Source: Anthoceros angustus
Taxonomy: Eukaryota > Plantae > Anthocerotophyta
Direction of reading: 5' to 3'
Length of the DNA: 64,000 nucleotides
Assembly: GCA_010909165.1 (NCBI GenBank)
Contig: MU008161.1
Coordinates: 558,001-622,000 of the forward strand
Shown: positions 1 to 64,000 of the stretch, piece by piece
Layout of the letters: each line of letters begins with the position of its first letter
Numbering within the stretch: position 1 is the first letter of the stretch
The notes under the pieces: generated by a model
Database searches by the model: none
What the model was told of the DNA's origin: nothing
What the model saw: only the letters and a program-made list of their open reading frames with translations
Program-made: the position numbers and the translations under genes

Positions 1-1197
1 AAGCATAGTCGGACACGACGAGCGCGTCACCCCGCACATCCGGAACCCCAGCCATCTCTGCTGCTCTTTCATTCACCTGCAAGCGCGGGAACCAATTTCA
101 GTCCCCGCGCTGCGCAGATCTGTTGTCTGCGCCGGTTTCCAGCATCCCACTCGAAATTCCAGCGCAAAAAACGGACTCACATGCAGCTGAAGATGCGCCA
201 TCCAAAAAAGAGTGGAGGAAGAGCCCCCGATGTGGCGAAACGCCATGCTGAAAAGCGGCGCTCCAGGAGTGCCTTCGATCATGTCCAGTACCCATGCCCC
301 CATGGCTTGCGTCATCCAAGCCTGTCCATGCTCCGCAGCGCAGCCCCATTCCACCTGCTGCGGCACCTGCAGCTTCAGGAGCGGCTGGTGAGGTGCCGCA
401 GGTATCAGAGTGGCCCGCATGGCGTCCAAAGGCGCAAAATCATAGCCACCGCTGTTGTTGTAGCCCTCCCGCACGCTCAATTCCACACACCATTGCACAC
501 CATGGAGTCCGCTTCACAGCAGACAGGCAAACACGATCCGCGGGCGCCAGGCCCTACCACTTCACCCGGCTCCCAGTAGGGAGCCCAAATGCGACTGATG
601 CCACAGCCCACTCTCTCACAGCACACCGGGCTCGGCCGTGCTGAGATAGCGTGTGCTCCATTGCATCATCCAGACGGGCACGATTAACAATCGAAAGAGA
701 AAATACTTAACATGTAGACACTGATGAGTAGGTACGACGGGCCTAAAGGCATAAAGAATCGTTCGACGACAAGGATGCGCGTAACGTCACTACCTACGTA
801 CGAAGGGCAGAGTCTGAAAATTGCCCTTGCGAACCAAAATTGTCCATGCTTTCGGTTTCATATCCGTCGTTTGCACAAAGACATGCGACGCAGCCGTTGC
901 TGCTGGACCCGATTCACTGAAGGAAGAACACCCACGGGCCGATGGCCAACGGATAAGACACAAGAGGCTCTGAACCGCGGGTTTCGACGACGAGCACCTC
1001 GGACCTACATGTCATTGTGGACAAAAAGCTTTAGATGCGGAGGGCAAGGGCAAACAACCATCTGCTAGCTTCGAAGGGGTTGCGGAGGAGGGCCTTACAG
1101 TAGGAGGAAGCCACACTTGCCAAGCTCATGCTCCTCGGCTGCCAACTAGGTTCGACAGGATGGACTGGCTGACTTCGCTTCTAGCGTAACCGCAGGA

Positions 1198-4100
1198 TCA
1201 ACGAGATCGATAGGGCAAATCCGCATGGGCAAACCAGTGGTGGAATAACAGTCTCTTCCTGCCCCAAAGCCACCATCTAGGTCCGCCTACGGCCTTTCTG
1301 GTTCGCAACAATCCTGCCAGAGTCCCAGGAGGGAGGATCAGTGAGGATGCGACCTTCCTCATAACAGAAACTCCAGCATGAAACAATTTAAGAAGGACAG
1401 CCACAACCGTGGCTGGGAATCAATGTTAGCAGTATTGCCACCTACCGCATAGGGAAAACTAGAAAGTCCTAGAGGCTTAACCCAGGATGAACTAACAATT
1501 CTTGGCAGAATGGATGTACAATGATCCACTTAATGCTCCGTCACTTACAATACCCAAAAAGCACTAACGCATTAGCTCTTCCGCTTTTCTGAAGAACTAA
1601 CACACCCAGGATATACTAGCAGCCCAAGCCGAAGAGGTCAGAACTCACTGGTCTGCTAGCTGCCCCACCCCACATGGAATACAGACACCACCCTTTGATC
1701 GCAATCTCTCCCAGGGGCACAGTCTCGACCAGGCAATCAAGCACCAATCCCAAAAGAACGACACTGCACCCTTTCTTTCAAAGCACATTCATGACACTAC
1801 GAAGAGGAGAAAAGGGAGCAGACATCAACAGGTCAGAAGAGAGCTAAAGTTCTATACCTCCTACAGCATCAGCAGGCTACATGTGCAAAGTGTGACAAAG
1901 AGCAAAGCTTTTAATGTCCATCAAATGGACAAAGAGAACATAGCTAGGCTTCAAGAAACCCAATCACAACACATCTGCTAATCGGGCTCTAGCATTTGCT
2001 GCTGGAGATCCCACATTGTGCACATACATACTATTTCTGCAAAAAAAAAGTGCAGAATACATAGCACAAACGGACAAACAAAGCTGAATGCATTTCACTA
2101 GCGTACTTTCCAGCCCTGTAAAGAGGCCTAAGCCACAGATCCTAGTGCCAGAATCTCCCCAACAGCAGCTCTGACAGCCACACCTCCTGCATGCGATGGT
2201 ACTCCAATGCGCAGCCAAAAGAGGGGCTCAATCTGTACCTTTCTTGCCTGGCAATGATTCGCAGCCTGGAGGGATCTCCAGCTTTGGCCAGAAGGCTGCC
2301 TGTGCTCGTATAGCTTCACAGACGGCCTGCTTTCCTTCTGCACTAGGCTTCAGAGTATCCAAAATAGGAGTAGGGCAATCACCAAGCAGGACCTGCCGAA
2401 CGTGCAAACTGAGAACAGCATCCAAGATTACATAAAATGCCTCCAAATCAACCATCACAGCAGGCTTACCTTCACGACAGCCACCGCTGAGTCGGATATG
2501 GAAACAAGGTTATACCTGCCACAGATTCACAGGTGTACATGAGATGACACAGTGAGAGGGAGAAAGCTGTCATGTAACACAGGCCCACCTACAGAAAGTG
2601 AAGCAATGCATGAGTATACAGTGACTCACCCTCCTTCTAAAACCAGAAGCATTTTGCCTCCTGATAGAGAGCTTAACAGCTGAGTCATCTGAGCAAAACC
2701 AGTAGGCGAAACCTGCCCCATGAACAACGATATCACATTCGCAAGTACTTATGACAGAGGAAACACAATGGCAACCTCAGCCATAGCAAACGCCAGACAG
2801 ACACCAGCTCCATTTATCAGCCTTCATTCAACAAAAAGACAGAAAAAATGATACCTTGCACTTTCCTAAAAGATCCCCAGCAGCAGCATCAAAGCCAGCG
2901 GAAACAACCGTGATGTCCGGGGCAAACTCCTGGGCTGCAGGAGCACACAAGTGTGAACATCCGAGAACGATTAGAAAATCCAAAAATCACAACACCCAAG
3001 ACTTTTGTATGGTACCTATTGGCATAACAATATGCTGGAAAGCAAAAATGTAGTCATCATCTTCAACATTGTCATGAGGCCACGGAATATTCACTGAAAA
3101 TCCAGCACCAGGCCCGTCGCCAACCTGCTCCATGGCATCAAACATACAGCCAATTATGAACAACAGTTCTTCTTCAAAATAAGCACAACATATTGAGCAC
3201 AAGAATAGTATATGATTTACCTCAGCTGCAAATCCAGAGTGAGGATAAAAGTCCCCCCTGTGCAATGAAATGAAGAGAACCTACACAAACAGAAAACATT
3301 CCGTTGGTAAGCCCCAGAATCGATGGGGTACTTAGGCAGTCACACATCAAAACACTCACAGTTGGATCAGACCAAAAGATCTCTTGCGTCCCATTCCCAT
3401 GATGAACATCCTGTGAAGTCCAATCCGCTTGCATTAGACAGAAACCCTCTTCCCATCAGTACAGGCACTGAAAACGGGAAAACAAAAGTGGCAAGAACTA
3501 GCTAAATGAGCTGCTCACCCAATCAAGAATCAAAACCTTCTTGGCACCTGCTTTCTGGGCCGCCCTTGTTGCCACAGCAGCATTATTGTGAAAACAAAAA
3601 CCCTGAGCCTTATGCAATGACGCATGATGTCCAGGAGGTCTCACCTGACAATAACAGAATTGGCCAAAGAGACTATAAGCTGAACTACAGTGCTAGCATT
3701 TCACTGCCAGATTGTCCTCATACAACAATATCTGCCTGGTCCAACTTACCAAGGCAAAACCATTCTGATAACGTCCATTCACAATGTCCATGGCCATGGC
3801 TGCACATGTGCCCGCAGCCAACCTTGCTGCCAGGGGCGTGTGCTCAGTAGCATAAGTGTCGTCAGGAAGATTTGCTCTGTTGATGGAACACTCCAACCAT
3901 CAATACTGTACTAGAGGCATTCCTCCTGAGGAGACGTATTCAGGTGAACAGCGTCTACAGTTGAGTATACCTTTTAATGTTTTCCCAGCACGTCAACGAC
4001 CGAATCTTGTTGACGAGCTTTTCCGTATGCACCTGCATAGTAAATGAAACTGAGAAAAACACGACCTAGCAATCTAATCAGTCAACATAGGAGGAAAGCG

Positions 4101-5428
4101 AAAGTAAGGTACAGAGCAGCTGAAGGCCAAGCAGCCCGTACTAACTACAGTTCACAGAGCACATACCATCTTAAGCTCATCACGAGTAGCCTCCCGAGAA
4201 GGAACAAGTACACAACGTCTCAGCAGACCTGAAGAATAAATAGATCTCTGAGTAACTCAGTGAAGCAAAAGGAGTATCTGAAAATAAGAACAGGCACTGG
4301 ACACACACCTTCAACCGCCAATGTATCCATGATCCACCGAAGGCGGTCAGGCCTCTCAGGGTGCAAGCTCTTTCCCCTTCCAGCAAGCTCCTGGAAGATA
4401 TGCTGCTACGTCAGCACAAGTGGTGATAGTTTTCTTCCCTACGGCCAATACATCGTGCTTCCAGCAGTCGTAAGAGAGATGGGGAGACTATTCACCTGCT
4501 TCTCATGCTTTAACATGCGTCTATCATAAGAAATTGCAGTTCGACTCCGCAGGGGAGCATCACCTGATGACACTCGTCCAAACAAGGTAGCAAGTCAGTT
4601 ACCGCCAAACCAGTAGGCCCCTCTCAACAACCAGCACATACACACAAGCAGGGTGACAATGCCACCTTCAGCACTTGCAACCATTTCCTGAAAGCTCCCT
4701 GAAGGCATCACACAACGGTACAGGGAGACTGGCTGCACCAAACAAAGCCTTCACAGACGATTCCAGCTCACACAATGAAGGCAAACGGGGAAAACGCTAC
4801 CTCCAGCACTCAGATCATAGCATTCAATCTCTGCTCCCACACCAGCCCCCGCTGCTACAACATGGAGTGCCTCATTTACGCCTCTCTTGCGGAAGAAGTT
4901 AAAGTCCCAGGGCTCCTGGCAACCCTGGAATGAATGTCAGAAGCAAAAGCCAGGAAACATGATGTCAGAAACAATGACCAGGAACCCAATGCCCAAACTC
5001 CAACATCGCTGAACAAAAATTCCAGCACCACGTACCGCACAAACTCTCTCGTCCTTGTCCTTCCACCGTTCCTCCAGACAATTAATGCAGACGCGTCCAC
5101 GCCCCAGCGAAATATTGCTGATTCCGGCTCCCGTCGTTTCCAGCGTATCCGGATTGTGCAGCAGCCCAACCCAATTGCTCTGCGGGCGGTCGTCATCGCT
5201 GTCGCTAGCGCCATCGCCAGCACCAGCACTGACACCGACACCGTCGGCAGGTTCATACTCACTCGGGAACGAGTTGCCACCAGTAGCTAGGGGCGAAACA
5301 TTTTGGATATCCCTTTTACCCAGGGTTTGCGGTATGGTTTCCTCTGAGACTCTCTCCTTTTTCTCCGCAGGCTGAGACTGCTCACCAGACCTCTCATCAG
5401 CAGGCACCACCATAGTGGCAGGCGACAT
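1198..5428 (-). CDS. HDA15: Class II histone deacetylase, HDA15-type (multi-exon)
   Basis: Exons joined at GT-AG sites give an N-terminal CxxC...CxxC finger (VCINC...VCA|GCQE), then [37 protein letters not shown]|[16 protein letters not shown] and LEGGY. The last exon (1313-1198) encodes [12 protein letters not shown], like the HDA15 C-terminus. Start ATG at 5428 is tentative. Confidence 0.88.
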
Positions 5429-6671
5429 CCGAGAACGCTCGCCCGCTGTTCGCGGTGACACTGCCGAGGCCCGCCTTCCTGTTCACATACGCAGAGCAAT
5501 TTAGCTTTTCGATTACTCGGAGTCTTAACTCCTCCACCCTACCACATTCAAACCAACCATCCTCCTCCATATCACTCACTCACACACACTTAAAAGTGCT
5601 CTTAGGTTCAAGTTCAAGTTCAAGTTCAAATCTATGGATAATGTCTCCCGCTCCGCACGAGAGAGTCTCTTAGACTACCTACCTAAATGATCAACCATCA
5701 GCCTGCACACAAAGGTTATGCATTCCTTTCAACCATCTGCATTAAGTAAACTATAAAAAACAGAGATACATTATATGCCGACGGTGCATGTGAAGGTTAT
5801 GGCGACGAGACCACATCTAAGTGAAGAAATAGATCAATAGAAGTACTTATGTTCATATCTATCCAAAGAATTAAAGATTTATACTATTTAGAACCAATGT
5901 CGTGGTGACATGCTTGTCCTCAAGGACAAGCTTAGAGTCACTCTCACTTTCAACCAGCAATCCTTCAAGTATTGTCTACGTGAAACACCTAATGTTTCAA
6001 TTTCTACTACTGGCATAAACATGGTGGCAATTAGCTTAAAGATTTTTCAGTGAAACTGTCTTGCTGTAAATCTTATATCTAATGAAAAATTAAAACAAAC
6101 TAATTTTAGCGTTAGCATGAGATAATACATTGTATAGCTTCTAGTGAAACAGAATTAAAATAGTATTATCATCTATGATATAAAAGTAATATGTGCTACA
6201 TCTCTCACCTGATTTAGGATCTCTTATCCTTGACGAACTCGTGTATCGATCTCTTTTAGGCGGTATTGCAGAGCTCCTTCTTGTGCGTTTCATGGTGGGA
6301 TTGCTTTGAGAAATCCAAAATAACAAACAAAAACCATCACGATGTTGTCTTAATATCCGTGGCAACGAACATGATGCATGATATTATACAAGCAGGAAAA
6401 GCATTACACACTATGTCACACTAGGTTTCCTAAAAACTATCAAACTATTGAATAATTAAGTTTCCTAAAATCTTTCGAACTATTGAACAATTAAGAACTG
6501 GCATAGTTGACTTGACTACTAGCCAGAAAATAAGTCCATAAGAAAGATGATGCTTGAAGACTGGTGAATGAGAATAATAGTATCAATGATGCAACACACA
6601 AAAGTTTACGCATCTACCTAAGAATACAAAATATTAAAGGAAGGCCTCGTGCTGAAACTAGCTAGCCCCAA

Positions 6672-6900
6672 CCCCATAGGAGTAAGGATCGACCTTAGAT
6701 CTCACATGAGGAAAACTAGCGGCCCCCATAGCACTGGGGACTGCCCCTAAGTCTCACACAAGGGAAACTGGTGCGCCCCATAGCCAGAGCGATTGCCCTG
6801 AGGTCTCTCACGAGGAAAGCAACGCGCCCCATAGCCAGAGGGACTGCCCTGAGATCTCTCACGAGGGAAAGCAACGCGCCCCTCAGCAGCGGGGGACTGA
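6672..6900. repeat. ~52-bp tandem repeat, 4-5 diverged copies
   Basis: CCCCATAG...GACTGCCC...TCTC..ACGAGG.AAA units start at about 6672, 6724, 6776, 6827 and 6879. Confidence 0.8.
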
Positions 6901-7116
6901 ACTTCTTCGAGCCTAATAACCTACCAAGGGCCTATGAACGAGTCTCATAGCAACATGACTGACCCTTTTCGAGCCTAAGAACACAATACTGAGGGATAGG
7001 GCTCAAAGTCATGATGCAAATCCAAAGCTTTGTAAGGTTACTTAAGAAGCCAATGATGCTTGAACAATACAGGTGCTAGTATAGTAGTTAGGATAAAGCT
7101 TTCCACTGAAGGAGGC

Positions 7117-7260
7117 GATGCAAGTTAGAAACATGTTGTTACATAGCTACAGGTGCCTCCGAGGATGCAAGTTAGAAACATGTTGTTACATAGCTACAGG
7201 TGCCTCCGAGGATGCAAGTTAGAAACATGATGTTGTTACATAGCTACAGGTACCTCCGAG
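7117..7260. repeat. 47-bp tandem repeat x3
   Basis: GATGCAAGTTAGAAACATGTTGTTACATAGCTACAGGTGCCTCCGAG at 7117, 7164 and 7211; the third copy has a 3-nt insertion. Confidence 0.95.
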
Positions 7261-7910
7261 TCCCACGCTCTGAATCTATCTGGCCCAAGATCACCTCACA
7301 AACAGCACCCAGAGGAAGGCGTCGCACCCACGCACGAGGAAAACCAGCGCGGCCCTGAGAGAAAGGGCAAGCGCAAAGCCTAGAAACCCCTACAACAGGG
7401 CCTCAGACTAGCGCAAAGCCTAGGAATCCTACACCGAGGGCCTCGCGCAAAGGGAGCTCGCACAAGGCAAACCCGCGCACTCCACAAAGTGCCGAGAGTC
7501 AAAAGATCAAACAAGACTTAGACTTCTAAGCTTTTATCCTCTACAGAAGGTGACATCTATGAAGTCAAAACATTCCGAGGCAAAATCTCCTCGAACATAG
7601 AACACGGGCAAGACAAAACATCTCGAGGCAAGAATAAAAACACCCTCGAAGTGGATATGCTCATGCCCCATGAAATAAATGCAGTCATGTATCATTGAAA
7701 TAACGTAATCATGGTCACAACATGAATACGCTTGTTAAATGATATTGTAAATAAATGTTATCAATGTTATAGATAATGATCTTACAGATAAATCTTATCA
7801 ATATTTCACATATCTTATCTTATCATACACTTTAAAACTAAAATACTAGCGAGACAAAATATCTAGAGAATGAAATAGAAATCAACATTATGATTCTCTA
7901 AAAATGAGTA

Positions 7911-8022
7911 TGAGCATTGCGAGAATCGAACTCGCGTCCTTTAGGGTGCATGAGGATACATACCTACTCGTTTCCTCATGATCATTGTGAACCCTAACAT
8001 CCTACCACTGGACCAAATGCTC
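7911..8022 (-). tRNA. Atypical tRNA or tRNA-like gene: tRNA-Pro-like body, 38-40-nt insert in the anticodon arm, anticodon ambiguous (UCA or CAC)
   Basis: Minus strand reads GAGCATT TG GTCC AGTGGTA GGAT G TTAGG GTTCACA...insert...C CCTAA AGGAC GCGAG TTCGATT CTCGC AATGCTC A. Acceptor and T stems pair perfectly. A box and B box are present, with an upstream CAA and AT-rich tract and TTTTT a few nt downstream. Confidence 0.8.
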
Positions 8023-8565
8023 AACCTTGTGATATAAAGATTCATTAATATTTTTTCTCTACTGGTACATAAGATTGAAGCTATGCTTATCGTATGATCG
8101 AACCATATGATCGAAATTGTGTATGTAGCGAGTCAAAGTAGGAGAAGGAGAAGCGTACCTATCACCTATTACGAAAGAAAGAGGCGGGTCGGAATTGGCA
8201 CACAAATCCCCAATGTGAGCATTTTATTTGGTAAATGTGCAGGTGTAGAGTATTATGAGGGGCGGAAGGAGAGGGTTGTTGGCCCACGTCCTCCTTCCAA
8301 CGCTCTGGTTTGCGTTGTTTGCTTCCCTCTCTCCGCTCGCCAGGCAGAGCGAGGTCGAGGCGGCCAGTGCACTCGTGGCGCCAGGAATGCCCCCGGGCGT
8401 CAGTAACCTGCCCACGCCACGGCCACAGCATCGATCGCTGCCCCGCCTCAGATCTGGCACTTCGTTCCTTCACGATCCGCCCAACGCCGCATTCCAGCTG
8501 ACTTGGCTGGGATTTTAGACCGTGGGGGTGTGATCGAGGGAGCCAATTCTGCAATTCCGCCGGCC

Positions 8566-10654
8566 ATGGCGAGGCGCTTCTGCCTTGTGTCGCTGCCGCT
8601 GCAGGGCTCCGCCAATGAAACGTGGACCACGCTCCAGCAGACCCTGTCAACGATTGCTTTCGACACGCCCAACTACAGAGTGAGACGGTGCCTGCGGGTG
8701 CTGCAGACCTACTGGATGTGCACACATTGTGTTGGGGTGTGTTAATTTGCTCGCGATTTGCTTCACATGGCTTGTGCTGCTGCTGCAGCTCCGGATACCC
8801 GATCTGAGGGTGGGGACTCTGGACTCTCTGCTGTCGCTCACTGACGATATGCACAAGGTCGGTGGTGCTGCCGGTGTCTGTGTTTCTGTGTTTTTTTCTC
8901 CGCTTCTGGGTATGGGAGAGGGTGGATGGGTGGGGGGAAGGGGCTGATGTCGTCGTCGTTGCTTGCGGCGCAGGCGAGCTCGATGGTGGAGGGAGTCGCG
9001 CATAAATTGCGTCGCCAGATTGAGGACTTCCAGAGACTGGACGCAGGTGCTGAGTCGACTGCCTTGACTGTCAATGGAGTCCCTATTGATACTTACATCA
9101 CCGGGTTGGTAAACTTGCTAGTGATCTGGCATCCATTTGTCTGCTGTCTGGAGTGTTGTGTTGACCGGCCGTTGGGTGGGGTTCTGGTTCTCAGCTTCAC
9201 ATGGGATGAGGCCAAGTATCCGGTCGTGAGTCCACTGAGAGAGATAGTGGACGCAATCCACAAGAATGTGGCAGAGCTTGACGATGACATGAAGGTGATG
9301 GCCCGTCCAGATTTTCTGCTGTTGATGACCTACAGACTTTGGCGCACCAGTATTCTGATTGGCTACTTGTGGAAGCACAGGTCCGAGTTGCTGAGGCGGG
9401 TGGTGTGAAGAGCCAACTGAATGCCCTGAGCCGCAAGCAAACTGGCAGGTAGCTATCTACTGTCATCTGGACTGACAGTTGCGCAAATCTCAAACAATGT
9501 CAACAGCCTGTGGTGTCGAAGTGTCTCACTGTTTACCTGACATGGATGCAGTCTGCTTGTGCGGGACCTTTCAGCATACATCAAGGCCAATGATGTGGTC
9601 AATTCTGAGAATCTCACTACGCTCTTGGTGATTGTCCCAAAGTTTTCACAGAAGGAGTGGATAGCGAGTTACGAGACCTTATCCCAGTGGGTGGTACTGA
9701 ACATCTTTACCTTTCAACTTGCTCGTTATCAAAATCACTCAGCCAGTTGTACTGTTCTGAAGCTAACACCTGTTGTGCAATGCGTGGTGTTCAAGGTTCC
9801 TCGGTCATCAAAGTTGTTGTTGGAAGAAAATGATTACGCTCTGTATACAGTCACGCTTTTTAAGAAAGTAGCTGACGATTTCAAGGCAGCTTCCCGTGCA
9901 AAGGGCTTCCAAGTAAGCTCACCTTCCCTTGTCTGTTCGGTGTATTTCGACCTGGGAAGTTTTTGTCAGTCACACTAACAAAAGGAGGTAGGTAGGTCCG
10001 CGAATATGCCCATGATCCAGAGGCCCAGGAGAAACAGTCAGCGGAGCTTGTTACTCTCACAAGAGCCCAAAAGAATCTGCAGACTTCGCTAAAAACTTGG
10101 TGTTATGCCAGCTTTGCAGAGGTGCGAATTCTCAGCCTGTCAGCTTCTTGTCTAGCAATGACCTCAGGATAAATGTGTGATGTGTGAAGCTGGCTGGCTT
10201 GTGGGTGCAGACTGTCAAATGTTGGATGCACTTGCTTGCGATTAAACTTTTCGCCGAGAGTATACTCCGATATGGGCTGCCACCAGCATTTGTGGTACGT
10301 CTCGCTTTTTGTCATATTTGCATAAGCGAACAGCACTTTCTGGACCATCAGATTGCTGAACTGTTTGTGAATGTTTTTCTTATATTGCAGGCAGCTGTTA
10401 TAGCCCCAAATCCAAAAAATGAGAAGAAAGTCAGGCAACTTCTTGATCAGCTCTCAGGAACATCCGACAGGTCTGATTCTTTCAATTCTATCTGACTTGG
10501 ATCAGTGCTTCTGCTCGCAATAGGCCCTAACAACGTCTTTTCTGCTATCAGTTCACTCTGGAAAGGAGAATCCGAGGCAGCGCTGGCAGGATTGACTGGT
10601 GGGGAATCTGAAGTTTATCCTTATGTGTCACTAACCATGAACTTAGGTGGTTAG
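8566..10654 (+). CDS. VHA-C: V-type H+-ATPase subunit C (multi-exon)
   Basis: Spliced product contains IPDLRVGTLDSLLSL, FTWDEAKYP, SENLTTLLVIVPK, VPRSSKLL, WMHLLAIKLFAESILRYGLPP and YPYVSL. All introns are GT-AG; stop TAG at 10652-10654. Confidence 0.95.
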
Positions 10655-11261
10655 CGGACATGGGAACCGCTGTTCGGTTATGGTGTGATTAGCATCAGGC
10701 TCCCTCGTCATCAGAGATATTCGAGGCTGTTCTTCCTGCAGTGAAGCTAACCGGTTCCTGACCAAATCGGTTTGAAATGATGCTATCGGCCATGTAGAGT
10801 GCAACTTTGGTACATGTATGTAAGCTGACAAATGGCCAATGTGAACATGGTGTGATGCTTGTGGCCTAACGGTTCGGACTGATTCGTGTCCCTTTTGTGA
10901 GCAATCAATTGAGTCCAGGTGTTGACAATTTGCAGTGACACCACCTCCATACACCGCAGTTGTGGGAAAGTCCCTGCTCTTTGACATGCTTCGATGCAAT
11001 CACCTGTTGGATCCATGCAGTTACTTTTGCGGTCTTCTAGAGAATAATCATAGATTCGTTGATACCTTATGTAGCTTTGAAGGCAGGTTGAGAAACTTCC
11101 GGAGCAATTATATACAATTTCTTTCAACTTGAACACCTCGTTGCTAACTCACAGAGGCACACCTCCCTCATACATAATGCTTCTTCAATTTTGCATCAGC
11201 AGTGATTGTGGCAGCAAGGATTACTGCAGGTTGTGTAATTTGCAGGTTTCTTCCGCCAGCC

Positions 11262-12913
11262 ATGGCCGCTAAACAGCGTGCCACAGAATTCGCTGCCTTA
11301 CTACTAGCTTTGCTCGTCGTGTCATCTCAAACAGTGTCACATGCACTTGGGAATCCTCCCTCGACACCATCTAACAAGCCCAGCCATGCAGCCGGGATCA
11401 AGTCGAAAACATACTGGTCTCCAGCAATCAGGCTGGGCCCGGGGGAAGTGAGCAACAAGAACTACAAAATCGAGTTTCCGGAAGGTCACATTGCCATCAA
11501 GGGGCTGGGCGCGGAGGTGGTGGATGCGAAAGGCAACTCTGTTCCTCTGCACGAACTCTATCTGCATCACTGGGTCATAGCAAGGTGCTTCCCTTGTAGA
11601 CGATGCAAGCGCAGCGCAGCTCAGCTCAGCTCGTCCTCTGCCATGAATCATAATTGAACAAACTTCCCACGGCCAGCAGACAAACGCGCGTGACTGACCT
11701 AATCTGGTGCAGGCTGTTTGTGGAGAAGACACGCAATCCAAAAGGCTTGATCTCCCCGGAATTCAACACCTCGGTAGTGATCGTCCCTAACCAAGGACTG
11801 TGTGACGACGGCATCCTTCGCCAGTACTTCGGGCTGGGCTCCGAGACCAGGCGTACCAACTACGCCGTCCGTGATCCCTACGGCATCATCGTCGGCGACC
11901 CGAATTTGATACCCGACGGGTTCCAGGAAGGCTGGGCGCTGAATGTGCACGCCATCGACACCCGCGCAACTTTGGATCCGAGAGGGTGCACAGAGTGCAG
12001 GTCTGTCCTAATCTTCACTTCCACGCGTCACCAAAGCTGCAGATGGCGGCGCTGAAATCTCAACTTCTGTGAACTCATGCTGGCTTTGGCTATGGTGCAG
12101 ATGCAACCTGTACAACGTGTCGGCAACCAAGATCCCTAAGGACTACACAGGCGGTTTAGCCTGCTGCGGGGATGGAACGCACTGTGCTCTCAAAGCGAAT
12201 CTGAAATCTCCACCCTGGAGGAAGACCTACTACTTGAAGTACACGGTTGAGTGGATCGACTGGGACTCCGATGTTGTGCCGGTGGGAATATACATAATCG
12301 ATGCCACAGACACTGGAGAGCGACACAAATCTAACAAAGACGCCTTCGGATGCAAGGTGCTGCCAACTGCTCCCCTGTGATCCCCTGCCTTTTGAAAGAC
12401 ACTCCTGCTTGCTCACAACTTCATGGCCTGTTGTCCCGCAGATAGAGTACGAGGTTCCCGCTTGCAACACGAGCCTGAGGTCGGACTCGTGCATCCACAT
12501 TGCAGAAGCCACCACGCCTGCCCTCCCAAAGGGTGGCCGCGTGGTGTATGCTGTGGCACACCAACACGCTGGAGGCATCGGCTCCACTCTTTACCACCAG
12601 GTTCGCTTCGGTTTGAACGTCTCATTTCTCAACTGGCTCGCATCTCGTTTCAGCAACCATGGCATATTTTGAAGTGCGAGTGAAATAATTTGGTCATGTT
12701 TTCCAGGACGGTGGCGAGATTTGTACCTCCGAGCCCATCTACGGAAGCGGCAAAGACGCCGGTGATGAAGCAGGATACATTGTGGGCATGACCGCATGCT
12801 CCCCTGAAGTAGAGGTTAAGACGGGTGACAAGCTCCGCATGCAGTCCAGATATAGCTCTATCCGAGCCCATACCGGCGTTATGGGTCTTTTCTATGTTTT
12901 GATAACAGTGTGA
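11262..12913 (+). CDS. SURNod19 (stress up-regulated Nod19) family protein, copy 1; signal peptide, no C-terminal TM
   Basis: Six exons encode LGPGEVSNK, GHIAIK, VPLHELYLHHW, QYFGLGSETRRT, LNVHAIDTR, ECRCNLY, YYLKYTV, HQHAGG, GDEAGYIVGM and HTGVMGLFY. Confidence 0.92.
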
Positions 12914-13551
12914 AATCCCAATAGAAATGTGGCTCCGAATTCTGTCCTAAGCAGGACCAGGCGTGGCAAGTTGCAATCCTTCCTCCAATATTGCTTATCC
13001 ATATAATTTCAGTCCTTTCCGTAACTCATTGTTTTTTTTTACTTTTGCTTCTATATACTGTAGCTTTTATGGAGATAACTATCATTACTTATTGCTCCTC
13101 ACCTAATTTTAAAATTATTTTTGATAAATTCAAGAGGTCATTATGTACTGAAGCCATTCAATTTGGTGTAGGTCGAGAGTCAAGATGGGCGAGCTGCGAT
13201 GGTGCGTTTGATCTGAAATTTGAGTGAGTTTGATGTGAAGTTGCCTTCATCTGGTGCATGTAAGGATCGGAATGTGAATACACGAGATGTGAAGAGAACA
13301 TGATAGGGCATCATAGCACATGTAAAGAACGGGAATACATACATGGAAGATGTGAACATACAATCATTGGGCATGATGTCGTCATGTAAGCGGCGTGTTC
13401 GTTATCCTAACCGTCAGAGGATCGCATTCCATGTATAAGAAGAAGAACCGAGCCACTCCTTCCTCGTGCTTCCAGTTCCAGCAATTGGGTTCCACTTTCC
13501 CTTCCCAAACTTGTCCCAATTGCCGCAACTACGAAGATCGCAGCCTCCGAC

Positions 13552-14154
13552 ATGGCCACTTTCAAGCATCTGTGGGTACGAGCCTCCGTCCTCGCCACCC
13601 TCGTGGCATGCGTGCTAGCTCGGGGAGGCGGCGCCGGCGCCGACGCGCTCACGGAGCCGCAGAGAAGCGCGGTCCTCCAATTCTGGCCGCAGGTTTACAA
13701 CCAGACGGGACGGCAGAGCCTGCTGGTGACGGTGCCGCCGGTAGGACCGAACGGCTTCGGCCAGATCATCGTCTTGGACACCAACATCACCAACAGGCCG
13801 GAACCCAACTCCACCCAGATCGGGAAAGGCAACGGTGCCGTCTTCTTCGATAATCGGGAGTACCCGGGCTACGAGAATGCGATAACGCTGGTGCTCAACA
13901 ACAATAGCGGCGTCCCCCAAAACAGCAGCGTCAACTTTGAGGGCTTCACGCCCTACCCGTTCGTCTTCCCGCAGCCTTACAACTACTCCGTTGTGGGAGG
14001 AACCGGCGCTTTCGCCTGTGCCAGAGGAGTCTCCACCCAGTCTGTTTTCTCCTCCGACGCCACCCTCACCACCGTTAACGAAATCGCCTTCATCGTCTTC
14101 GGCTGCGGGTTCAACCCCGACAACGCCTTCTACCTCTTCTTCTCACAGCCATAG
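13552..14154 (+). CDS. Dirigent-like secreted protein, single exon, 200 aa
   Basis: N-terminal hydrophobic signal, FGQIIVLD and YSVVGGTGAFACARG (dirigent VVGGTGxF..ARG motif), several NxS/T sequons and strongly C/G-ending codons. Confidence 0.75.
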   Translation: MATFKHLWVRASVLATLVACVLARGGGAGADALTEPQRSAVLQFWPQVYNQTGRQSLLVTVPPVGPNGFGQIIVLDTNITNRPEPNSTQIGKGNGAVFFDNREYPGYENAITLVLNNNSGVPQNSSVNFEGFTPYPFVFPQPYNYSVVGGTGAFACARGVSTQSVFSSDATLTTVNEIAFIVFGCGFNPDNAFYLFFSQP

Positions 14155-14353
14155 CCATAGCCATAGCCATAGCCCCATAGCCCCATAGCCCAATAGCCCA
14201 ATAGCCCCATAGCCCCATAGCCCCATAGCCCAATAGCCCCATAGCCCCATAGCCCCATAGCCCAATAGCCCCATAGCCCCATAGCCCCATAGCCATAGCC
14301 CCATAGCCATAGCCCCATAGCCTTAGCCCCATAGCCATAGCCCCATAGCCATA
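14149..14353. repeat. Compound (CCATAG)/(CCCAATAG)/(CCCCATAG) simple repeat
   Basis: More than 25 short units; the array begins at the last codon and stop of the dirigent-like ORF. Confidence 0.95.
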
Positions 14354-14805
14354 GTCTTGTTTGTCTTAGGTGGAGTGTGGAGACGGTTGAATGGAAGTTT
14401 CGTTGCCCGCACGGCGTGATTGTAGATCTATCATTAGCCGAAACCAGCTAAACGAGTGGTGTAAATGCTGCGTGGGGACACGCGGACTGCACAGGGAACT
14501 TGCTGGAGAAGGAGGCAGGATGCTCACCAGCATCCTTGCTGCCTCGATAATACGTCATCTCCGTGAGTCATTGAGCGCTCTCTTACGAGATCGCTCGACT
14601 GACGAGCCTCCACGGATGATGCTGTGGGAGAGAGGGCGCCAGGTGAGCAGGCCGGCGCTTGGAAGTAGGTTGCTTGACACAATTGGAGTAGGATTGTAGG
14701 AGTAAGAAGGCTCGGCCATTGCGGGGCTTGAGTTTTTGACGATGACCCACGTAATTGAATTTCGACCGTTGCAGGTGGCAGCGTGGGTGATTTGAAGAGG
14801 CACCC

Positions 14806-16799
14806 ATGGAACGCAGCACCGGCACTGCAGGACTGGCGTTTGTGTTTGGATTGCTCTGGTTTTGCCAGAATGTAGTGTCGCTCGAATTGCCCGTGTGGAG
14901 TACTTTCAGCAGCTTCCAGCATGGGGCTGGGGTCAAGTCTCGGTCTTTTCTGTCGGAGCCCATCACGCTGGGCCCCGGGGAGGTCAGCAACAAGCTCTAC
15001 CGGATGGGGTTTCCCCAGGGCCATATTGCGATAAAGGGGTTCGATGGGGAGTTGGTGGATGAGGAGGGGAATTCTGTGCCTTTGCATCAGGTCTACCTCC
15101 ATCACTGGCTGCTGACACGGTGAGTCGTGGTGAGTGGGTGGATGTGAAGTGTGTGGTGAAGCAGGCAGGTGGGGAGGCCGTGGCTCTGACATTATTTGTG
15201 CAATGGAGCAGGTTCCATGTCGCAAATACGCCGGATCCGGATGGCGATTTCTCGCGGTATTTTAACTCTACAGTTGTCAAGCTTCGGAATGATGGGATTT
15301 GTCAGGACATGGCTTTGGACCAGATCTTTGGACTTGGTGCCGAGACCAGGCACACCAACTATGCCATCCCTGATCCGTATGGGATAGTTGTCGGTGATCC
15401 GGATGTAATACCGGCGGGATTTCATGAGGACTGGTTGCTTAATGTGCATGCCATTGATACTCGGTCAGCTCTGGATAGGATGGGATGCACTGAATGCAGG
15501 TAAGGGTTGTACAGATCCTTGTTGGCTTTTCTGTTTTCAAGCTCTCGGCTGACTGATATTCTGACAGCTAAGAGTTTGGTTTGATCTTGTGCAGGTGCGA
15601 CCTATACGATGTGGATGTCTCCTCCAAGTATGGAGAAGACCTAGCCAACTATACTGGGGGTGTGCTTTGCTGCGATGATGGATTTCAATGTGCACTGACG
15701 GCCAATTCTGTGCCTGGGAAGAAGACATACTACTTGAAGTACACCGTGCATTGGGTAGACTGGAGTCCAGCTGTTGTGCCTGTAAGAGTTTACATTTTTG
15801 ATGTCACGGACTCAAGGAAACGGAAAAAAGGGGACCCTTACCTGGGTTGTGCGGTAGGTCATTTATTAACTTCCTGCATCCAGATTTTGTTGATTTTGTT
15901 GGCGAAGAAGAGAGCCACAAAGTGAACTTGCGTGATGCACATGTGACAGGTCGAGTTCGATGTTCCTGTTTGCGACAGGAGCTTGCCATCAGTCTCATGT
16001 GTGCACACCGTTACCGGAACTATGCCACCTCTGCCTGAGGGCGGGCTAGTCGTGTATGGTGGCGGACACCTACATGCTGGAGGCTTGGGACTTACCATGT
16101 ATAATGAGGTGGGCTCTTTCTTTCGTCTCAGAAATTTCAAATTTTCGGCAATATGGACCAAGCAGCTTTCGTAGCTCGGAAGGTCACTGATACGAGTGTT
16201 TGAAGTGAAAGCCTGAGTGTTCTCCCTTGAGACTAGTGTGACCATGAACGAGTTCATGTTGTTGCAGGATGGTCGTGAGATTTGTACCTCAGAACCATTC
16301 TACGGGACAGGGACAGGGACAGCAGCAGGTGATGAGGCTGGCTACATTGTTGGGATGAGTGTATGCATGCCAACACCTGGAACTGTGAAAGTATACACCG
16401 GTGAGAAGCTCCAGCTTCAATCTCGGTACAGTTCACTTGCAGACCATACTGGTGTGATGGGACTGTTCTATCTGCTAGTGGCAGACTTCGATGCTTCTAC
16501 AGCTGAAAACTCTCAGCTTCAGTCATCCTCTTCCCCGTTGACTACGGATGCCCTGGTACAGTCCAGTCGCCTTATCTCTTCCTGTTTGGTGTTCACCTTA
16601 GGGCACACTATACATGCAGCTTCTCAGATAAGCACATGGTGCTAACCAAGTCCTGCATGTGGCTTCCCATCAGGTGTCTGCTTACGTGACGACAATATTC
16701 GGGCTTGCAGGAGTTATTGCTGCATGTGGCATCATCGTTGTAAGCCTTGTGTTCTTCAAGCGAAAGAAAGAGCTTCAACAATACGAGCGCCTTGGTTGA
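14806..16799 (+). CDS. SURNod19 family protein, copy 2; signal peptide plus C-terminal TM and YERL tail
   Basis: Same intron positions as copy 1 plus a seventh exon encoding a hydrophobic helix and KRKKELQQYERLG*. Motifs YLHHW, LNVHAID, HLHAGG and HTGVMGLFY are present. Confidence 0.92.
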
Positions 16800-17577
16800 G
16801 TGTGGTTGAGGGAGACGTAAGCTCTCACAATATGTGGTGACGTAAACAGTGGAGTGTAAAAAGAATGACGAGATGTCTAGTATGTACTTGCCTGTAGGCG
16901 TAGGATGACAGCAAGAAACTGGAATGTCTTGGCGAGAAGTCCAAATATCTGTACCCTATGCAACAACTGTATTGAAGTAGTTCGCGGGCCCAACCCGACC
17001 TCACCGGTACACAGCATTCTCTCACACCATCATCCGACGGCATATGGATGCATCATTTCCGCTTCTAGAACATAGAATACTCGGCGAGAGGGGAAGAAGG
17101 ACCACAAGTTTCTTGATTACGAATGCGATTCTTGGAACAGAGCACTCGTCGCGCCATCACCGACGCACATAGCTGACACACCGACGAGAACCTTGGCCAC
17201 GCACATTTCTCATGACAAATAAGTTCACTACAATATAAAAATGAAACAAAAAAGAGCTAGGTGGTTTCTCCCCTCGCGGACGGGAAGCTGTCCAGAAGCT
17301 GGTCGAGCATATTATTGCTCTTCTCGCAGCCTCTATAGATTCCAGGCCCTGGCCGGAGCGAGCTTGTTGAGCAGGCAAGAGCTGTTTAGCCACAGAAGAG
17401 GAGGAAGAAGAACAATTTGCAATTTGGTTTCTGAAAGGCTCAGGGAAGAGGAATGCAGTGCAGCTCGCGAGCGTCTGAAGGTGCGCGGCTTCGAGTTCCT
17501 AGATTCTCGTGAATTGGACATTTTTTGTTCAAGGTGCATTGTTGGAGATCTCGGGGCAGCTCTGATGGTTGTGGGAA

Positions 17578-19534
17578 ATGGGCGCAGGTATGGGCGCCAT
17601 GGCCCGTGAGCGCAGGAGCTGGATTCTTGGAGTCGGGTTGGCGTTTGGTTTCGGATTGCTCGTTTTGTCCCAGAATGCAGCCGCTCGGGAGTTGCCTGAA
17701 GCTACTAGTTTCAGCAATTTCAAGCGAGGAGCAGGAGTCATGTCTCGGTCGTATCTGTCCCATCCCTTCACGATGGGCCCTGGGGACGTGAGCGACAAGT
17801 ATTACCGGCTTGAATTTCCGAGGGGCCGGATAGGCATCAAGCGGTTCGACGCCGAGGTGGTGGATGAGGAGGGCAACTCTGTCCCACTGCACGAGGTGTA
17901 TCTGCATCACTGGTTGTTGGTACGGTGAGTCATTGTGCGTGAGCCTGAGCTCTGACTTGCAGGTGTCAGGGGCTGTGAGTGTGCAAGACTGACCTCGTAT
18001 CTCACATCATTGGGATGATGCAGGTACCATGTGGCGGACATTCCGGACCCGAATGGTCGTTTCAGCGAGCTCTTCAATTCTACAATTATCATGGCTCGGA
18101 ATGATGGAGTTTGTCAGGACACGGCTCTTGACCAGATTGTCGGAATTGGTTCTGAGACCAGGCGGACGAACTATAACATCCCTGACCCCTACGCCATAGT
18201 TCAGGATGATCCGGATGTCGTACCGGCAGGATTCCATGACGACTGGTTGCTTAATGTGCATGCCATTGATACTCGATCGGCTGTGGATAAAATGGGATGC
18301 ATAGAGTGCAGGTTGGTTAACGTCCTTGCTACTTGAAGGTCCTGTTGTTTTGCAGACCTTCACGTGGATTTTCTTTCTGGTGCAGGTGCAATCTGTATGG
18401 GGCGCAGTATACAGGTTCTGCGAATTATTCTGGGGGTATATGGTGCTGCAGAGATGGGTATCGTTGTGCAGTGACCGGTGAGCCTTTACCCGGGAAGAAG
18501 ACATACTACTTGAAGTACACTGTGCATTGGGTGGACTGGAATCCAAGTGTTGTGCCTGTGCGAGTATACGTGCTTGATGCAACAGATTCAGGGAAACGTG
18601 AAGAAAACAGGCAGAGTGTGGGATGCCTGGTGGGTTTATCATTGCCCTCATTCATTGTTTGGACTGTTTTGGTATGGAGGCTGTGGGACATGAGAGTTAG
18701 ACAGCCTGCAGCCTACAAGAAGTCTGACTCTCGATGCGTGTGTGGCAGGTTGAGTACAGTGTTCCTGCCTGCGACAGGAGCTTGCCCGCAGCGTCATGTG
18801 TGCATGTTCGCGAGGGGAATACGCCACCTCTGCTTAAAGGTGGTCGGGTTGTGTACGGTCTCGGACATCAGCATGCTGGAGGATTGGGAACAACTCTGTA
18901 TGGTGAGGTGCGTTGTCTTCTGACTTGAAGTTTCAGGCTTTCAGGATTATGCAACCAGCATGCCGTGGAGGGGCTGTTGGGGAAGTGATTTTTCTAGTAA
19001 AATTCGGTCTTAGTATGGTGACCAGAACTAGTTCATGTGGTTGCAGGATGGTCGTGAAATCTGCAATTCAGAGCCCATTTACGGGACAGGGACAGCAGCA
19101 GGGGATGAAGCTGGCTATATTGTTGGGATGACCGTGTGCTACCCACAAGTCAACATCTACACTGGAGAGAAGTTGCGGGTTCAGTCTCGTTACAGTACGC
19201 TTGAAAACCATACCGGTGTGATGGGACTTTTCTATCTGCTAGTGGCAGACTCCGACGATGCAGAAGCTTCGATTGTTGATCTTGCCTCATCCTTCTCCTC
19301 AATGACGCAAGATGTTGTGGTACAGTCCATTGCCTAAAAGTTATCTGCTGGTACTTAGTGTGTCTGTAGAGGAGAAAGGTTTAGTGGACCGCACAATTTT
19401 AATTTATTGTTCCGTCTTGGCAGGTGTCTGCGGTAACATTGGGGAAGTTAACAGCTGCTTGTACAGTCATTGTTGTGATTCTTGTACTTCTCACAAAACG
19501 GAGACAGGCCAACGATTATGAGCAACTTGGCTGA
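17578..19534 (+). CDS. SURNod19 family protein, copy 3; signal peptide plus C-terminal TM and YEQL tail
   Basis: Seven exons with YLHHW, LNVHAID, HQHAGG and HTGVMGLFY; last exon encodes a TM helix and KRRQANDYEQLG*. Start may be 17578, 17590 or 17599. Confidence 0.92.
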
Positions 19535-19723
19535 CTGTAGTACTGAATACTTATGTTGTGTTTTGTACGTTATGAAGGACATTGTTGACATGTACCATTC
19601 TGAACCTGAGAAGACACGCTTAGGATGGGGTAAAACTGTAACACAGGCGTAGAGTAGCTTTGGTGGGGACCATAATATGCTCCTCTATGTCACATACAAT
19701 TTTATGCTATGGAACAAATAATT

Positions 19724-21443
19724 TTATGATATCATAACCTGATTTGCGGTGGAGGCAGGTGGTTCCAACCGATAGCTGAATCCGGTCAAGGCTTCACTTG
19801 TAGACCATAGCTTGGTAGCTTGACCAAGGTCCTGGGCAGTAGAACTTGGTATCCTTTCCCTGCAATCGTGGTAGTATCCAATTGAGCGACCTTCGACGGC
19901 TGGTGAGGTAGCCAGGTAAACTGCAGTAGATGCTCCCTCCGCCGCGCTCTGCATCGCGTGAGATTAAACTCTGCTAGCTGTGAACCCAGTTACTCCAGCA
20001 GTAAGTACTGCGCACACTTACACGAATCGGAAGAACCTTCAGCATGACTTCTTGCAAGAAGGGGGGTATCGACATCATGTCTCTTGGGAGCAAATATCTG
20101 GCGAGCTGCACGCTTTGTGGTTCCGTTTAGTTAGCACACCCCACTGCTTTCACTGGCAATAAGTGCAAGAGGGATATACCTCGGTGGCAACGATGCCTGG
20201 ATGCATGCAATTACAGGTGATGGGTAGTTTTTGAGCCTTGCACCGCCTGCCAAGCTCGAAGGCAAAGAGCACGTTTGCAAGTTTGGATTGTGCATATGCG
20301 AGCCACGGCTGGTAAGCTGTGCAAGTAGGAGATAAAGTTAGATGACTATCAGCGAGTTTTGGGACCTAGTAGCACCGCAGATATATGCTACGACAAACCT
20401 CGAGAGCCTGTGAAATTGAGGTCATCAAAGTCTATTCTTCCCAAGATTTCAATGGCAGAGGCCAAAACCACTACCCTGGATGCAAACCTGTATAAGCCAA
20501 CAGAGCTTACCGCAGGTTAGTGACAGGAAAGTGAAGGAGCCTGGAAATGCAAAATATCAGGGACAATGTGCTTACTTGGAAGAGGCACTCCTTGTGAGAG
20601 TATCAAGAAGCCGACCAGTGAGAAGGAAATGTCCCAAGTGGTTCACCTGACCTTCGTATCTATCAGCATACTTCAGCAAAATACATCTAGGAAGGGTGGC
20701 ATATTCCCTACTTACCCCAAGCTGCTGCTCAAATCCATCTTCTGTGTATGCTTGGGGACAGGCCATGACACCGGCATTGTTTATCTGAAGACAGCCCGTA
20801 AGAGCTTCCGCGAACCAGCTCGAAAGAAACGGTTACAAACTGACCACCCATGCTCAGATTCCATCCCTCTCACCAGCACATGGAGAGGCCGATTGCTAGC
20901 TTTGTACTCCTCAGCAAATCGACGGACCGACTGGAGCGAAGCAAGATCGCAAACCATAGCACTGGTGCCATGGAAGTGCACCCGGAGTGAGAGTCCATGC
21001 ATGACAAGCAAGGTGCGAATTTGCAGAGAGATTACTGTCCGTGGAAACACCTGATAGAAGAGTTTTTGGTAAGATCAGCAATCTCTGCTGCTGCATTGAG
21101 CCCTTTCTCCTTGTCCCTGCATGCTGAGGTAAGCAACCTGTCAACTCGTGCTTTGGATCAAAGAAGAGGTGAGGACGTGTGTAGGAGCATCACCTAATGT
21201 TACTGCCATTCCCAGCCTGGCTAGTTCAATTGCAGTTGCCTTGCCGATTCCTGTAGAAAGGGGTCTTAAACAAAAGGCTCACTTCATTCTCTAAAGTCCT
21301 TAAGGCAAAAGCTAGCTCCTTGGTTGATCAGCTGCTTGCTTCACACCTGTGTTGGCGCCTGTGATCACCACATGCCTCTTGGGAGATTCCTCGCTGACCA
21401 TCATAACAATACCTCCATGTCCTGCCCTCTGTTCGGACCGCAT
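19724..21443 (-). CDS. Short-chain dehydrogenase/reductase, RDH11-14/WWOX-like (multi-exon)
   Basis: VVITGANT|GIGKATA (TGxxxGIG), [32 protein letters not shown], catalytic [15 protein letters not shown] and [13 protein letters not shown]. Start uncertain (21443, 21404 or 21401). Confidence 0.9.
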
Positions 21444-22075
21444 GACCGTGCATATCCGTCAAATCCTTTGCATGTCATTGGAAACAAAGCAATGTAACCT
21501 CTGTTTTCTCAAAACTCTGGGGAACATCTATCTGGGAAACGTTTGAGGCCACCTTCCGAATCCCAAGCGTACCTTATTCACATGCTGCGCAGCCGCAGTC
21601 AGGTTACAGGTGCGTCGCAAACCATAAGAGCAGAACTGATGCGCCCCGTGTGGAGACACCGCAGAAAGAGCTGCCATGCCCAGCACTTCTCATCAATGCC
21701 GGGACCGTTCATATATGCAACTTTCTCACGGACTACATTTTATGGGCGAATCCGATATTTCGAGGACCGGCAACAGCATGGCAAGCAATCTGTTTGCCAC
21801 CCTGCAGACTGCAACTAGGACGCATTTGTGGTAACCGACCCTCACAATGCACAAAGTGTGACCAGTCATGTTAAAACCAAATCTGTTTAAACGGTGATGG
21901 TATAATACACAAAGTGGCCTTAGACTCAAATCCAAATCGGAGAACCTATGTCTCTGAGGCCACTAGCTAACTAGACTACACTGTGCTGGACCGTAAAATC
22001 GCAGTATACACCCCCAAGAATGGGAAACAGCTGTCGAGCAGCATAAATCAGATCAGGCAGGGTAAGTCAGGAATA

Positions 22076-23257
22076 TCACAAGGTTAGCCTGAGGAACTGT
22101 ACAGCAAGGTAAAGGAGGGCAATGACCAACCCAATCTGGTACACGTCCCTCTGGAAGTTGTCTTCCACAAAAAACTTTCTGGGATCGCCAGAAGGGTCCT
22201 GGTAGTAGTACGACGAGTCGGAATCCTCATCTCTGCTGTCGATCAATTTCCTCAATCCACCTGCAACCAACGCTGCATCCTTTCCTAATTGAACTGCAGT
22301 GTAGGCCAGCCGGGACGACCAGAAGAAGAGCTGTACAGGCAAGGGAGAGGCGGACAGATCCCACTCCTCTTCATGCTCAGTGACCTGCCCGCTGATTTGG
22401 TTCAGCGTGTAGGTGGACACCACTTTGAGCACCAGCCAGTCCACTCCAGGAAGCCTAGGCTTCCCCCTCAGCGTCCAGTAAATCTTCAAAACGCTGGTAG
22501 AATGCATAAGCATCCCAGTGATGCTCACGGTGGAGTTCTCCAGCGCACCGTCCGCCCAGGAGGGCCGCTTGTACGCCTCCCGCCCCTCGAAGGACCGCAG
22601 CGGGTCTTTGTATTTCACAAAATACGCGTAGATTCCCACCGCTCTGTTCCCGTCTCTGATTCCCAGCAACTCCTTGGCAATCAGCCTGGCCGTCTGCTCC
22701 ACGGCGGGGCTGCTCGTGCACTCGAACTCATCGCACAATTGCGAGAAGCTCATGCCGTCCACCAGCTTGTCGGCCTCCGACCGGGGGAGAGCTTCCGACT
22801 CCACAACTGAGACGCCTTTGGACGAGCCCGCGTCGGCCTCCCCGTCTGCTGCTCTGGCCAGGAAGCACATGCGGAGAGGAGCGGGGGCCGCGGGTCCCGG
22901 GACCGCGCCAATTCTCACTGCGCGCAGGACCGGCACTGGAGGAACCTAAATCCACAGCAAATACAGGCTCAGAATCGCACCAGGAGGCGCATGCATTCAG
23001 GAGCAGGAACAGCAACAGGAACAGGAACGCATTAGCACCACACGGAGCTCCGCAGCAATGTCCCCTACTTGGTGCACCAGCCGATTGGTGCAGGCGAGCA
23101 TCCGTCTTGGCCCGTGGCAAGCCCGTCTTGCCGCCACAGAGAAGAAGACGGATCCCCAGCTTCTGCCCAGCCCGCTGTTGGCAGCAGCGTCCCCGAACAC
23201 CTGCTTGCCGGCGGCGAGCGGGTGGCAGGCAGCCGCGCTCACTGCATTGCCTGCCAT
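22076..23257 (-). CDS. DUF2358 / NTF2-like plastid protein with C-terminal TM (2 exons; intron 22946-23068)
   Basis: Ala/Ser/Arg-rich transit-like first exon joins in frame to DKLVDGMSFSQLCDEFECTSSP, YKDPLRSFEGR and LNQISGQVTEHEEEWD. Confidence 0.82.
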
Positions 23258-25990
23258 AGCCCCGGCCAACTACAATCCGGGACCAGTATGGGGCACACCG
23301 TGCGCGTCCAAGCCAAGAAACCCTTCCTCCCCTGCTTCTGCAACTGCCTGATCATCAACGGCCTCAACGTTTGCTCAAATTGCACACCTGCGAGGCTGCG
23401 AGCCAGCCCCCACCAGCCGAGCCGAACCGATACCTGCCCAGAACCTGCAGGATGCTAGCAATCCACCGTTCCACGCCGATTCTGCTCCACTTCCCGCAAT
23501 TGCGAGCGCTGGCAGACGAGCCAGCACTTCTCCACCCGAGTAACGAATTGTGGATCAGCGCAATCCGCTGAGGTCCCAATCCAGCCGACTCGAAACCCCC
23601 ACTTCTTTAATTCCCACACTAGAGGTCACTTATTCTCACACTGGTTAATTCTACACGTTAACAATGTAGATTCCACGGCCTAGTATATTTTAGTTTACTT
23701 CTCATTGATTTCTAGAGATGATTATTTATATATTAGCATAAAATCAACTGCGCTCTGTGGGGAGGGCGAGAGAAAACGCATGGGAACCATAGGCTTGGAG
23801 AGGAAAGAAGCAGCTATGACGATTCGTATGCAATCTCTCGTCGATTGTTTGGGTGTATTCTGATCCATTTTTTGTGTTCATAAGATGAAAGAGAACATTT
23901 TCAGCGGTGAGCACACCCATGAATTTTATCGAAGTTTTTTATCACACAATTGCATGCAATTCGCTATAGAGTAGACAAAAGTCGTGATTCACGACTTTTG
24001 GACGTTCAGGGGTTAAAACATCTATCAGGCGATTAGCCATGTTAGTTAAGCACACTATCACAAAAAGACCTAGAAACGCATAAGCTTTCTAATCAAGCAT
24101 GATGATATACGTCCTACATATATCAACTTGGATTCCAACAAGCCATAGATGCCGCATTGTGCGGGGCAAGCCAGCCAATGGGGCAGCACCATGTGGCAAC
24201 ATACTTCGACCACGACAAGTGCATGTGCTCATGTCGAGGGCTTGCTTGGACGTGCCTTGTTTTCTCCCAACTCAAGTTTGGGAAGTTTCATTTAGGATGT
24301 GAAGGACTTCTGCATTCATAACGCTTATACTCAGAGCTTCTGTGTGATTTTCGCATGCGACACTACATTGGTGTAGGATTTCTAGTGATCTAGGATCTCG
24401 TTTTGCCAATTGTACAAACCATAGAGAGAAATGCACTTGGCAAGAATCGTCATAGCCGTTCCTCACTTCATAGCACTTGCATTCCGTCATGGAATAGGCC
24501 AAGGCATATGTAGCTAGAAAGAGCTTCTTTGCCGCTTTCGGGGTTAATAGAAACAATCTCTTCCTTAGCGGCAGGCATGAATATATGTAGACATAGAAGT
24601 TTTAGAACCTAGAATTATTGTGAATGACAGAAGAATTCGCGATATCATACATCACTCCTAAATAGTCGTCCACAATCTAGAGGCATATTGGCTTCACATT
24701 TTACAAGAAAGCGAAGTCTTATCACAAGCCAGTGTTTAACCCTAAAATGATGAGGGGCTTTTTTGCAATTTTTCTGCACGTATTCTTTTGGAGGGCATGT
24801 TTTTTTCTTTGCATTTTTCTGTCAAGACTATAATTACGAAAGTGTCATTCCGTTCAAAATGATGTATGCTACTTAGGATTCTGATGAGTGTACACTCTTA
24901 CACTAAAATCCACGTAATTTTCCCATAGCCTCATTTCTTGGTTTTGGGGTGGAATCTTTTTTCTGTTTAGGATGCTATAGTCCACATTTCCTTGAGCAAA
25001 CATTTCCTATAATCCACATGGACATCCAGCACTATTATCTAGGCATGTGCAAAAACACGGAGTCAAAAAATCACGTTCGATTGTCAAAGAATTTTCAAAG
25101 GCCAAGAACCTTGCAAGGGCTCTAATCATGGTTACATGAAAACTACGTTCCACAAATTGTACCCACGTGAACGCACACAAAATCGTGGACTGCGTGCCGC
25201 GATGGCCGAGTTGGAGTGAGGCAAGAGAGCGCCTGGTTACAGGTAACCGCACATAAATTAGCATGGGGTTAAAAGCATCTATTGGACTCTTTGAGCTAGA
25301 GGTAGGATTTTGAGATTTATTTTTATTTTTTCAATATGATATTGAAGAACCAAACCACCAAAATATTATGCATGAACTTTTTAATTTCTCCAAAGTTCCC
25401 AGCATAATTTTATTATTAGTAATATATATATATAGTTACTATCAAATGCTCATGATTTCGTACTAGTTGGTTAGCTCACTCTACGGATTGGCTTTACAAA
25501 GTATGGGTTTTCTCCTTCTTCTCTACCAGCCCGACCATATGGTAAGCTAGATCTCTCCGGGGCATGGCCAGTCATAGACCTCCCCGCGACTCCATCTACA
25601 GAACTGGAAGCTGCATGCGCCCCACGGAAAGTTCCTGCGAAGGTAGGGTGGGTCACAAAAAGGAAGTGCCTACTTATCACCCACTAGTGGCAACTGGGCA
25701 GACTAATGTAGTAGAGGCCTCTTCGTTGGAGGTTTATGTCCCAAGTTTTTAAGAGCCTCTCATCTCTTAAGATTTTGGAGAGCCTTACTTCAATAATTAT
25801 TCAACTTCAAAAACTTTGACTTCAAATATAAGGGTGTTAGTGAGTCCAAGACTCATTTATTTGAGAACTCTTCAACTTTAAGAGTTTTAGAGCATGCATG
25901 TTATAGTGTGAGGATTTTAATGGTTAAGAGATATGATAAGAATAATACTTTACTTTGAGGATTTTCCAAAGAGAGCATTATTATTTGTGC

Positions 25991-26126
25991 GAGGACTTTA
26001 GTGGCTGAGAGTTATGCTAAGGATAATTATTCTTTGTGTGAGCACTTTAGTGGCTAAAAGTTATGCTAAGGATAATTGTTCTTTGTGAAAGCACTTTAGT
26101 AGCTGAGAGTTATGCTAAGGATAATA
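25991..26126. repeat. ~49-bp tandem repeat x3
   Basis: ACTTTAGTRGCTRARAGTTATGCTAAGGATAAT occurs three times, with a more degenerate copy near 25910. Confidence 0.85.
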
Positions 26127-27104
26127 CCTTATGAGTAGAGGTTCTTGAGATAATCAGATTTAGAGCTTTCAACTCAAAGAAATTTAAGGATGTAATATAT
26201 ATCTAAGATTCTCATTTGTTACCTAGTATGAATCGTCCTTCTTTTCAAATGTTTGTTGCTTGCTTTTGTTTTGGTGGCGATGAGGTCGTTTTCCTCTCGC
26301 AACTAAATGATGATGAGGTCATCTTTCTCTCGCAAAAGGACATATCCTAAACGTCCATGGTGGTGTAGCCTCTCCAATTGAAATTTTTAAGCGTTAGATG
26401 GTCTCAGCTTGGGGTGTAATGGTCTCAACCTAGACTATAATCACCGACTAATCAACTCGTCTTGCTAATCCCAAGGTCCCCTCGACTCCTTCGGAAAATC
26501 AATTATTATAGGCCTTTTGACTTCCAAAATAAATACCTAGGATTTCATTGTTGTTTGCTACATGGCTTATCCAATCTAAGATTGAAGGCCTTGCGATTTC
26601 TATGACCTACTTGAAATCGACCATGAGTGTTACATAAACAACAAAATTCAGTTTTGTGCGATATCACAATATTTGTGGAGAAATGCAAAACTCTCTTTAT
26701 CCAAACCATTTTTTCCCACAAACCCAAACTTAGATTTCCCCGCGAGCCCATATTTTCTTGCAGCATGTTGGTAATGTAAGTGTTGGCCCAGATCTCTTCT
26801 ATTTACCAATTGAGTGGATCTGATTAATAGGTGCCCCAAACTTATGCAGTGAGGAATAGCTTAAATTAGAAAGCCCAAAGGCTATTTATGTGAAGCCATG
26901 ATTTGAGAAGGCTGTTATAAAGCTCCATCTATTCGCTTTCGCCGCATACTCTACGGGTTGGGCGCTTCAAGTGGGACTAATTCAAGAGGAGCGCTTGGAG
27001 GGAGGACCCACGTCTTTGCGAAGATTAATGCAGTTGTACACAATCGCCTCAGAATTGCGCGCAACTCGTCGACAACCACCAATTTTAGGTAATTCAGAAC
27101 TTTG

Positions 27105-27380
27105 AATCCATCATTTTGCCGTGGTAGAAGGTTGGTTTTGTTGACAAATTGATCTTGTTCTACGGATTTTTCAAATTTATCCCCTTTTGCTTGCGTTGTT
27201 GTTTCCATTTTTAACACATTGGTTGTGTGTCAAATTACGAATTACTCCAGCATTTTGTCATGGTAGAAGGGATGTTTTTGTTGACAAATTGATCTTGTTC
27301 TACGATTTCTTTCAAATTTATTCCCTTTTGCTTGCGACGTTGTTTCCATGTTTAACACATTGTGTATGTGTGTCAAATTA
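27105..27380. repeat. ~140-bp tandem duplication
   Basis: CATTTTG.C.TGGTAGAAGG...TTTTGTTGACAAATTGATCTTGTTCTACG...TGTGTGTCAAATTA occurs twice. Confidence 0.9.
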
Positions 27381-28712
27381 AGAACTGGATCTTCAACCCT
27401 GCGACAGCCTTCGGTGCAGAAGTCTCCAACATAAATGGGGGCACAAGTCAAAGCAGTATCAATGAGGGCAACGAGTTCAAAACCAGTGTCGACTTAACTT
27501 AACTTAATGGAAGATGTGCCTTGGAGGCTGAAGGATTTATTATTATGGAATAGAGTAGGCCTGTTGCTTGTAGGCATTACTTGGAGCAAAGACAGTTGTT
27601 GCGTTTCCCTGATAGCAAGCTTGACAACAAACATGATGGCAATGTGAGACCCCACCCAACATGGGAAGCGAAAAAACAGCACAATTTCTTCACAAGAAAA
27701 CGAAGCGAAAATGGACCGTATGCAAATGTGTCGATGGAACGGCTACAATGTATCAATTGACCATAGAGCTAGAGATGTATCAATTAATCATGAACCCATT
27801 GTTGTAGATGTATCGATTAACAAAGTATGAGGGCAAATGCAAAGGAACTGGATTGCTACAATAGAACCAAGTAATTAACTTAACGCCAAAATGTTCAAGA
27901 ATTACTATACACAAATCTTGCTCTTGCCTTTGAACAAATATGCTATGTGTGAGCTTTTTAGTTTCTCCAGAGTTGTCAGCAGAATTCATTACTAGTGAAT
28001 GTATATATATAGTTCCTATTAAATGCTTATGATTTCATACTTGCTAGTTAGCTCAAGTTACGACTTGGCTTCATAAGTATGAAGGTACATAATTGAAATT
28101 AATAGAGAGATGGTTGACTCCTCAACTGCATAGACCCATCCGGATATGACAACTTTGTAGTACGGATGTGGAATCCAAGGAACATTTTGGTTAATTTTTG
28201 CTATAAGGATATCAGGAAAAATTTTATTATACTCTTTGACATACACTTTTTGGATACTCTTTCATCATATATAACTACAAGATTATGTTTACAATAAATG
28301 TGGGTGTTCATTTAGAATAATATTGAAAGATGATGAATTTGACAAAAGATTAAGGTTCTAGTTTTAGCTTAGACTAATCTAGACAATTTTTAGTTCTATT
28401 TTTAGTTTTAACATATATATTAAAGTACTTCAAACTTATATATTTAATGAAGAAAAGTAAGACCGTTTAGGACCCAATTCAGCTTCAGAAACTAAAAGGA
28501 TTGTATGCAAACGGCAACCACAAAAGTTGTTCCATTTCACATTTTGGTCTTTTGCCATTTTTTTCCTTCTTTTACATCCCTATAAGAATTTATTCAAACC
28601 TAGACCTCAACATGTTTCTAAGTCCTCACCCTCTCGCTTCAAAGGCTGGCTTCCTAGCAATTTAGGACCTTGCCGATTCACTCCTGATCAGAGACATGCA
28701 TCTTTTTAACAT

Positions 28713-28823
28713 GGCGAGTCTCTTTAGAGAAAGATATTGATTTAGCTCCTGGTCACCTGTATTTAGAACATCCATGGCCTTCAAGCCATACAGATTTCGT
28801 TTGACCTTTGTGTACTTGAACCT
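28713..28823 (-). pseudogene. Isolated ~110-bp KRI1 coding fragment
   Basis: Reverse complement reads RFKYTKVKRNLYGLKAMDVLNTGDQELNQYLSLKRLA, versus KRI1 RFKYTKVKPNLYGLRAKDILNADDQELSQYVSLKKLA at ~49648-49758. Confidence 0.9.
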
Positions 28824-29261
28824 ACTATGTTAAAGAACACATGCATCTTTTTAACATGGCGATTATTAATTCATTTTTTATTTCTTTCAAATTTTTAATT
28901 TTTTTATAATCTATTTCACTAATATTATTACTGTTAGCCTATAAAACAGTTATCCATTCAAATAATATTCCAAAATATCTAGATGATCCAGAATGAAGAG
29001 CCTAAAAGTAATGGAAGAGGGTCTGCTCGCACTATGTATGTTACCGTGCTCTATATATAGGGCGACAAAACGGCGGGAAGCCCTAGCTCCCGACCAACCA
29101 CGTCAGCATGGGAGAAAGGAGGCTCGGGCCGAGGCTGGGCGGGCGTGGGCCTGCTTTTTGTTGGTGCCTACGGTCGCCACTTCTCGCGATCCTCTTTCTC
29201 TCTCGCTTCTCTCTCTGCGCTCGTGTCGATCATCTGCAGAGGAGCAGTCAAGTCTACTGCC

Positions 29262-30635
29262 ATGGCGGCACATCCGCACCACCTGCAGCAGGCGGGCGGC
29301 TCCTCGCCCATGCCGGCTGTCATGCCGCCCCCTCTCCAATACGGCCACGCCGCGCAGCAGCAGCAGGCAAGCATTCCGGATCCGCTGCATTGGACCACTG
29401 CATCCCGCGGTGTCTCCGCTCACAGCTAGGTTGTGTGCAATTTCAGGCTTGCTGTATGCTCCGGGGCCTCCGGGAAGCCCGGAATTCCTCCTTGCCACCA
29501 GCGTATGCCTTGTGCTTGAATTGCTTGTGATATTTGGGGCGGTCCGTGCATGTGGATGTGCAGCTGCAGGCACAAATGCAGCCGCAGCTGCACTACCAGC
29601 AAATTCAAAAGCAGCAGCTCCAATTATTCTGGCAGCAGCAGATCCAGGAGATGGAGCAAGTCAGTGGTAGGGAATGGTGCTTCTTTGCCGCTTGCTGTGC
29701 CCTGCCTCCGCCTCTTCCTCTCATCGTGCTTTTGCGCCGCATGCAGAGTTCAAAAACCACCAGCTGCCGCTGGCAAGGATAAAGAAGATCATGAAGTCGG
29801 ACGAAGATGTTAAGGTGAGTGAGGACCAAGGTAGTCTACTTGCCGCTGCTTCTTCCCTAAGCTCTTTCTTTTTTTCCAGTTTTTAAACGTTTTGGAGCGT
29901 TGGCCGTGAACTAAGGCTTTTGACCTCGCAGATGATTGCAGCAGAGGCTCCAGTGCTCTTTGCCAAAGCTTGTGAGATGTTCATCCTGGAGCTCACGCTG
30001 CGGTCATGGATACACACGGAGGAAAATAAGCGCCGAACCTTGCAAAGAAACGATATTGCTGGGGCTATCACCAGGGGCGACATTTTTGACTTCCTCGTAG
30101 ACATTGTGCCAAGGGATGAGCTCAAGGTGAAGCATCCAATCCGTCTTGCGTTGGAGGATGCTGGAATGTGAAATCCTTGTGTGACCTGTCTTTGTCGGTA
30201 CTGACAAGATTCTTTCTCCTTCCAGGAAGAGGATCTCGGGGTGCACTGGACTGGAGTACCTGGTGAGCCTGTGCCTTACGGAGGGATGTATTATCCACCC
30301 ATGCCACCGCAGCCTCTTCATCATCCTGCCATGACCAATCCTGTAAGCATCCTAGCCGACTCGGGGGTTGCTGCCGTCCTTATTTGAAGCGCACTGTATG
30401 TGCGCTAAGGTTTATTTTTGCGTTTCCCTAATGATCTTTTCCTGCTTTTAGGAAATGCTGGTTGTGCAGCCAGGGATGCCAGGAAACCCTCAAGTAATGT
30501 ACCCTCCACAGGTAACCTGTTCGTCTCTGGGATACCCTATGGCTGCTGCTCCCATCTTTCTTGTCGTAATGCTGACTGCTGTGTTGATACCTTTGCCAGC
30601 AATGGCAGCCTCAAGAGCCTCCTTCGACAACATAG
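29262..30635 (+). CDS. NF-YC: Nuclear factor Y subunit C (multi-exon)
   Basis: [37 protein letters not shown]|[26 protein letters not shown]...[12 protein letters not shown] and a Pro/Gln-rich tail. First intron probably GC-AG. Confidence 0.95.
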
Positions 30636-30972
30636 GAACTGGGGGGGTTACTCCACAAGAGCCTGGGGCCAACAGTGCCCGGTACTGTGAAGTGCTCACT
30701 GGTGGTGGTAGCTGATAGAAGCGTGTTTGCAACCGTTCCATGCTGTAGCGAGGTCCAAAGTGGCTTGACAGCCCTGGAAAATTACAGGGCAAATTCGTGT
30801 ACATATTATACACCACATCAAAATGCATTTCGTCTTCACTTCCTGTTCTTGATCCTGTCTTGGTGTATCTTGGACTGGGCGCTCGACACCCATCATCTGA
30901 TGCTAGACTTGTTCTACGCCTTCGGGGCGGATATGTAGAGCTGGGAAGTTGCCCTGGAACCTCCGCAGCAAC

Positions 30973-31635
30973 ATGTCGATAGCGCTGAAAGGGGTAGCAG
31001 GTGGCTTGGAGGGGCGGGGCGCGCTCATCGTGCTAGAGGGCCTGGACCGGTGCGGGAAAAGCTCTCAGAGCGCCAGCCTCACGTCCTTCCTGGAGTCGAG
31101 TGGTGTGCCTGTAGAAGCATTGCGATTCCCAGATCGCACCACTGCTGTGGGCCAGATGATCTCCTCCTATCTCAGCAGGGACAAGGAGATCGATGACAGA
31201 GTGGTGCATTTGCTCTTCTCCGCCAACCGGTGGGAGAAGCAAGCTTTGATCGAAGCCAGGTTGCGAGCTGGAGTCACGGTTGTTGTTGATCGCTACTCTT
31301 ACTCCGGGGTTGCCTTCACGGCTGCTAAAGGCTACGACTTGGAGTGGTGCAAGCAACCAGAGAGGGGACTTCCCGCTCCGGATCTGGTCTTCTATCTTGA
31401 TATCTCGGCTGAAGAAGCAGCCATGAGGGGGAATTACGGGGAGGAGCGGTACGAGAAACTCGATTTCCAACAACGAGTTGCAAAGCAGTATCAGCTTCTG
31501 CGCGACGCGACCTGGATGGATGTAGACGCGATGCAATCTGTGGAAGCTATACATGAGGTAATTCGCGAGGAGACGCTCAAGGTTATCCAGCTCTGTCGCG
31601 GTGGTAGGCGGCTCTGGCCACTGTGGCAGTCATGA
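30973..31635 (+). CDS. TMPK: Thymidylate kinase, single coding exon
   Basis: P-loop RGALIVLEGLDRCGKSSQ, RFPDRTT, LLFSANRWE, VVDRYSYSG, GLPAPDLV and YGEERYE. Confidence 0.95.
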   Translation: MSIALKGVAGGLEGRGALIVLEGLDRCGKSSQSASLTSFLESSGVPVEALRFPDRTTAVGQMISSYLSRDKEIDDRVVHLLFSANRWEKQALIEARLRAGVTVVVDRYSYSGVAFTAAKGYDLEWCKQPERGLPAPDLVFYLDISAEEAAMRGNYGEERYEKLDFQQRVAKQYQLLRDATWMDVDAMQSVEAIHEVIREETLKVIQLCRGGRRLWPLWQS

Positions 31636-32582
31636 ACAACCATGTTTCCGTTGCCAGCTTTTTGTTGTAGGGTTTAAGCATCTCTTCCGGAACTGCTGTC
31701 CGACCTTCCGCTCCATGGCATGGTGAGTACGTAGCTGAGTCTCAACTGCCTGCCTTGCACGGGATGGATGCAGAGAGAATTTGAAATTTTGAGCGAGTTC
31801 TGGAGATTTCTCTCCACGAGTTCATAGTACCTCCAGTTCCTCTACCGGCCATTGACGGCTTTGTTTTGGCCATTTGTTCTGTGTTAGCAGCAGCTTCGTC
31901 ACTCGTTGAATTGGCGGCTCTGGCCACTGTGGCAGTCATGAGCAACCATGTTTCCATTGCTCGCTTTTTGTTTTAGGGTTTAAGCATCTCTTCCGGAACC
32001 GCTGTCCGACCTTCCGCTCCATGGCATGGTGAGTACGTAGCTGAGTCTCAATTGCCTGCCTTGCACGGGATGGATGTAGATAGACTTTGAAATTTTGAGC
32101 GAGTTCTGGAGACTTCTCTCCAAGAGTTATTAGTACCTCCGGTTGCCCTACCGGCCATTGACGGCTTTGTTTTGGCCATTTGTTCTGTGTTAGCAGCAGC
32201 TTCGTCAGTCATTGAATTGGTCACCTCTTTTCGTTATTCAGCTCTGTCGCGGTGGTAGGCGGCTCTGGCCACTGTGTCAGTCATGAGCAACCATGTTTCC
32301 ATTGCCAGCTTTTTGTTTTAGGGTTTAAGCATCTCTTCCAGAACTGCTGTCCGACCTTCCGCTCCATGGCATGGTGAGTACGTAGCTGAGTCTCAATTGT
32401 CTGCCTTGCACGGGATGGATGCAGAGAGAATTTGAAAATTTGAGCGAGTTCTTGAGATTTCTCTCCACGAGTTATCAGTACCTCCAGTGCTCTACCGGCC
32501 ACTGACGGCTTTGTTTTGGCCATTTGTTCTGCGTTACCAGCAGCTTCGTCACTCATTGAATTGGGCACTTCTTTTCGTTATT
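31588..32582. repeat. Triplicated TMPK 3' end and 3' flank (~305-345-bp units)
   Basis: GGCGGCTCTGGCCACTGTG.CAGTCATGA...CTGTCCGACCTTCCGCTCCATGGCATGGTGAGTACGTAGC at ~31607, ~31913 and ~32257. Confidence 0.95.
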
Positions 32583-32889
32583 TATGTTTGTCGTTCCCTC
32601 TTGTACAGCGATGGCGGGCTGTCATGAATTTTTCGTGACTTCGGATATTCAAAAGAGTCCTCTTTATTCAAAAGAAGTGTATCTTGGGAAGGAAGGGAAT
32701 GTGGAGACTTTATAAAAAGAATGGGATGGGAATCCCATCTACCCCGAGGCGAAAGGGGACAACCTATGACTGGGCACCGGGCTAGAGGGCTGCCCGCACT
32801 AATCTACACTATATCCCCCTACCACCCCCAAGATGTCGCTATATGAGACAATGAAGGGCCTACTCACCACTAGTGTCGCCGATGCCACA

Positions 32890-33640
32890 TCTCCAGCACT
32901 CGTCATTCAGCCAGGAACCTGTACCCTTCCCTGAGCAAGAGTGAAGGAGACCTCTAGTGGGACGAGGAATAGATGGTGAGCTCTAGCGGGACGAGGAATA
33001 GATGAATCTAGAAGACGACCCTATAGTAGCTGCTCTTAATGCTTCTCCTGAAGAGAAGCATGCAACCCCCGAAGCCCGTCTGCGAGAAACGAAGAAAAAG
33101 AAGGCATGCCCTCCTTGGCTAGAGGTGGTAAGAGGTCCCTAGCCGACCTTAGGGACACTTGCAGGGGGATGCACCCCTCCTTAACTCCTACGACGAATGA
33201 ACTTATCCAAAATGCTGCTATCTCGAATAAGGAAGCGAGAGGCCAAAATTGGGGCTGAGAGGGCCCAGCTTCCTAGAAAGGCCGTTGGCACCGAGGCCTC
33301 CATGGCCAAAAAACCTGTGCCCCCAAGAGCGTTAGGGAGAGATGCTTGTTGCCGCTCTAGGTTCCCGGCCGCACATTTGAAGAAACCTGGGCTGATAATG
33401 TCTCTTGAAGACTGCAACCTCCCTATGAGTGTGTCATAAAAAGCCAAAAGATGATCAGACTGCACCCCAACCATTGCTAAGACTCCGACGGAGGCTCCAG
33501 GGAGCAAGCAGCCCGACGAGAGGAGGAAGGGGCAGCAACGCCGGAAGATGTAGCCCTTACCTAAGCCTCCCAAGCATTTCGGTCAAAGTCCTTGTGCATC
33601 ATGCCCATATGCCTCTTTGCACCAACAATACCCTCATATA
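32890..33640 (-). mobile_element. Degenerate non-LTR retrotransposon fragment, CRE-clade-like
   Basis: QQASLPNALGGTG...AFLGSW and downstream RGLLHSCSGKGTGSWL resemble the post-RT motifs I recall for CRE/Cnl1/MoTeR-type elements. Stops and frameshifts are present. Confidence 0.55.
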
Positions 33641-33799
33641 AAATTTCGCAGACGGAGCAAGGAGTGTCCTTCCCAGAAGTGGAAGAAGGAGGCCCCATGG
33701 AAAAAATAATATGAAGGAACCTTATCCAAAACTAGGGTGCTCCACTCTCTGATTTGTTTGTCAAATATAGGAGGTATCCATTCTTGAACATAGAAGATG

Positions 33800-34150
33800 C
33801 CATAAAACTCTAAACTTGTAGAACCCTATACGTGTGAAACCCTAAACCTGGAAGATCAGTTGCCATAAAACCCTAAACTTGTGGAACCCTAAATTTATGA
33901 AACCCTAAACTTGGAAGATTAGCTGCCGTAAAACCCTGAACCTGTGGAACTCTAAATTTCTGAAACTCTAATCCTAAAAGAACAACAGCCACAAAAACCC
34001 TAAACCTGTGAAACCCTATACTTGTGAAACTCTAAACTTGTGGAACCCTAAATTTGTGAAACCCTCCTCCTACACCCTAAACCTAGAAGATTAGCTGCTG
34101 CAAAACCCTAAACCTGTGAAACCCTAAACTTGTGAAACCCTAAACTTGGA
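33800..34150. repeat. Degenerate telomere-motif (AACCCTAAA) array
   Basis: More than a dozen AACCCTAAAC/AACTCTAAA cores joined by short spacers such as TTGTGG and CTGTGA. Confidence 0.8.
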
Positions 34151-35379
34151 ACCCAGCTCATCGCCAGCCCCGTTGCCACGACCTCTCGGACCCTGCTATT
34201 GCGCCACCCCCAACAACGGGCATGAAAGACATGATGATGAAGATGAAGAAAAATAAACCATAGGAAGTGGAAAGAGCATGGCCACATTGTATCCCAAGCG
34301 TTACCAAACTCTACTTCAATCTTTTTACCCACATGCACCCATATCTTAGAATTGATCCCTCATATTTTGACCCCCACAATATTACTTTCCTACTCGTGCA
34401 TGTGCCATCGCTCCTTCCAGCCTCCTCCTATATCCTCCTGCAATCACTCCCTCTCATCGCGCCCTCCAGCCTCCTCCTCTTCCTACATCCTCTCGCATCC
34501 TTCCGCATCCTCCTACATCCTCCCAAAATAGGACCACTAGTAAGAGTGTCAAATAGGGATATCCCAAACGGCATGCCATACTCGGCCTCTTATCTACCTG
34601 CTACCTAGTGTATTAGCATCTGCACTCCCAACGGTTAAATGGTCTCCCAAGCATTGGGTCGTTGTTGCAATTGCATTCACTCGAGTACACATGAACCTGC
34701 GCTACTACCTCGCATGGCAATGCGAGTTTGGTGACCTGCATTGTCGCCTTCGTTGGTGGCAATCTCGATTTTTGTGAAGGCAGGAAGGTCCCTCATAGGC
34801 TTGTCGCTTTATAATTCAGCTATATTATATCTTACATTACTATCATAAACTATGTGTAATTATCCCGTGGCTAAGGGGTACGTGAGGTGATTTTTTATTA
34901 CACTTACTTTTATTATATCTTACATCACTACCATAAACCATTGTGTAATTATCGATACCATCCATACGGGGTCCGTAAGGGTTTTTTATTACAATTAAAT
35001 TAATTAAAATTACAAGGTTATTTTTATAAATTTAGTATACATAATTTACATGACAGACATAATCTATATAATATATGTAATATGTATAATATATATATAA
35101 GAAGTATAAGTATCAAGATTCAAGTAAATATATGTAATATACTGATAATATATAATTCATATATAAAATATTATAATTTTGAGTAAACATGCATGAAAAT
35201 AAAATTATAAGCTCACAATGGAGGTAGCTTCTCCTTCTTCATTGTTTCATCTCCCTTCTTGAGACGCAGACTCCCCTTCTTCATTATCCTTCATTTCACC
35301 ATGACGGACATCTTCTAGGCTACTGTTTGCAACCATTTGTATAGGTTCAAGACTTTCTAAGTACGCCATCCAATCCTCA

Positions 35380-35810
35380 CAATCGGTTGCTTCAATATTA
35401 AAATTGTGCCGTTTTAACACTATAATGTTATAGTAGACATAAACAAGCATACCAACTGTGTTCACCATTTTTTCTTGCTCTATTATCATGCCATACATGT
35501 TTCCATGCCTCTGTTCACCATAGTTCTTGCTCTATTATCATGCTAGACATGTTTCATGCGCTCCAATTTCTTTCCCCTCTTCCTGCAATTGGAGGAATGT
35601 TCAACAACCTCGTTGCTACATCTGCAAGTTGTGAACATTCCTTTATATCCTCTCCATATCCTTCCCACTGTTCCAAAATGTTATACATCAACCATTCTTG
35701 GAAATGCATCTCCTCATCAACGCATAACTTACCAGGTCTAAGCCTATAGTGATTGAATTGCAACAAAAAACAATGAGCTTCTTTAGTATTAGTGGGTGCA
35801 AGCATGGTTA
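35380..35810 (-). mobile_element. hAT transposase C-terminal (dimerisation region) relic
   Basis: WEGYG...CSQLADVATRLLNIP...GERNWS followed by MLVYVYYN. The frame is broken by a ~53-bp internal duplication. Confidence 0.7.
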
Positions 35811-35814
35811 GGTG

Positions 35815-35868
35815 CTCACCAGCTGATAGATTGAACGGTGCTCACCGTTCAATCTATCAGCTGGTGAG
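35815..35868. repeat. Perfect 26-bp inverted repeat with 2-nt spacer
   Basis: CTCACCAGCTGATAGATTGAACGGTG ct CACCGTTCAATCTATCAGCTGGTGAG. Confidence 0.97.
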
Positions 35869-36975
35869 ATGCTAGGCAACAACTTCCTCTGCTTCGGATT
35901 TAACATCGCAGAAGCAAAAAAGAAATCTTGCCAACCATGTTTCTCGGAAATCTATGAGCTAGTGAAATGCTAGGCAACAACTTCCTATGCTTCGGATCTA
36001 ACATTGCAATAGCAATAAAACAAACATGATTACCATATTTTTCGGAAAAGCCTCCTTCATGCTGCCACTACCCGCATTCCACAATCCACTAGAAGCCGCA
36101 CCCTTGTGCCAGCCATAGTTCTCGGAAAAGCCTGCTTCATGCCGCCACCACCCGCATTCCACAATCTGCCAGAAGCCGCACTCGTGAGGGTGCCAAAGCC
36201 GTTTGCGTTTTAGTCTATCTTCTATTAGAAGGGTTATCTTACTACTGTAATTATTATGATAGTAAAATATAATAAAATTCTTATTCCTTTTAATATACAT
36301 ATAATTTTTTAAAAATATATAATTATATTTTTATTACTATAAGATATAAGTATAAAAATACTATTTTACCTTATGATAATAATTACCACTTTAAATTACT
36401 ATACTACTGGGGCCCTACACGTAATACTCACAAGTCCCTCCTCTTTGGCGGTATGCCGCATTTGAGCAGAACTCGGAGAAAGGAGAGTTAAAGAAGTAAT
36501 TCTTGAGTGGTATATACGTATGTAGAACGGATGGGGATGCAGAATTCCGCGTTGTCTTTCAACGTAGTCGAAGTAATTGTAAGTGGCGGTCCACAAGTCG
36601 CATCACTTCAATCGGTGCGATCCTATCGGAGGGGAAAAACCGTTACCTAATAGCACTGCGGACTCAATTCTCGGCCACTCAACCTCTTGCGTAGGTGTAA
36701 TGCACGTTTATAACGCGGTCCACCGCGAAGGTGCGCATGAGAAAGGAGCGCAAGAGTTTTTCTATGAACCTTGGTTTGAAATGCACGCTTTCACTTCCAT
36801 CCGGCGTGTCAAGAGGAAGAGACTTTGGTGCCTGTCCTTCACTCCACTCCACCCCACTCCACTCAGCAAAAGAGAGTGAAGTCCACTAAAAAGTTGAGTA
36901 CTACTAGTTTTGTTTGTGTAGGAGATTTGTTGCTTTCCGAAGTACTTTCCTGAAATGCTGTGCCTCGGGAAGAAG

Positions 36976-39168
36976 TCAGTCGATTTCCGTCCTTCGCCGC
37001 TGCTTGAGAATCTGGACTCCCATGTATCTGCTCAACCAACCAGCGCATGCAAGTGAGTTGCAAGTACATCTGTGACTGGTGCTCTGCCCACACAGCATCC
37101 CATGACTCTCACCTTCCAAGCATCATGACAGTCGCCTGCGGGTTTGCACCTGGAGAGACTGTCCATGCAGAGCCATCCACCACACGGAGGCTATCCACCC
37201 CCTTCACCAGATGGCGGCTATCTACCACAGAGCCGACGCGGCAACCGCCATGGTAGTGCCAGATGGTGCTCACGGTATCCTTGCACCACTTCTCCAGCCT
37301 ACGGGTGTCATTCATGTAGCCGGGGAGCAACTGTTTGGCCAGGTCTGGAAACGAGGACAAGTTACGCGAAGCCTGGCCGTATCCGTACGTGAAGTTCAGA
37401 AACCCCTTGGTGCGCACAACGCGATCGACCACCCGAATTCCATCCACGCACAACCGTAGATCCTCAGGGTTCTCGTAGTAGTTAAACCGCACCAGAGGAG
37501 AGTCCTTGACATCAGCGCTGCGGAGCTTGAGCCACCCTGACGACCGGGGCCGGTATAGCTGTGACACATCCACCAGAATTATTGCACAAGAGTGGGCGTC
37601 AGTGACAGGATGATGATGGGACAGCGACAACACTGGCAAGAATTTCACGGAACATGCTCGGCACGTCTCGCCTTTTGGAGAATGAAGCCTCCTTGTACGG
37701 ACGGAGCGTGAGGTGAAAGTGACAAGTCCCGCAAGCGGAGCGTGAATTCTTGCAACCGGTCCAGGCTGCGCTCTCCAGGCGGCAGGCTGCTCAAGTCGAT
37801 CCCTCCCGCCACAACCAGCATCCCGCTTCCGCTGGCGCCTTCGAAGATGTTGCCTTGGCCGGTAGAGCCGACGACCTGCACGAAGGATCCTTCAACCGGG
37901 CTCGGCGATGGCACGAACACGGAGTTCTTAGGGTTGTCAGCCATGCCCTCCCCCACGCCCTCCAGCTCCACCTCCTGCCGGATGCCGAACTCCGCCAGCT
38001 TCGACGCCGGCCCGATGCCGCTCAGCAGAAGCAGCTGCGGGCTCCCGAGCGCTCCCGCCGAGAGCACCACCTCCCCGCCCGGGCGCAGCAGAGCGACGTG
38101 CTTGGCCCCGGAGAGATCCTTGTACTCCACACCGTAAGCCTGGCGATGGCGGGACTGGCTGGAGGCATTGCGGAGCAGAATCCGGGACGCGTAGGCGTGG
38201 ATGTAGACGGTGAGGCGGGCGGGATCCGCGTACTGGAGGAGGTCGGCTGCCGTGTGGCGATGCGCATTGGCGTCGAAGATGGAGCCTCCGACCTTGGTTC
38301 CCAGCACGTGCCGGTACGTATCTCCGTTATCCGGCGCGACGCCTGCTTCCACAAGCCCCCGCCTGAGGGCCTCCTGCCACGGGCCGAGCGTCGGGAATCC
38401 GGCCACCACTCGCGCAACCCAGGCGTACGAGGCCTTCACCAGCTCCGCGTCCCAGCCGAAGCTCCGCACGTCGTCGTCGCTGGCGTAGGTGAAGAAGCCC
38501 GCGTTCACAGCACTTCCCCCTCCCAGAACGTTGGCTCGGAGATTCACCACCCCGTCTTCGGAGATGAACCTCTGGCCGGCAGTGGTCGGCGTCGTGGCTG
38601 CCTGTACTTGGATCCGAGTGTATCCCACAGCTTGCTGCACATCGGGGTCTGTGTATGGAAGACCACCCCGTTCCAGCAGCAGGACCGTGAAGTTCTGGGA
38701 CAAGGTGGCGGCGAGGGGGCATCCCGCCGTGCCCCCACCTACTATGATGTAGTCGTAGAAGGAATCTTCCGCTGGTGCGAAAGTTGCATTGTGGACGAAG
38801 GTGTAGTCGGGATCCTTGTCGATCAAGCCTGCTCATAAGCCACACTTGAAAATCAGACCTGAATTGTACATGATGCAATTTGACGCTGACAGGCATATCA
38901 TCCGGAGTTGTGAAGGCAGTCACTCAGGCTTCTTGCGAGCAGCATTTATGGACTCATCAGTATGTTAAGTTCCGTCCATGAGAGAGCTTCATGTCTGACT
39001 TCGATGAAGCTGTCCTGGAAATCGTTCGGAACCTTAAAAAAAAATCCATATCCAAGCAAATGCAAAAGGCAAGCTTCAATCAGAGGCAGGTCCAGTGTAA
39101 CCTGGCTCACACCAGACCCGGCGCAGCAAAGTGCTCACGGCAAGACAGCTCAAAAGGACTTGTAACAT
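36976..39168 (-). CDS. GMC oxidoreductase, HOTHEAD/mandelonitrile-lyase-like (4 exons)
   Basis: Signal-peptide exon, then YDYIIVGGGTAGCPLAATLS, ANVLGGGSAVNAGF, LSAGALGSPQLLLLSGIG, TIWHYHGGC, LRVVDGS and PGANPQATVMMLGR|YMG. Intron 37559-37671 is GC-AG. Confidence 0.93.
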
Positions 39169-40030
39169 CCTTTTTTCGCAGAAAGAAGAAGATGCATCCA
39201 CCTGGAGGACGTGAACATGCTTTTGGAGGGTGGAATTTGTAATGTCGCACACGGGGCGGTGGCAGGCATTGTGAGCAACCCTAAGGGAGAGCCGTGTGGT
39301 CTGACATTGGAGTGAAAGCGGCTGGCCATCCGCGAGGTGGGCGTCACAGGTGCAACCGCCACCAACCGCGGCAAATGACGAGGTCTCGCGCACAGTCGCA
39401 GCCGCGACAGGGAGAGTGGTGATATTCCTGGGGCGGCTGGGCTTTTCCAACGGGATTGGCGCGTGGGGGGTGAAAAAGTTACTGGCGTGGTAACAGAGAG
39501 GAGGTGGTGGTCAGTGTGGTGCAGGTGAAGAGAGTGAGACAGAGCAACTGCCGCAGAAGCTCATCAGCCAGCGCCGTTGCAACAGTTGTAGTGTATCGCC
39601 GCTTGAGGATGGATGGCGTTGCGGCTGCTGGAAGTTGGGACGATCGAGGTGCCGCAACGGCCCGGCGGCGTGTGTAGAAGTTTGTAGGCATCCGGTTTTG
39701 AATCTCGGCACAGTGAATTGCGCGTGGTGAGGAAGCGCGCACCTCTAGTGAACCTGTTTGTGGCAGGATTTCAGGATTGCATGTGTTGTGTGCGGGGGTG
39801 GGATTGCTTTTGAGGTTTTCTTGTGAGGGAGCTCGGGGGGAGAGAGGGAGCAACGAGAGCTGGGAATTGCCGAGGTTGTAGAGCAATATCTGGGAGGAGA
39901 TGGCGGAGGGATGAAGAATTGTAGGATTCTGGAAGCTGTGGTTAGGGATTCCGACTAGGAAGTTGTGAAGGGGAGGGAGGGACTTAACCGGATTGTGGAG
40001 GGGGGTGAGAGGCTGTTGTTAGCATATTGG

Positions 40031-41008
40031 ATGGCGGGCATGTCGGGCGTCCAGGAGGATAATGAGGATGTGTTGCCGGTTGTAGATCGGGGTGCGGCAG
40101 GCGACGGGTCAGAGGTTGTGGCGAACGAAGGGGTTGGTCGTCTGGAAGATTTGGAGCATGTAGATGCTCCAAATGATTACCAGGAGAGCCATCCGGAGGA
40201 GCCACAAGAGCAGCCACAGGAGCAGCCACAGGAGCAGCCACAGGAGCAGCCACAGGAGCAGCCACAAGAGCAGCCACAGGAGCAGTCACAGGAGCGGCCA
40301 CAAGAGCAGCCACAAGAGCAGCCACAGGAGCAGCCACAGCAGCGTAGGCCAGACTTCCAGCAGCTGGAGGTGCCGGAATCTTCCTTCACCGGAACGTTTC
40401 AGGCTCTGCTACGAAAGTCCAAGCAAATCCCTGAGTATACCTCTGGCCATTATCAGCACTGGAAGAAGATGAAGGCCGACTTGAGGCATGGGCAACGAGA
40501 TTCGCTGCAAAAGGTAAACCAGCAGGGCTACAACGACAGGCTCACTCTTCACATTGGTGGCACCCGGTTTGAGACCTCCAGGCAGACTCTCTGTGTAGAT
40601 GCCGATTCCATGCTAGCTGCCTGGGTGCTCCGGCACCTGAATGAAGGTGACACTATGATGTGGCTAGATAGAGATGGAAACAGATTTGGCCACGTTTTGA
40701 ATTACCTCAGAAGTGGCACCATTTTTCTTCAGGATGTGCCCTCTCTTAGAGCAGTGCAAGAGGAGGCTGCTTTCTTCGGTCTCAGTGGCTTGCAGGCCCT
40801 CTGTGAGGAGAGAATCAAACACGTTGAAATAAGGGAACAAGATAAGATGCGGAAGACGGAAGAGTATCAGGAAACCGTCATAGAGTTGCTCAGAGCAATC
40901 CTTAATGGAGGCACTTGTCCGCACAGCAAAGCACCTCCAACCTCTTTGAGCAGGGGCCGAACTCGAACAAGGGACGATCCAATTTTCGACACGACCGCTG
41001 ATTTTTAA
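40031..41008 (+). CDS. KCTD/T1-type BTB domain protein with N-terminal (PQEQ)n repeat, intronless
   Basis: LHIGGTRFETSRQTL...SMLAA...LDRDGNRFGHVLNYLR...EEAAFFGL, plus about 12 copies of a 12-bp unit at 40195-40341. Confidence 0.85.
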   Translation: MAGMSGVQEDNEDVLPVVDRGAAGDGSEVVANEGVGRLEDLEHVDAPNDYQESHPEEPQEQPQEQPQEQPQEQPQEQPQEQPQEQSQERPQEQPQEQPQEQPQQRRPDFQQLEVPESSFTGTFQALLRKSKQIPEYTSGHYQHWKKMKADLRHGQRDSLQKVNQQGYNDRLTLHIGGTRFETSRQTLCVDADSMLAAWVLRHLNEGDTMMWLDRDGNRFGHVLNYLRSGTIFLQDVPSLRAVQEEAAFFGLSGLQALCEERIKHVEIREQDKMRKTEEYQETVIELLRAILNGGTCPHSKAPPTSLSRGRTRTRDDPIFDTTADF

Positions 41009-41752
41009 AGGTGGTTTTTCAAGGTGGTTTTCCTCTTCTCCATCACTTGTTCATTGCGAAGGGAACCCCTGAACCTGCAGTTGCCAGCCAACCACCCTTG
41101 ACTGTAATCAGGGCCTGCCCCTTCAATTTGAGCCTCAATTTAGATATAAATGTCTCTGAGATGAATTCAAAGACCGAGTCTCTTTTCGAAGTCTCTGCAA
41201 CGTCTCTACAACGCCTCACTAAGAAATTTAAATATCATTCTCTCCATTTCTCGTGATTATATTATTGAAATAAATAATACATGATATTTACCTACATAAT
41301 TTGGAAGTCTCAGTTTTGGAGTCGGCTGCGTACTTTTACAACTAATTTGAATTGCCCAATGACTAAAACGATGCTAGATTGTACCGCCCAGCACAACACA
41401 AATCGAGCACAGGAGAGATGCCCGCTTCGTTTGTGGTTTAGTCCACAGCACCTAATATGTAGAAGTTCAGATTCCTGTCCACGTCTTTACTCCTCCATCA
41501 ACATTTCGAACGTACCGCATGACCGAGACCGAATTCACCAGTAATAACGGTCAGCTTCCCCTTCTGGTTTAGTCAGTTCGACATGGTTCGATAGCCTGGA
41601 CGGTGTAGCGCGAGCCGTACTGCGACACTTTGGGCCGGCCAAGTTGCTGCAGACGACGTGCGACGTAATCACCTTCGCCAAACTGACATCTCCTTGCTGG
41701 GCAACCGTGCTACAGTGCGAGACCTAAGAGTAGTCGTGTGCGGCAGTTCTCT

Positions 41753-43978
41753 TCAAACAGGTTGTCTCGAGAGTGGCCTAGACCACTCCCCACTGCGCAG
41801 CCATGTTTGAACCGCGTCACCAGATGCCAAGAGAAAATGGAGCATTTCCCGCCCATCTTCAGACATAGTAGACTTCTCAGTAAAAGGAGATTTTCTCGCA
41901 GTCAAATAAGAGATCACTGCATCTTTCTTTCTCTGTTCTGTGTCTACCCAGCGACCCCTCCCTGATCCAGTTTCTATCATAACTACTTTGGGCAGCTCTT
42001 GGTTCTCCTCGAGCACCTGAGACAGTGTGCTCATCCACCACTCAACAGCACATTGGGATGCGCCCAGGGAGAGGTGGCGTAAATGTAGACGCCACACTGT
42101 AGGCGCACGGGATTGAATATCAGCAAATACTCCCAGATTCACTGAAAGCACAAGCAGATCTGACGCCCTTCCCTCAATATTCTTCACCTGGCAAAAATCA
42201 ACCATGGCATTGATGAACCTACGGTAGGTCCCAGCCGGATACCTCTGTGTTAACAAATGGAGCGCACGGTGAAGCTCTTTCTCCTGTGCCACCGGAGAAA
42301 TCAGTTTCTGCAACGTGTCGTGCAACTCCAGGTTACCCTTCTTAAAAATCCCAAAGACAGTATTCCGCTGCTCATCGTCCTCACAGAGAACCAAGATACT
42401 GAAAAGACTGCCCCATAGCATATCATCTGGCTCACATCCACAGCTGATCATTTCATCAAAGAGCTCTGCAACTTTCACAAAATCCTTCGCTTGTCCATGA
42501 GCCTGGATTAGTGAAGTATATGTGACAACATCCCTAGAGAATCCAGACCTAGTCATTCTTGAAAAAACATTCAGTGCCTTGTCCTTGCTGCCGTGCTTAG
42601 CATACAAGTGCAGCATTGTCTTGTACGAGTATGCATTTGGTGGCATCCCAGATCTCTGCATGTCATTGAATATCTTTTCTGCTTGCTCCTCAGTACCATA
42701 CTCCACACAATGTTTAAGAACTGAGTTATGCACAACCGCATCACAACCCCAGCCTTCCCGCTGCATTCGTTGGAAAAGGACTAGACAATCCTGGAATTGC
42801 CCACCTTTACCGTAGGCATCAATCATAGAGCTAACGGTTACAGCATTGGGCTTCAAACCAGAAGTGATCATCTCATCCATCACTCCTGCAGCTTCGGCTG
42901 TTCTTCCTAGATCTCCAAGGATCCGGATCAGAATGTTATAGATAACTGCGGTAGGCTTCATCCCTGACTTCTTCAGTTCCTTGTAAGTCCTCTCAACGTC
43001 TGTGTACCTACCAACCTTGCCCAACATATTTAAGAAGGTACCATATGTCACAATATCAAGTTTCCAGCCAGAACCTCTAAGCTCATCAAAGAGAGCCAGT
43101 GCTTCCTTTACTTTACCCGCTTTCGCATACATGTCTAGGACAGAACAATACGTCACAGCATCTGGAACACAACCGGCATTATGCATCTTTTCGTACCATT
43201 CCAAGGCCTGTTCATGGCGATTGCACCTGCTGGCACAACTGATCAAAGTGCTGTAAGTGATGTTATCAGGAAACACACCCTTCTGAATCATCTCCACCAC
43301 CAAACCCTCTGCCAGGTCCCACTGCCCGCCTTTTCTCAGCAGCTTCACCATGACATTGTAGGTGAAGACATTCAAGTCATACTCTCTGGATTCGGCCCAC
43401 CTGAAAAAGGGCAAAGCTTTCTCCCACCTTGCCAGGGAATTCAAAATGGTCACCAAGCTGCGTGCACTCAAGGGAGTCTCCCAGCCATCCATAGCCAGTG
43501 CTACCCCTGCCTCTGTCTCATTGCAGCCCTTCAACCTGCCCAGGACAAGAGGTAAAACCTGGGAAGGCCTTTCCACTCTTCCAGCCTCCACAGAACCTAC
43601 ATTCCGGTCAGTAACCAGCTCCGAACCCTGTCCTGGTCTCCACCTATCCACCACCACCGCATTGCCTGACCTGGCCTTCCGACTGACAGGGGTCCCAGTA
43701 CCGGATGCAGAATCAGAGGGCGCCGCGCCACCATCCTGTTTACCAGACACTCTTTGAGTGGAGAACTCCAGATGCAGCTTCCGCAACTGCTTGGCCATGG
43801 AGGAGGCGCCTGAATTGCTGGATCCCGCCGTCTCATCAGGAGAAACCGTGGGTGCAGCATTTTTGCTCACGCAGCACACATAACGAAATTTACATGCTCT
43901 CCTGGTGTCTGAGCACGACGTTGAAGGGAGAGCGTGGCTCACGCCCAGAAGCTGCATCGAATGAGAGGATACAGCCAT
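41753..43978 (-). CDS. P-class PPR protein with C-terminal SMR domain (SOT1/SVR7-like), probably plastid-targeted, intronless
   Basis: About 9 tandem 35-aa repeats (e.g. PDNITYSTLISCASRC, PDAVTYCSVLDMY) and SMR motifs WRLHLRHLSLGA and IETGSG. First ATG is at 43978; the ORF track start is TTG. Confidence 0.9.
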   Translation of the reverse strand: MAVSSHSMQLLGVSHALPSTSCSDTRRACKFRYVCCVSKNAAPTVSPDETAGSSNSGASSMAKQLRKLHLEFSTQRVSGKQDGGAAPSDSASGTGTPVSRKARSGNAVVVDRWRPGQGSELVTDRNVGSVEAGRVERPSQVLPLVLGRLKGCNETEAGVALAMDGWETPLSARSLVTILNSLARWEKALPFFRWAESREYDLNVFTYNVMVKLLRKGGQWDLAEGLVVEMIQKGVFPDNITYSTLISCASRCNRHEQALEWYEKMHNAGCVPDAVTYCSVLDMYAKAGKVKEALALFDELRGSGWKLDIVTYGTFLNMLGKVGRYTDVERTYKELKKSGMKPTAVIYNILIRILGDLGRTAEAAGVMDEMITSGLKPNAVTVSSMIDAYGKGGQFQDCLVLFQRMQREGWGCDAVVHNSVLKHCVEYGTEEQAEKIFNDMQRSGMPPNAYSYKTMLHLYAKHGSKDKALNVFSRMTRSGFSRDVVTYTSLIQAHGQAKDFVKVAELFDEMISCGCEPDDMLWGSLFSILVLCEDDEQRNTVFGIFKKGNLELHDTLQKLISPVAQEKELHRALHLLTQRYPAGTYRRFINAMVDFCQVKNIEGRASDLLVLSVNLGVFADIQSRAPTVWRLHLRHLSLGASQCAVEWWMSTLSQVLEENQELPKVVMIETGSGRGRWVDTEQRKKDAVISYLTARKSPFTEKSTMSEDGREMLHFLLASGDAVQTWLRSGEWSRPLSRQPV

Positions 43979-44542
43979 AGCAGCAGATTTACACCCCCAA
44001 ACGCCAGTTCGAAGTCCAGCGTCCCATGTCCGGTTAGGTGCCAAAATGGAGTCGAGGTCGTGAAGCCTTCGACTACCGTTGGCTCATGGGTTTAGGGCTT
44101 TGTTCCAAACCTAACATCCAAGCCTCCCGGCTCGGTAGAATATTTCCGTCCGCTCGGAAATTTCCCATGTAAAAACTTCCACTAATAAAATGCATGTACA
44201 TGTGTAATGAGCTCCACAGCTTGGAGTAAAGCCTCCCGGCTCGGTAGTATATTTCTCTCCGCTCGGTAACTTTCTCCTATAGTAAATTCTACGGAACTGA
44301 GCTCCATAGCACAGCTTGGATTACTCAACCCAAACAAGGGTTCAGGGTTCACGATTCAGATCGCTCATACTATGAAGTCACATCGCTCATACTATGAAGT
44401 CACAGAATTCCACTATATGGGTTGTGGTACCTAATCTTTGTTTTGGTTTGCGTAGTTTTGTTTTGTGTTGGCCTTAATAAAATCATTTTAGGATTTTCAA
44501 TATAACACTCAAAGGACTTCAGAGTTTTTTCACGTCTCCGTT

Positions 44543-45455
44543 ATGGCCAGGGTAAAGGATATAATCTTCCTAGATGAAGAGGATGATGATCATGATGGCT
44601 AGGAGGTTGAACCTACAGGAAGAGGCGAGACGTTTGAAGAATGTGAAGAAGAATGAACTTTAGAAAAAGCTTGAGAAGATCATAAGCATCGCTGGTGCTG
44701 GTGAGGAAGCTTCAACTACTGCATTGGGCGAGCATGATTTAGAAGAGGACTTCGATCCCAATGAGTATGACAAGAAGATGCATGAGGCGTTGGGTGATGC
44801 TTTCTATGGTGGCCAAGACGTTGACCACAAGTTCAATGAGGAGAGGAGGATGCTAACGGTCTTGATGAAACAGATAGCAAGGAGAAACCTAACTTTGAGG
44901 CTGACGATGAGCTGTTGGAACTGCCTAAGGGCTGCGAGAGTGGAGTTAAGGCTGACTTTTCAAGTGCCCACTCGAAGCAGAAGAAGTAGATATGGAAAAT
45001 CTCTCTGGACGACAAGGTAGATCTTGATACTCTTGATCTTGATCAAGAATACCAAGAGGCATGGTGAGCAATTTGCTGGCGAGGCTCAAGTACATGAAGG
45101 TCAAACGAAATCAACATGGCTTGAAGGCCATGGATGTTCTAAATGCAGATGACTTGGAGCTAAATCAGATAAATAGTACTGTTTCGATGGCTGCCGAACC
45201 GGAGGAGGGCATGGCCGACATGGCTTGAAGGCCATAGATGTTCTAAATGCAGATGACTAGGAGCTAAATCAGATAGATAATCTTGGTGCCGAACCGGAGG
45301 AGGGCATGGCCGAACAGGGCAACCAGACTAGCTCCAAGAAGAACAGGAGAAAGAGGAGGAGGGAAAATGGTCTTGACTACCTGCGTCCGATTACTAGCAT
45401 ATGGAAAGATGAAACCTCTTGAAAAACAAGAAACAAGTGGAGCCCGTCCATTTGA
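44543..45455 (+). pseudogene. Internally deleted KRI1 pseudogene, copy A
   Basis: The first ~19 codons match the KRI1 start, then the sequence jumps to the QEEVKRLKNVKKNE region. It includes LGEHDLEEDFDPNEYDKKM and RLLAYGKMKP, with frameshifts and stops. Confidence 0.9.
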
Positions 45456-45969
45456 TAGCCACCTCCGGTTAGGTGCCAAAATGGAGTCGAGGTCGTGAAG
45501 CCTTCGACTACCGTTGGCTCATGGGTTTAGGGCTTTGTTCCAAACCTAACATCCAAGCCTCCCGGCTCGGTAGAATATTTCCGTCCGCTCGGAAATTTCC
45601 CATGTAAAACTTCCACTAATAAAATGCATGTACATGTGTAATGAGCTCCACAGCTTGGAGTAAAGCCTCCCGGCTCGGTAGTATATTTCTCTCCGCTCGG
45701 TAACTTTCTCCTATAGTAAATTCTACGGAACTGAGCTCCATAGCACAGCTTGGATTACTCAACCCAAACAAGGGTTCAGGGTTCACGATTCAGATCGCTC
45801 ATACTATGAAGTCACATCGCTCATACTATGAAGTCACAGAATTCCACTATATGGGTTGTGGTACCTAATCTTTGTTTTGGTTTTAGTTTGTTTTGTGTTG
45901 GCCTTAATAAAATCATTTTAGGATTTTCAATATAACACTCAAAGGACTTGAGTTTTTCACGTCTCCGTT

Positions 45970-46885
45970 ATGGCCAGGGTAAAGGATATAATCTTCCTAG
46001 ATGAAGAGGATGATGATCATGATGGCTAGGAGGTTGAACCACAGGAAGAGGCGACGCTTGAAGAATGTGAAGAAGAATGAACTTTAGAAAAAGCTTGAGA
46101 AGATCATAAGCATCAGTGGGGTGAGGAAGCTTCAACTCGCATTGGGCGAGCATGATTTAGAAGAGGACTTCGATCCCAATGAGTATGACAAGAAGATGCA
46201 TGAGGCGTTGGGTGATGCTTTCTATGGTGGCCAAGACGTTGACCACAAGTTCAATGAGGAGAGGAGGATGCTAACGGTCTTGATGAAACAGATAGCAAGG
46301 AGAAACCTAACTTTGAGGCTGACGATGAGCTGTTGGAACTGCCTAAGGGCTGCGAGAGTGGAGTTAAGGCTGACTTTTCAAGTGCCCACTCGAAGCAGAA
46401 GAAGTAGATATGGAAAATCGATTTATTAAGGTAGATCTTGATACTCTTGATCTTGATCAAGAATACCAAGAGGCATGGTGAGCAATTTGCTGGCGAGGCT
46501 CAAGTACATGAAGGTCAAACGAAATCAACATGGCTTGAAGGCCATGGATGTTCTAAATGCAGATGACTTGGAGCTAAATCAGATAAATAGTACTGTTTCG
46601 ATGGCTGCCGAACCGGAGGAGGGCATGGCCGACATGGCTTGAAGGCCATAGATGTTCTAAATGCAGATGACTAGGAGCTAAATCAGATAGATAGTACTGT
46701 TTCGGCGGCTGCCGAACCGGAGGAGGGCATGGCCGAACAGGGCAACCAGACTAGCTCCAAGAAGAACAGGAGAAAGAGGAGGAGGGAAAATGGTCTTGAC
46801 TACCCTGCGTCCCGATTACTAGCATATGGAAAGATGAAACCTCTTGCGAAAAAACAGAAGAAACAAGTGGAGCCCGTCCATTTGA
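45970..46885 (+). pseudogene. Internally deleted KRI1 pseudogene, copy B
   Basis: Near-identical to copy A; ends ...PASRLLAYGKMKPLAKKQKKQ. Confidence 0.9.
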
Positions 46886-48150
46886 TAGCCACCTCCTGGT
46901 TAGAATTGAGAGTGAGAGGCATACCTTGAGGCAACATCTCATGAACGCTAGAATGACTAGGATCTCGATTCGAGACTTTTGCCCTTGTTTATGCCTCTCC
47001 TTGGATAAAAAATAGATGACAAGAAATTATGTTAAGGTTACCTTTCCTGCAGGGTTCTACATTCTATATTATCAATAAATAATAATAATAATATTAAAAA
47101 TAATGTACAGTCCAATCGCAAAAGATTTTTTTAAAAAACTCATCAATCCTTCAAGAAATGGATGCCATTATTGTGTGCATACTTATCCGATGGTCTAGAT
47201 GTTTGATGCTTTTTTCTTGGACTATGTGCTGTATTTTTAAAGAAAAATAAAATAGTTTAAATATTATATTTTTCAAAATATCTTTTAGAAGAATAATAGG
47301 GCACATAGTCCAAGAAAAAAACATTTCTAAGATATCAAAAACCTGGAGCATTGAATGAGTAACAAGATAGTGTAACAAGATAGTAATGGCTCTTGTTTCT
47401 TGAATAGTTTGTTTTAAAAATTATTTTATATTTGGACAAGATTTATGGATGAAATATTTTTAATTACTTTGATAAATTTAAGAATATAATATTTCCACAA
47501 GAAACAACCTTACCAGAAACTAGTATCATATTGTGTACAATGTAAAAGAACATGTCGAAAAGACTCAACACTGTTAAAAAAGAAGTGAGCATTGTGGGAC
47601 CTCGAAAACGGTTTATTAGCCTCAATCTCCTTTAACAAAGCTTATGGCTTGTCAAAACTTCTGCAAACCCTAAACCCTGTTGCAGCCCTCCTAAGGTTAT
47701 GGCGAATCAAAACTGGAAGTATTGTGTACAATGCTGCCCGAATTTCTGCCTCACGGGCGGCCCGTTGTCGGTTGAATGATCATGTTCATACAGGAATGTC
47801 GTGTGCAAACGTTCAACCGCTGTGACCTGATGAGGATTACGGAAGAGTCGCCAGCGATACCGTGAGCACAATCAACATCTGCAACCGCTTCTCGACTTTG
47901 AATCCCACCAGTTCCAAGTTCCAGCAACGCCACCCTATCATCCTCACAGCGGTAAGCTTTCTGTTTTCCCATCTGGCCCCGCCCAAGACCAAGACCCCTT
48001 CGATGCACCCCATATTCCAAGTTGTCGTGGTGTACTCCAAGCAGCTGATGATGCCTCTGTAATGGCCATTTCAGGATCTTATCACAATGCTCAAAGGGCT
48101 TCAGAGTCTTTGTGTCCCCGTTGTGACCATGCTTTGAAGGCCGATGAGCT

Positions 48151-50151
48151 ATGGCCGGGGTCAAGCGTAAATCGCTGCTAGATGAAGAGGATGGTGATCA
48201 TGATGGTGTCGAGAAGCAGGTCACCCTCAAAGTGAACAAAGCTTATGCTGAGCGCTTTGAGCACAACAAGCGAAGAGAGGATTTGCACCGCCTGCAGGAG
48301 TTGCAAAAGAAGGGCATTGGTCTGTCGGGTGGGGAAGATAGCGATGAATCGTCTGACGAGGAGGAGGATGAGGACGGGTTGTTGCCTGAGCGCGTGGATC
48401 TACAGATCTTTGAGACTCTAGCTAAGATTAGAAAGAAGGACCCGTCGATTTACTCGGCAGATGCCAAGTTTTATGATGAAGAGGAAGATGGAGAGGAGTC
48501 ATACGAGGAGGAGAAGCCTGTCGAGAAGAAGAAAAAGCCGCTGTATCTGAAGGACGTGATTGCCAAGCAGCTCCTGGAAGACGGACCGGATGCGAAGGAG
48601 GTGCCTGTCAAGCTAGGGCCCGGGAAGAGCTATGTTCAGGAGCAGGAAGAGTTGAAAAGAGCCTTCCTGCAAAGTGTGGCCAAGGCCGATGACGACGATG
48701 CTGATGGTTTGTTTCGGGTAAGGAAGAAGACGCAGGAGGAGGTTGAGAAGGAGAGGAAGGAGACAGAGGAAACTGTAGCAGAGGGTGACAAGACGAGAAA
48801 GGATGTGGGGACCATTATTGAAGAGTATTTTGGTAATGACACAGACCTGGATGAGAACGAAAGATTTCTGAAGTCTTATATCCAGAACCAGGGTTGGATT
48901 GACCGAGAGAGTTGGAAGAGTCCTTTGTATGGTGATGTTGATGTTGGTGAAGATGACGAGGAAGTGGAGAAGCAGGATAGGTTTGAGGCAGAGTATAATT
49001 TCAGATATCAGGAAGAAGCCGGGTCTCAGATCCAGGGGCATTCTCGCATAGTGGAAGGCTCTGTTAGGAAGAAACCTGACCGAAGGAAAAAGCAAAGACT
49101 AAGCAAGCAGGAGAGGCTGACAGAGCAGGAGAGGGCCAGACAGGAAGAGGTGAAACGTTTGAAGAATGTGAAGAAGAATGAACTCTTGGAAAGGCTTGAG
49201 AAGATCAGAAGCATCGCTGGTGCTGATGAGGAAGTTTTAGCTGCTTTGGGCGAGGATGATTTAGAAGAGGATTTCAATCCTGATGAGTATGACAAGAAGA
49301 TGGCTGAGGCTTTTGGTGATGCTTACTATGGTGGCCAGGATGTTGACGACAGATTCAATAAGGAGGATGCTGATGGTCTTGATGAAATAGATGGCATGGA
49401 GAAACCTGACTTCGAGGCTGAAGACGAGCTGTTGGGACTGCCTGAGGGGTGGGAGAGTGGGGCCAAGACTGGCTTTTCAGCTGTCTATGCGAAGCAGAAG
49501 AAAGTTGGTGATGATGGCACAGCTTCTGCTTCTGCAGAAGAGAAGAAGACCCCGAAAATCTCTCTCAAGGACAAGGTGGCGTTTGAAAAGAAACTGGAAG
49601 AGTACTACAAGCTGGACTATGAAGACATGGTGGGGGATTTGCCGACGAGGTTCAAGTACACGAAGGTCAAACCAAATCTGTATGGCTTGAGAGCTAAGGA
49701 TATCTTAAATGCAGATGACCAGGAGCTAAGTCAATATGTGTCTCTAAAGAAGCTTGCCCCTTATCGGACTGAAGAGTGGAAGGTTCCCCCCCATCTTCGC
49801 CAGCAGCGTTTGAGTAGGAAGGACAGGAAAAAGAGATCTTTGGATGTTGTCCCAAGGTACAGCAGTAGTGCCAAAGAACAGAAGTCAAATGCTGATGCAA
49901 ATGGTGCTCCAGCAAATACTAGTACAGGTATGGGGTTAGATAGCACTGCGTCGGTGGCAACCAAGCCGGAGAAGGGAAGCCAGCAGAATGGTGACATAGC
50001 CGAACAAGGCAATAAGACTAGCACCAAGAACAGGAAAAAGAGGAGGAGACAGAAAGGTCCTGATCTCCCCATGTCTCGGTTACTTGCTTATGGAAAGATT
50101 AAACCCCCTGCGAAAAAGCAGAAGAAGCAGAATGTTGCGCCATCCAATTGA
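48151..50151 (+). CDS. KRI1: KRI1 homolog (40S ribosome biogenesis), intronless, 666 aa
   Basis: LKVNKAYAERFEHNKRREDL, FEAEYNFRYQE, EEYYKLDYEDMVGDLPTRFKY and YVSLKKLAPYR, with acidic and basic low-complexity tracts. Confidence 0.95.
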   Translation: MAGVKRKSLLDEEDGDHDGVEKQVTLKVNKAYAERFEHNKRREDLHRLQELQKKGIGLSGGEDSDESSDEEEDEDGLLPERVDLQIFETLAKIRKKDPSIYSADAKFYDEEEDGEESYEEEKPVEKKKKPLYLKDVIAKQLLEDGPDAKEVPVKLGPGKSYVQEQEELKRAFLQSVAKADDDDADGLFRVRKKTQEEVEKERKETEETVAEGDKTRKDVGTIIEEYFGNDTDLDENERFLKSYIQNQGWIDRESWKSPLYGDVDVGEDDEEVEKQDRFEAEYNFRYQEEAGSQIQGHSRIVEGSVRKKPDRRKKQRLSKQERLTEQERARQEEVKRLKNVKKNELLERLEKIRSIAGADEEVLAALGEDDLEEDFNPDEYDKKMAEAFGDAYYGGQDVDDRFNKEDADGLDEIDGMEKPDFEAEDELLGLPEGWESGAKTGFSAVYAKQKKVGDDGTASASAEEKKTPKISLKDKVAFEKKLEEYYKLDYEDMVGDLPTRFKYTKVKPNLYGLRAKDILNADDQELSQYVSLKKLAPYRTEEWKVPPHLRQQRLSRKDRKKRSLDVVPRYSSSAKEQKSNADANGAPANTSTGMGLDSTASVATKPEKGSQQNGDIAEQGNKTSTKNRKKRRRQKGPDLPMSRLLAYGKIKPPAKKQKKQNVAPSN

Positions 50152-51050
50152 TGGCCTGCAAAGCTTTCAAACACTGACATGTCCCTGGAAGGTTTGGCCC
50201 CAAGGGATGTGGTGACAATGGAGGGGGCCCTGATTGCTGGGTATGTCCAGCAAGGGCTTGACATGAGGCACTTGCTGTGTGTGCACAACTGGAGCAGGAG
50301 GACCTGATTTTGGCTAACCATGTTACTTTTTCTTGCCTTCCGACGGCCTGTGCCAGCATTGGTGGCCTGCAGAAGGGCATGGAGCTGCAGTCAACAGATT
50401 GTCGGAAGAGCACCGCTGGATGACATTGTGGTGGGCACCTGTCTGGTGGACATGTATGCAACTGAAAAATGCTCGCAAGCTTGGCCACAAAGGATGTGCT
50501 GGCCTGATGTCTGGGTATGGTCTTGTGATGATGGTCACAGAGCATTCTCTTGTTTTGAGGAGATCTTAGTCGCAGGTATTTAGCGTAATCCTGCTACTTT
50601 TACTTGTCTTGTAGCATGGAGTCACGTATAATTGGTCCACGCGGGTCGCAAGCACTTTGATCATTCCATGGCTGAAAGCTTGGTATCAAACCAGCTATTG
50701 AGCATTACACTTTCATGATATATCTTGGGCGCGCGGGCCATTACGATGGCTTAGAAGATGTTTTTGTCATGTGAGGGCCAAAGTGACGGTAGGGGTTGAC
50801 GTTTTTGCTGCTTGCCTGTAACAGTCACGGGGACGTGAAGGGGGCGATGTGGTGTTTTGAGAGTCTGGTTAAACTGGACCCTCAACGAGCGTATGTGCTT
50901 ATGGCCAACGCCTACGCGATGCAGGTATGTGGACCGATGTAGAGAGGATTGAAACAAAGAGGTATCAGCAGGTAGCAAGAAACCTGCAGTGGCGAACATT
51001 GAGGTGAAAACGCAGGTACAAAGATTTCTCGTGGGAGAGAGAAGGGAGAA
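50152..51050 (+). pseudogene. Degenerate PLS/E-class PPR gene
   Basis: Frame-shifted pieces VVGTCLVDMYA, GIKPAIEHY, LGRAG, YVLMANAYA and KKPAVANIEVK.QVQRFLVGE. Confidence 0.75.
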
Positions 51051-51189
51051 TTCAATTCAAAATAAGGGCGCACTAGTGATGGAAAACCTTTGTAATGTCA
51101 AATTTTGGTTGCCGTTCCAACACGGGCAAAACGGTGGTGAATGTCTAGAATAGTTGTATCGTCAAAGTTTGTTCACCCATGCCACCGAT

Positions 51190-52941
51190 TCACATTTCCA
51201 GCGGGGAACGACGAGCCTGTTCCAACATCCTATCGAATTTCGCAGCCCTGGCGTCTCGTTTGTCAAGCTCCTTCCCTTGCATTGCTAGCCATGTATCGCG
51301 AAGGTCATCCAAAATGTTTTCTCGGCTCTTGCCTGCTTCTCCTGGTGCCCCAGGGACACTGGTCCGGAGACACGAATCGCCCGATGGGGGTGGAAGGCTC
51401 GCAAGGGTAGCCCGGAAATCTGAGCAAAATAGCGCATTCTTCTTGAAGGTCCGAGCCATTTCATACAGACAATGGTGTTTTAATTTCCTCATCTCATACT
51501 TATAAGCCATAGGCAGCCAATTGCACATCTGTGCAGGAGATGCGTTAACCAGCTCTTCTAGGAGAGCGTCAACAACAACAAGCTTCAAGCTATGCATCAG
51601 ATAACGTGAAGCTGCGTCGAGGATCTCCTCTGCCTGACTAAGGTTAACATTCTCCAGAGTACCAGTGTACACGAATTCCAGCAGACTCTGGAAAGCACTC
51701 GAGCTTATATCATGTTCTGCAAACATGGGCAGCTCCTCGGTCGTCCCTGATGCATTCTCGACTTCTGTTGCTCGGCAAAATCTTGTCCTGAAATACTCGG
51801 ACCTTGCTGCTAATATGAACTTATGGCTTCTAAACATCCTGCCGTCAACAAGGAAGCATACATCCGCATGGTCCTCCTCCAGTTGAGCATGAGGCAGCGG
51901 AGTACTGAATGATGAGGTGGTGCCTTGCTGCTTCCCCTGTAGCTGTAAAAAAGGATTGCGACCATTCCCCATGTCATGCGCGGACATAGCAGTAGATACG
52001 TCTGATTCTTCCTGACAGGCCTGACCTCTACGTTGACGAGCCCTTGGCTGCTGTGTGCCAGAATTGGCTAGGGTGAGGAGAAAGAGATTGCGCATGGCTG
52101 CTGGAAGCTGGTGCTCGTCAGGTAGATCGGATCCCTGTAATGTATAGCTCCAGTGGTCTTCAAGCCCGGGGTCGGCCAGGGCCGTCTCCAGATGCACCTG
52201 GAGGGCGTCGCATCCGAAAGTCCTGCACATCGTGATCATAACTCCGATTTCGTCCACTCCTATATCCATCCTGTCGGTGTAGAAAAATTGGAGGAGGCTG
52301 AAAAGTGTGGGGAAGGAGCAATTCCGTCCTGGAAAGGGTATCTCTTCCCTGTCCTTCCACTCGTTGGCAAACATATGGCAGAAGAAAGGCGAACGGGCAG
52401 CGAGGAGTGCCCGATGCACAGCAATCGGCTTGCCAGAAACGTGAACGACCATGTCGGAGGCCAAGCATAGTGTGGCAGCGGGGTCAATTGCAAGAACGTC
52501 CCGCGCATCGTAGTAGGAAGAATTGACGCCTGCGCTTAACAGAGCTTGGAAAAGAGCAGCAGGAACAGGCTGGAGCTGCGGAGGGCGAGGCTCGGACGCT
52601 TCAAGCAGCATAGTCACTTCCGGATTGAGTGCGACGTAGAAGCATCGGTCCCCATCGTGTGTGCCCTTCCTGCAGAAAGCCTCACGGGTTCCATTACTCA
52701 CCAGATAGAGAGTAGCATCCACGTGGCCAGCAAGAGAGGTGTAGTAGAGTGGCACAGAATCCCAGCAGTCCCGAGCGTTCACATCCACGTGCTGGCGCTC
52801 TAGCCAGAATTGGAGTCGGCGGACATCGCCGGCGCGTGCTGCCTCGAAAACATCTCCGTTTGAAACCTTCTTGCGCAGCACCGGGGTTTCCGCCTCGTCT
52901 TTTAAGAAAAGCTCGTCCAAGGCATTGTCGAGGGGCTCCAT
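51190..52941 (-). CDS. Ankyrin-repeat plus double BTB/POZ protein (ABTB1-like), intronless
   Basis: FEAARAGDV...VDVNARDCWDSVPLYY...GH, then two BTB domains (HRALLAARSPFF; DVCFLVDGRMFRSHKFILAARSEYF). Confidence 0.9.
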   Translation of the reverse strand: MEPLDNALDELFLKDEAETPVLRKKVSNGDVFEAARAGDVRRLQFWLERQHVDVNARDCWDSVPLYYTSLAGHVDATLYLVSNGTREAFCRKGTHDGDRCFYVALNPEVTMLLEASEPRPPQLQPVPAALFQALLSAGVNSSYYDARDVLAIDPAATLCLASDMVVHVSGKPIAVHRALLAARSPFFCHMFANEWKDREEIPFPGRNCSFPTLFSLLQFFYTDRMDIGVDEIGVMITMCRTFGCDALQVHLETALADPGLEDHWSYTLQGSDLPDEHQLPAAMRNLFLLTLANSGTQQPRARQRRGQACQEESDVSTAMSAHDMGNGRNPFLQLQGKQQGTTSSFSTPLPHAQLEEDHADVCFLVDGRMFRSHKFILAARSEYFRTRFCRATEVENASGTTEELPMFAEHDISSSAFQSLLEFVYTGTLENVNLSQAEEILDAASRYLMHSLKLVVVDALLEELVNASPAQMCNWLPMAYKYEMRKLKHHCLYEMARTFKKNALFCSDFRATLASLPPPSGDSCLRTSVPGAPGEAGKSRENILDDLRDTWLAMQGKELDKRDARAAKFDRMLEQARRSPLEM

Positions 52942-52955
52942 GGCCTTCGCTGCAG

Positions 52956-53127
52956 AAAAGAAGAGTACTGCGCAGCGATTTAAGGTGAAAGAAGAGTCCT
53001 GCGCAACGATCTAAGGAGAAAGAAGAGTCCTGCGCAGCGATCTAAGGTGAAAGAAAGTCCTGCGCAACGATCTAAGGAGAAAGAAGAGTCCTGCGCAGCG
53101 ATCTAAGGAAAACGAAGAGTACTGCGC
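52956..53127. repeat. 31-bp tandem repeat x5.5
   Basis: AAAGAAGAGTCCTGCGCARCGATCTAAGGWG units with no spacers. Confidence 0.95.
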
Positions 53128-53389
53128 TCCCGCCTCGACCCTCACCGGGTGTATGCGCATGTGCTCATGGCCAATGCCTCCCATATGCGCTTGCAAATGG
53201 ATACCCGAAGGCCATTAAGGCCGGCACGTGTGTCCGCACGGCCCTCCACGGCCACGACATGTACCTATCTATGTCCTTGCCCATCACCATGCTATAGTGA
53301 GTCATGCATAATCCGAACTGGTGGCTAGAAGTTTTGACGCCCGTGCGCTACGTACAGTACATAAAGTTTTGACGCCCGTGCGCTACGTA

Positions 53390-53929
53390 CAGTCGGCCCC
53401 CCTAATTGGGAATTCTATAAATGGGATTCCTCTCTAAATGGGACCTCTCATCCTACTCCCTTTAGTTTACAATGTAATAAATGGGACTTTTCCTTAAATG
53501 ATAATTGGGACCTTTTGAAACATACATTCATGTTAGTTTCACCTCCCTAAATGGGATTTCTAATTTTTTAACTAAAAAAATTTAAAAAAAGAAAGAAAAA
53601 AGAATCCATTATTTGAGAGCACAGTAGACTTTTAGGTGCGATTGAAGACTCTTAAGCTAAGCTTTTTCCTTTATGATAGATAGAGGTTTTTTGATGCCGC
53701 TTAGAGAGAGTGCTAGCTTTCAAACAACTATATAAACAACTGGTAAAAGTTATTTTTAGTGAAACCTATCAATCAAAATTTAAATTTTCTTTTTTTTTGG
53801 TATTTTTTGATTTTTTAAATTTTATAACATTTTTATTATTTTTAAATAGGGAAAATACAATCGGGACACTTCCCTTAATGGGACCTCTAAAGGCACTCCG
53901 AACCAGTCCCAATTAGGGGGGGTGGACTG
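53390..53929. mobile_element. Tc1/mariner-type MITE, 540 bp
   Basis: TA|CAGTCGGCCCCCCTAATTGGGA ... TCCCAATTAGGGGGGGTGGACTG|TA gives ~22-bp imperfect TIRs and a TA target duplication. The interior is AT-rich with repeated AAATGGGAY motifs. Confidence 0.88.
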
Positions 53930-54885
53930 TATGTATGTATGTACATACCACCAACACGGAACATGAGAAAGTTTTGACGCCCGTGCGCTACGCACATACC
54001 ACCAACACGGAACATGAGAAAGCCGCTCGTCCCTAACCGCTTACGCCACTAATAATACTTGTTTAAGGCTCTAAGTGCACCCGACTCACAAGAAGAAGAA
54101 GAAGAAGAATTTTATTTAAGTCCACTAAAGACGGATTTCCGTCATGGGACTTGGTACTTAACAACTTGTACCTTGGTATGTCTAAGCTACTTGCACCAAG
54201 GGTATCCATTCCCTTTAGGCACCCCATCTAAGTACAGATCCAAGCGCAGGATGCTTAATAACCACTTCTTATAAATGTGTGTCCATTTGGCCTAAGCCAT
54301 TTGGACACAAGCTTACGGTATGTGAACTCCCGTCATTTGCATAGCGTGAGATGCGAGTTTAGAGCGGCATGTCCAATCTTTGCTTTGAAGCGCTCTTGTG
54401 ATTAGGGATAGGGATTTTGGTTAAAGGTTGAGTTTAGGATTAGGGTTAGGATTTTTTCTCTTTGGGATAGGGGAGTGTGATTTACGGACAATAATATAGA
54501 TTTTAGTTCTTGTATTAACTTAGAAGAGTTACCAACTAACACACCTTTTGTAGTGCAGCTTCCTAAATTAGGGCTATTTAACCGTACTGACCTAAACTGG
54601 GTTTCTTTTCAATATGACCATTCTAGGGCACCAGGGCAACAAAAACATGTGAAGGTGGCTCACATACTCTTTTCTAGAGTGGAAGACTTTATTGGGGGAA
54701 TGAGTGCTATAAGTTCCCATCCTACAAACTTCTGGGTTCTTGCATGGTTTGGTGCTCACTTTGGTGCGTTACAGTTGAAACATCCTTCTTTTGTCCTCTT
54801 ATATTGAATATAATTTTATATAATTGATTTCGTTTCCAAACGGTCTGGTATTTTTACATACGATAGTATTCTTATGTATGTATCT

Positions 54886-56008
54886 GAGGTTAAAATATGA
54901 AATTAGATTATGGAAAAAAAAACCTTGAAAAAAATGCCTTGGTCCGGGGACGCTTAGACGGGCAATGTCCTCGACACTTGTCCATTGTGCCATGTTATTT
55001 TTACGAACCGGGGGAGCGGAGGAGGGAAATGGTCCAGACATTTACCGGGCCTTCGCCCTGACAGACCGCCTGCAGATTTGTTAGTTTTATGGGCTGACAT
55101 CAAGCATCTCGGTTTCATCAAGTACTTCAAACACAGCGGGAAACCATGTGCGAGCAAGGCCTGTAGGTGATGGTGATGGCACCCAGTGGGTGCTTCATTC
55201 GAAGCCACAAACAAGTTGGCTCAGTGGAGGTAGGCATCTACACGCAACAATCCGCCAATGGATGCATCATGAGACACGGGCTCGGCGGAATAGCCATTTG
55301 TTGCGATTGAACGGGCGAGGATCAAGCAAGGCTTGGGGATGTTGACCCTGTCTCACGGACCTCAACACAGCGAGTCAAGAAGTGGAGAGCAGTGCAGCGG
55401 GCATGCATGCATATCTGTAACAGACACCACCACGACTTGTGTCATGTTTGCTGAATGTATCCGAGGTTAAAATATGAAATTAGATTATGGAAAAAAAAAC
55501 CTTGAAAAAAATGCCTTGGGGGCTTAGGCAGGCAATGTCTCGACACTTGTCCATTGTGCCATGTTATTTTACGAACCGGGAGCGGAGGAGGGAAATGGTC
55601 CGTACATTCTTGGCGCCCTGCAGGGCCTTCCGGGTTATTAGTTTTATGGGCGACATCAAGCATCTCGGTTTCATCAAGTACTTCAAACACAGCGGAAACC
55701 ATGTGCGAGCAAGGCACATGGGGTGATGGTGATGGCACCCGGTGGGTGCTTCATTCGAAGCCACAAACAAGTTGGCTCGTGTAGGCATCTACACGCAACA
55801 ATCCGCCAATGGATGCATCATGAGACACGGGCTCGGCGGAATAGCCATTTGTTGCGATTGAACGGGCGAGATCAAGCAAGGCTTGGGGATGTTGACCACC
55901 GTCTCACGGACCTCAACACGTAGTCAAGAAGTGGAAGCGGTCGTGAGCATGCATGCATATCTGTAACAGACACCACCACGACTTGTGTCATGTTTGCTGA
56001 ATGTATCC
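54886..56008. repeat. Tandem duplication of ~550-577 bp
   Basis: GAGGTTAAAATATGAAATTAGATTATGG... starts at 54886 and 55463; both units end ...TGCTGAATGTATCC. Confidence 0.95.
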
Positions 56009-56028
56009 AGCCCCGAGTGGTGGTGTAG

Positions 56029-57860
56029 TTGTTTCTGTCATGGTTTCCACAAGACGTAGTTGTTTCTGTCATAGACTTCTCCCAGAACTATGCATTTGGT
56101 GTCCAGAATGAGATACAGTCTATGCACTGGCAAAATGATCAGGTATCAATCTTCGTGTTGGTGTCCTACCGCCGGAATAGCTCTGTGGATGCAGATGATC
56201 CTGCTGCATCCGTCGAGAAATACTACCATTTTTACATTAGTGATGATCTTGTTCATGACACGCTGTTTGTGCAACATTTCTTGCTCAAGCACTGGCAATA
56301 TTAATGGATGCAGGATGCAGGGTTTCCCAAACCCCGGGAACATTGGTGCTGGTCGGATGGGGCTGCAAGCCAGTTCAAGGCATGCCGCCCAAGCTATTTC
56401 ATTGCTCGCTACCCAAGCCTCACAGATGGGTGTAACATGCTCTGGTCATACTTTGGGAGTGGCCATGGGAAGAGGGAGCACGATGGTGCAGGTGCGATCT
56501 TGAAGCGATCGCTACGGGCAGCGGAGTCATCTCCGACAGCAGGGCGAATGCAGAATGCAGCGGATGTTGTGGACTACTTGTCCGCAACCATATCGGGCGG
56601 GGCAGCAAGTTCATATGCCTCTGGGCAGCATGGGGTGCACAGAAGTTTTTGGTTAATTGGTAAACATGAGGTAAACAGGAGGGCCAAGCATGGTTGTGAT
56701 CCTATTCCTGGTTTCAAGACAATGCACAGCCTCTACAGCTGTAGCATGGCTGACCCAACGCAAATGTTGATGCGGCGCCTGGCATGCTTTTGTGTTGACT
56801 GCTTAGAGAGCAACCATTCAAACTGTGAAACAGTTCCACACTCTGGCTGTTGGACGCCTGTGAGGATCAGACTTCATGCCCAGAGCATTGGTCCCCGCGT
56901 AACTCGAGGAACAGCCAATCACGCAGCAACATTGTTGGAGGATGCGGTCCTCCTTCCCCCTCCTGCTAATCTCGTTGAAAATGAGATCGAGTCTGATGCT
57001 GTTGATGTGTCAGACATGGCAGATGTCCTTGAAGTCGGGGACAACTTCCTTGTACTTGCCGACCATGAAGATGAAGGTCAGAGCTTTTACCTACTTCGCT
57101 GTACTCAGCCTAAGCACACCTTGCTTCACGATTGCTGCTGCCCATGGTCTAATGTCACTTACAAAGCAGGGGATTCTGTCGTCTGTGGTCTATATTACAC
57201 TCTGCAAGAGGACCTGCCTGTTTCGGTGTACAGAATGGATATGGACAACGCTGACTGCATTCTTCCAGCCCATATTGTTCAGACATGCAAGTTTGAAATG
57301 GAGGTGCATGGACAGCATGATGATGACCTTTTGTTTGTGCTCACAAAAGAGGCCTTACAGGTAGTGAAAGGTGTTGTGCAAGAAAGTGTACAAGATGCTT
57401 CCGTCATGGGCCCTTGAAGGTCACTAAGCCAAAACGGCCAACCCGACAGAAGGTAGTAGCAGAAGCTGTGGACCCAAGTGTGCGGGAATTGGAGCCCGGG
57501 GACAACTACATGGTGGCAGCTGAGGCTGAAAATGATGAAAAAGTTGACTTCTATGTCCTGAAGTGCATCAGGGGAGTTCACAAGCTAGCTGCCTACATCA
57601 AGAGGGACGTGTGGAATAGTGACCCTCTTCCCAAGGGCACCGAGGCCGGCCGACTACCTGCAAGTGGAGCCGGGTATATATGAGCTTTTGAGCAGGGGCA
57701 GGGGCACCAGTTGTCTTGCGTGCAAGCTTGGTGAAAGCGACGAAGTTCCTCCTCGAGGAACAAGAGAAGATGGAGCCCAATAACAAGAACAAGGTGCCAT
57801 TGTTCTGGATGGATCTAGCAACAACGGCAATGTTAAAGGCTGCTTGTACAAATCGGCCTA
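56029..57860 (+). mobile_element. Sola2-like DDD transposase remnant A (5'-truncated, in-frame stop at 56302)
   Basis: IDFSQNY...EIQSMHW...ISDDLVHD...WSDGAASQFK...FGSGHGKREHDGAG...RRLACFCVDC. Confidence 0.7.
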
Positions 57861-60800
57861 AGTAGAGTCGTGTTGTAGATCACGCTACATTATGTTGGTC
57901 ATAGCTGCTCACAAACATTGAATCAATGCACTGGGTAGTTCTCAGGTTTTTGATTGGATCTGAAAGAAATTAGATCCAAGTCCAGGTGACACACTTTATG
58001 AGTCCTTAGATGACTAGTGTTGCGGAACTTGCGGGGATTGTCAGAAATATAACAGAATCTTGTCACCATTGCTCGCAGGGTTTCGTGCTATGTCACAACG
58101 CTCGCTCTCGGATAGATTGAAAAACATAGATACATGTAGAGACCAGTGAAGTTGTGCGATTACATGCGATGCAAATGCGTCTGGTACCACACATGGGTGG
58201 TCTACCATCACAGTATAGTTTGAGACTCAACCCTCATGAGTCACATGCGGAATGGCCCCCCCATCAGCAACGTGGATTTCTGGAGGTGTCCGCGCGCTTG
58301 TAAGGTGTTCGTCGTCACAGGGAGTCACATCGGGGTCATCCTCCTCTGGTCCGCCAGAATCGGTGATTACCGCCTGCTCATGCGCGCAGTGCTGAAGACG
58401 CTCACAGTCCCTTGCCGACCTTGCCGGATCATGCACTGCGCTCGCGCAATCGCACGCCCGCGCTTTTGCTCAAGCATCCCTGCGAGCACTAGAGGATCGA
58501 CACGAGGGGCGCGCCATCACACGCCATTGCCGCAACTCGGGCCCCCTCTATCTCCGCCGCTCTGCCGACCACTGCGGCCATTGTGGCTCTTCACACAGCC
58601 ATGGGACTAAAGACAGATCTTCTTGAGAGGGGAAGCCCTGTATGCAGTTAATTTCCAAATGGTCCCCTTTTACTGAGACATGGCGGTGAAGTCAAAAGTT
58701 TTGCCTTCGTGTGCAACAACACTGGGGTGTGTCCTGCGTGCGCACTAGACATGGCAAGTGGTGCACCCATTTTGTGGCCCATGCAACCGGGAGTGCCATC
58801 AACACCACATCGGCCATGAAAATTGGCGTCAAGCCTCAAGTGTGCCTAGACACAATTTAGCCCAAATCAAAACAGGTGGGTCTTCCCTCGACAGCCCCTT
58901 CCTAACAAGGACCTTACAAAGACCCGAACGTCTCTAAAGTGTCTGGGTCTAACTCAAATACCTCACGGCCAGTCTAACTCATTTGGAAGAGTGCAAACTT
59001 GCTAGTGTGCACTTGCGGTCGGGAGTATCAGTCATTCTCAAAGATAGGGGTTATTCTCCATTAAAGGGTTTGGGTCCCTAAAGACCAAAAAATGACCCCA
59101 GCAGGCCAAAATGCATCATCTTTAGCAAAACCACTCTTTAGACATGTAATCGAAAGACATTGACCATGTTATTTTCTCGTGAATACTTACTATGAGGTTA
59201 AGCCAAGAAGGTTCGCGGATTTCACCTTCACAAGGAAGGGATTTCAAGGATTCTAAACACCTCTTTCGCGATAGTACTTCCTAAGGTGAACAAGAGGCAA
59301 ACCAAACAAAATTAGTCCAAGAAGCCAAATCACACGGACGTCGGCGCAACCAACACTTAAAAGTAGCACCGAAAAAAGAAGCAATCACACGGACGTTGAT
59401 GCACTGTGAGTACACAACCACAGGATCTCCATTGTTAGAGTGAAAAACATAGAAGGAATTGGAACAATCGCGGACGTTCGGCACATTGGCGGTCTGCTAA
59501 AACTGCGCCGGACGTCCGGCGCATTTCTGAGACCCCAATCTTGTGGGCGCCAAATGAGATGGAAATGGTGGAGTGGATGCGGACGTCCGCAAATGTATAT
59601 ATATTGTTTGTCTTTGCATCATCAGCTATGGATTGGTGTTGGTAGACTCAATGGCATAAGAACTCCAAGGTTAAGCACCCTTGGTCGGATCACTAGGATG
59701 GGGTGCTTGACTTTGGTGCTTTGAGAATTCCAATGCACTGGGTGATTAGTACTAGGATGGCTTGCTTTTTTGGCGCTTTGAAAACTTTGTAACAACTCCA
59801 CTTTAAGCAACCTAGAGGCGTATCAATACTAGGATGGAGTGTTGATTTTTAGTGGTTTGAAAAATTTGTAAATCATCCCAGATTCTAGGCGTAAAGTCAT
59901 GAATATTATTTTTGAAAATCATTTGTTGGTTGATGTTATATTCCCACATTCGCTTTGTATACAACATGTAAACCTTTTGGCCTTACTCTATGTGCCCTTC
60001 CGATGACTTGCGGTGGATCTCTTTGATTGGTGCGCCAAAATGTCCGCTCATTCGAGTTTGATGCACGATAGATGCATAGGCCTTGGTTTCTAGATGAGCT
60101 ACATTTTCCAAAATTCGACATGTATGATGGTGGTTTCTAATGGCCAACCTTTTGAAGACGATAATGTTTCACAATGTTTTGCGAGAAGCAAGAAAATAAA
60201 TAGAATAGATGATTTGTCCTTGAGTAATGAAAGCCTCGCTGATGCATGAACACAAGCATAAGAGAGCATCCACCGCCACCGCGAGCCCTAGTGAGAGCCC
60301 GAGTATCTCGAAGAAAGAGGGCTGGTCGCCCGAGTGGGGTTTTGACCAAATGGCCGAGTATTTCAGTGAGGCTCAAGGAGGACCTCTATACCCACCGTGA
60401 CGCCCACAGGTGTGGCAATAGGTGTTCGAGACGAACTATAGCCAAGCTTGCGGAGATTTTGAATTTAAGATCGACTTGCTCCATGTGCCACCCATGGATA
60501 GATTAAGGTTGAAAGCGATGCGGACTTGACAAGAAGAAATGTAAGCTCAAGAGTTTGATCAAGAACGGTTGAGGAGGCCTCACCATCCTTTACCTTGTCC
60601 AATTCTGCGGGGCCCATCTGCGGATCTAAGTGCGGCTTATCTCCGACACGGAGGGGCCGGTCGGGTATGCCCGCCGTCGGGATTGCTCAATCACGGGGTT
60701 TGAAAAGAGAATTGATGTGAGTGTTGGTGCGGTGGCAAGTGTGCACAAGCAACTTGAACGAAAGTGCTTGCCTACACAAGTATTGACGCAACCCTCTCCA

Positions 60801-60959
60801 AACCCGGTGTATTGCACCTCTTTGGAGTATAAGTGCCGACGCTCATGACTCACCTCTTGGAGCATAAGTCATGATCATCCGGCCACTTGGTACAAAGGTG
60901 TGTTCGGCATTTGTGCGGACGGTGGGCACATTAGGTCTTCTTTTGGGCTCGGATGCATG

Positions 60960-63900
60960 GGCTGTGGGTTCGCAAATCACTAAAAACATGTGAAATGAGA
61001 CATGTGCATTTCTGGATAGTTGGGGCCAAAATGGGGTTCGGAGACAAACCCCTATGCTGAGAAACACTGTTGTATGCACTCTGATTCATCCAGGTCTAGG
61101 GTGTTAACATGACCGTCTGGCTCAAGCCCCTGGTAATATTGGCCCACTACAATATCATCGCCTAGGAGGAAAGTACGAAGGCTCCAAGGACATGTTCTTG
61201 CCACATCAGTTTTGTGGGAAGCAACGCACCAAGTAGAAAGTTGCACCTTCGCCCGCGCCTCGCCCACAACAAAGTTATCGCCTACCTCCGGGATCGCGCC
61301 ATATCGATGAGGTCCTCAGAGGCTTCCTCATCGCCTTCGTTGCCGGCTGGATCTAGTGTGGCTGTCTCAACTTGGTCATCAACCAACGATGTTCCACATC
61401 GTTGTCGAGTTGCTAGTCTCCGCCGCCAAAGACCGCCGATGCTTTAACGATATATGGCGCGATTCTCAAGAGGCATCGTTACGCCGCATGGTCACTGTCC
61501 ATGCAAGCCCCACAAAAGCAAGCCAAGTGTCTCATTTTCACCCGTGGATTCAAAGCATCTTGAGAATACCCATAAATGGAGTGCATGCTCTTGGAACTGG
61601 GATCGAGGCACACCCCACTTTTGTCTCCTATTGACATCCGTCTTCCCAAGTAATAGTCGCTTGACCGCCTTTCACCATTGGTGTATGAGGATGGACGCTA
61701 GAGATTGAGCTACAGAAATTGACCACATCCAGCCTTGCAATCTCGAGGAAGGAGACAATTCTTCAGCCTCTCAACGCCCGCTTCAAGATGGCACCTGCGC
61801 CGTCATGTTCTCCCTTCCCGTGTCCTGACTCGAAGTAACTCCAAAGCATATTGCACCCGCCAGTTAGGCTAGGGTATCTGGCTACAAAGTAACTAGGCCT
61901 GCAGGCCTTGAACTGGGAAGCAGCCCCATCACTCCACATCCAGTGCTCCCGTGGTCTCCTATACCCGCTGCCCAGCAACCACTCCCAGTGTAGCATGAGA
62001 CAATGCTGGACAAACAGGGTGTCATGTTGCATGTCATCGCTGATGTAAAAATGGTAGAACTTTTCAACGTTGCAAAACGGGTCCTCCTCCATAATTGGAC
62101 CAATTCTCATATCCGAAACATGCACAAGAATTGTAACCTGATCACTGTGCCAATGCATGCTTTGGATCTCGTTCTGCACTTGGAAGGCGTAGTTTTGTGA
62201 GAAATTAATCATTGAGACGATGACATCCTCTGGAAACCATTCTAGACATCTGCGAAACTCATAAGCTTGCCATCGCTGAACAAAATCATGGGTGATGAAA
62301 TGTTTCAACTTGCCTTTTAGGAACTCTACCATTTCAGACGGGTGAGTTTCCTTGTATACAAGCTTGATTCGAGACTTGGAAGTGCCGTCTTCATTCTGCC
62401 CAACGTGGTGGTATTCAAAACAACGCCACTTCAATGTAGCAGACGGCAGCAAGTTTGTTGTGACCTCCTGAGGAGAAAAGCCCTAGCTTCTGAACCCCAC
62501 AAAGATTGCAATTCCCCATTAAACACTTCTGCTTATGGAAGTCCTCGTCATGTGCTTTAGGGCACACACATCGTGGAACCGCTTCACGACCGAGCCAGCA
62601 ACAATCAAGACCGTCCGTAAAGCACCTTCCCTTGGCACAAAGACAAGGACATGAGCATGCAGACCTCAAGTGAACCTTTGATTGGACACCGCGGAGCTGG
62701 TTGAGAGCATCCTTTAGAAATGCCATTTCAACGTGATACCGCAGAACACACGCCCGCTCCTGCAGGGATTTGATGTAGAAGGGTTTCAACCTCTCAAAGG
62801 CACGCTGACCTATCTTGATCTCAGGATATGACTTCGGAATCGGAGGAAGAACTCCGTCTGCATCACAAACAACAAGGGACCACAAGTGTAAGAGACTACA
62901 TCAACGTAGAATACCGCAACCGACACTTCAAGCTGCGGCATGGTCGGGCGAGTGGTGCCGACAACTTCAAATTGTGACAATGAACCCCATCAAGTGATGA
63001 AGTTGTCCTAAAAGTGTAATCTGGCAAAGTGCCGACGACATCTTGAATAGCACAGGTGGCATCGGCACCATGCAGTGTGAGACACTGGCAACTGTTAGTG
63101 TGAGACAGTGTTAGCGTGCACCCGAGTGAATGAGTGAAAGCGCTGCGAGCCACAATGTTGGATAGGACTCCACCAGCGCTAGGACCATCTTCCACATGCA
63201 CCAACCCCACCACAAGCGCCACTGCCCACACAATGTAACCCATGATGTGGTAAACAACGAAGGAAACCCCAACATGCGCTCACCTGTGAGGTATCGAGGA
63301 AGTGCGTGATGTGCGTACGATACACAAACGGGGCCACCCGTTGCCGCCTGGCATCCTTCGAGTTCGAGGAAGGGCGTGAGGAGTTCTCCCAAAACTGGAC
63401 AATTATTTCCTTCACAGTTGTGCTCAAGGAATCTGATCTGACCTTCCGCCCTGCACCACACCATTGGTGGCCCTGTTCTGCGATGTCCAATTGGCAAAGG
63501 GTTTGCACATGCGCGCCACAACTCGTCTATTGACCCCGAACCCCCATGGCACGCCCGCTTCTTGCATGACATCCTTGGACAAAACAATGTTCATGAAAGT
63601 TTGCCGAGCTCTCAACTTGTCCGCAACTTGCACACTTTGTAGACTCCTCAGCGACTGATGTTCTCGAGCTTGATTTGTGGCTTTTCGAGTCCGGCTTTCC
63701 TCCCCTTAGCACCGCGAAATCTCTTGAGAATGCAAGTGTAGAGAACGCCCAAAATCCTCCTCCTCCACGCCCACTAAAGTGACGAGTCCTCCGCAAAAGA
63801 AGGACCCTAACTCCCGAGCAACCGGTAGCCTTCGTCGGAGGGCTCCCTTAAACCGGAGGTGTCGAGCAACTCCTTCGTCGGCCGACACCGCCTTGACCTT
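60960..63900 (-). mobile_element. Sola2-like DDD transposase remnant B (frameshifted)
   Basis: EIIVQFWENSSRPS, IKIGQRAFERLKPFYIK, Cys-rich KCLMGNCNLCG, INFSQNY, QSMHW, WSDGAASQFK and GHGKGEHDGAG. Ends are approximate. Confidence 0.7.
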
Positions 63901-64000
63901 TCGCACGACAAGCGTGATGATGCGCGGCCCGGGTGCCACCCGAACTTCATGTGTCTCTACCGATTTTCTTGAAACTCGGATGCACAATCTCTACGGAAAG

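Follow-up and report, generated by a model that had tools for sequence, protein, structure and literature searches.

Three intact tandem paralogs of the Pfam family SURNod19 (PF07712), here called G1, G2 and G3, lie on the forward (+) strand at 11262-19534 of the window, by which I mean the whole 64,000-nucleotide stretch of Anthoceros angustus DNA that was analysed, and these three copies bear out the local expansion that an earlier sequence-only reading had proposed; a dirigent gene sits between G1 and G2. The gene models were put together manually from frames running stop to stop and from the sequence at the junctions, and they place G1 at 11262-12913 (+; 5 exons, 410 aa), G2 at 14806-16799 (+; 6 exons, 477 aa) and G3 at 17578-19534 (+; 6 exons, 473 aa), so that 11262 is the ATG of G1 and 19534 the end of the G3 stop. 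No internal stops occur in the three models, the introns are GT-AG in 13 of 13 cases, and their positions and phases are shared across the copies. Family membership was assigned by a Pfam scan of the exon-bearing ORFs, with exon E values from 1e-5 to 1e-33 and single exons at 40-114 bits against the PF07712 gathering score of 25 bits (the exception is G2 exon 4, at 24.2 bits), and in each gene the combined exons cover positions 3-376 of the 377 in the Pfam model.

Exon 1 of G1 (11262-11584, +; Pfam E 1.7e-23) encodes a hydrophobic N-terminus taken as a signal peptide, the opening strands of the CuH-like N domain and the motif YLHHW, whose H102/H103 are codons 11565-11570, and is followed by a donor GT at 11585; exon 1 of G2 (14806-15119, +; E 1.5e-21) and of G3 (17578-17924, +; E 4.6e-22) likewise carry a signal peptide and YLHHW, with H99/H100 at codons 15100-15105 and H110/H111 at codons 17905-17910. 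Exon 2 brings LNVHAIDTR, with H187 at 11948-11950 in G1 (11713-12000, +; E 2.1e-31; AG/GT junctions), where the exon also bears a conserved N-glycosylation sequon, H184 at 15447-15449 in G2 (15212-15499, +; E 9.2e-33) and H195 at 18259-18261 in G3 (18024-18311, +; E 1.3e-30). A Cys-rich interdomain insert and the start of the C domain, its first strands, are encoded by exon 3 (G1, 12101-12356, +, E 3.4e-26; G2, 15595-15853, +, E 6.7e-25; G3, 18386-18629, +, E 1e-20). Exon 4 reads HQHAGG in G1 (12442-12600, +; E 1.7e-13; H329 at 12559-12561, H331 at 12565-12567), HLHAGG in G2 (15950-16108, +; E 1.8e-5; H327 at 16067-16069, H329 at 16073-16075) and again HQHAGG in G3 (18749-18907, +; E 2.6e-11; H333 at 18866-18868, H335 at 18872-18874). 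The HTGVMGLFY motif belongs to exon 5, which in G1 is the last, its stop falling right behind the domain and leaving this copy, as modelled, with no membrane anchor (12707-12913, +; E 2.2e-10; M401 at 12881-12883, stop at 12911-12913), while in G2 (16268-16555, +; E 6.4e-31; M404 at 16457-16459) it runs on into an acidic/Ser-rich stalk and in G3 (19047-19319, +; E 4.6e-29; M405 at 19221-19223) also into a stalk. Exon 6 of G2 (16674-16799, +) would supply a C-terminal TM helix (Kyte-Doolittle 19-residue maximum 2.69) and a short basic tail ending YERLG, a YxxL-type motif, and that of G3 (19424-19534, +) a TM helix (maximum 2.36) and a tail ending YEQLG.

Motifs, cysteines and conservation

Exon-by-exon alignments show YLHHW, LNVHAIDTR, H-[Q/L]-H-A-G-G and SRYS..HTGVMGLFY (exons 1, 2, 4 and 5) to be invariant in G1-G3, and the order YLHHW, LNVHAID, H-[Q/L]-H-AGG, HTGVMGLFY is common to all three, just as the earlier reading had described; its further claim of a signal peptide and conserved cysteines agrees with a hydrophobic N-terminal segment in each protein and with 12 Cys on its lumenal side. 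The candidate copper ligands are H102, H103, H187, H329, H331 and M401 in G1, H99, H100, H184, H327, H329 and M404 in G2, and H110, H111, H195, H333, H335 and M405 in G3. When the family was aligned (112 rows covering 116 SURNod19 representatives at 50% clustering), the six corresponding columns were H/H/H/H/H/M in 77-91% of the rows with a residue there, many of the departing rows being visibly broken gene models, and no other His or Met in the family is kept as well as these; since the same columns are kept across its representatives, the ligand pattern is not a chance feature of G1-G3. An extra family-wide His lies four residues before the ligand-column Met. Among the three genes dS is 0.84-2.5 and dN/dS 0.13-0.29, values that mark them as old paralogs under purifying selection.

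Predicted fold and candidate ligand positions

The earlier reading had staked its proposal on a two-domain jelly-roll, and this is the fold predicted for a natural full-length homologue from Riccia sorocarpa (P0014), which stands in for the products of G1-G3, being 36-52% identical to the catalytic-domain exons 1-5 of the window and 24% and 38% identical to the short TM/tail exons. The AF2 model (pLDDT 90.4, pTM 0.83) retrieved DBH 4zel from the PDB with Foldseek (E 1.3e-8), followed by some 28 PHM entries, each of these hits having a probability of 1.0, and VIA-align gave the same Z of 17.0 for human DBH 4zel_A (rmsd 3.3 over 252 residues; chain residues 208-498, the catalytic core) and rat PHM 6ala_A (rmsd 3.2 over 239 residues), with the remaining PHM entries at Z 13-15.6 and the next fold group, PNGase F, at no more than 8.4. 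A Foldseek-independent search of 48,161 chains also returned PHM, PHM and DBH as its top three (Z 14.4, 13.7 and 10.5). The predicted SURNod19 fold, as modelled on P0014, is therefore the PHM/DBH two-domain jelly-roll, and the model resembles the closed conformers 6ALA and 4ZEL chain A, the catalytic relevance of which is debated. A profile of 27 full-length SURNod19 members found no PDB sequence, PHM and DBH included, at E<=10, and 0 of the 27 match Pfam Cu2_monooxygen (PF01082) or Cu2_monoox_C (PF03712) at E<=10; because these HMM-to-sequence searches are empty, the link to PHM and DBH is structural and not one of sequence-family membership.

The positions of the ligands can be followed through this structural link, using the PHM and DBH numbering of PMC4846438 and PMC6123673. 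By the offsets at the alignment ends (-56 from P0014 to PHM, +117 to DBH), M370 of P0014 falls on PHM M314 and DBH M487 in all rows, a placement that presumes that the final 13 residues are free of gaps and that comes from the end pairs model 383 = PHM 327, 381 = DBH 498 and 379 = DBH 496. For the HH pair, a fragment model of P0014 76-299 was used (pLDDT 86.5), which begins at the HH strand and breaks both domains; searched against the 48,161 chains, it again had PHM, PHM and DBH as its top three, at low Z (3.0-3.6), and its residue 1 aligned to PHM 104 and DBH 259, therefore setting H79/H80 on PHM H107/H108 and DBH H262/H263. The HxH came out one residue off PHM H242/H244 and DBH H412/H414, at the fragment end where pLDDT is about 50-70. 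Of the claim that the His and Met residues occupy the PHM/DBH sites, the HH pair and the Met stand exactly by end offsets, and these I regard as equivalent to the known ligands in the models; the HxH, a candidate pair, comes within one residue. The LNVHAID His lies on a strand 74-84 residues past HH (PHM H172, 64; DBH H333, 70) and is kept in 81 of 93 alignment rows, with Met in 5 representatives, so that motif order and conservation make it a candidate third CuH ligand.

It is scarcely credible, and already disfavoured, that a His-rich family came by this motif order by chance and matches PHM and DBH in structure only through a common double jelly-roll. Such folds are indeed common, capsid proteins appear among the matches at Z 5-6, and the fragment matches are low, but two independent searches both rank PHM and DBH well clear of all other double jelly-rolls, even the fragment that breaks both domains retrieves them with HH on HH, and HxH and Met are 70-75 residues apart in G1-G3 as against 70 in PHM and 73 in DBH. 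Quite improbable, too, is a PHM/PNGase F fold that holds no redox metal and serves in glycan or peptide binding or in hydrolysis, its His and Met being structural. PNGase F and the peptide:N-glycanases (PDB 1PNG, 1PGS, 9LWG) do share the two-jelly-roll superfold and match across both domains (Z 7-8.4), and the copper families have no sequence-level match; however, the PNGase F match is much weaker (4-7% identity), its Z of 8 being about half the 17 of PHM and DBH, and PNGase F is a hydrolase without the copper ligands, whereas here the HH pair and Met coincide with PHM/DBH ligand positions and the six residues are the family's most conserved His and Met.

A putative copper chemistry for Nod19 proteins

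Taken together, the modelled fold and ligand positions largely support the earlier reading of SURNod19 proteins as binuclear copper monooxygenases, and G1-G3 are most likely secretory-pathway two-copper monooxygenases, remote homologues of the type II enzymes. G1 would be soluble, and G2 and G3 would be type I membrane proteins, each with a short YxxL-bearing tail in the cytosol; the portion of each of the three proteins that faces the lumen or apoplast would be remotely homologous to the catalytic core of PHM and of dopamine and tyramine beta-hydroxylase. In this scheme, CuH, the copper that transfers electrons, would sit in the N-terminal jelly-roll, liganded by the two adjacent His of YLHHW and by that of LNVHAID; CuM, the copper that activates O2, would sit in the C-terminal jelly-roll, with both His of HxHAGG and the HTGVM Met as its ligands; and a reductant (ascorbate, by analogy) would allow one O atom from O2 to be placed into a substrate C-H bond. 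Copper binding, the reductant, the monooxygenase chemistry and the cellular compartment are what I infer for G1-G3, the compartment from the signal peptide and 12 conserved Cys of each protein and the TM helix and tail of G2 and G3.

The earlier reading knew of no biochemistry assigned to SURNod19, in line with the open literature, in which papers from 2014 to 2026 assign none to Nod19/SURNod19 and still call the function unknown. In favour of a copper role, bean Nod19 has been validated as a target of miR398b, a microRNA of the copper economy, and its level drops when Cu is deficient (PMC3882225), a link that is regulatory and comes from legumes. Nod19 transcripts track copper supply and oxidative-stress treatments alongside CSD1 (PMC3882225), which would also suit proteins with PHM-like copper sites that act as oxidases shaping apoplastic reactive oxygen species or ascorbate, or as copper buffers or sensors of the secretory pathway. 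That reading could draw further on the lack of a known substrate, on the closed arrangement of the model, where both ligand sets are drawn near each other, and on the additional His four residues ahead of the Met, yet I consider it rather unlikely, as every member of this fold that has been characterised and carries the 3His + 2His/Met set is a monooxygenase, and a Met ligand is the mark of a CuM site, where O2 is activated; against simple buffering in particular, the strong purifying selection that acts on so large an ectodomain of two domains, together with family expansion, fits diversified substrates better. As further context for the copper reading, a cupredoxin domain (PF00127) is annotated in 25% of the members of an ESM Atlas cluster of bacterial SURNod19, this being automatic cluster annotation, and language-model features place a green-algal cluster of Cu2_monooxygen/Cu2_monoox_C (score 0.80) closest among those outside SURNod19, a result that I offer as a lead only. 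PHM and DBH are the animal two-copper enzymes that make amidated peptides and noradrenaline, and a likeness to them in predicted fold and in conserved His and Met gives the orphan Nod19 family a testable chemistry.

SURNod19 beside known enzymes and relatives

Within its own family, which includes MtN19, Arabidopsis NOD19 (At5g61820) and the bean and soybean Nod19 proteins, the locus is of a familiar kind: tandem expansion is typical, fused double gene models also occur, and G2 and G3 are built as Arabidopsis NOD19 has been described (PMC10326430), a signal peptide coming before the domain and a helix at the C-terminus, whereas G1 lacks the membrane anchor and otherwise shows no difference in kind. 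Among the enzymes DBH, tyramine beta-monooxygenase and MOXD1 (PDB 4ZEL), DBH has the same HxH-to-Met spacing (73) as the Riccia homologue, but SURNod19 has its anchor in a C-terminal TM helix where DBH has an N-terminal signal anchor, has no C-terminal dimerisation domain, and differs in its disulfide pattern (the Met, for example, is not immediately followed by a Cys). The DOMON domain of DBH and MOXD1 had no Pfam match in G1-G3 or family members, and the SURNod19 N domain begins about 25 residues past the signal peptide.

PHM, a domain of PAM (PDB 1PHM, 1SDW, 6ALA), differs at 11-15% identity in that SURNod19 has an extra insert of about 55-70 residues (GCxECxC...CC...C) between the third His and the C domain, a longer loop from HH to the third His, and no lyase (PAL) partner domain as in PAM. 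PHM R240, two residues before H242, I take to be the anchor of the peptide (glycine) carboxylate, and Arg is absent from that position, which is V in G1, G in G2, L in G3 and V in P0014; because the equivalent is V, G or L, the PHM substrate is not simply transferable to SURNod19. What the two share is the two-jelly-roll core (Z 13-17, about 240 of 300 residues), the motif order of HH...H in the N domain and HxH...M in the C domain, in which the third His and the HxH are candidate ligands of SURNod19, an HxH-to-Met spacing of 70 that is also that of G1 and G3, and a disulfide-rich ectodomain in the secretory pathway, and PAM also exists anchored in the membrane, with a short sorting tail in the cytosol, a form to which G2 and G3 may be compared.

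Three SURNod19 paralogs and their neighbours

The sequence-only reading had described a local expansion of SURNod19 genes, and the plus-strand region 11262-19534 does hold three tandem copies (here G1, G2 and G3) in eukaryotic, intron-bearing DNA of a plant-type genome, with every exon-bearing ORF matching Pfam PF07712 (SURNod19). The gene models were built manually, using stop-to-stop frames and the sequence at the junctions, and were checked arithmetically afterwards, giving G1 (+; exons 11262-11584, 11713-12000, 12101-12356, 12442-12600 and 12707-12913; 410 aa), G2 (+; exons 14806-15119, 15212-15499, 15595-15853, 15950-16108, 16268-16555 and 16674-16799; 477 aa) and G3 (+; exons 17578-17924, 18024-18311, 18386-18629, 18749-18907, 19047-19319 and 19424-19534; 473 aa). 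The models are free of internal stops, all 13 introns (74-159 nt) are GT-AG, and intron positions and phases are the same across copies; the copies are old and under purifying selection (dS 0.84 to above 2, dN/dS 0.13-0.29). The family is widespread in plants, with 24 soybean genes and 307 proteins across 35 species counted in one survey, and its genes seem generally to stand in tandem arrays. Many public annotations also list 'double' SURNod19 proteins of 800-1000 aa (P0001, P0138-P0152), which probably fuse neighbouring tandem genes by read-through, because such a locus in Amborella has in addition two separate models, of 465 and 392 aa.

The window sequence was searched exon by exon, and natural full-length relatives from databases were used for whole-protein work. 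In the exon-by-exon alignments the proposed motif order (YLHHW, LNVHAIDTR, H-Q/L-H-A-G-G and SRYS..HTGVMGLFY) is invariant in all three paralogs, placing the candidate copper ligands at H102, H103 (HH pair), H187 (third His), H329, H331 (HxH) and M401 in G1; at H99, H100, H184, H327, H329 and M404 in G2; and at H110, H111, H195, H333, H335 and M405 in G3. The predicted signal peptide and conserved cysteines hold as well, each protein having a hydrophobic N-terminal segment of signal-peptide type and 12 Cys at equivalent positions of the lumenal part, and N-glycosylation sequons are kept in exons 2 and 3. The C-terminus of G2 (16674-16796) and of G3 (19424-19531) is formed by a transmembrane helix and a basic tail containing YERL or YEQL, respectively, and G1 stops directly after the domain, without helix or tail. 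Tyr-x-x-hydrophobic occurs in all cytosolic tails inspected, including those of Amborella (YESI) and of the homologues P0014 from Riccia (YQSV) and P0010 (YQSL), and this sequence pattern resembles a conserved sorting signal of the tyrosine-based type. Arabidopsis NOD19 has the same layout of signal peptide, domain and transmembrane segment as the window paralogs, and its YFP fusion is found at the cell periphery and in vesicles (PMC10326430).

As for the surroundings, Pfam places a V-ATPase subunit C exon at 8926-9405 (+) and, on the minus strand, a GMC oxidoreductase fragment (PF00732; 37645-38823) and a long PPR protein (41753-44041), with further neighbouring ORFs in the window matching DUF2358, BTB and KRI1. 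Between G1 and G2 lies a single-exon dirigent gene (PF03018; 13552-14154, +; E 4.7e-17). Dirigent proteins steer phenoxy-radical coupling, a reaction that needs an oxidase, and the position of this one case beside putative copper oxygenase genes is suggestive; the idea of a metabolic cluster was dropped because the adjacency is a single instance. Just downstream of the dirigent gene, an octanucleotide tandem repeat at 14167-14350 (24 copies, 86% matches) gives rise to repetitive His-Ser and Gly-Tyr-Gly ORFs in every frame.

Fold and candidate copper ligands

At the level of sequence, neither single exons nor a 27-row family profile found a PHM or DBH chain (the type II copper monooxygenases) among PDB sequences at E<=10: the single-exon phmmer matches (MARTX, caspase-2; E 0.07-0.9) were rejected as chance, and the profile returned nothing at all at that threshold. 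Similarly, none of the 27 family members matched Pfam Cu2_monooxygen or Cu2_monoox_C at E<=10, only SURNod19 and noise being returned. By language-model features, the closest non-SURNod19 cluster is a green-algal one annotated Cu2_monooxygen/Cu2_monoox_C, at a score of 0.80 that serves as a lead only. For structure prediction I turned to relatives, and a profile of the three exon-2 peptides matched 116 proteins among 1.84 billion cluster representatives, none identical to a window product; one of these, P0014, a 432-aa protein of the liverwort Riccia sorocarpa (KAL3699794.1), runs complete from signal peptide through domain and transmembrane helix to tail.

AlphaFold2, run with a 112-row alignment on P0014 (a homologue, not a window product), returned an all-beta model of two domains with pLDDT 90.4 and pTM 0.83. 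A Foldseek search of the PDB placed human DBH 4zel at the top (E 1.3e-8) and about 28 rat PHM entries next; each of these matches spans both domains with probability 1.0. VIA-align superposed the model on 4zel_A residues 208-498, the DBH catalytic core without the DOMON or dimerisation domain, with Z 17.0 and rmsd 3.3 Å over 252 residues, and on PHM 6ala_A with Z 17.0 and rmsd 3.2 Å over 239 residues; the remaining PHM entries gave Z 13-15.6 and the next fold group, PNGase F, at most 8.4. Also, a Foldseek-independent search of 48,161 representative chains ranked PHM, PHM and DBH first (Z 14.4, 13.7 and 10.5), with PNGases at or below 8.3. The best matches, 6ALA and 4ZEL chain A, represent the "closed" state of PHM and DBH (PMC4846438, PMC6123673), so the domains of the model are in the closed arrangement. 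The Z gap, with PHM and DBH about twofold above the PNGases, is a main argument against the rival readings, and that the likeness in motif and fold is mere coincidence is hardly credible.

Residue equivalences were read from the first and last aligned residues given by the structural aligner, using the ligand numbering of PMC4846438 and PMC6123673. Every PHM row ends with model residues 380-383 on PHM 324-327 (a constant offset of -56) and the DBH rows end with 381 on 498 or 379 on 496 (an offset of +117), so the proposed Met ligand, M370 of P0014, falls on PHM M314 and DBH M487, provided that no gap interrupts the final 13 residues, which form one long strand. For the His ligands, a fragment of P0014 (residues 76-299; model pLDDT 86.5) was cut to start at the HH strand and stop just past HxH, which breaks both domains. 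No PHM was among the 33 chains in its Foldseek list; PHM surfaced in the Foldseek-independent search, where the top three of 48,161 chains were PHM 5wm0_A, PHM 1sdw_A and DBH 4zel_B (Z 3.6, 3.5 and 3.0). Since fragment residue 1 aligns with PHM 104 and DBH 259, H79/H80 lie exactly on PHM H107/H108 and DBH H262/H263, as proposed for the HH pair, albeit in matches of low Z (3.0-3.6). At the other end, fragment residue 224 aligns with PHM 245 and DBH 415, putting H295/H297 at PHM 241/243 and DBH 411/413, one residue off PHM H242/H244 and DBH H412/H414 at a frayed, low-confidence terminus. The Met follows the second His of HxH at a distance of 73 residues in P0014 and in DBH, 70 in PHM, and 70, 75 and 70 in G1, G2 and G3; the third CuH (N-domain copper) His draws its support only from order, strand location and conservation.

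Across the 112-row alignment, the six candidate ligand columns read H,H,H,H,H,M in 77-91% of rows with a residue there, several of the exceptions being plainly broken gene models, and an additional His four residues before the Met is likewise widely conserved. Five representatives (P0043, P0050, P0054, P0057 and P0113) have Met in place of the third CuH His (alignment A6, column of P0014 H154), and from the alignment they may form a subfamily whose CuH site is altered. That the HH pair and the Met fall on known ligands also weighs against the rivals: that a PHM/PNGase F fold is used metal-free is quite improbable, and a copper-binding protein with an oxidase, ROS-modulating or buffering role is unlikely. 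Homology of SURNod19 with PHM and DBH in both fold and ligands is, on the predicted model, very probable.

Distribution and copper context

The best 120 relatives from a word-index protein search are all from plants and are named only "Stress up-regulated Nod 19", "MtN19-like" or "uncharacterized", with no monooxygenase name and no informative domain fusion among them, and a look-up of the contig encoding the Riccia homologue gave no informative neighbours. Sources of other representatives include Amborella, Populus and the chlorarachniophyte Lotharella, and one paper reports the family among the secreted proteins of the fungus Venturia. The exon-2 alignment of the three paralogs, searched against bacterial and archaeal genomes, found only SUSS01000119.1, a 763-bp contig of a Tissierella creatinini assembly at about 2.8x coverage whose encoded peptide is 63% identical to SURNod19 exon 2, most likely plant DNA contaminating a bacterial assembly. 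By shape, an ESM Atlas search found an actinobacterial (Actinomycetota) cluster (TM 0.58/0.60, 278 residues) with SURNod19 in 88% of its members and, by automatic annotation, the cupredoxin domain PF00127 also in 25%; such a blue-copper electron donor in the same chain would suit an acceptor site of CuH type. More bacterial clusters of the same shape (TM 0.53-0.56), from Gemmatimonadota and Actinomycetota, carry no Pfam family.

SURNod19 recurs in studies of nodulation, cold, copper, oxidative stress and virus infection, and experiments have validated bean Nod19 as a target of miR398b, which spares copper by silencing copper proteins; the Nod19 transcript goes down in copper deficiency and up in excess, in parallel with Cu/Zn-SOD (PMC3882225). 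This regulation fits a cuproprotein without proving one, and a PHM/DBH-type copper centre would account for the targeting of a Nod19 transcript by a microRNA of copper economy. That the family has no assigned biochemistry agrees with the literature of 2014, 2022 and 2023, which calls its function unknown or elusive, and a 2026 study of the soybean family mentions neither copper nor monooxygenase. Also, no link of SURNod19, MtN19 or Nod19 to monooxygenase, PHM, peptidylglycine or PNGase F was found in the open-access literature, and the fold relationship may already be present in SUPERFAMILY, CATH, ECOD, Pfam clans or public AlphaFold searches.

Proposed chemistry and comparison with PHM and DBH

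In the proposed mechanism, soluble G1 and the type I membrane proteins G2 and G3, with their YxxL-type tails, would enter the secretory pathway, form about six disulfides each and bind one copper per domain at the interdomain cleft, with CuH held by the HH pair and the LNVHAID His, and CuM (the O2-activating, C-domain copper) by HxH and the Met of HTGVM. If the chemistry follows that of PHM and DBH, a reductant of the lumen or apoplast (ascorbate) would supply two electrons to reduce both coppers, and O2 would bind CuM and donate one oxygen atom to a substrate C-H bond. Actual copper-dependent monooxygenase activity is judged likely. Taken jointly, the observations invite a broader and more tentative reading, possible although not favoured outright, in which SURNod19 (MtN19/NOD19) would be an unrecognised, deeply diverged branch of non-coupled two-copper monooxygenases, present in land plants, some algae, fungi and bacteria. 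Its substrates would be lineage-specific (for example peptides, amines or phenolics) and its site of action the secretory pathway or apoplast; it would be tandem-expanded, included in the miR398 copper economy and in bacteria sometimes fused to a cupredoxin donor.

A PHM/DBH-type centre would give the family a concrete chemistry, namely a hydroxylation that depends on O2 and a reductant and takes place in the secretory lumen or apoplast, and would open an orphan family, for which an Arabidopsis null mutant (nod19-1; PMC10326430) already exists, to direct experiment. If true, it would also widen the occurrence of an enzyme class usually discussed for animals and some algae, and the biochemical claim, a prediction from the modelled structure, should be of interest to plant biologists and copper-enzyme chemists alike. 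Neither the PHM nor the DBH substrate can simply be transferred, because the Arg two residues before the first CuM His, the peptide-carboxylate anchor of PHM, is replaced by V, G or L; the DOMON domain of DBH is absent; and the SURNod19 proteins carry a Cys-rich insert of about 55-70 residues between the two domains.
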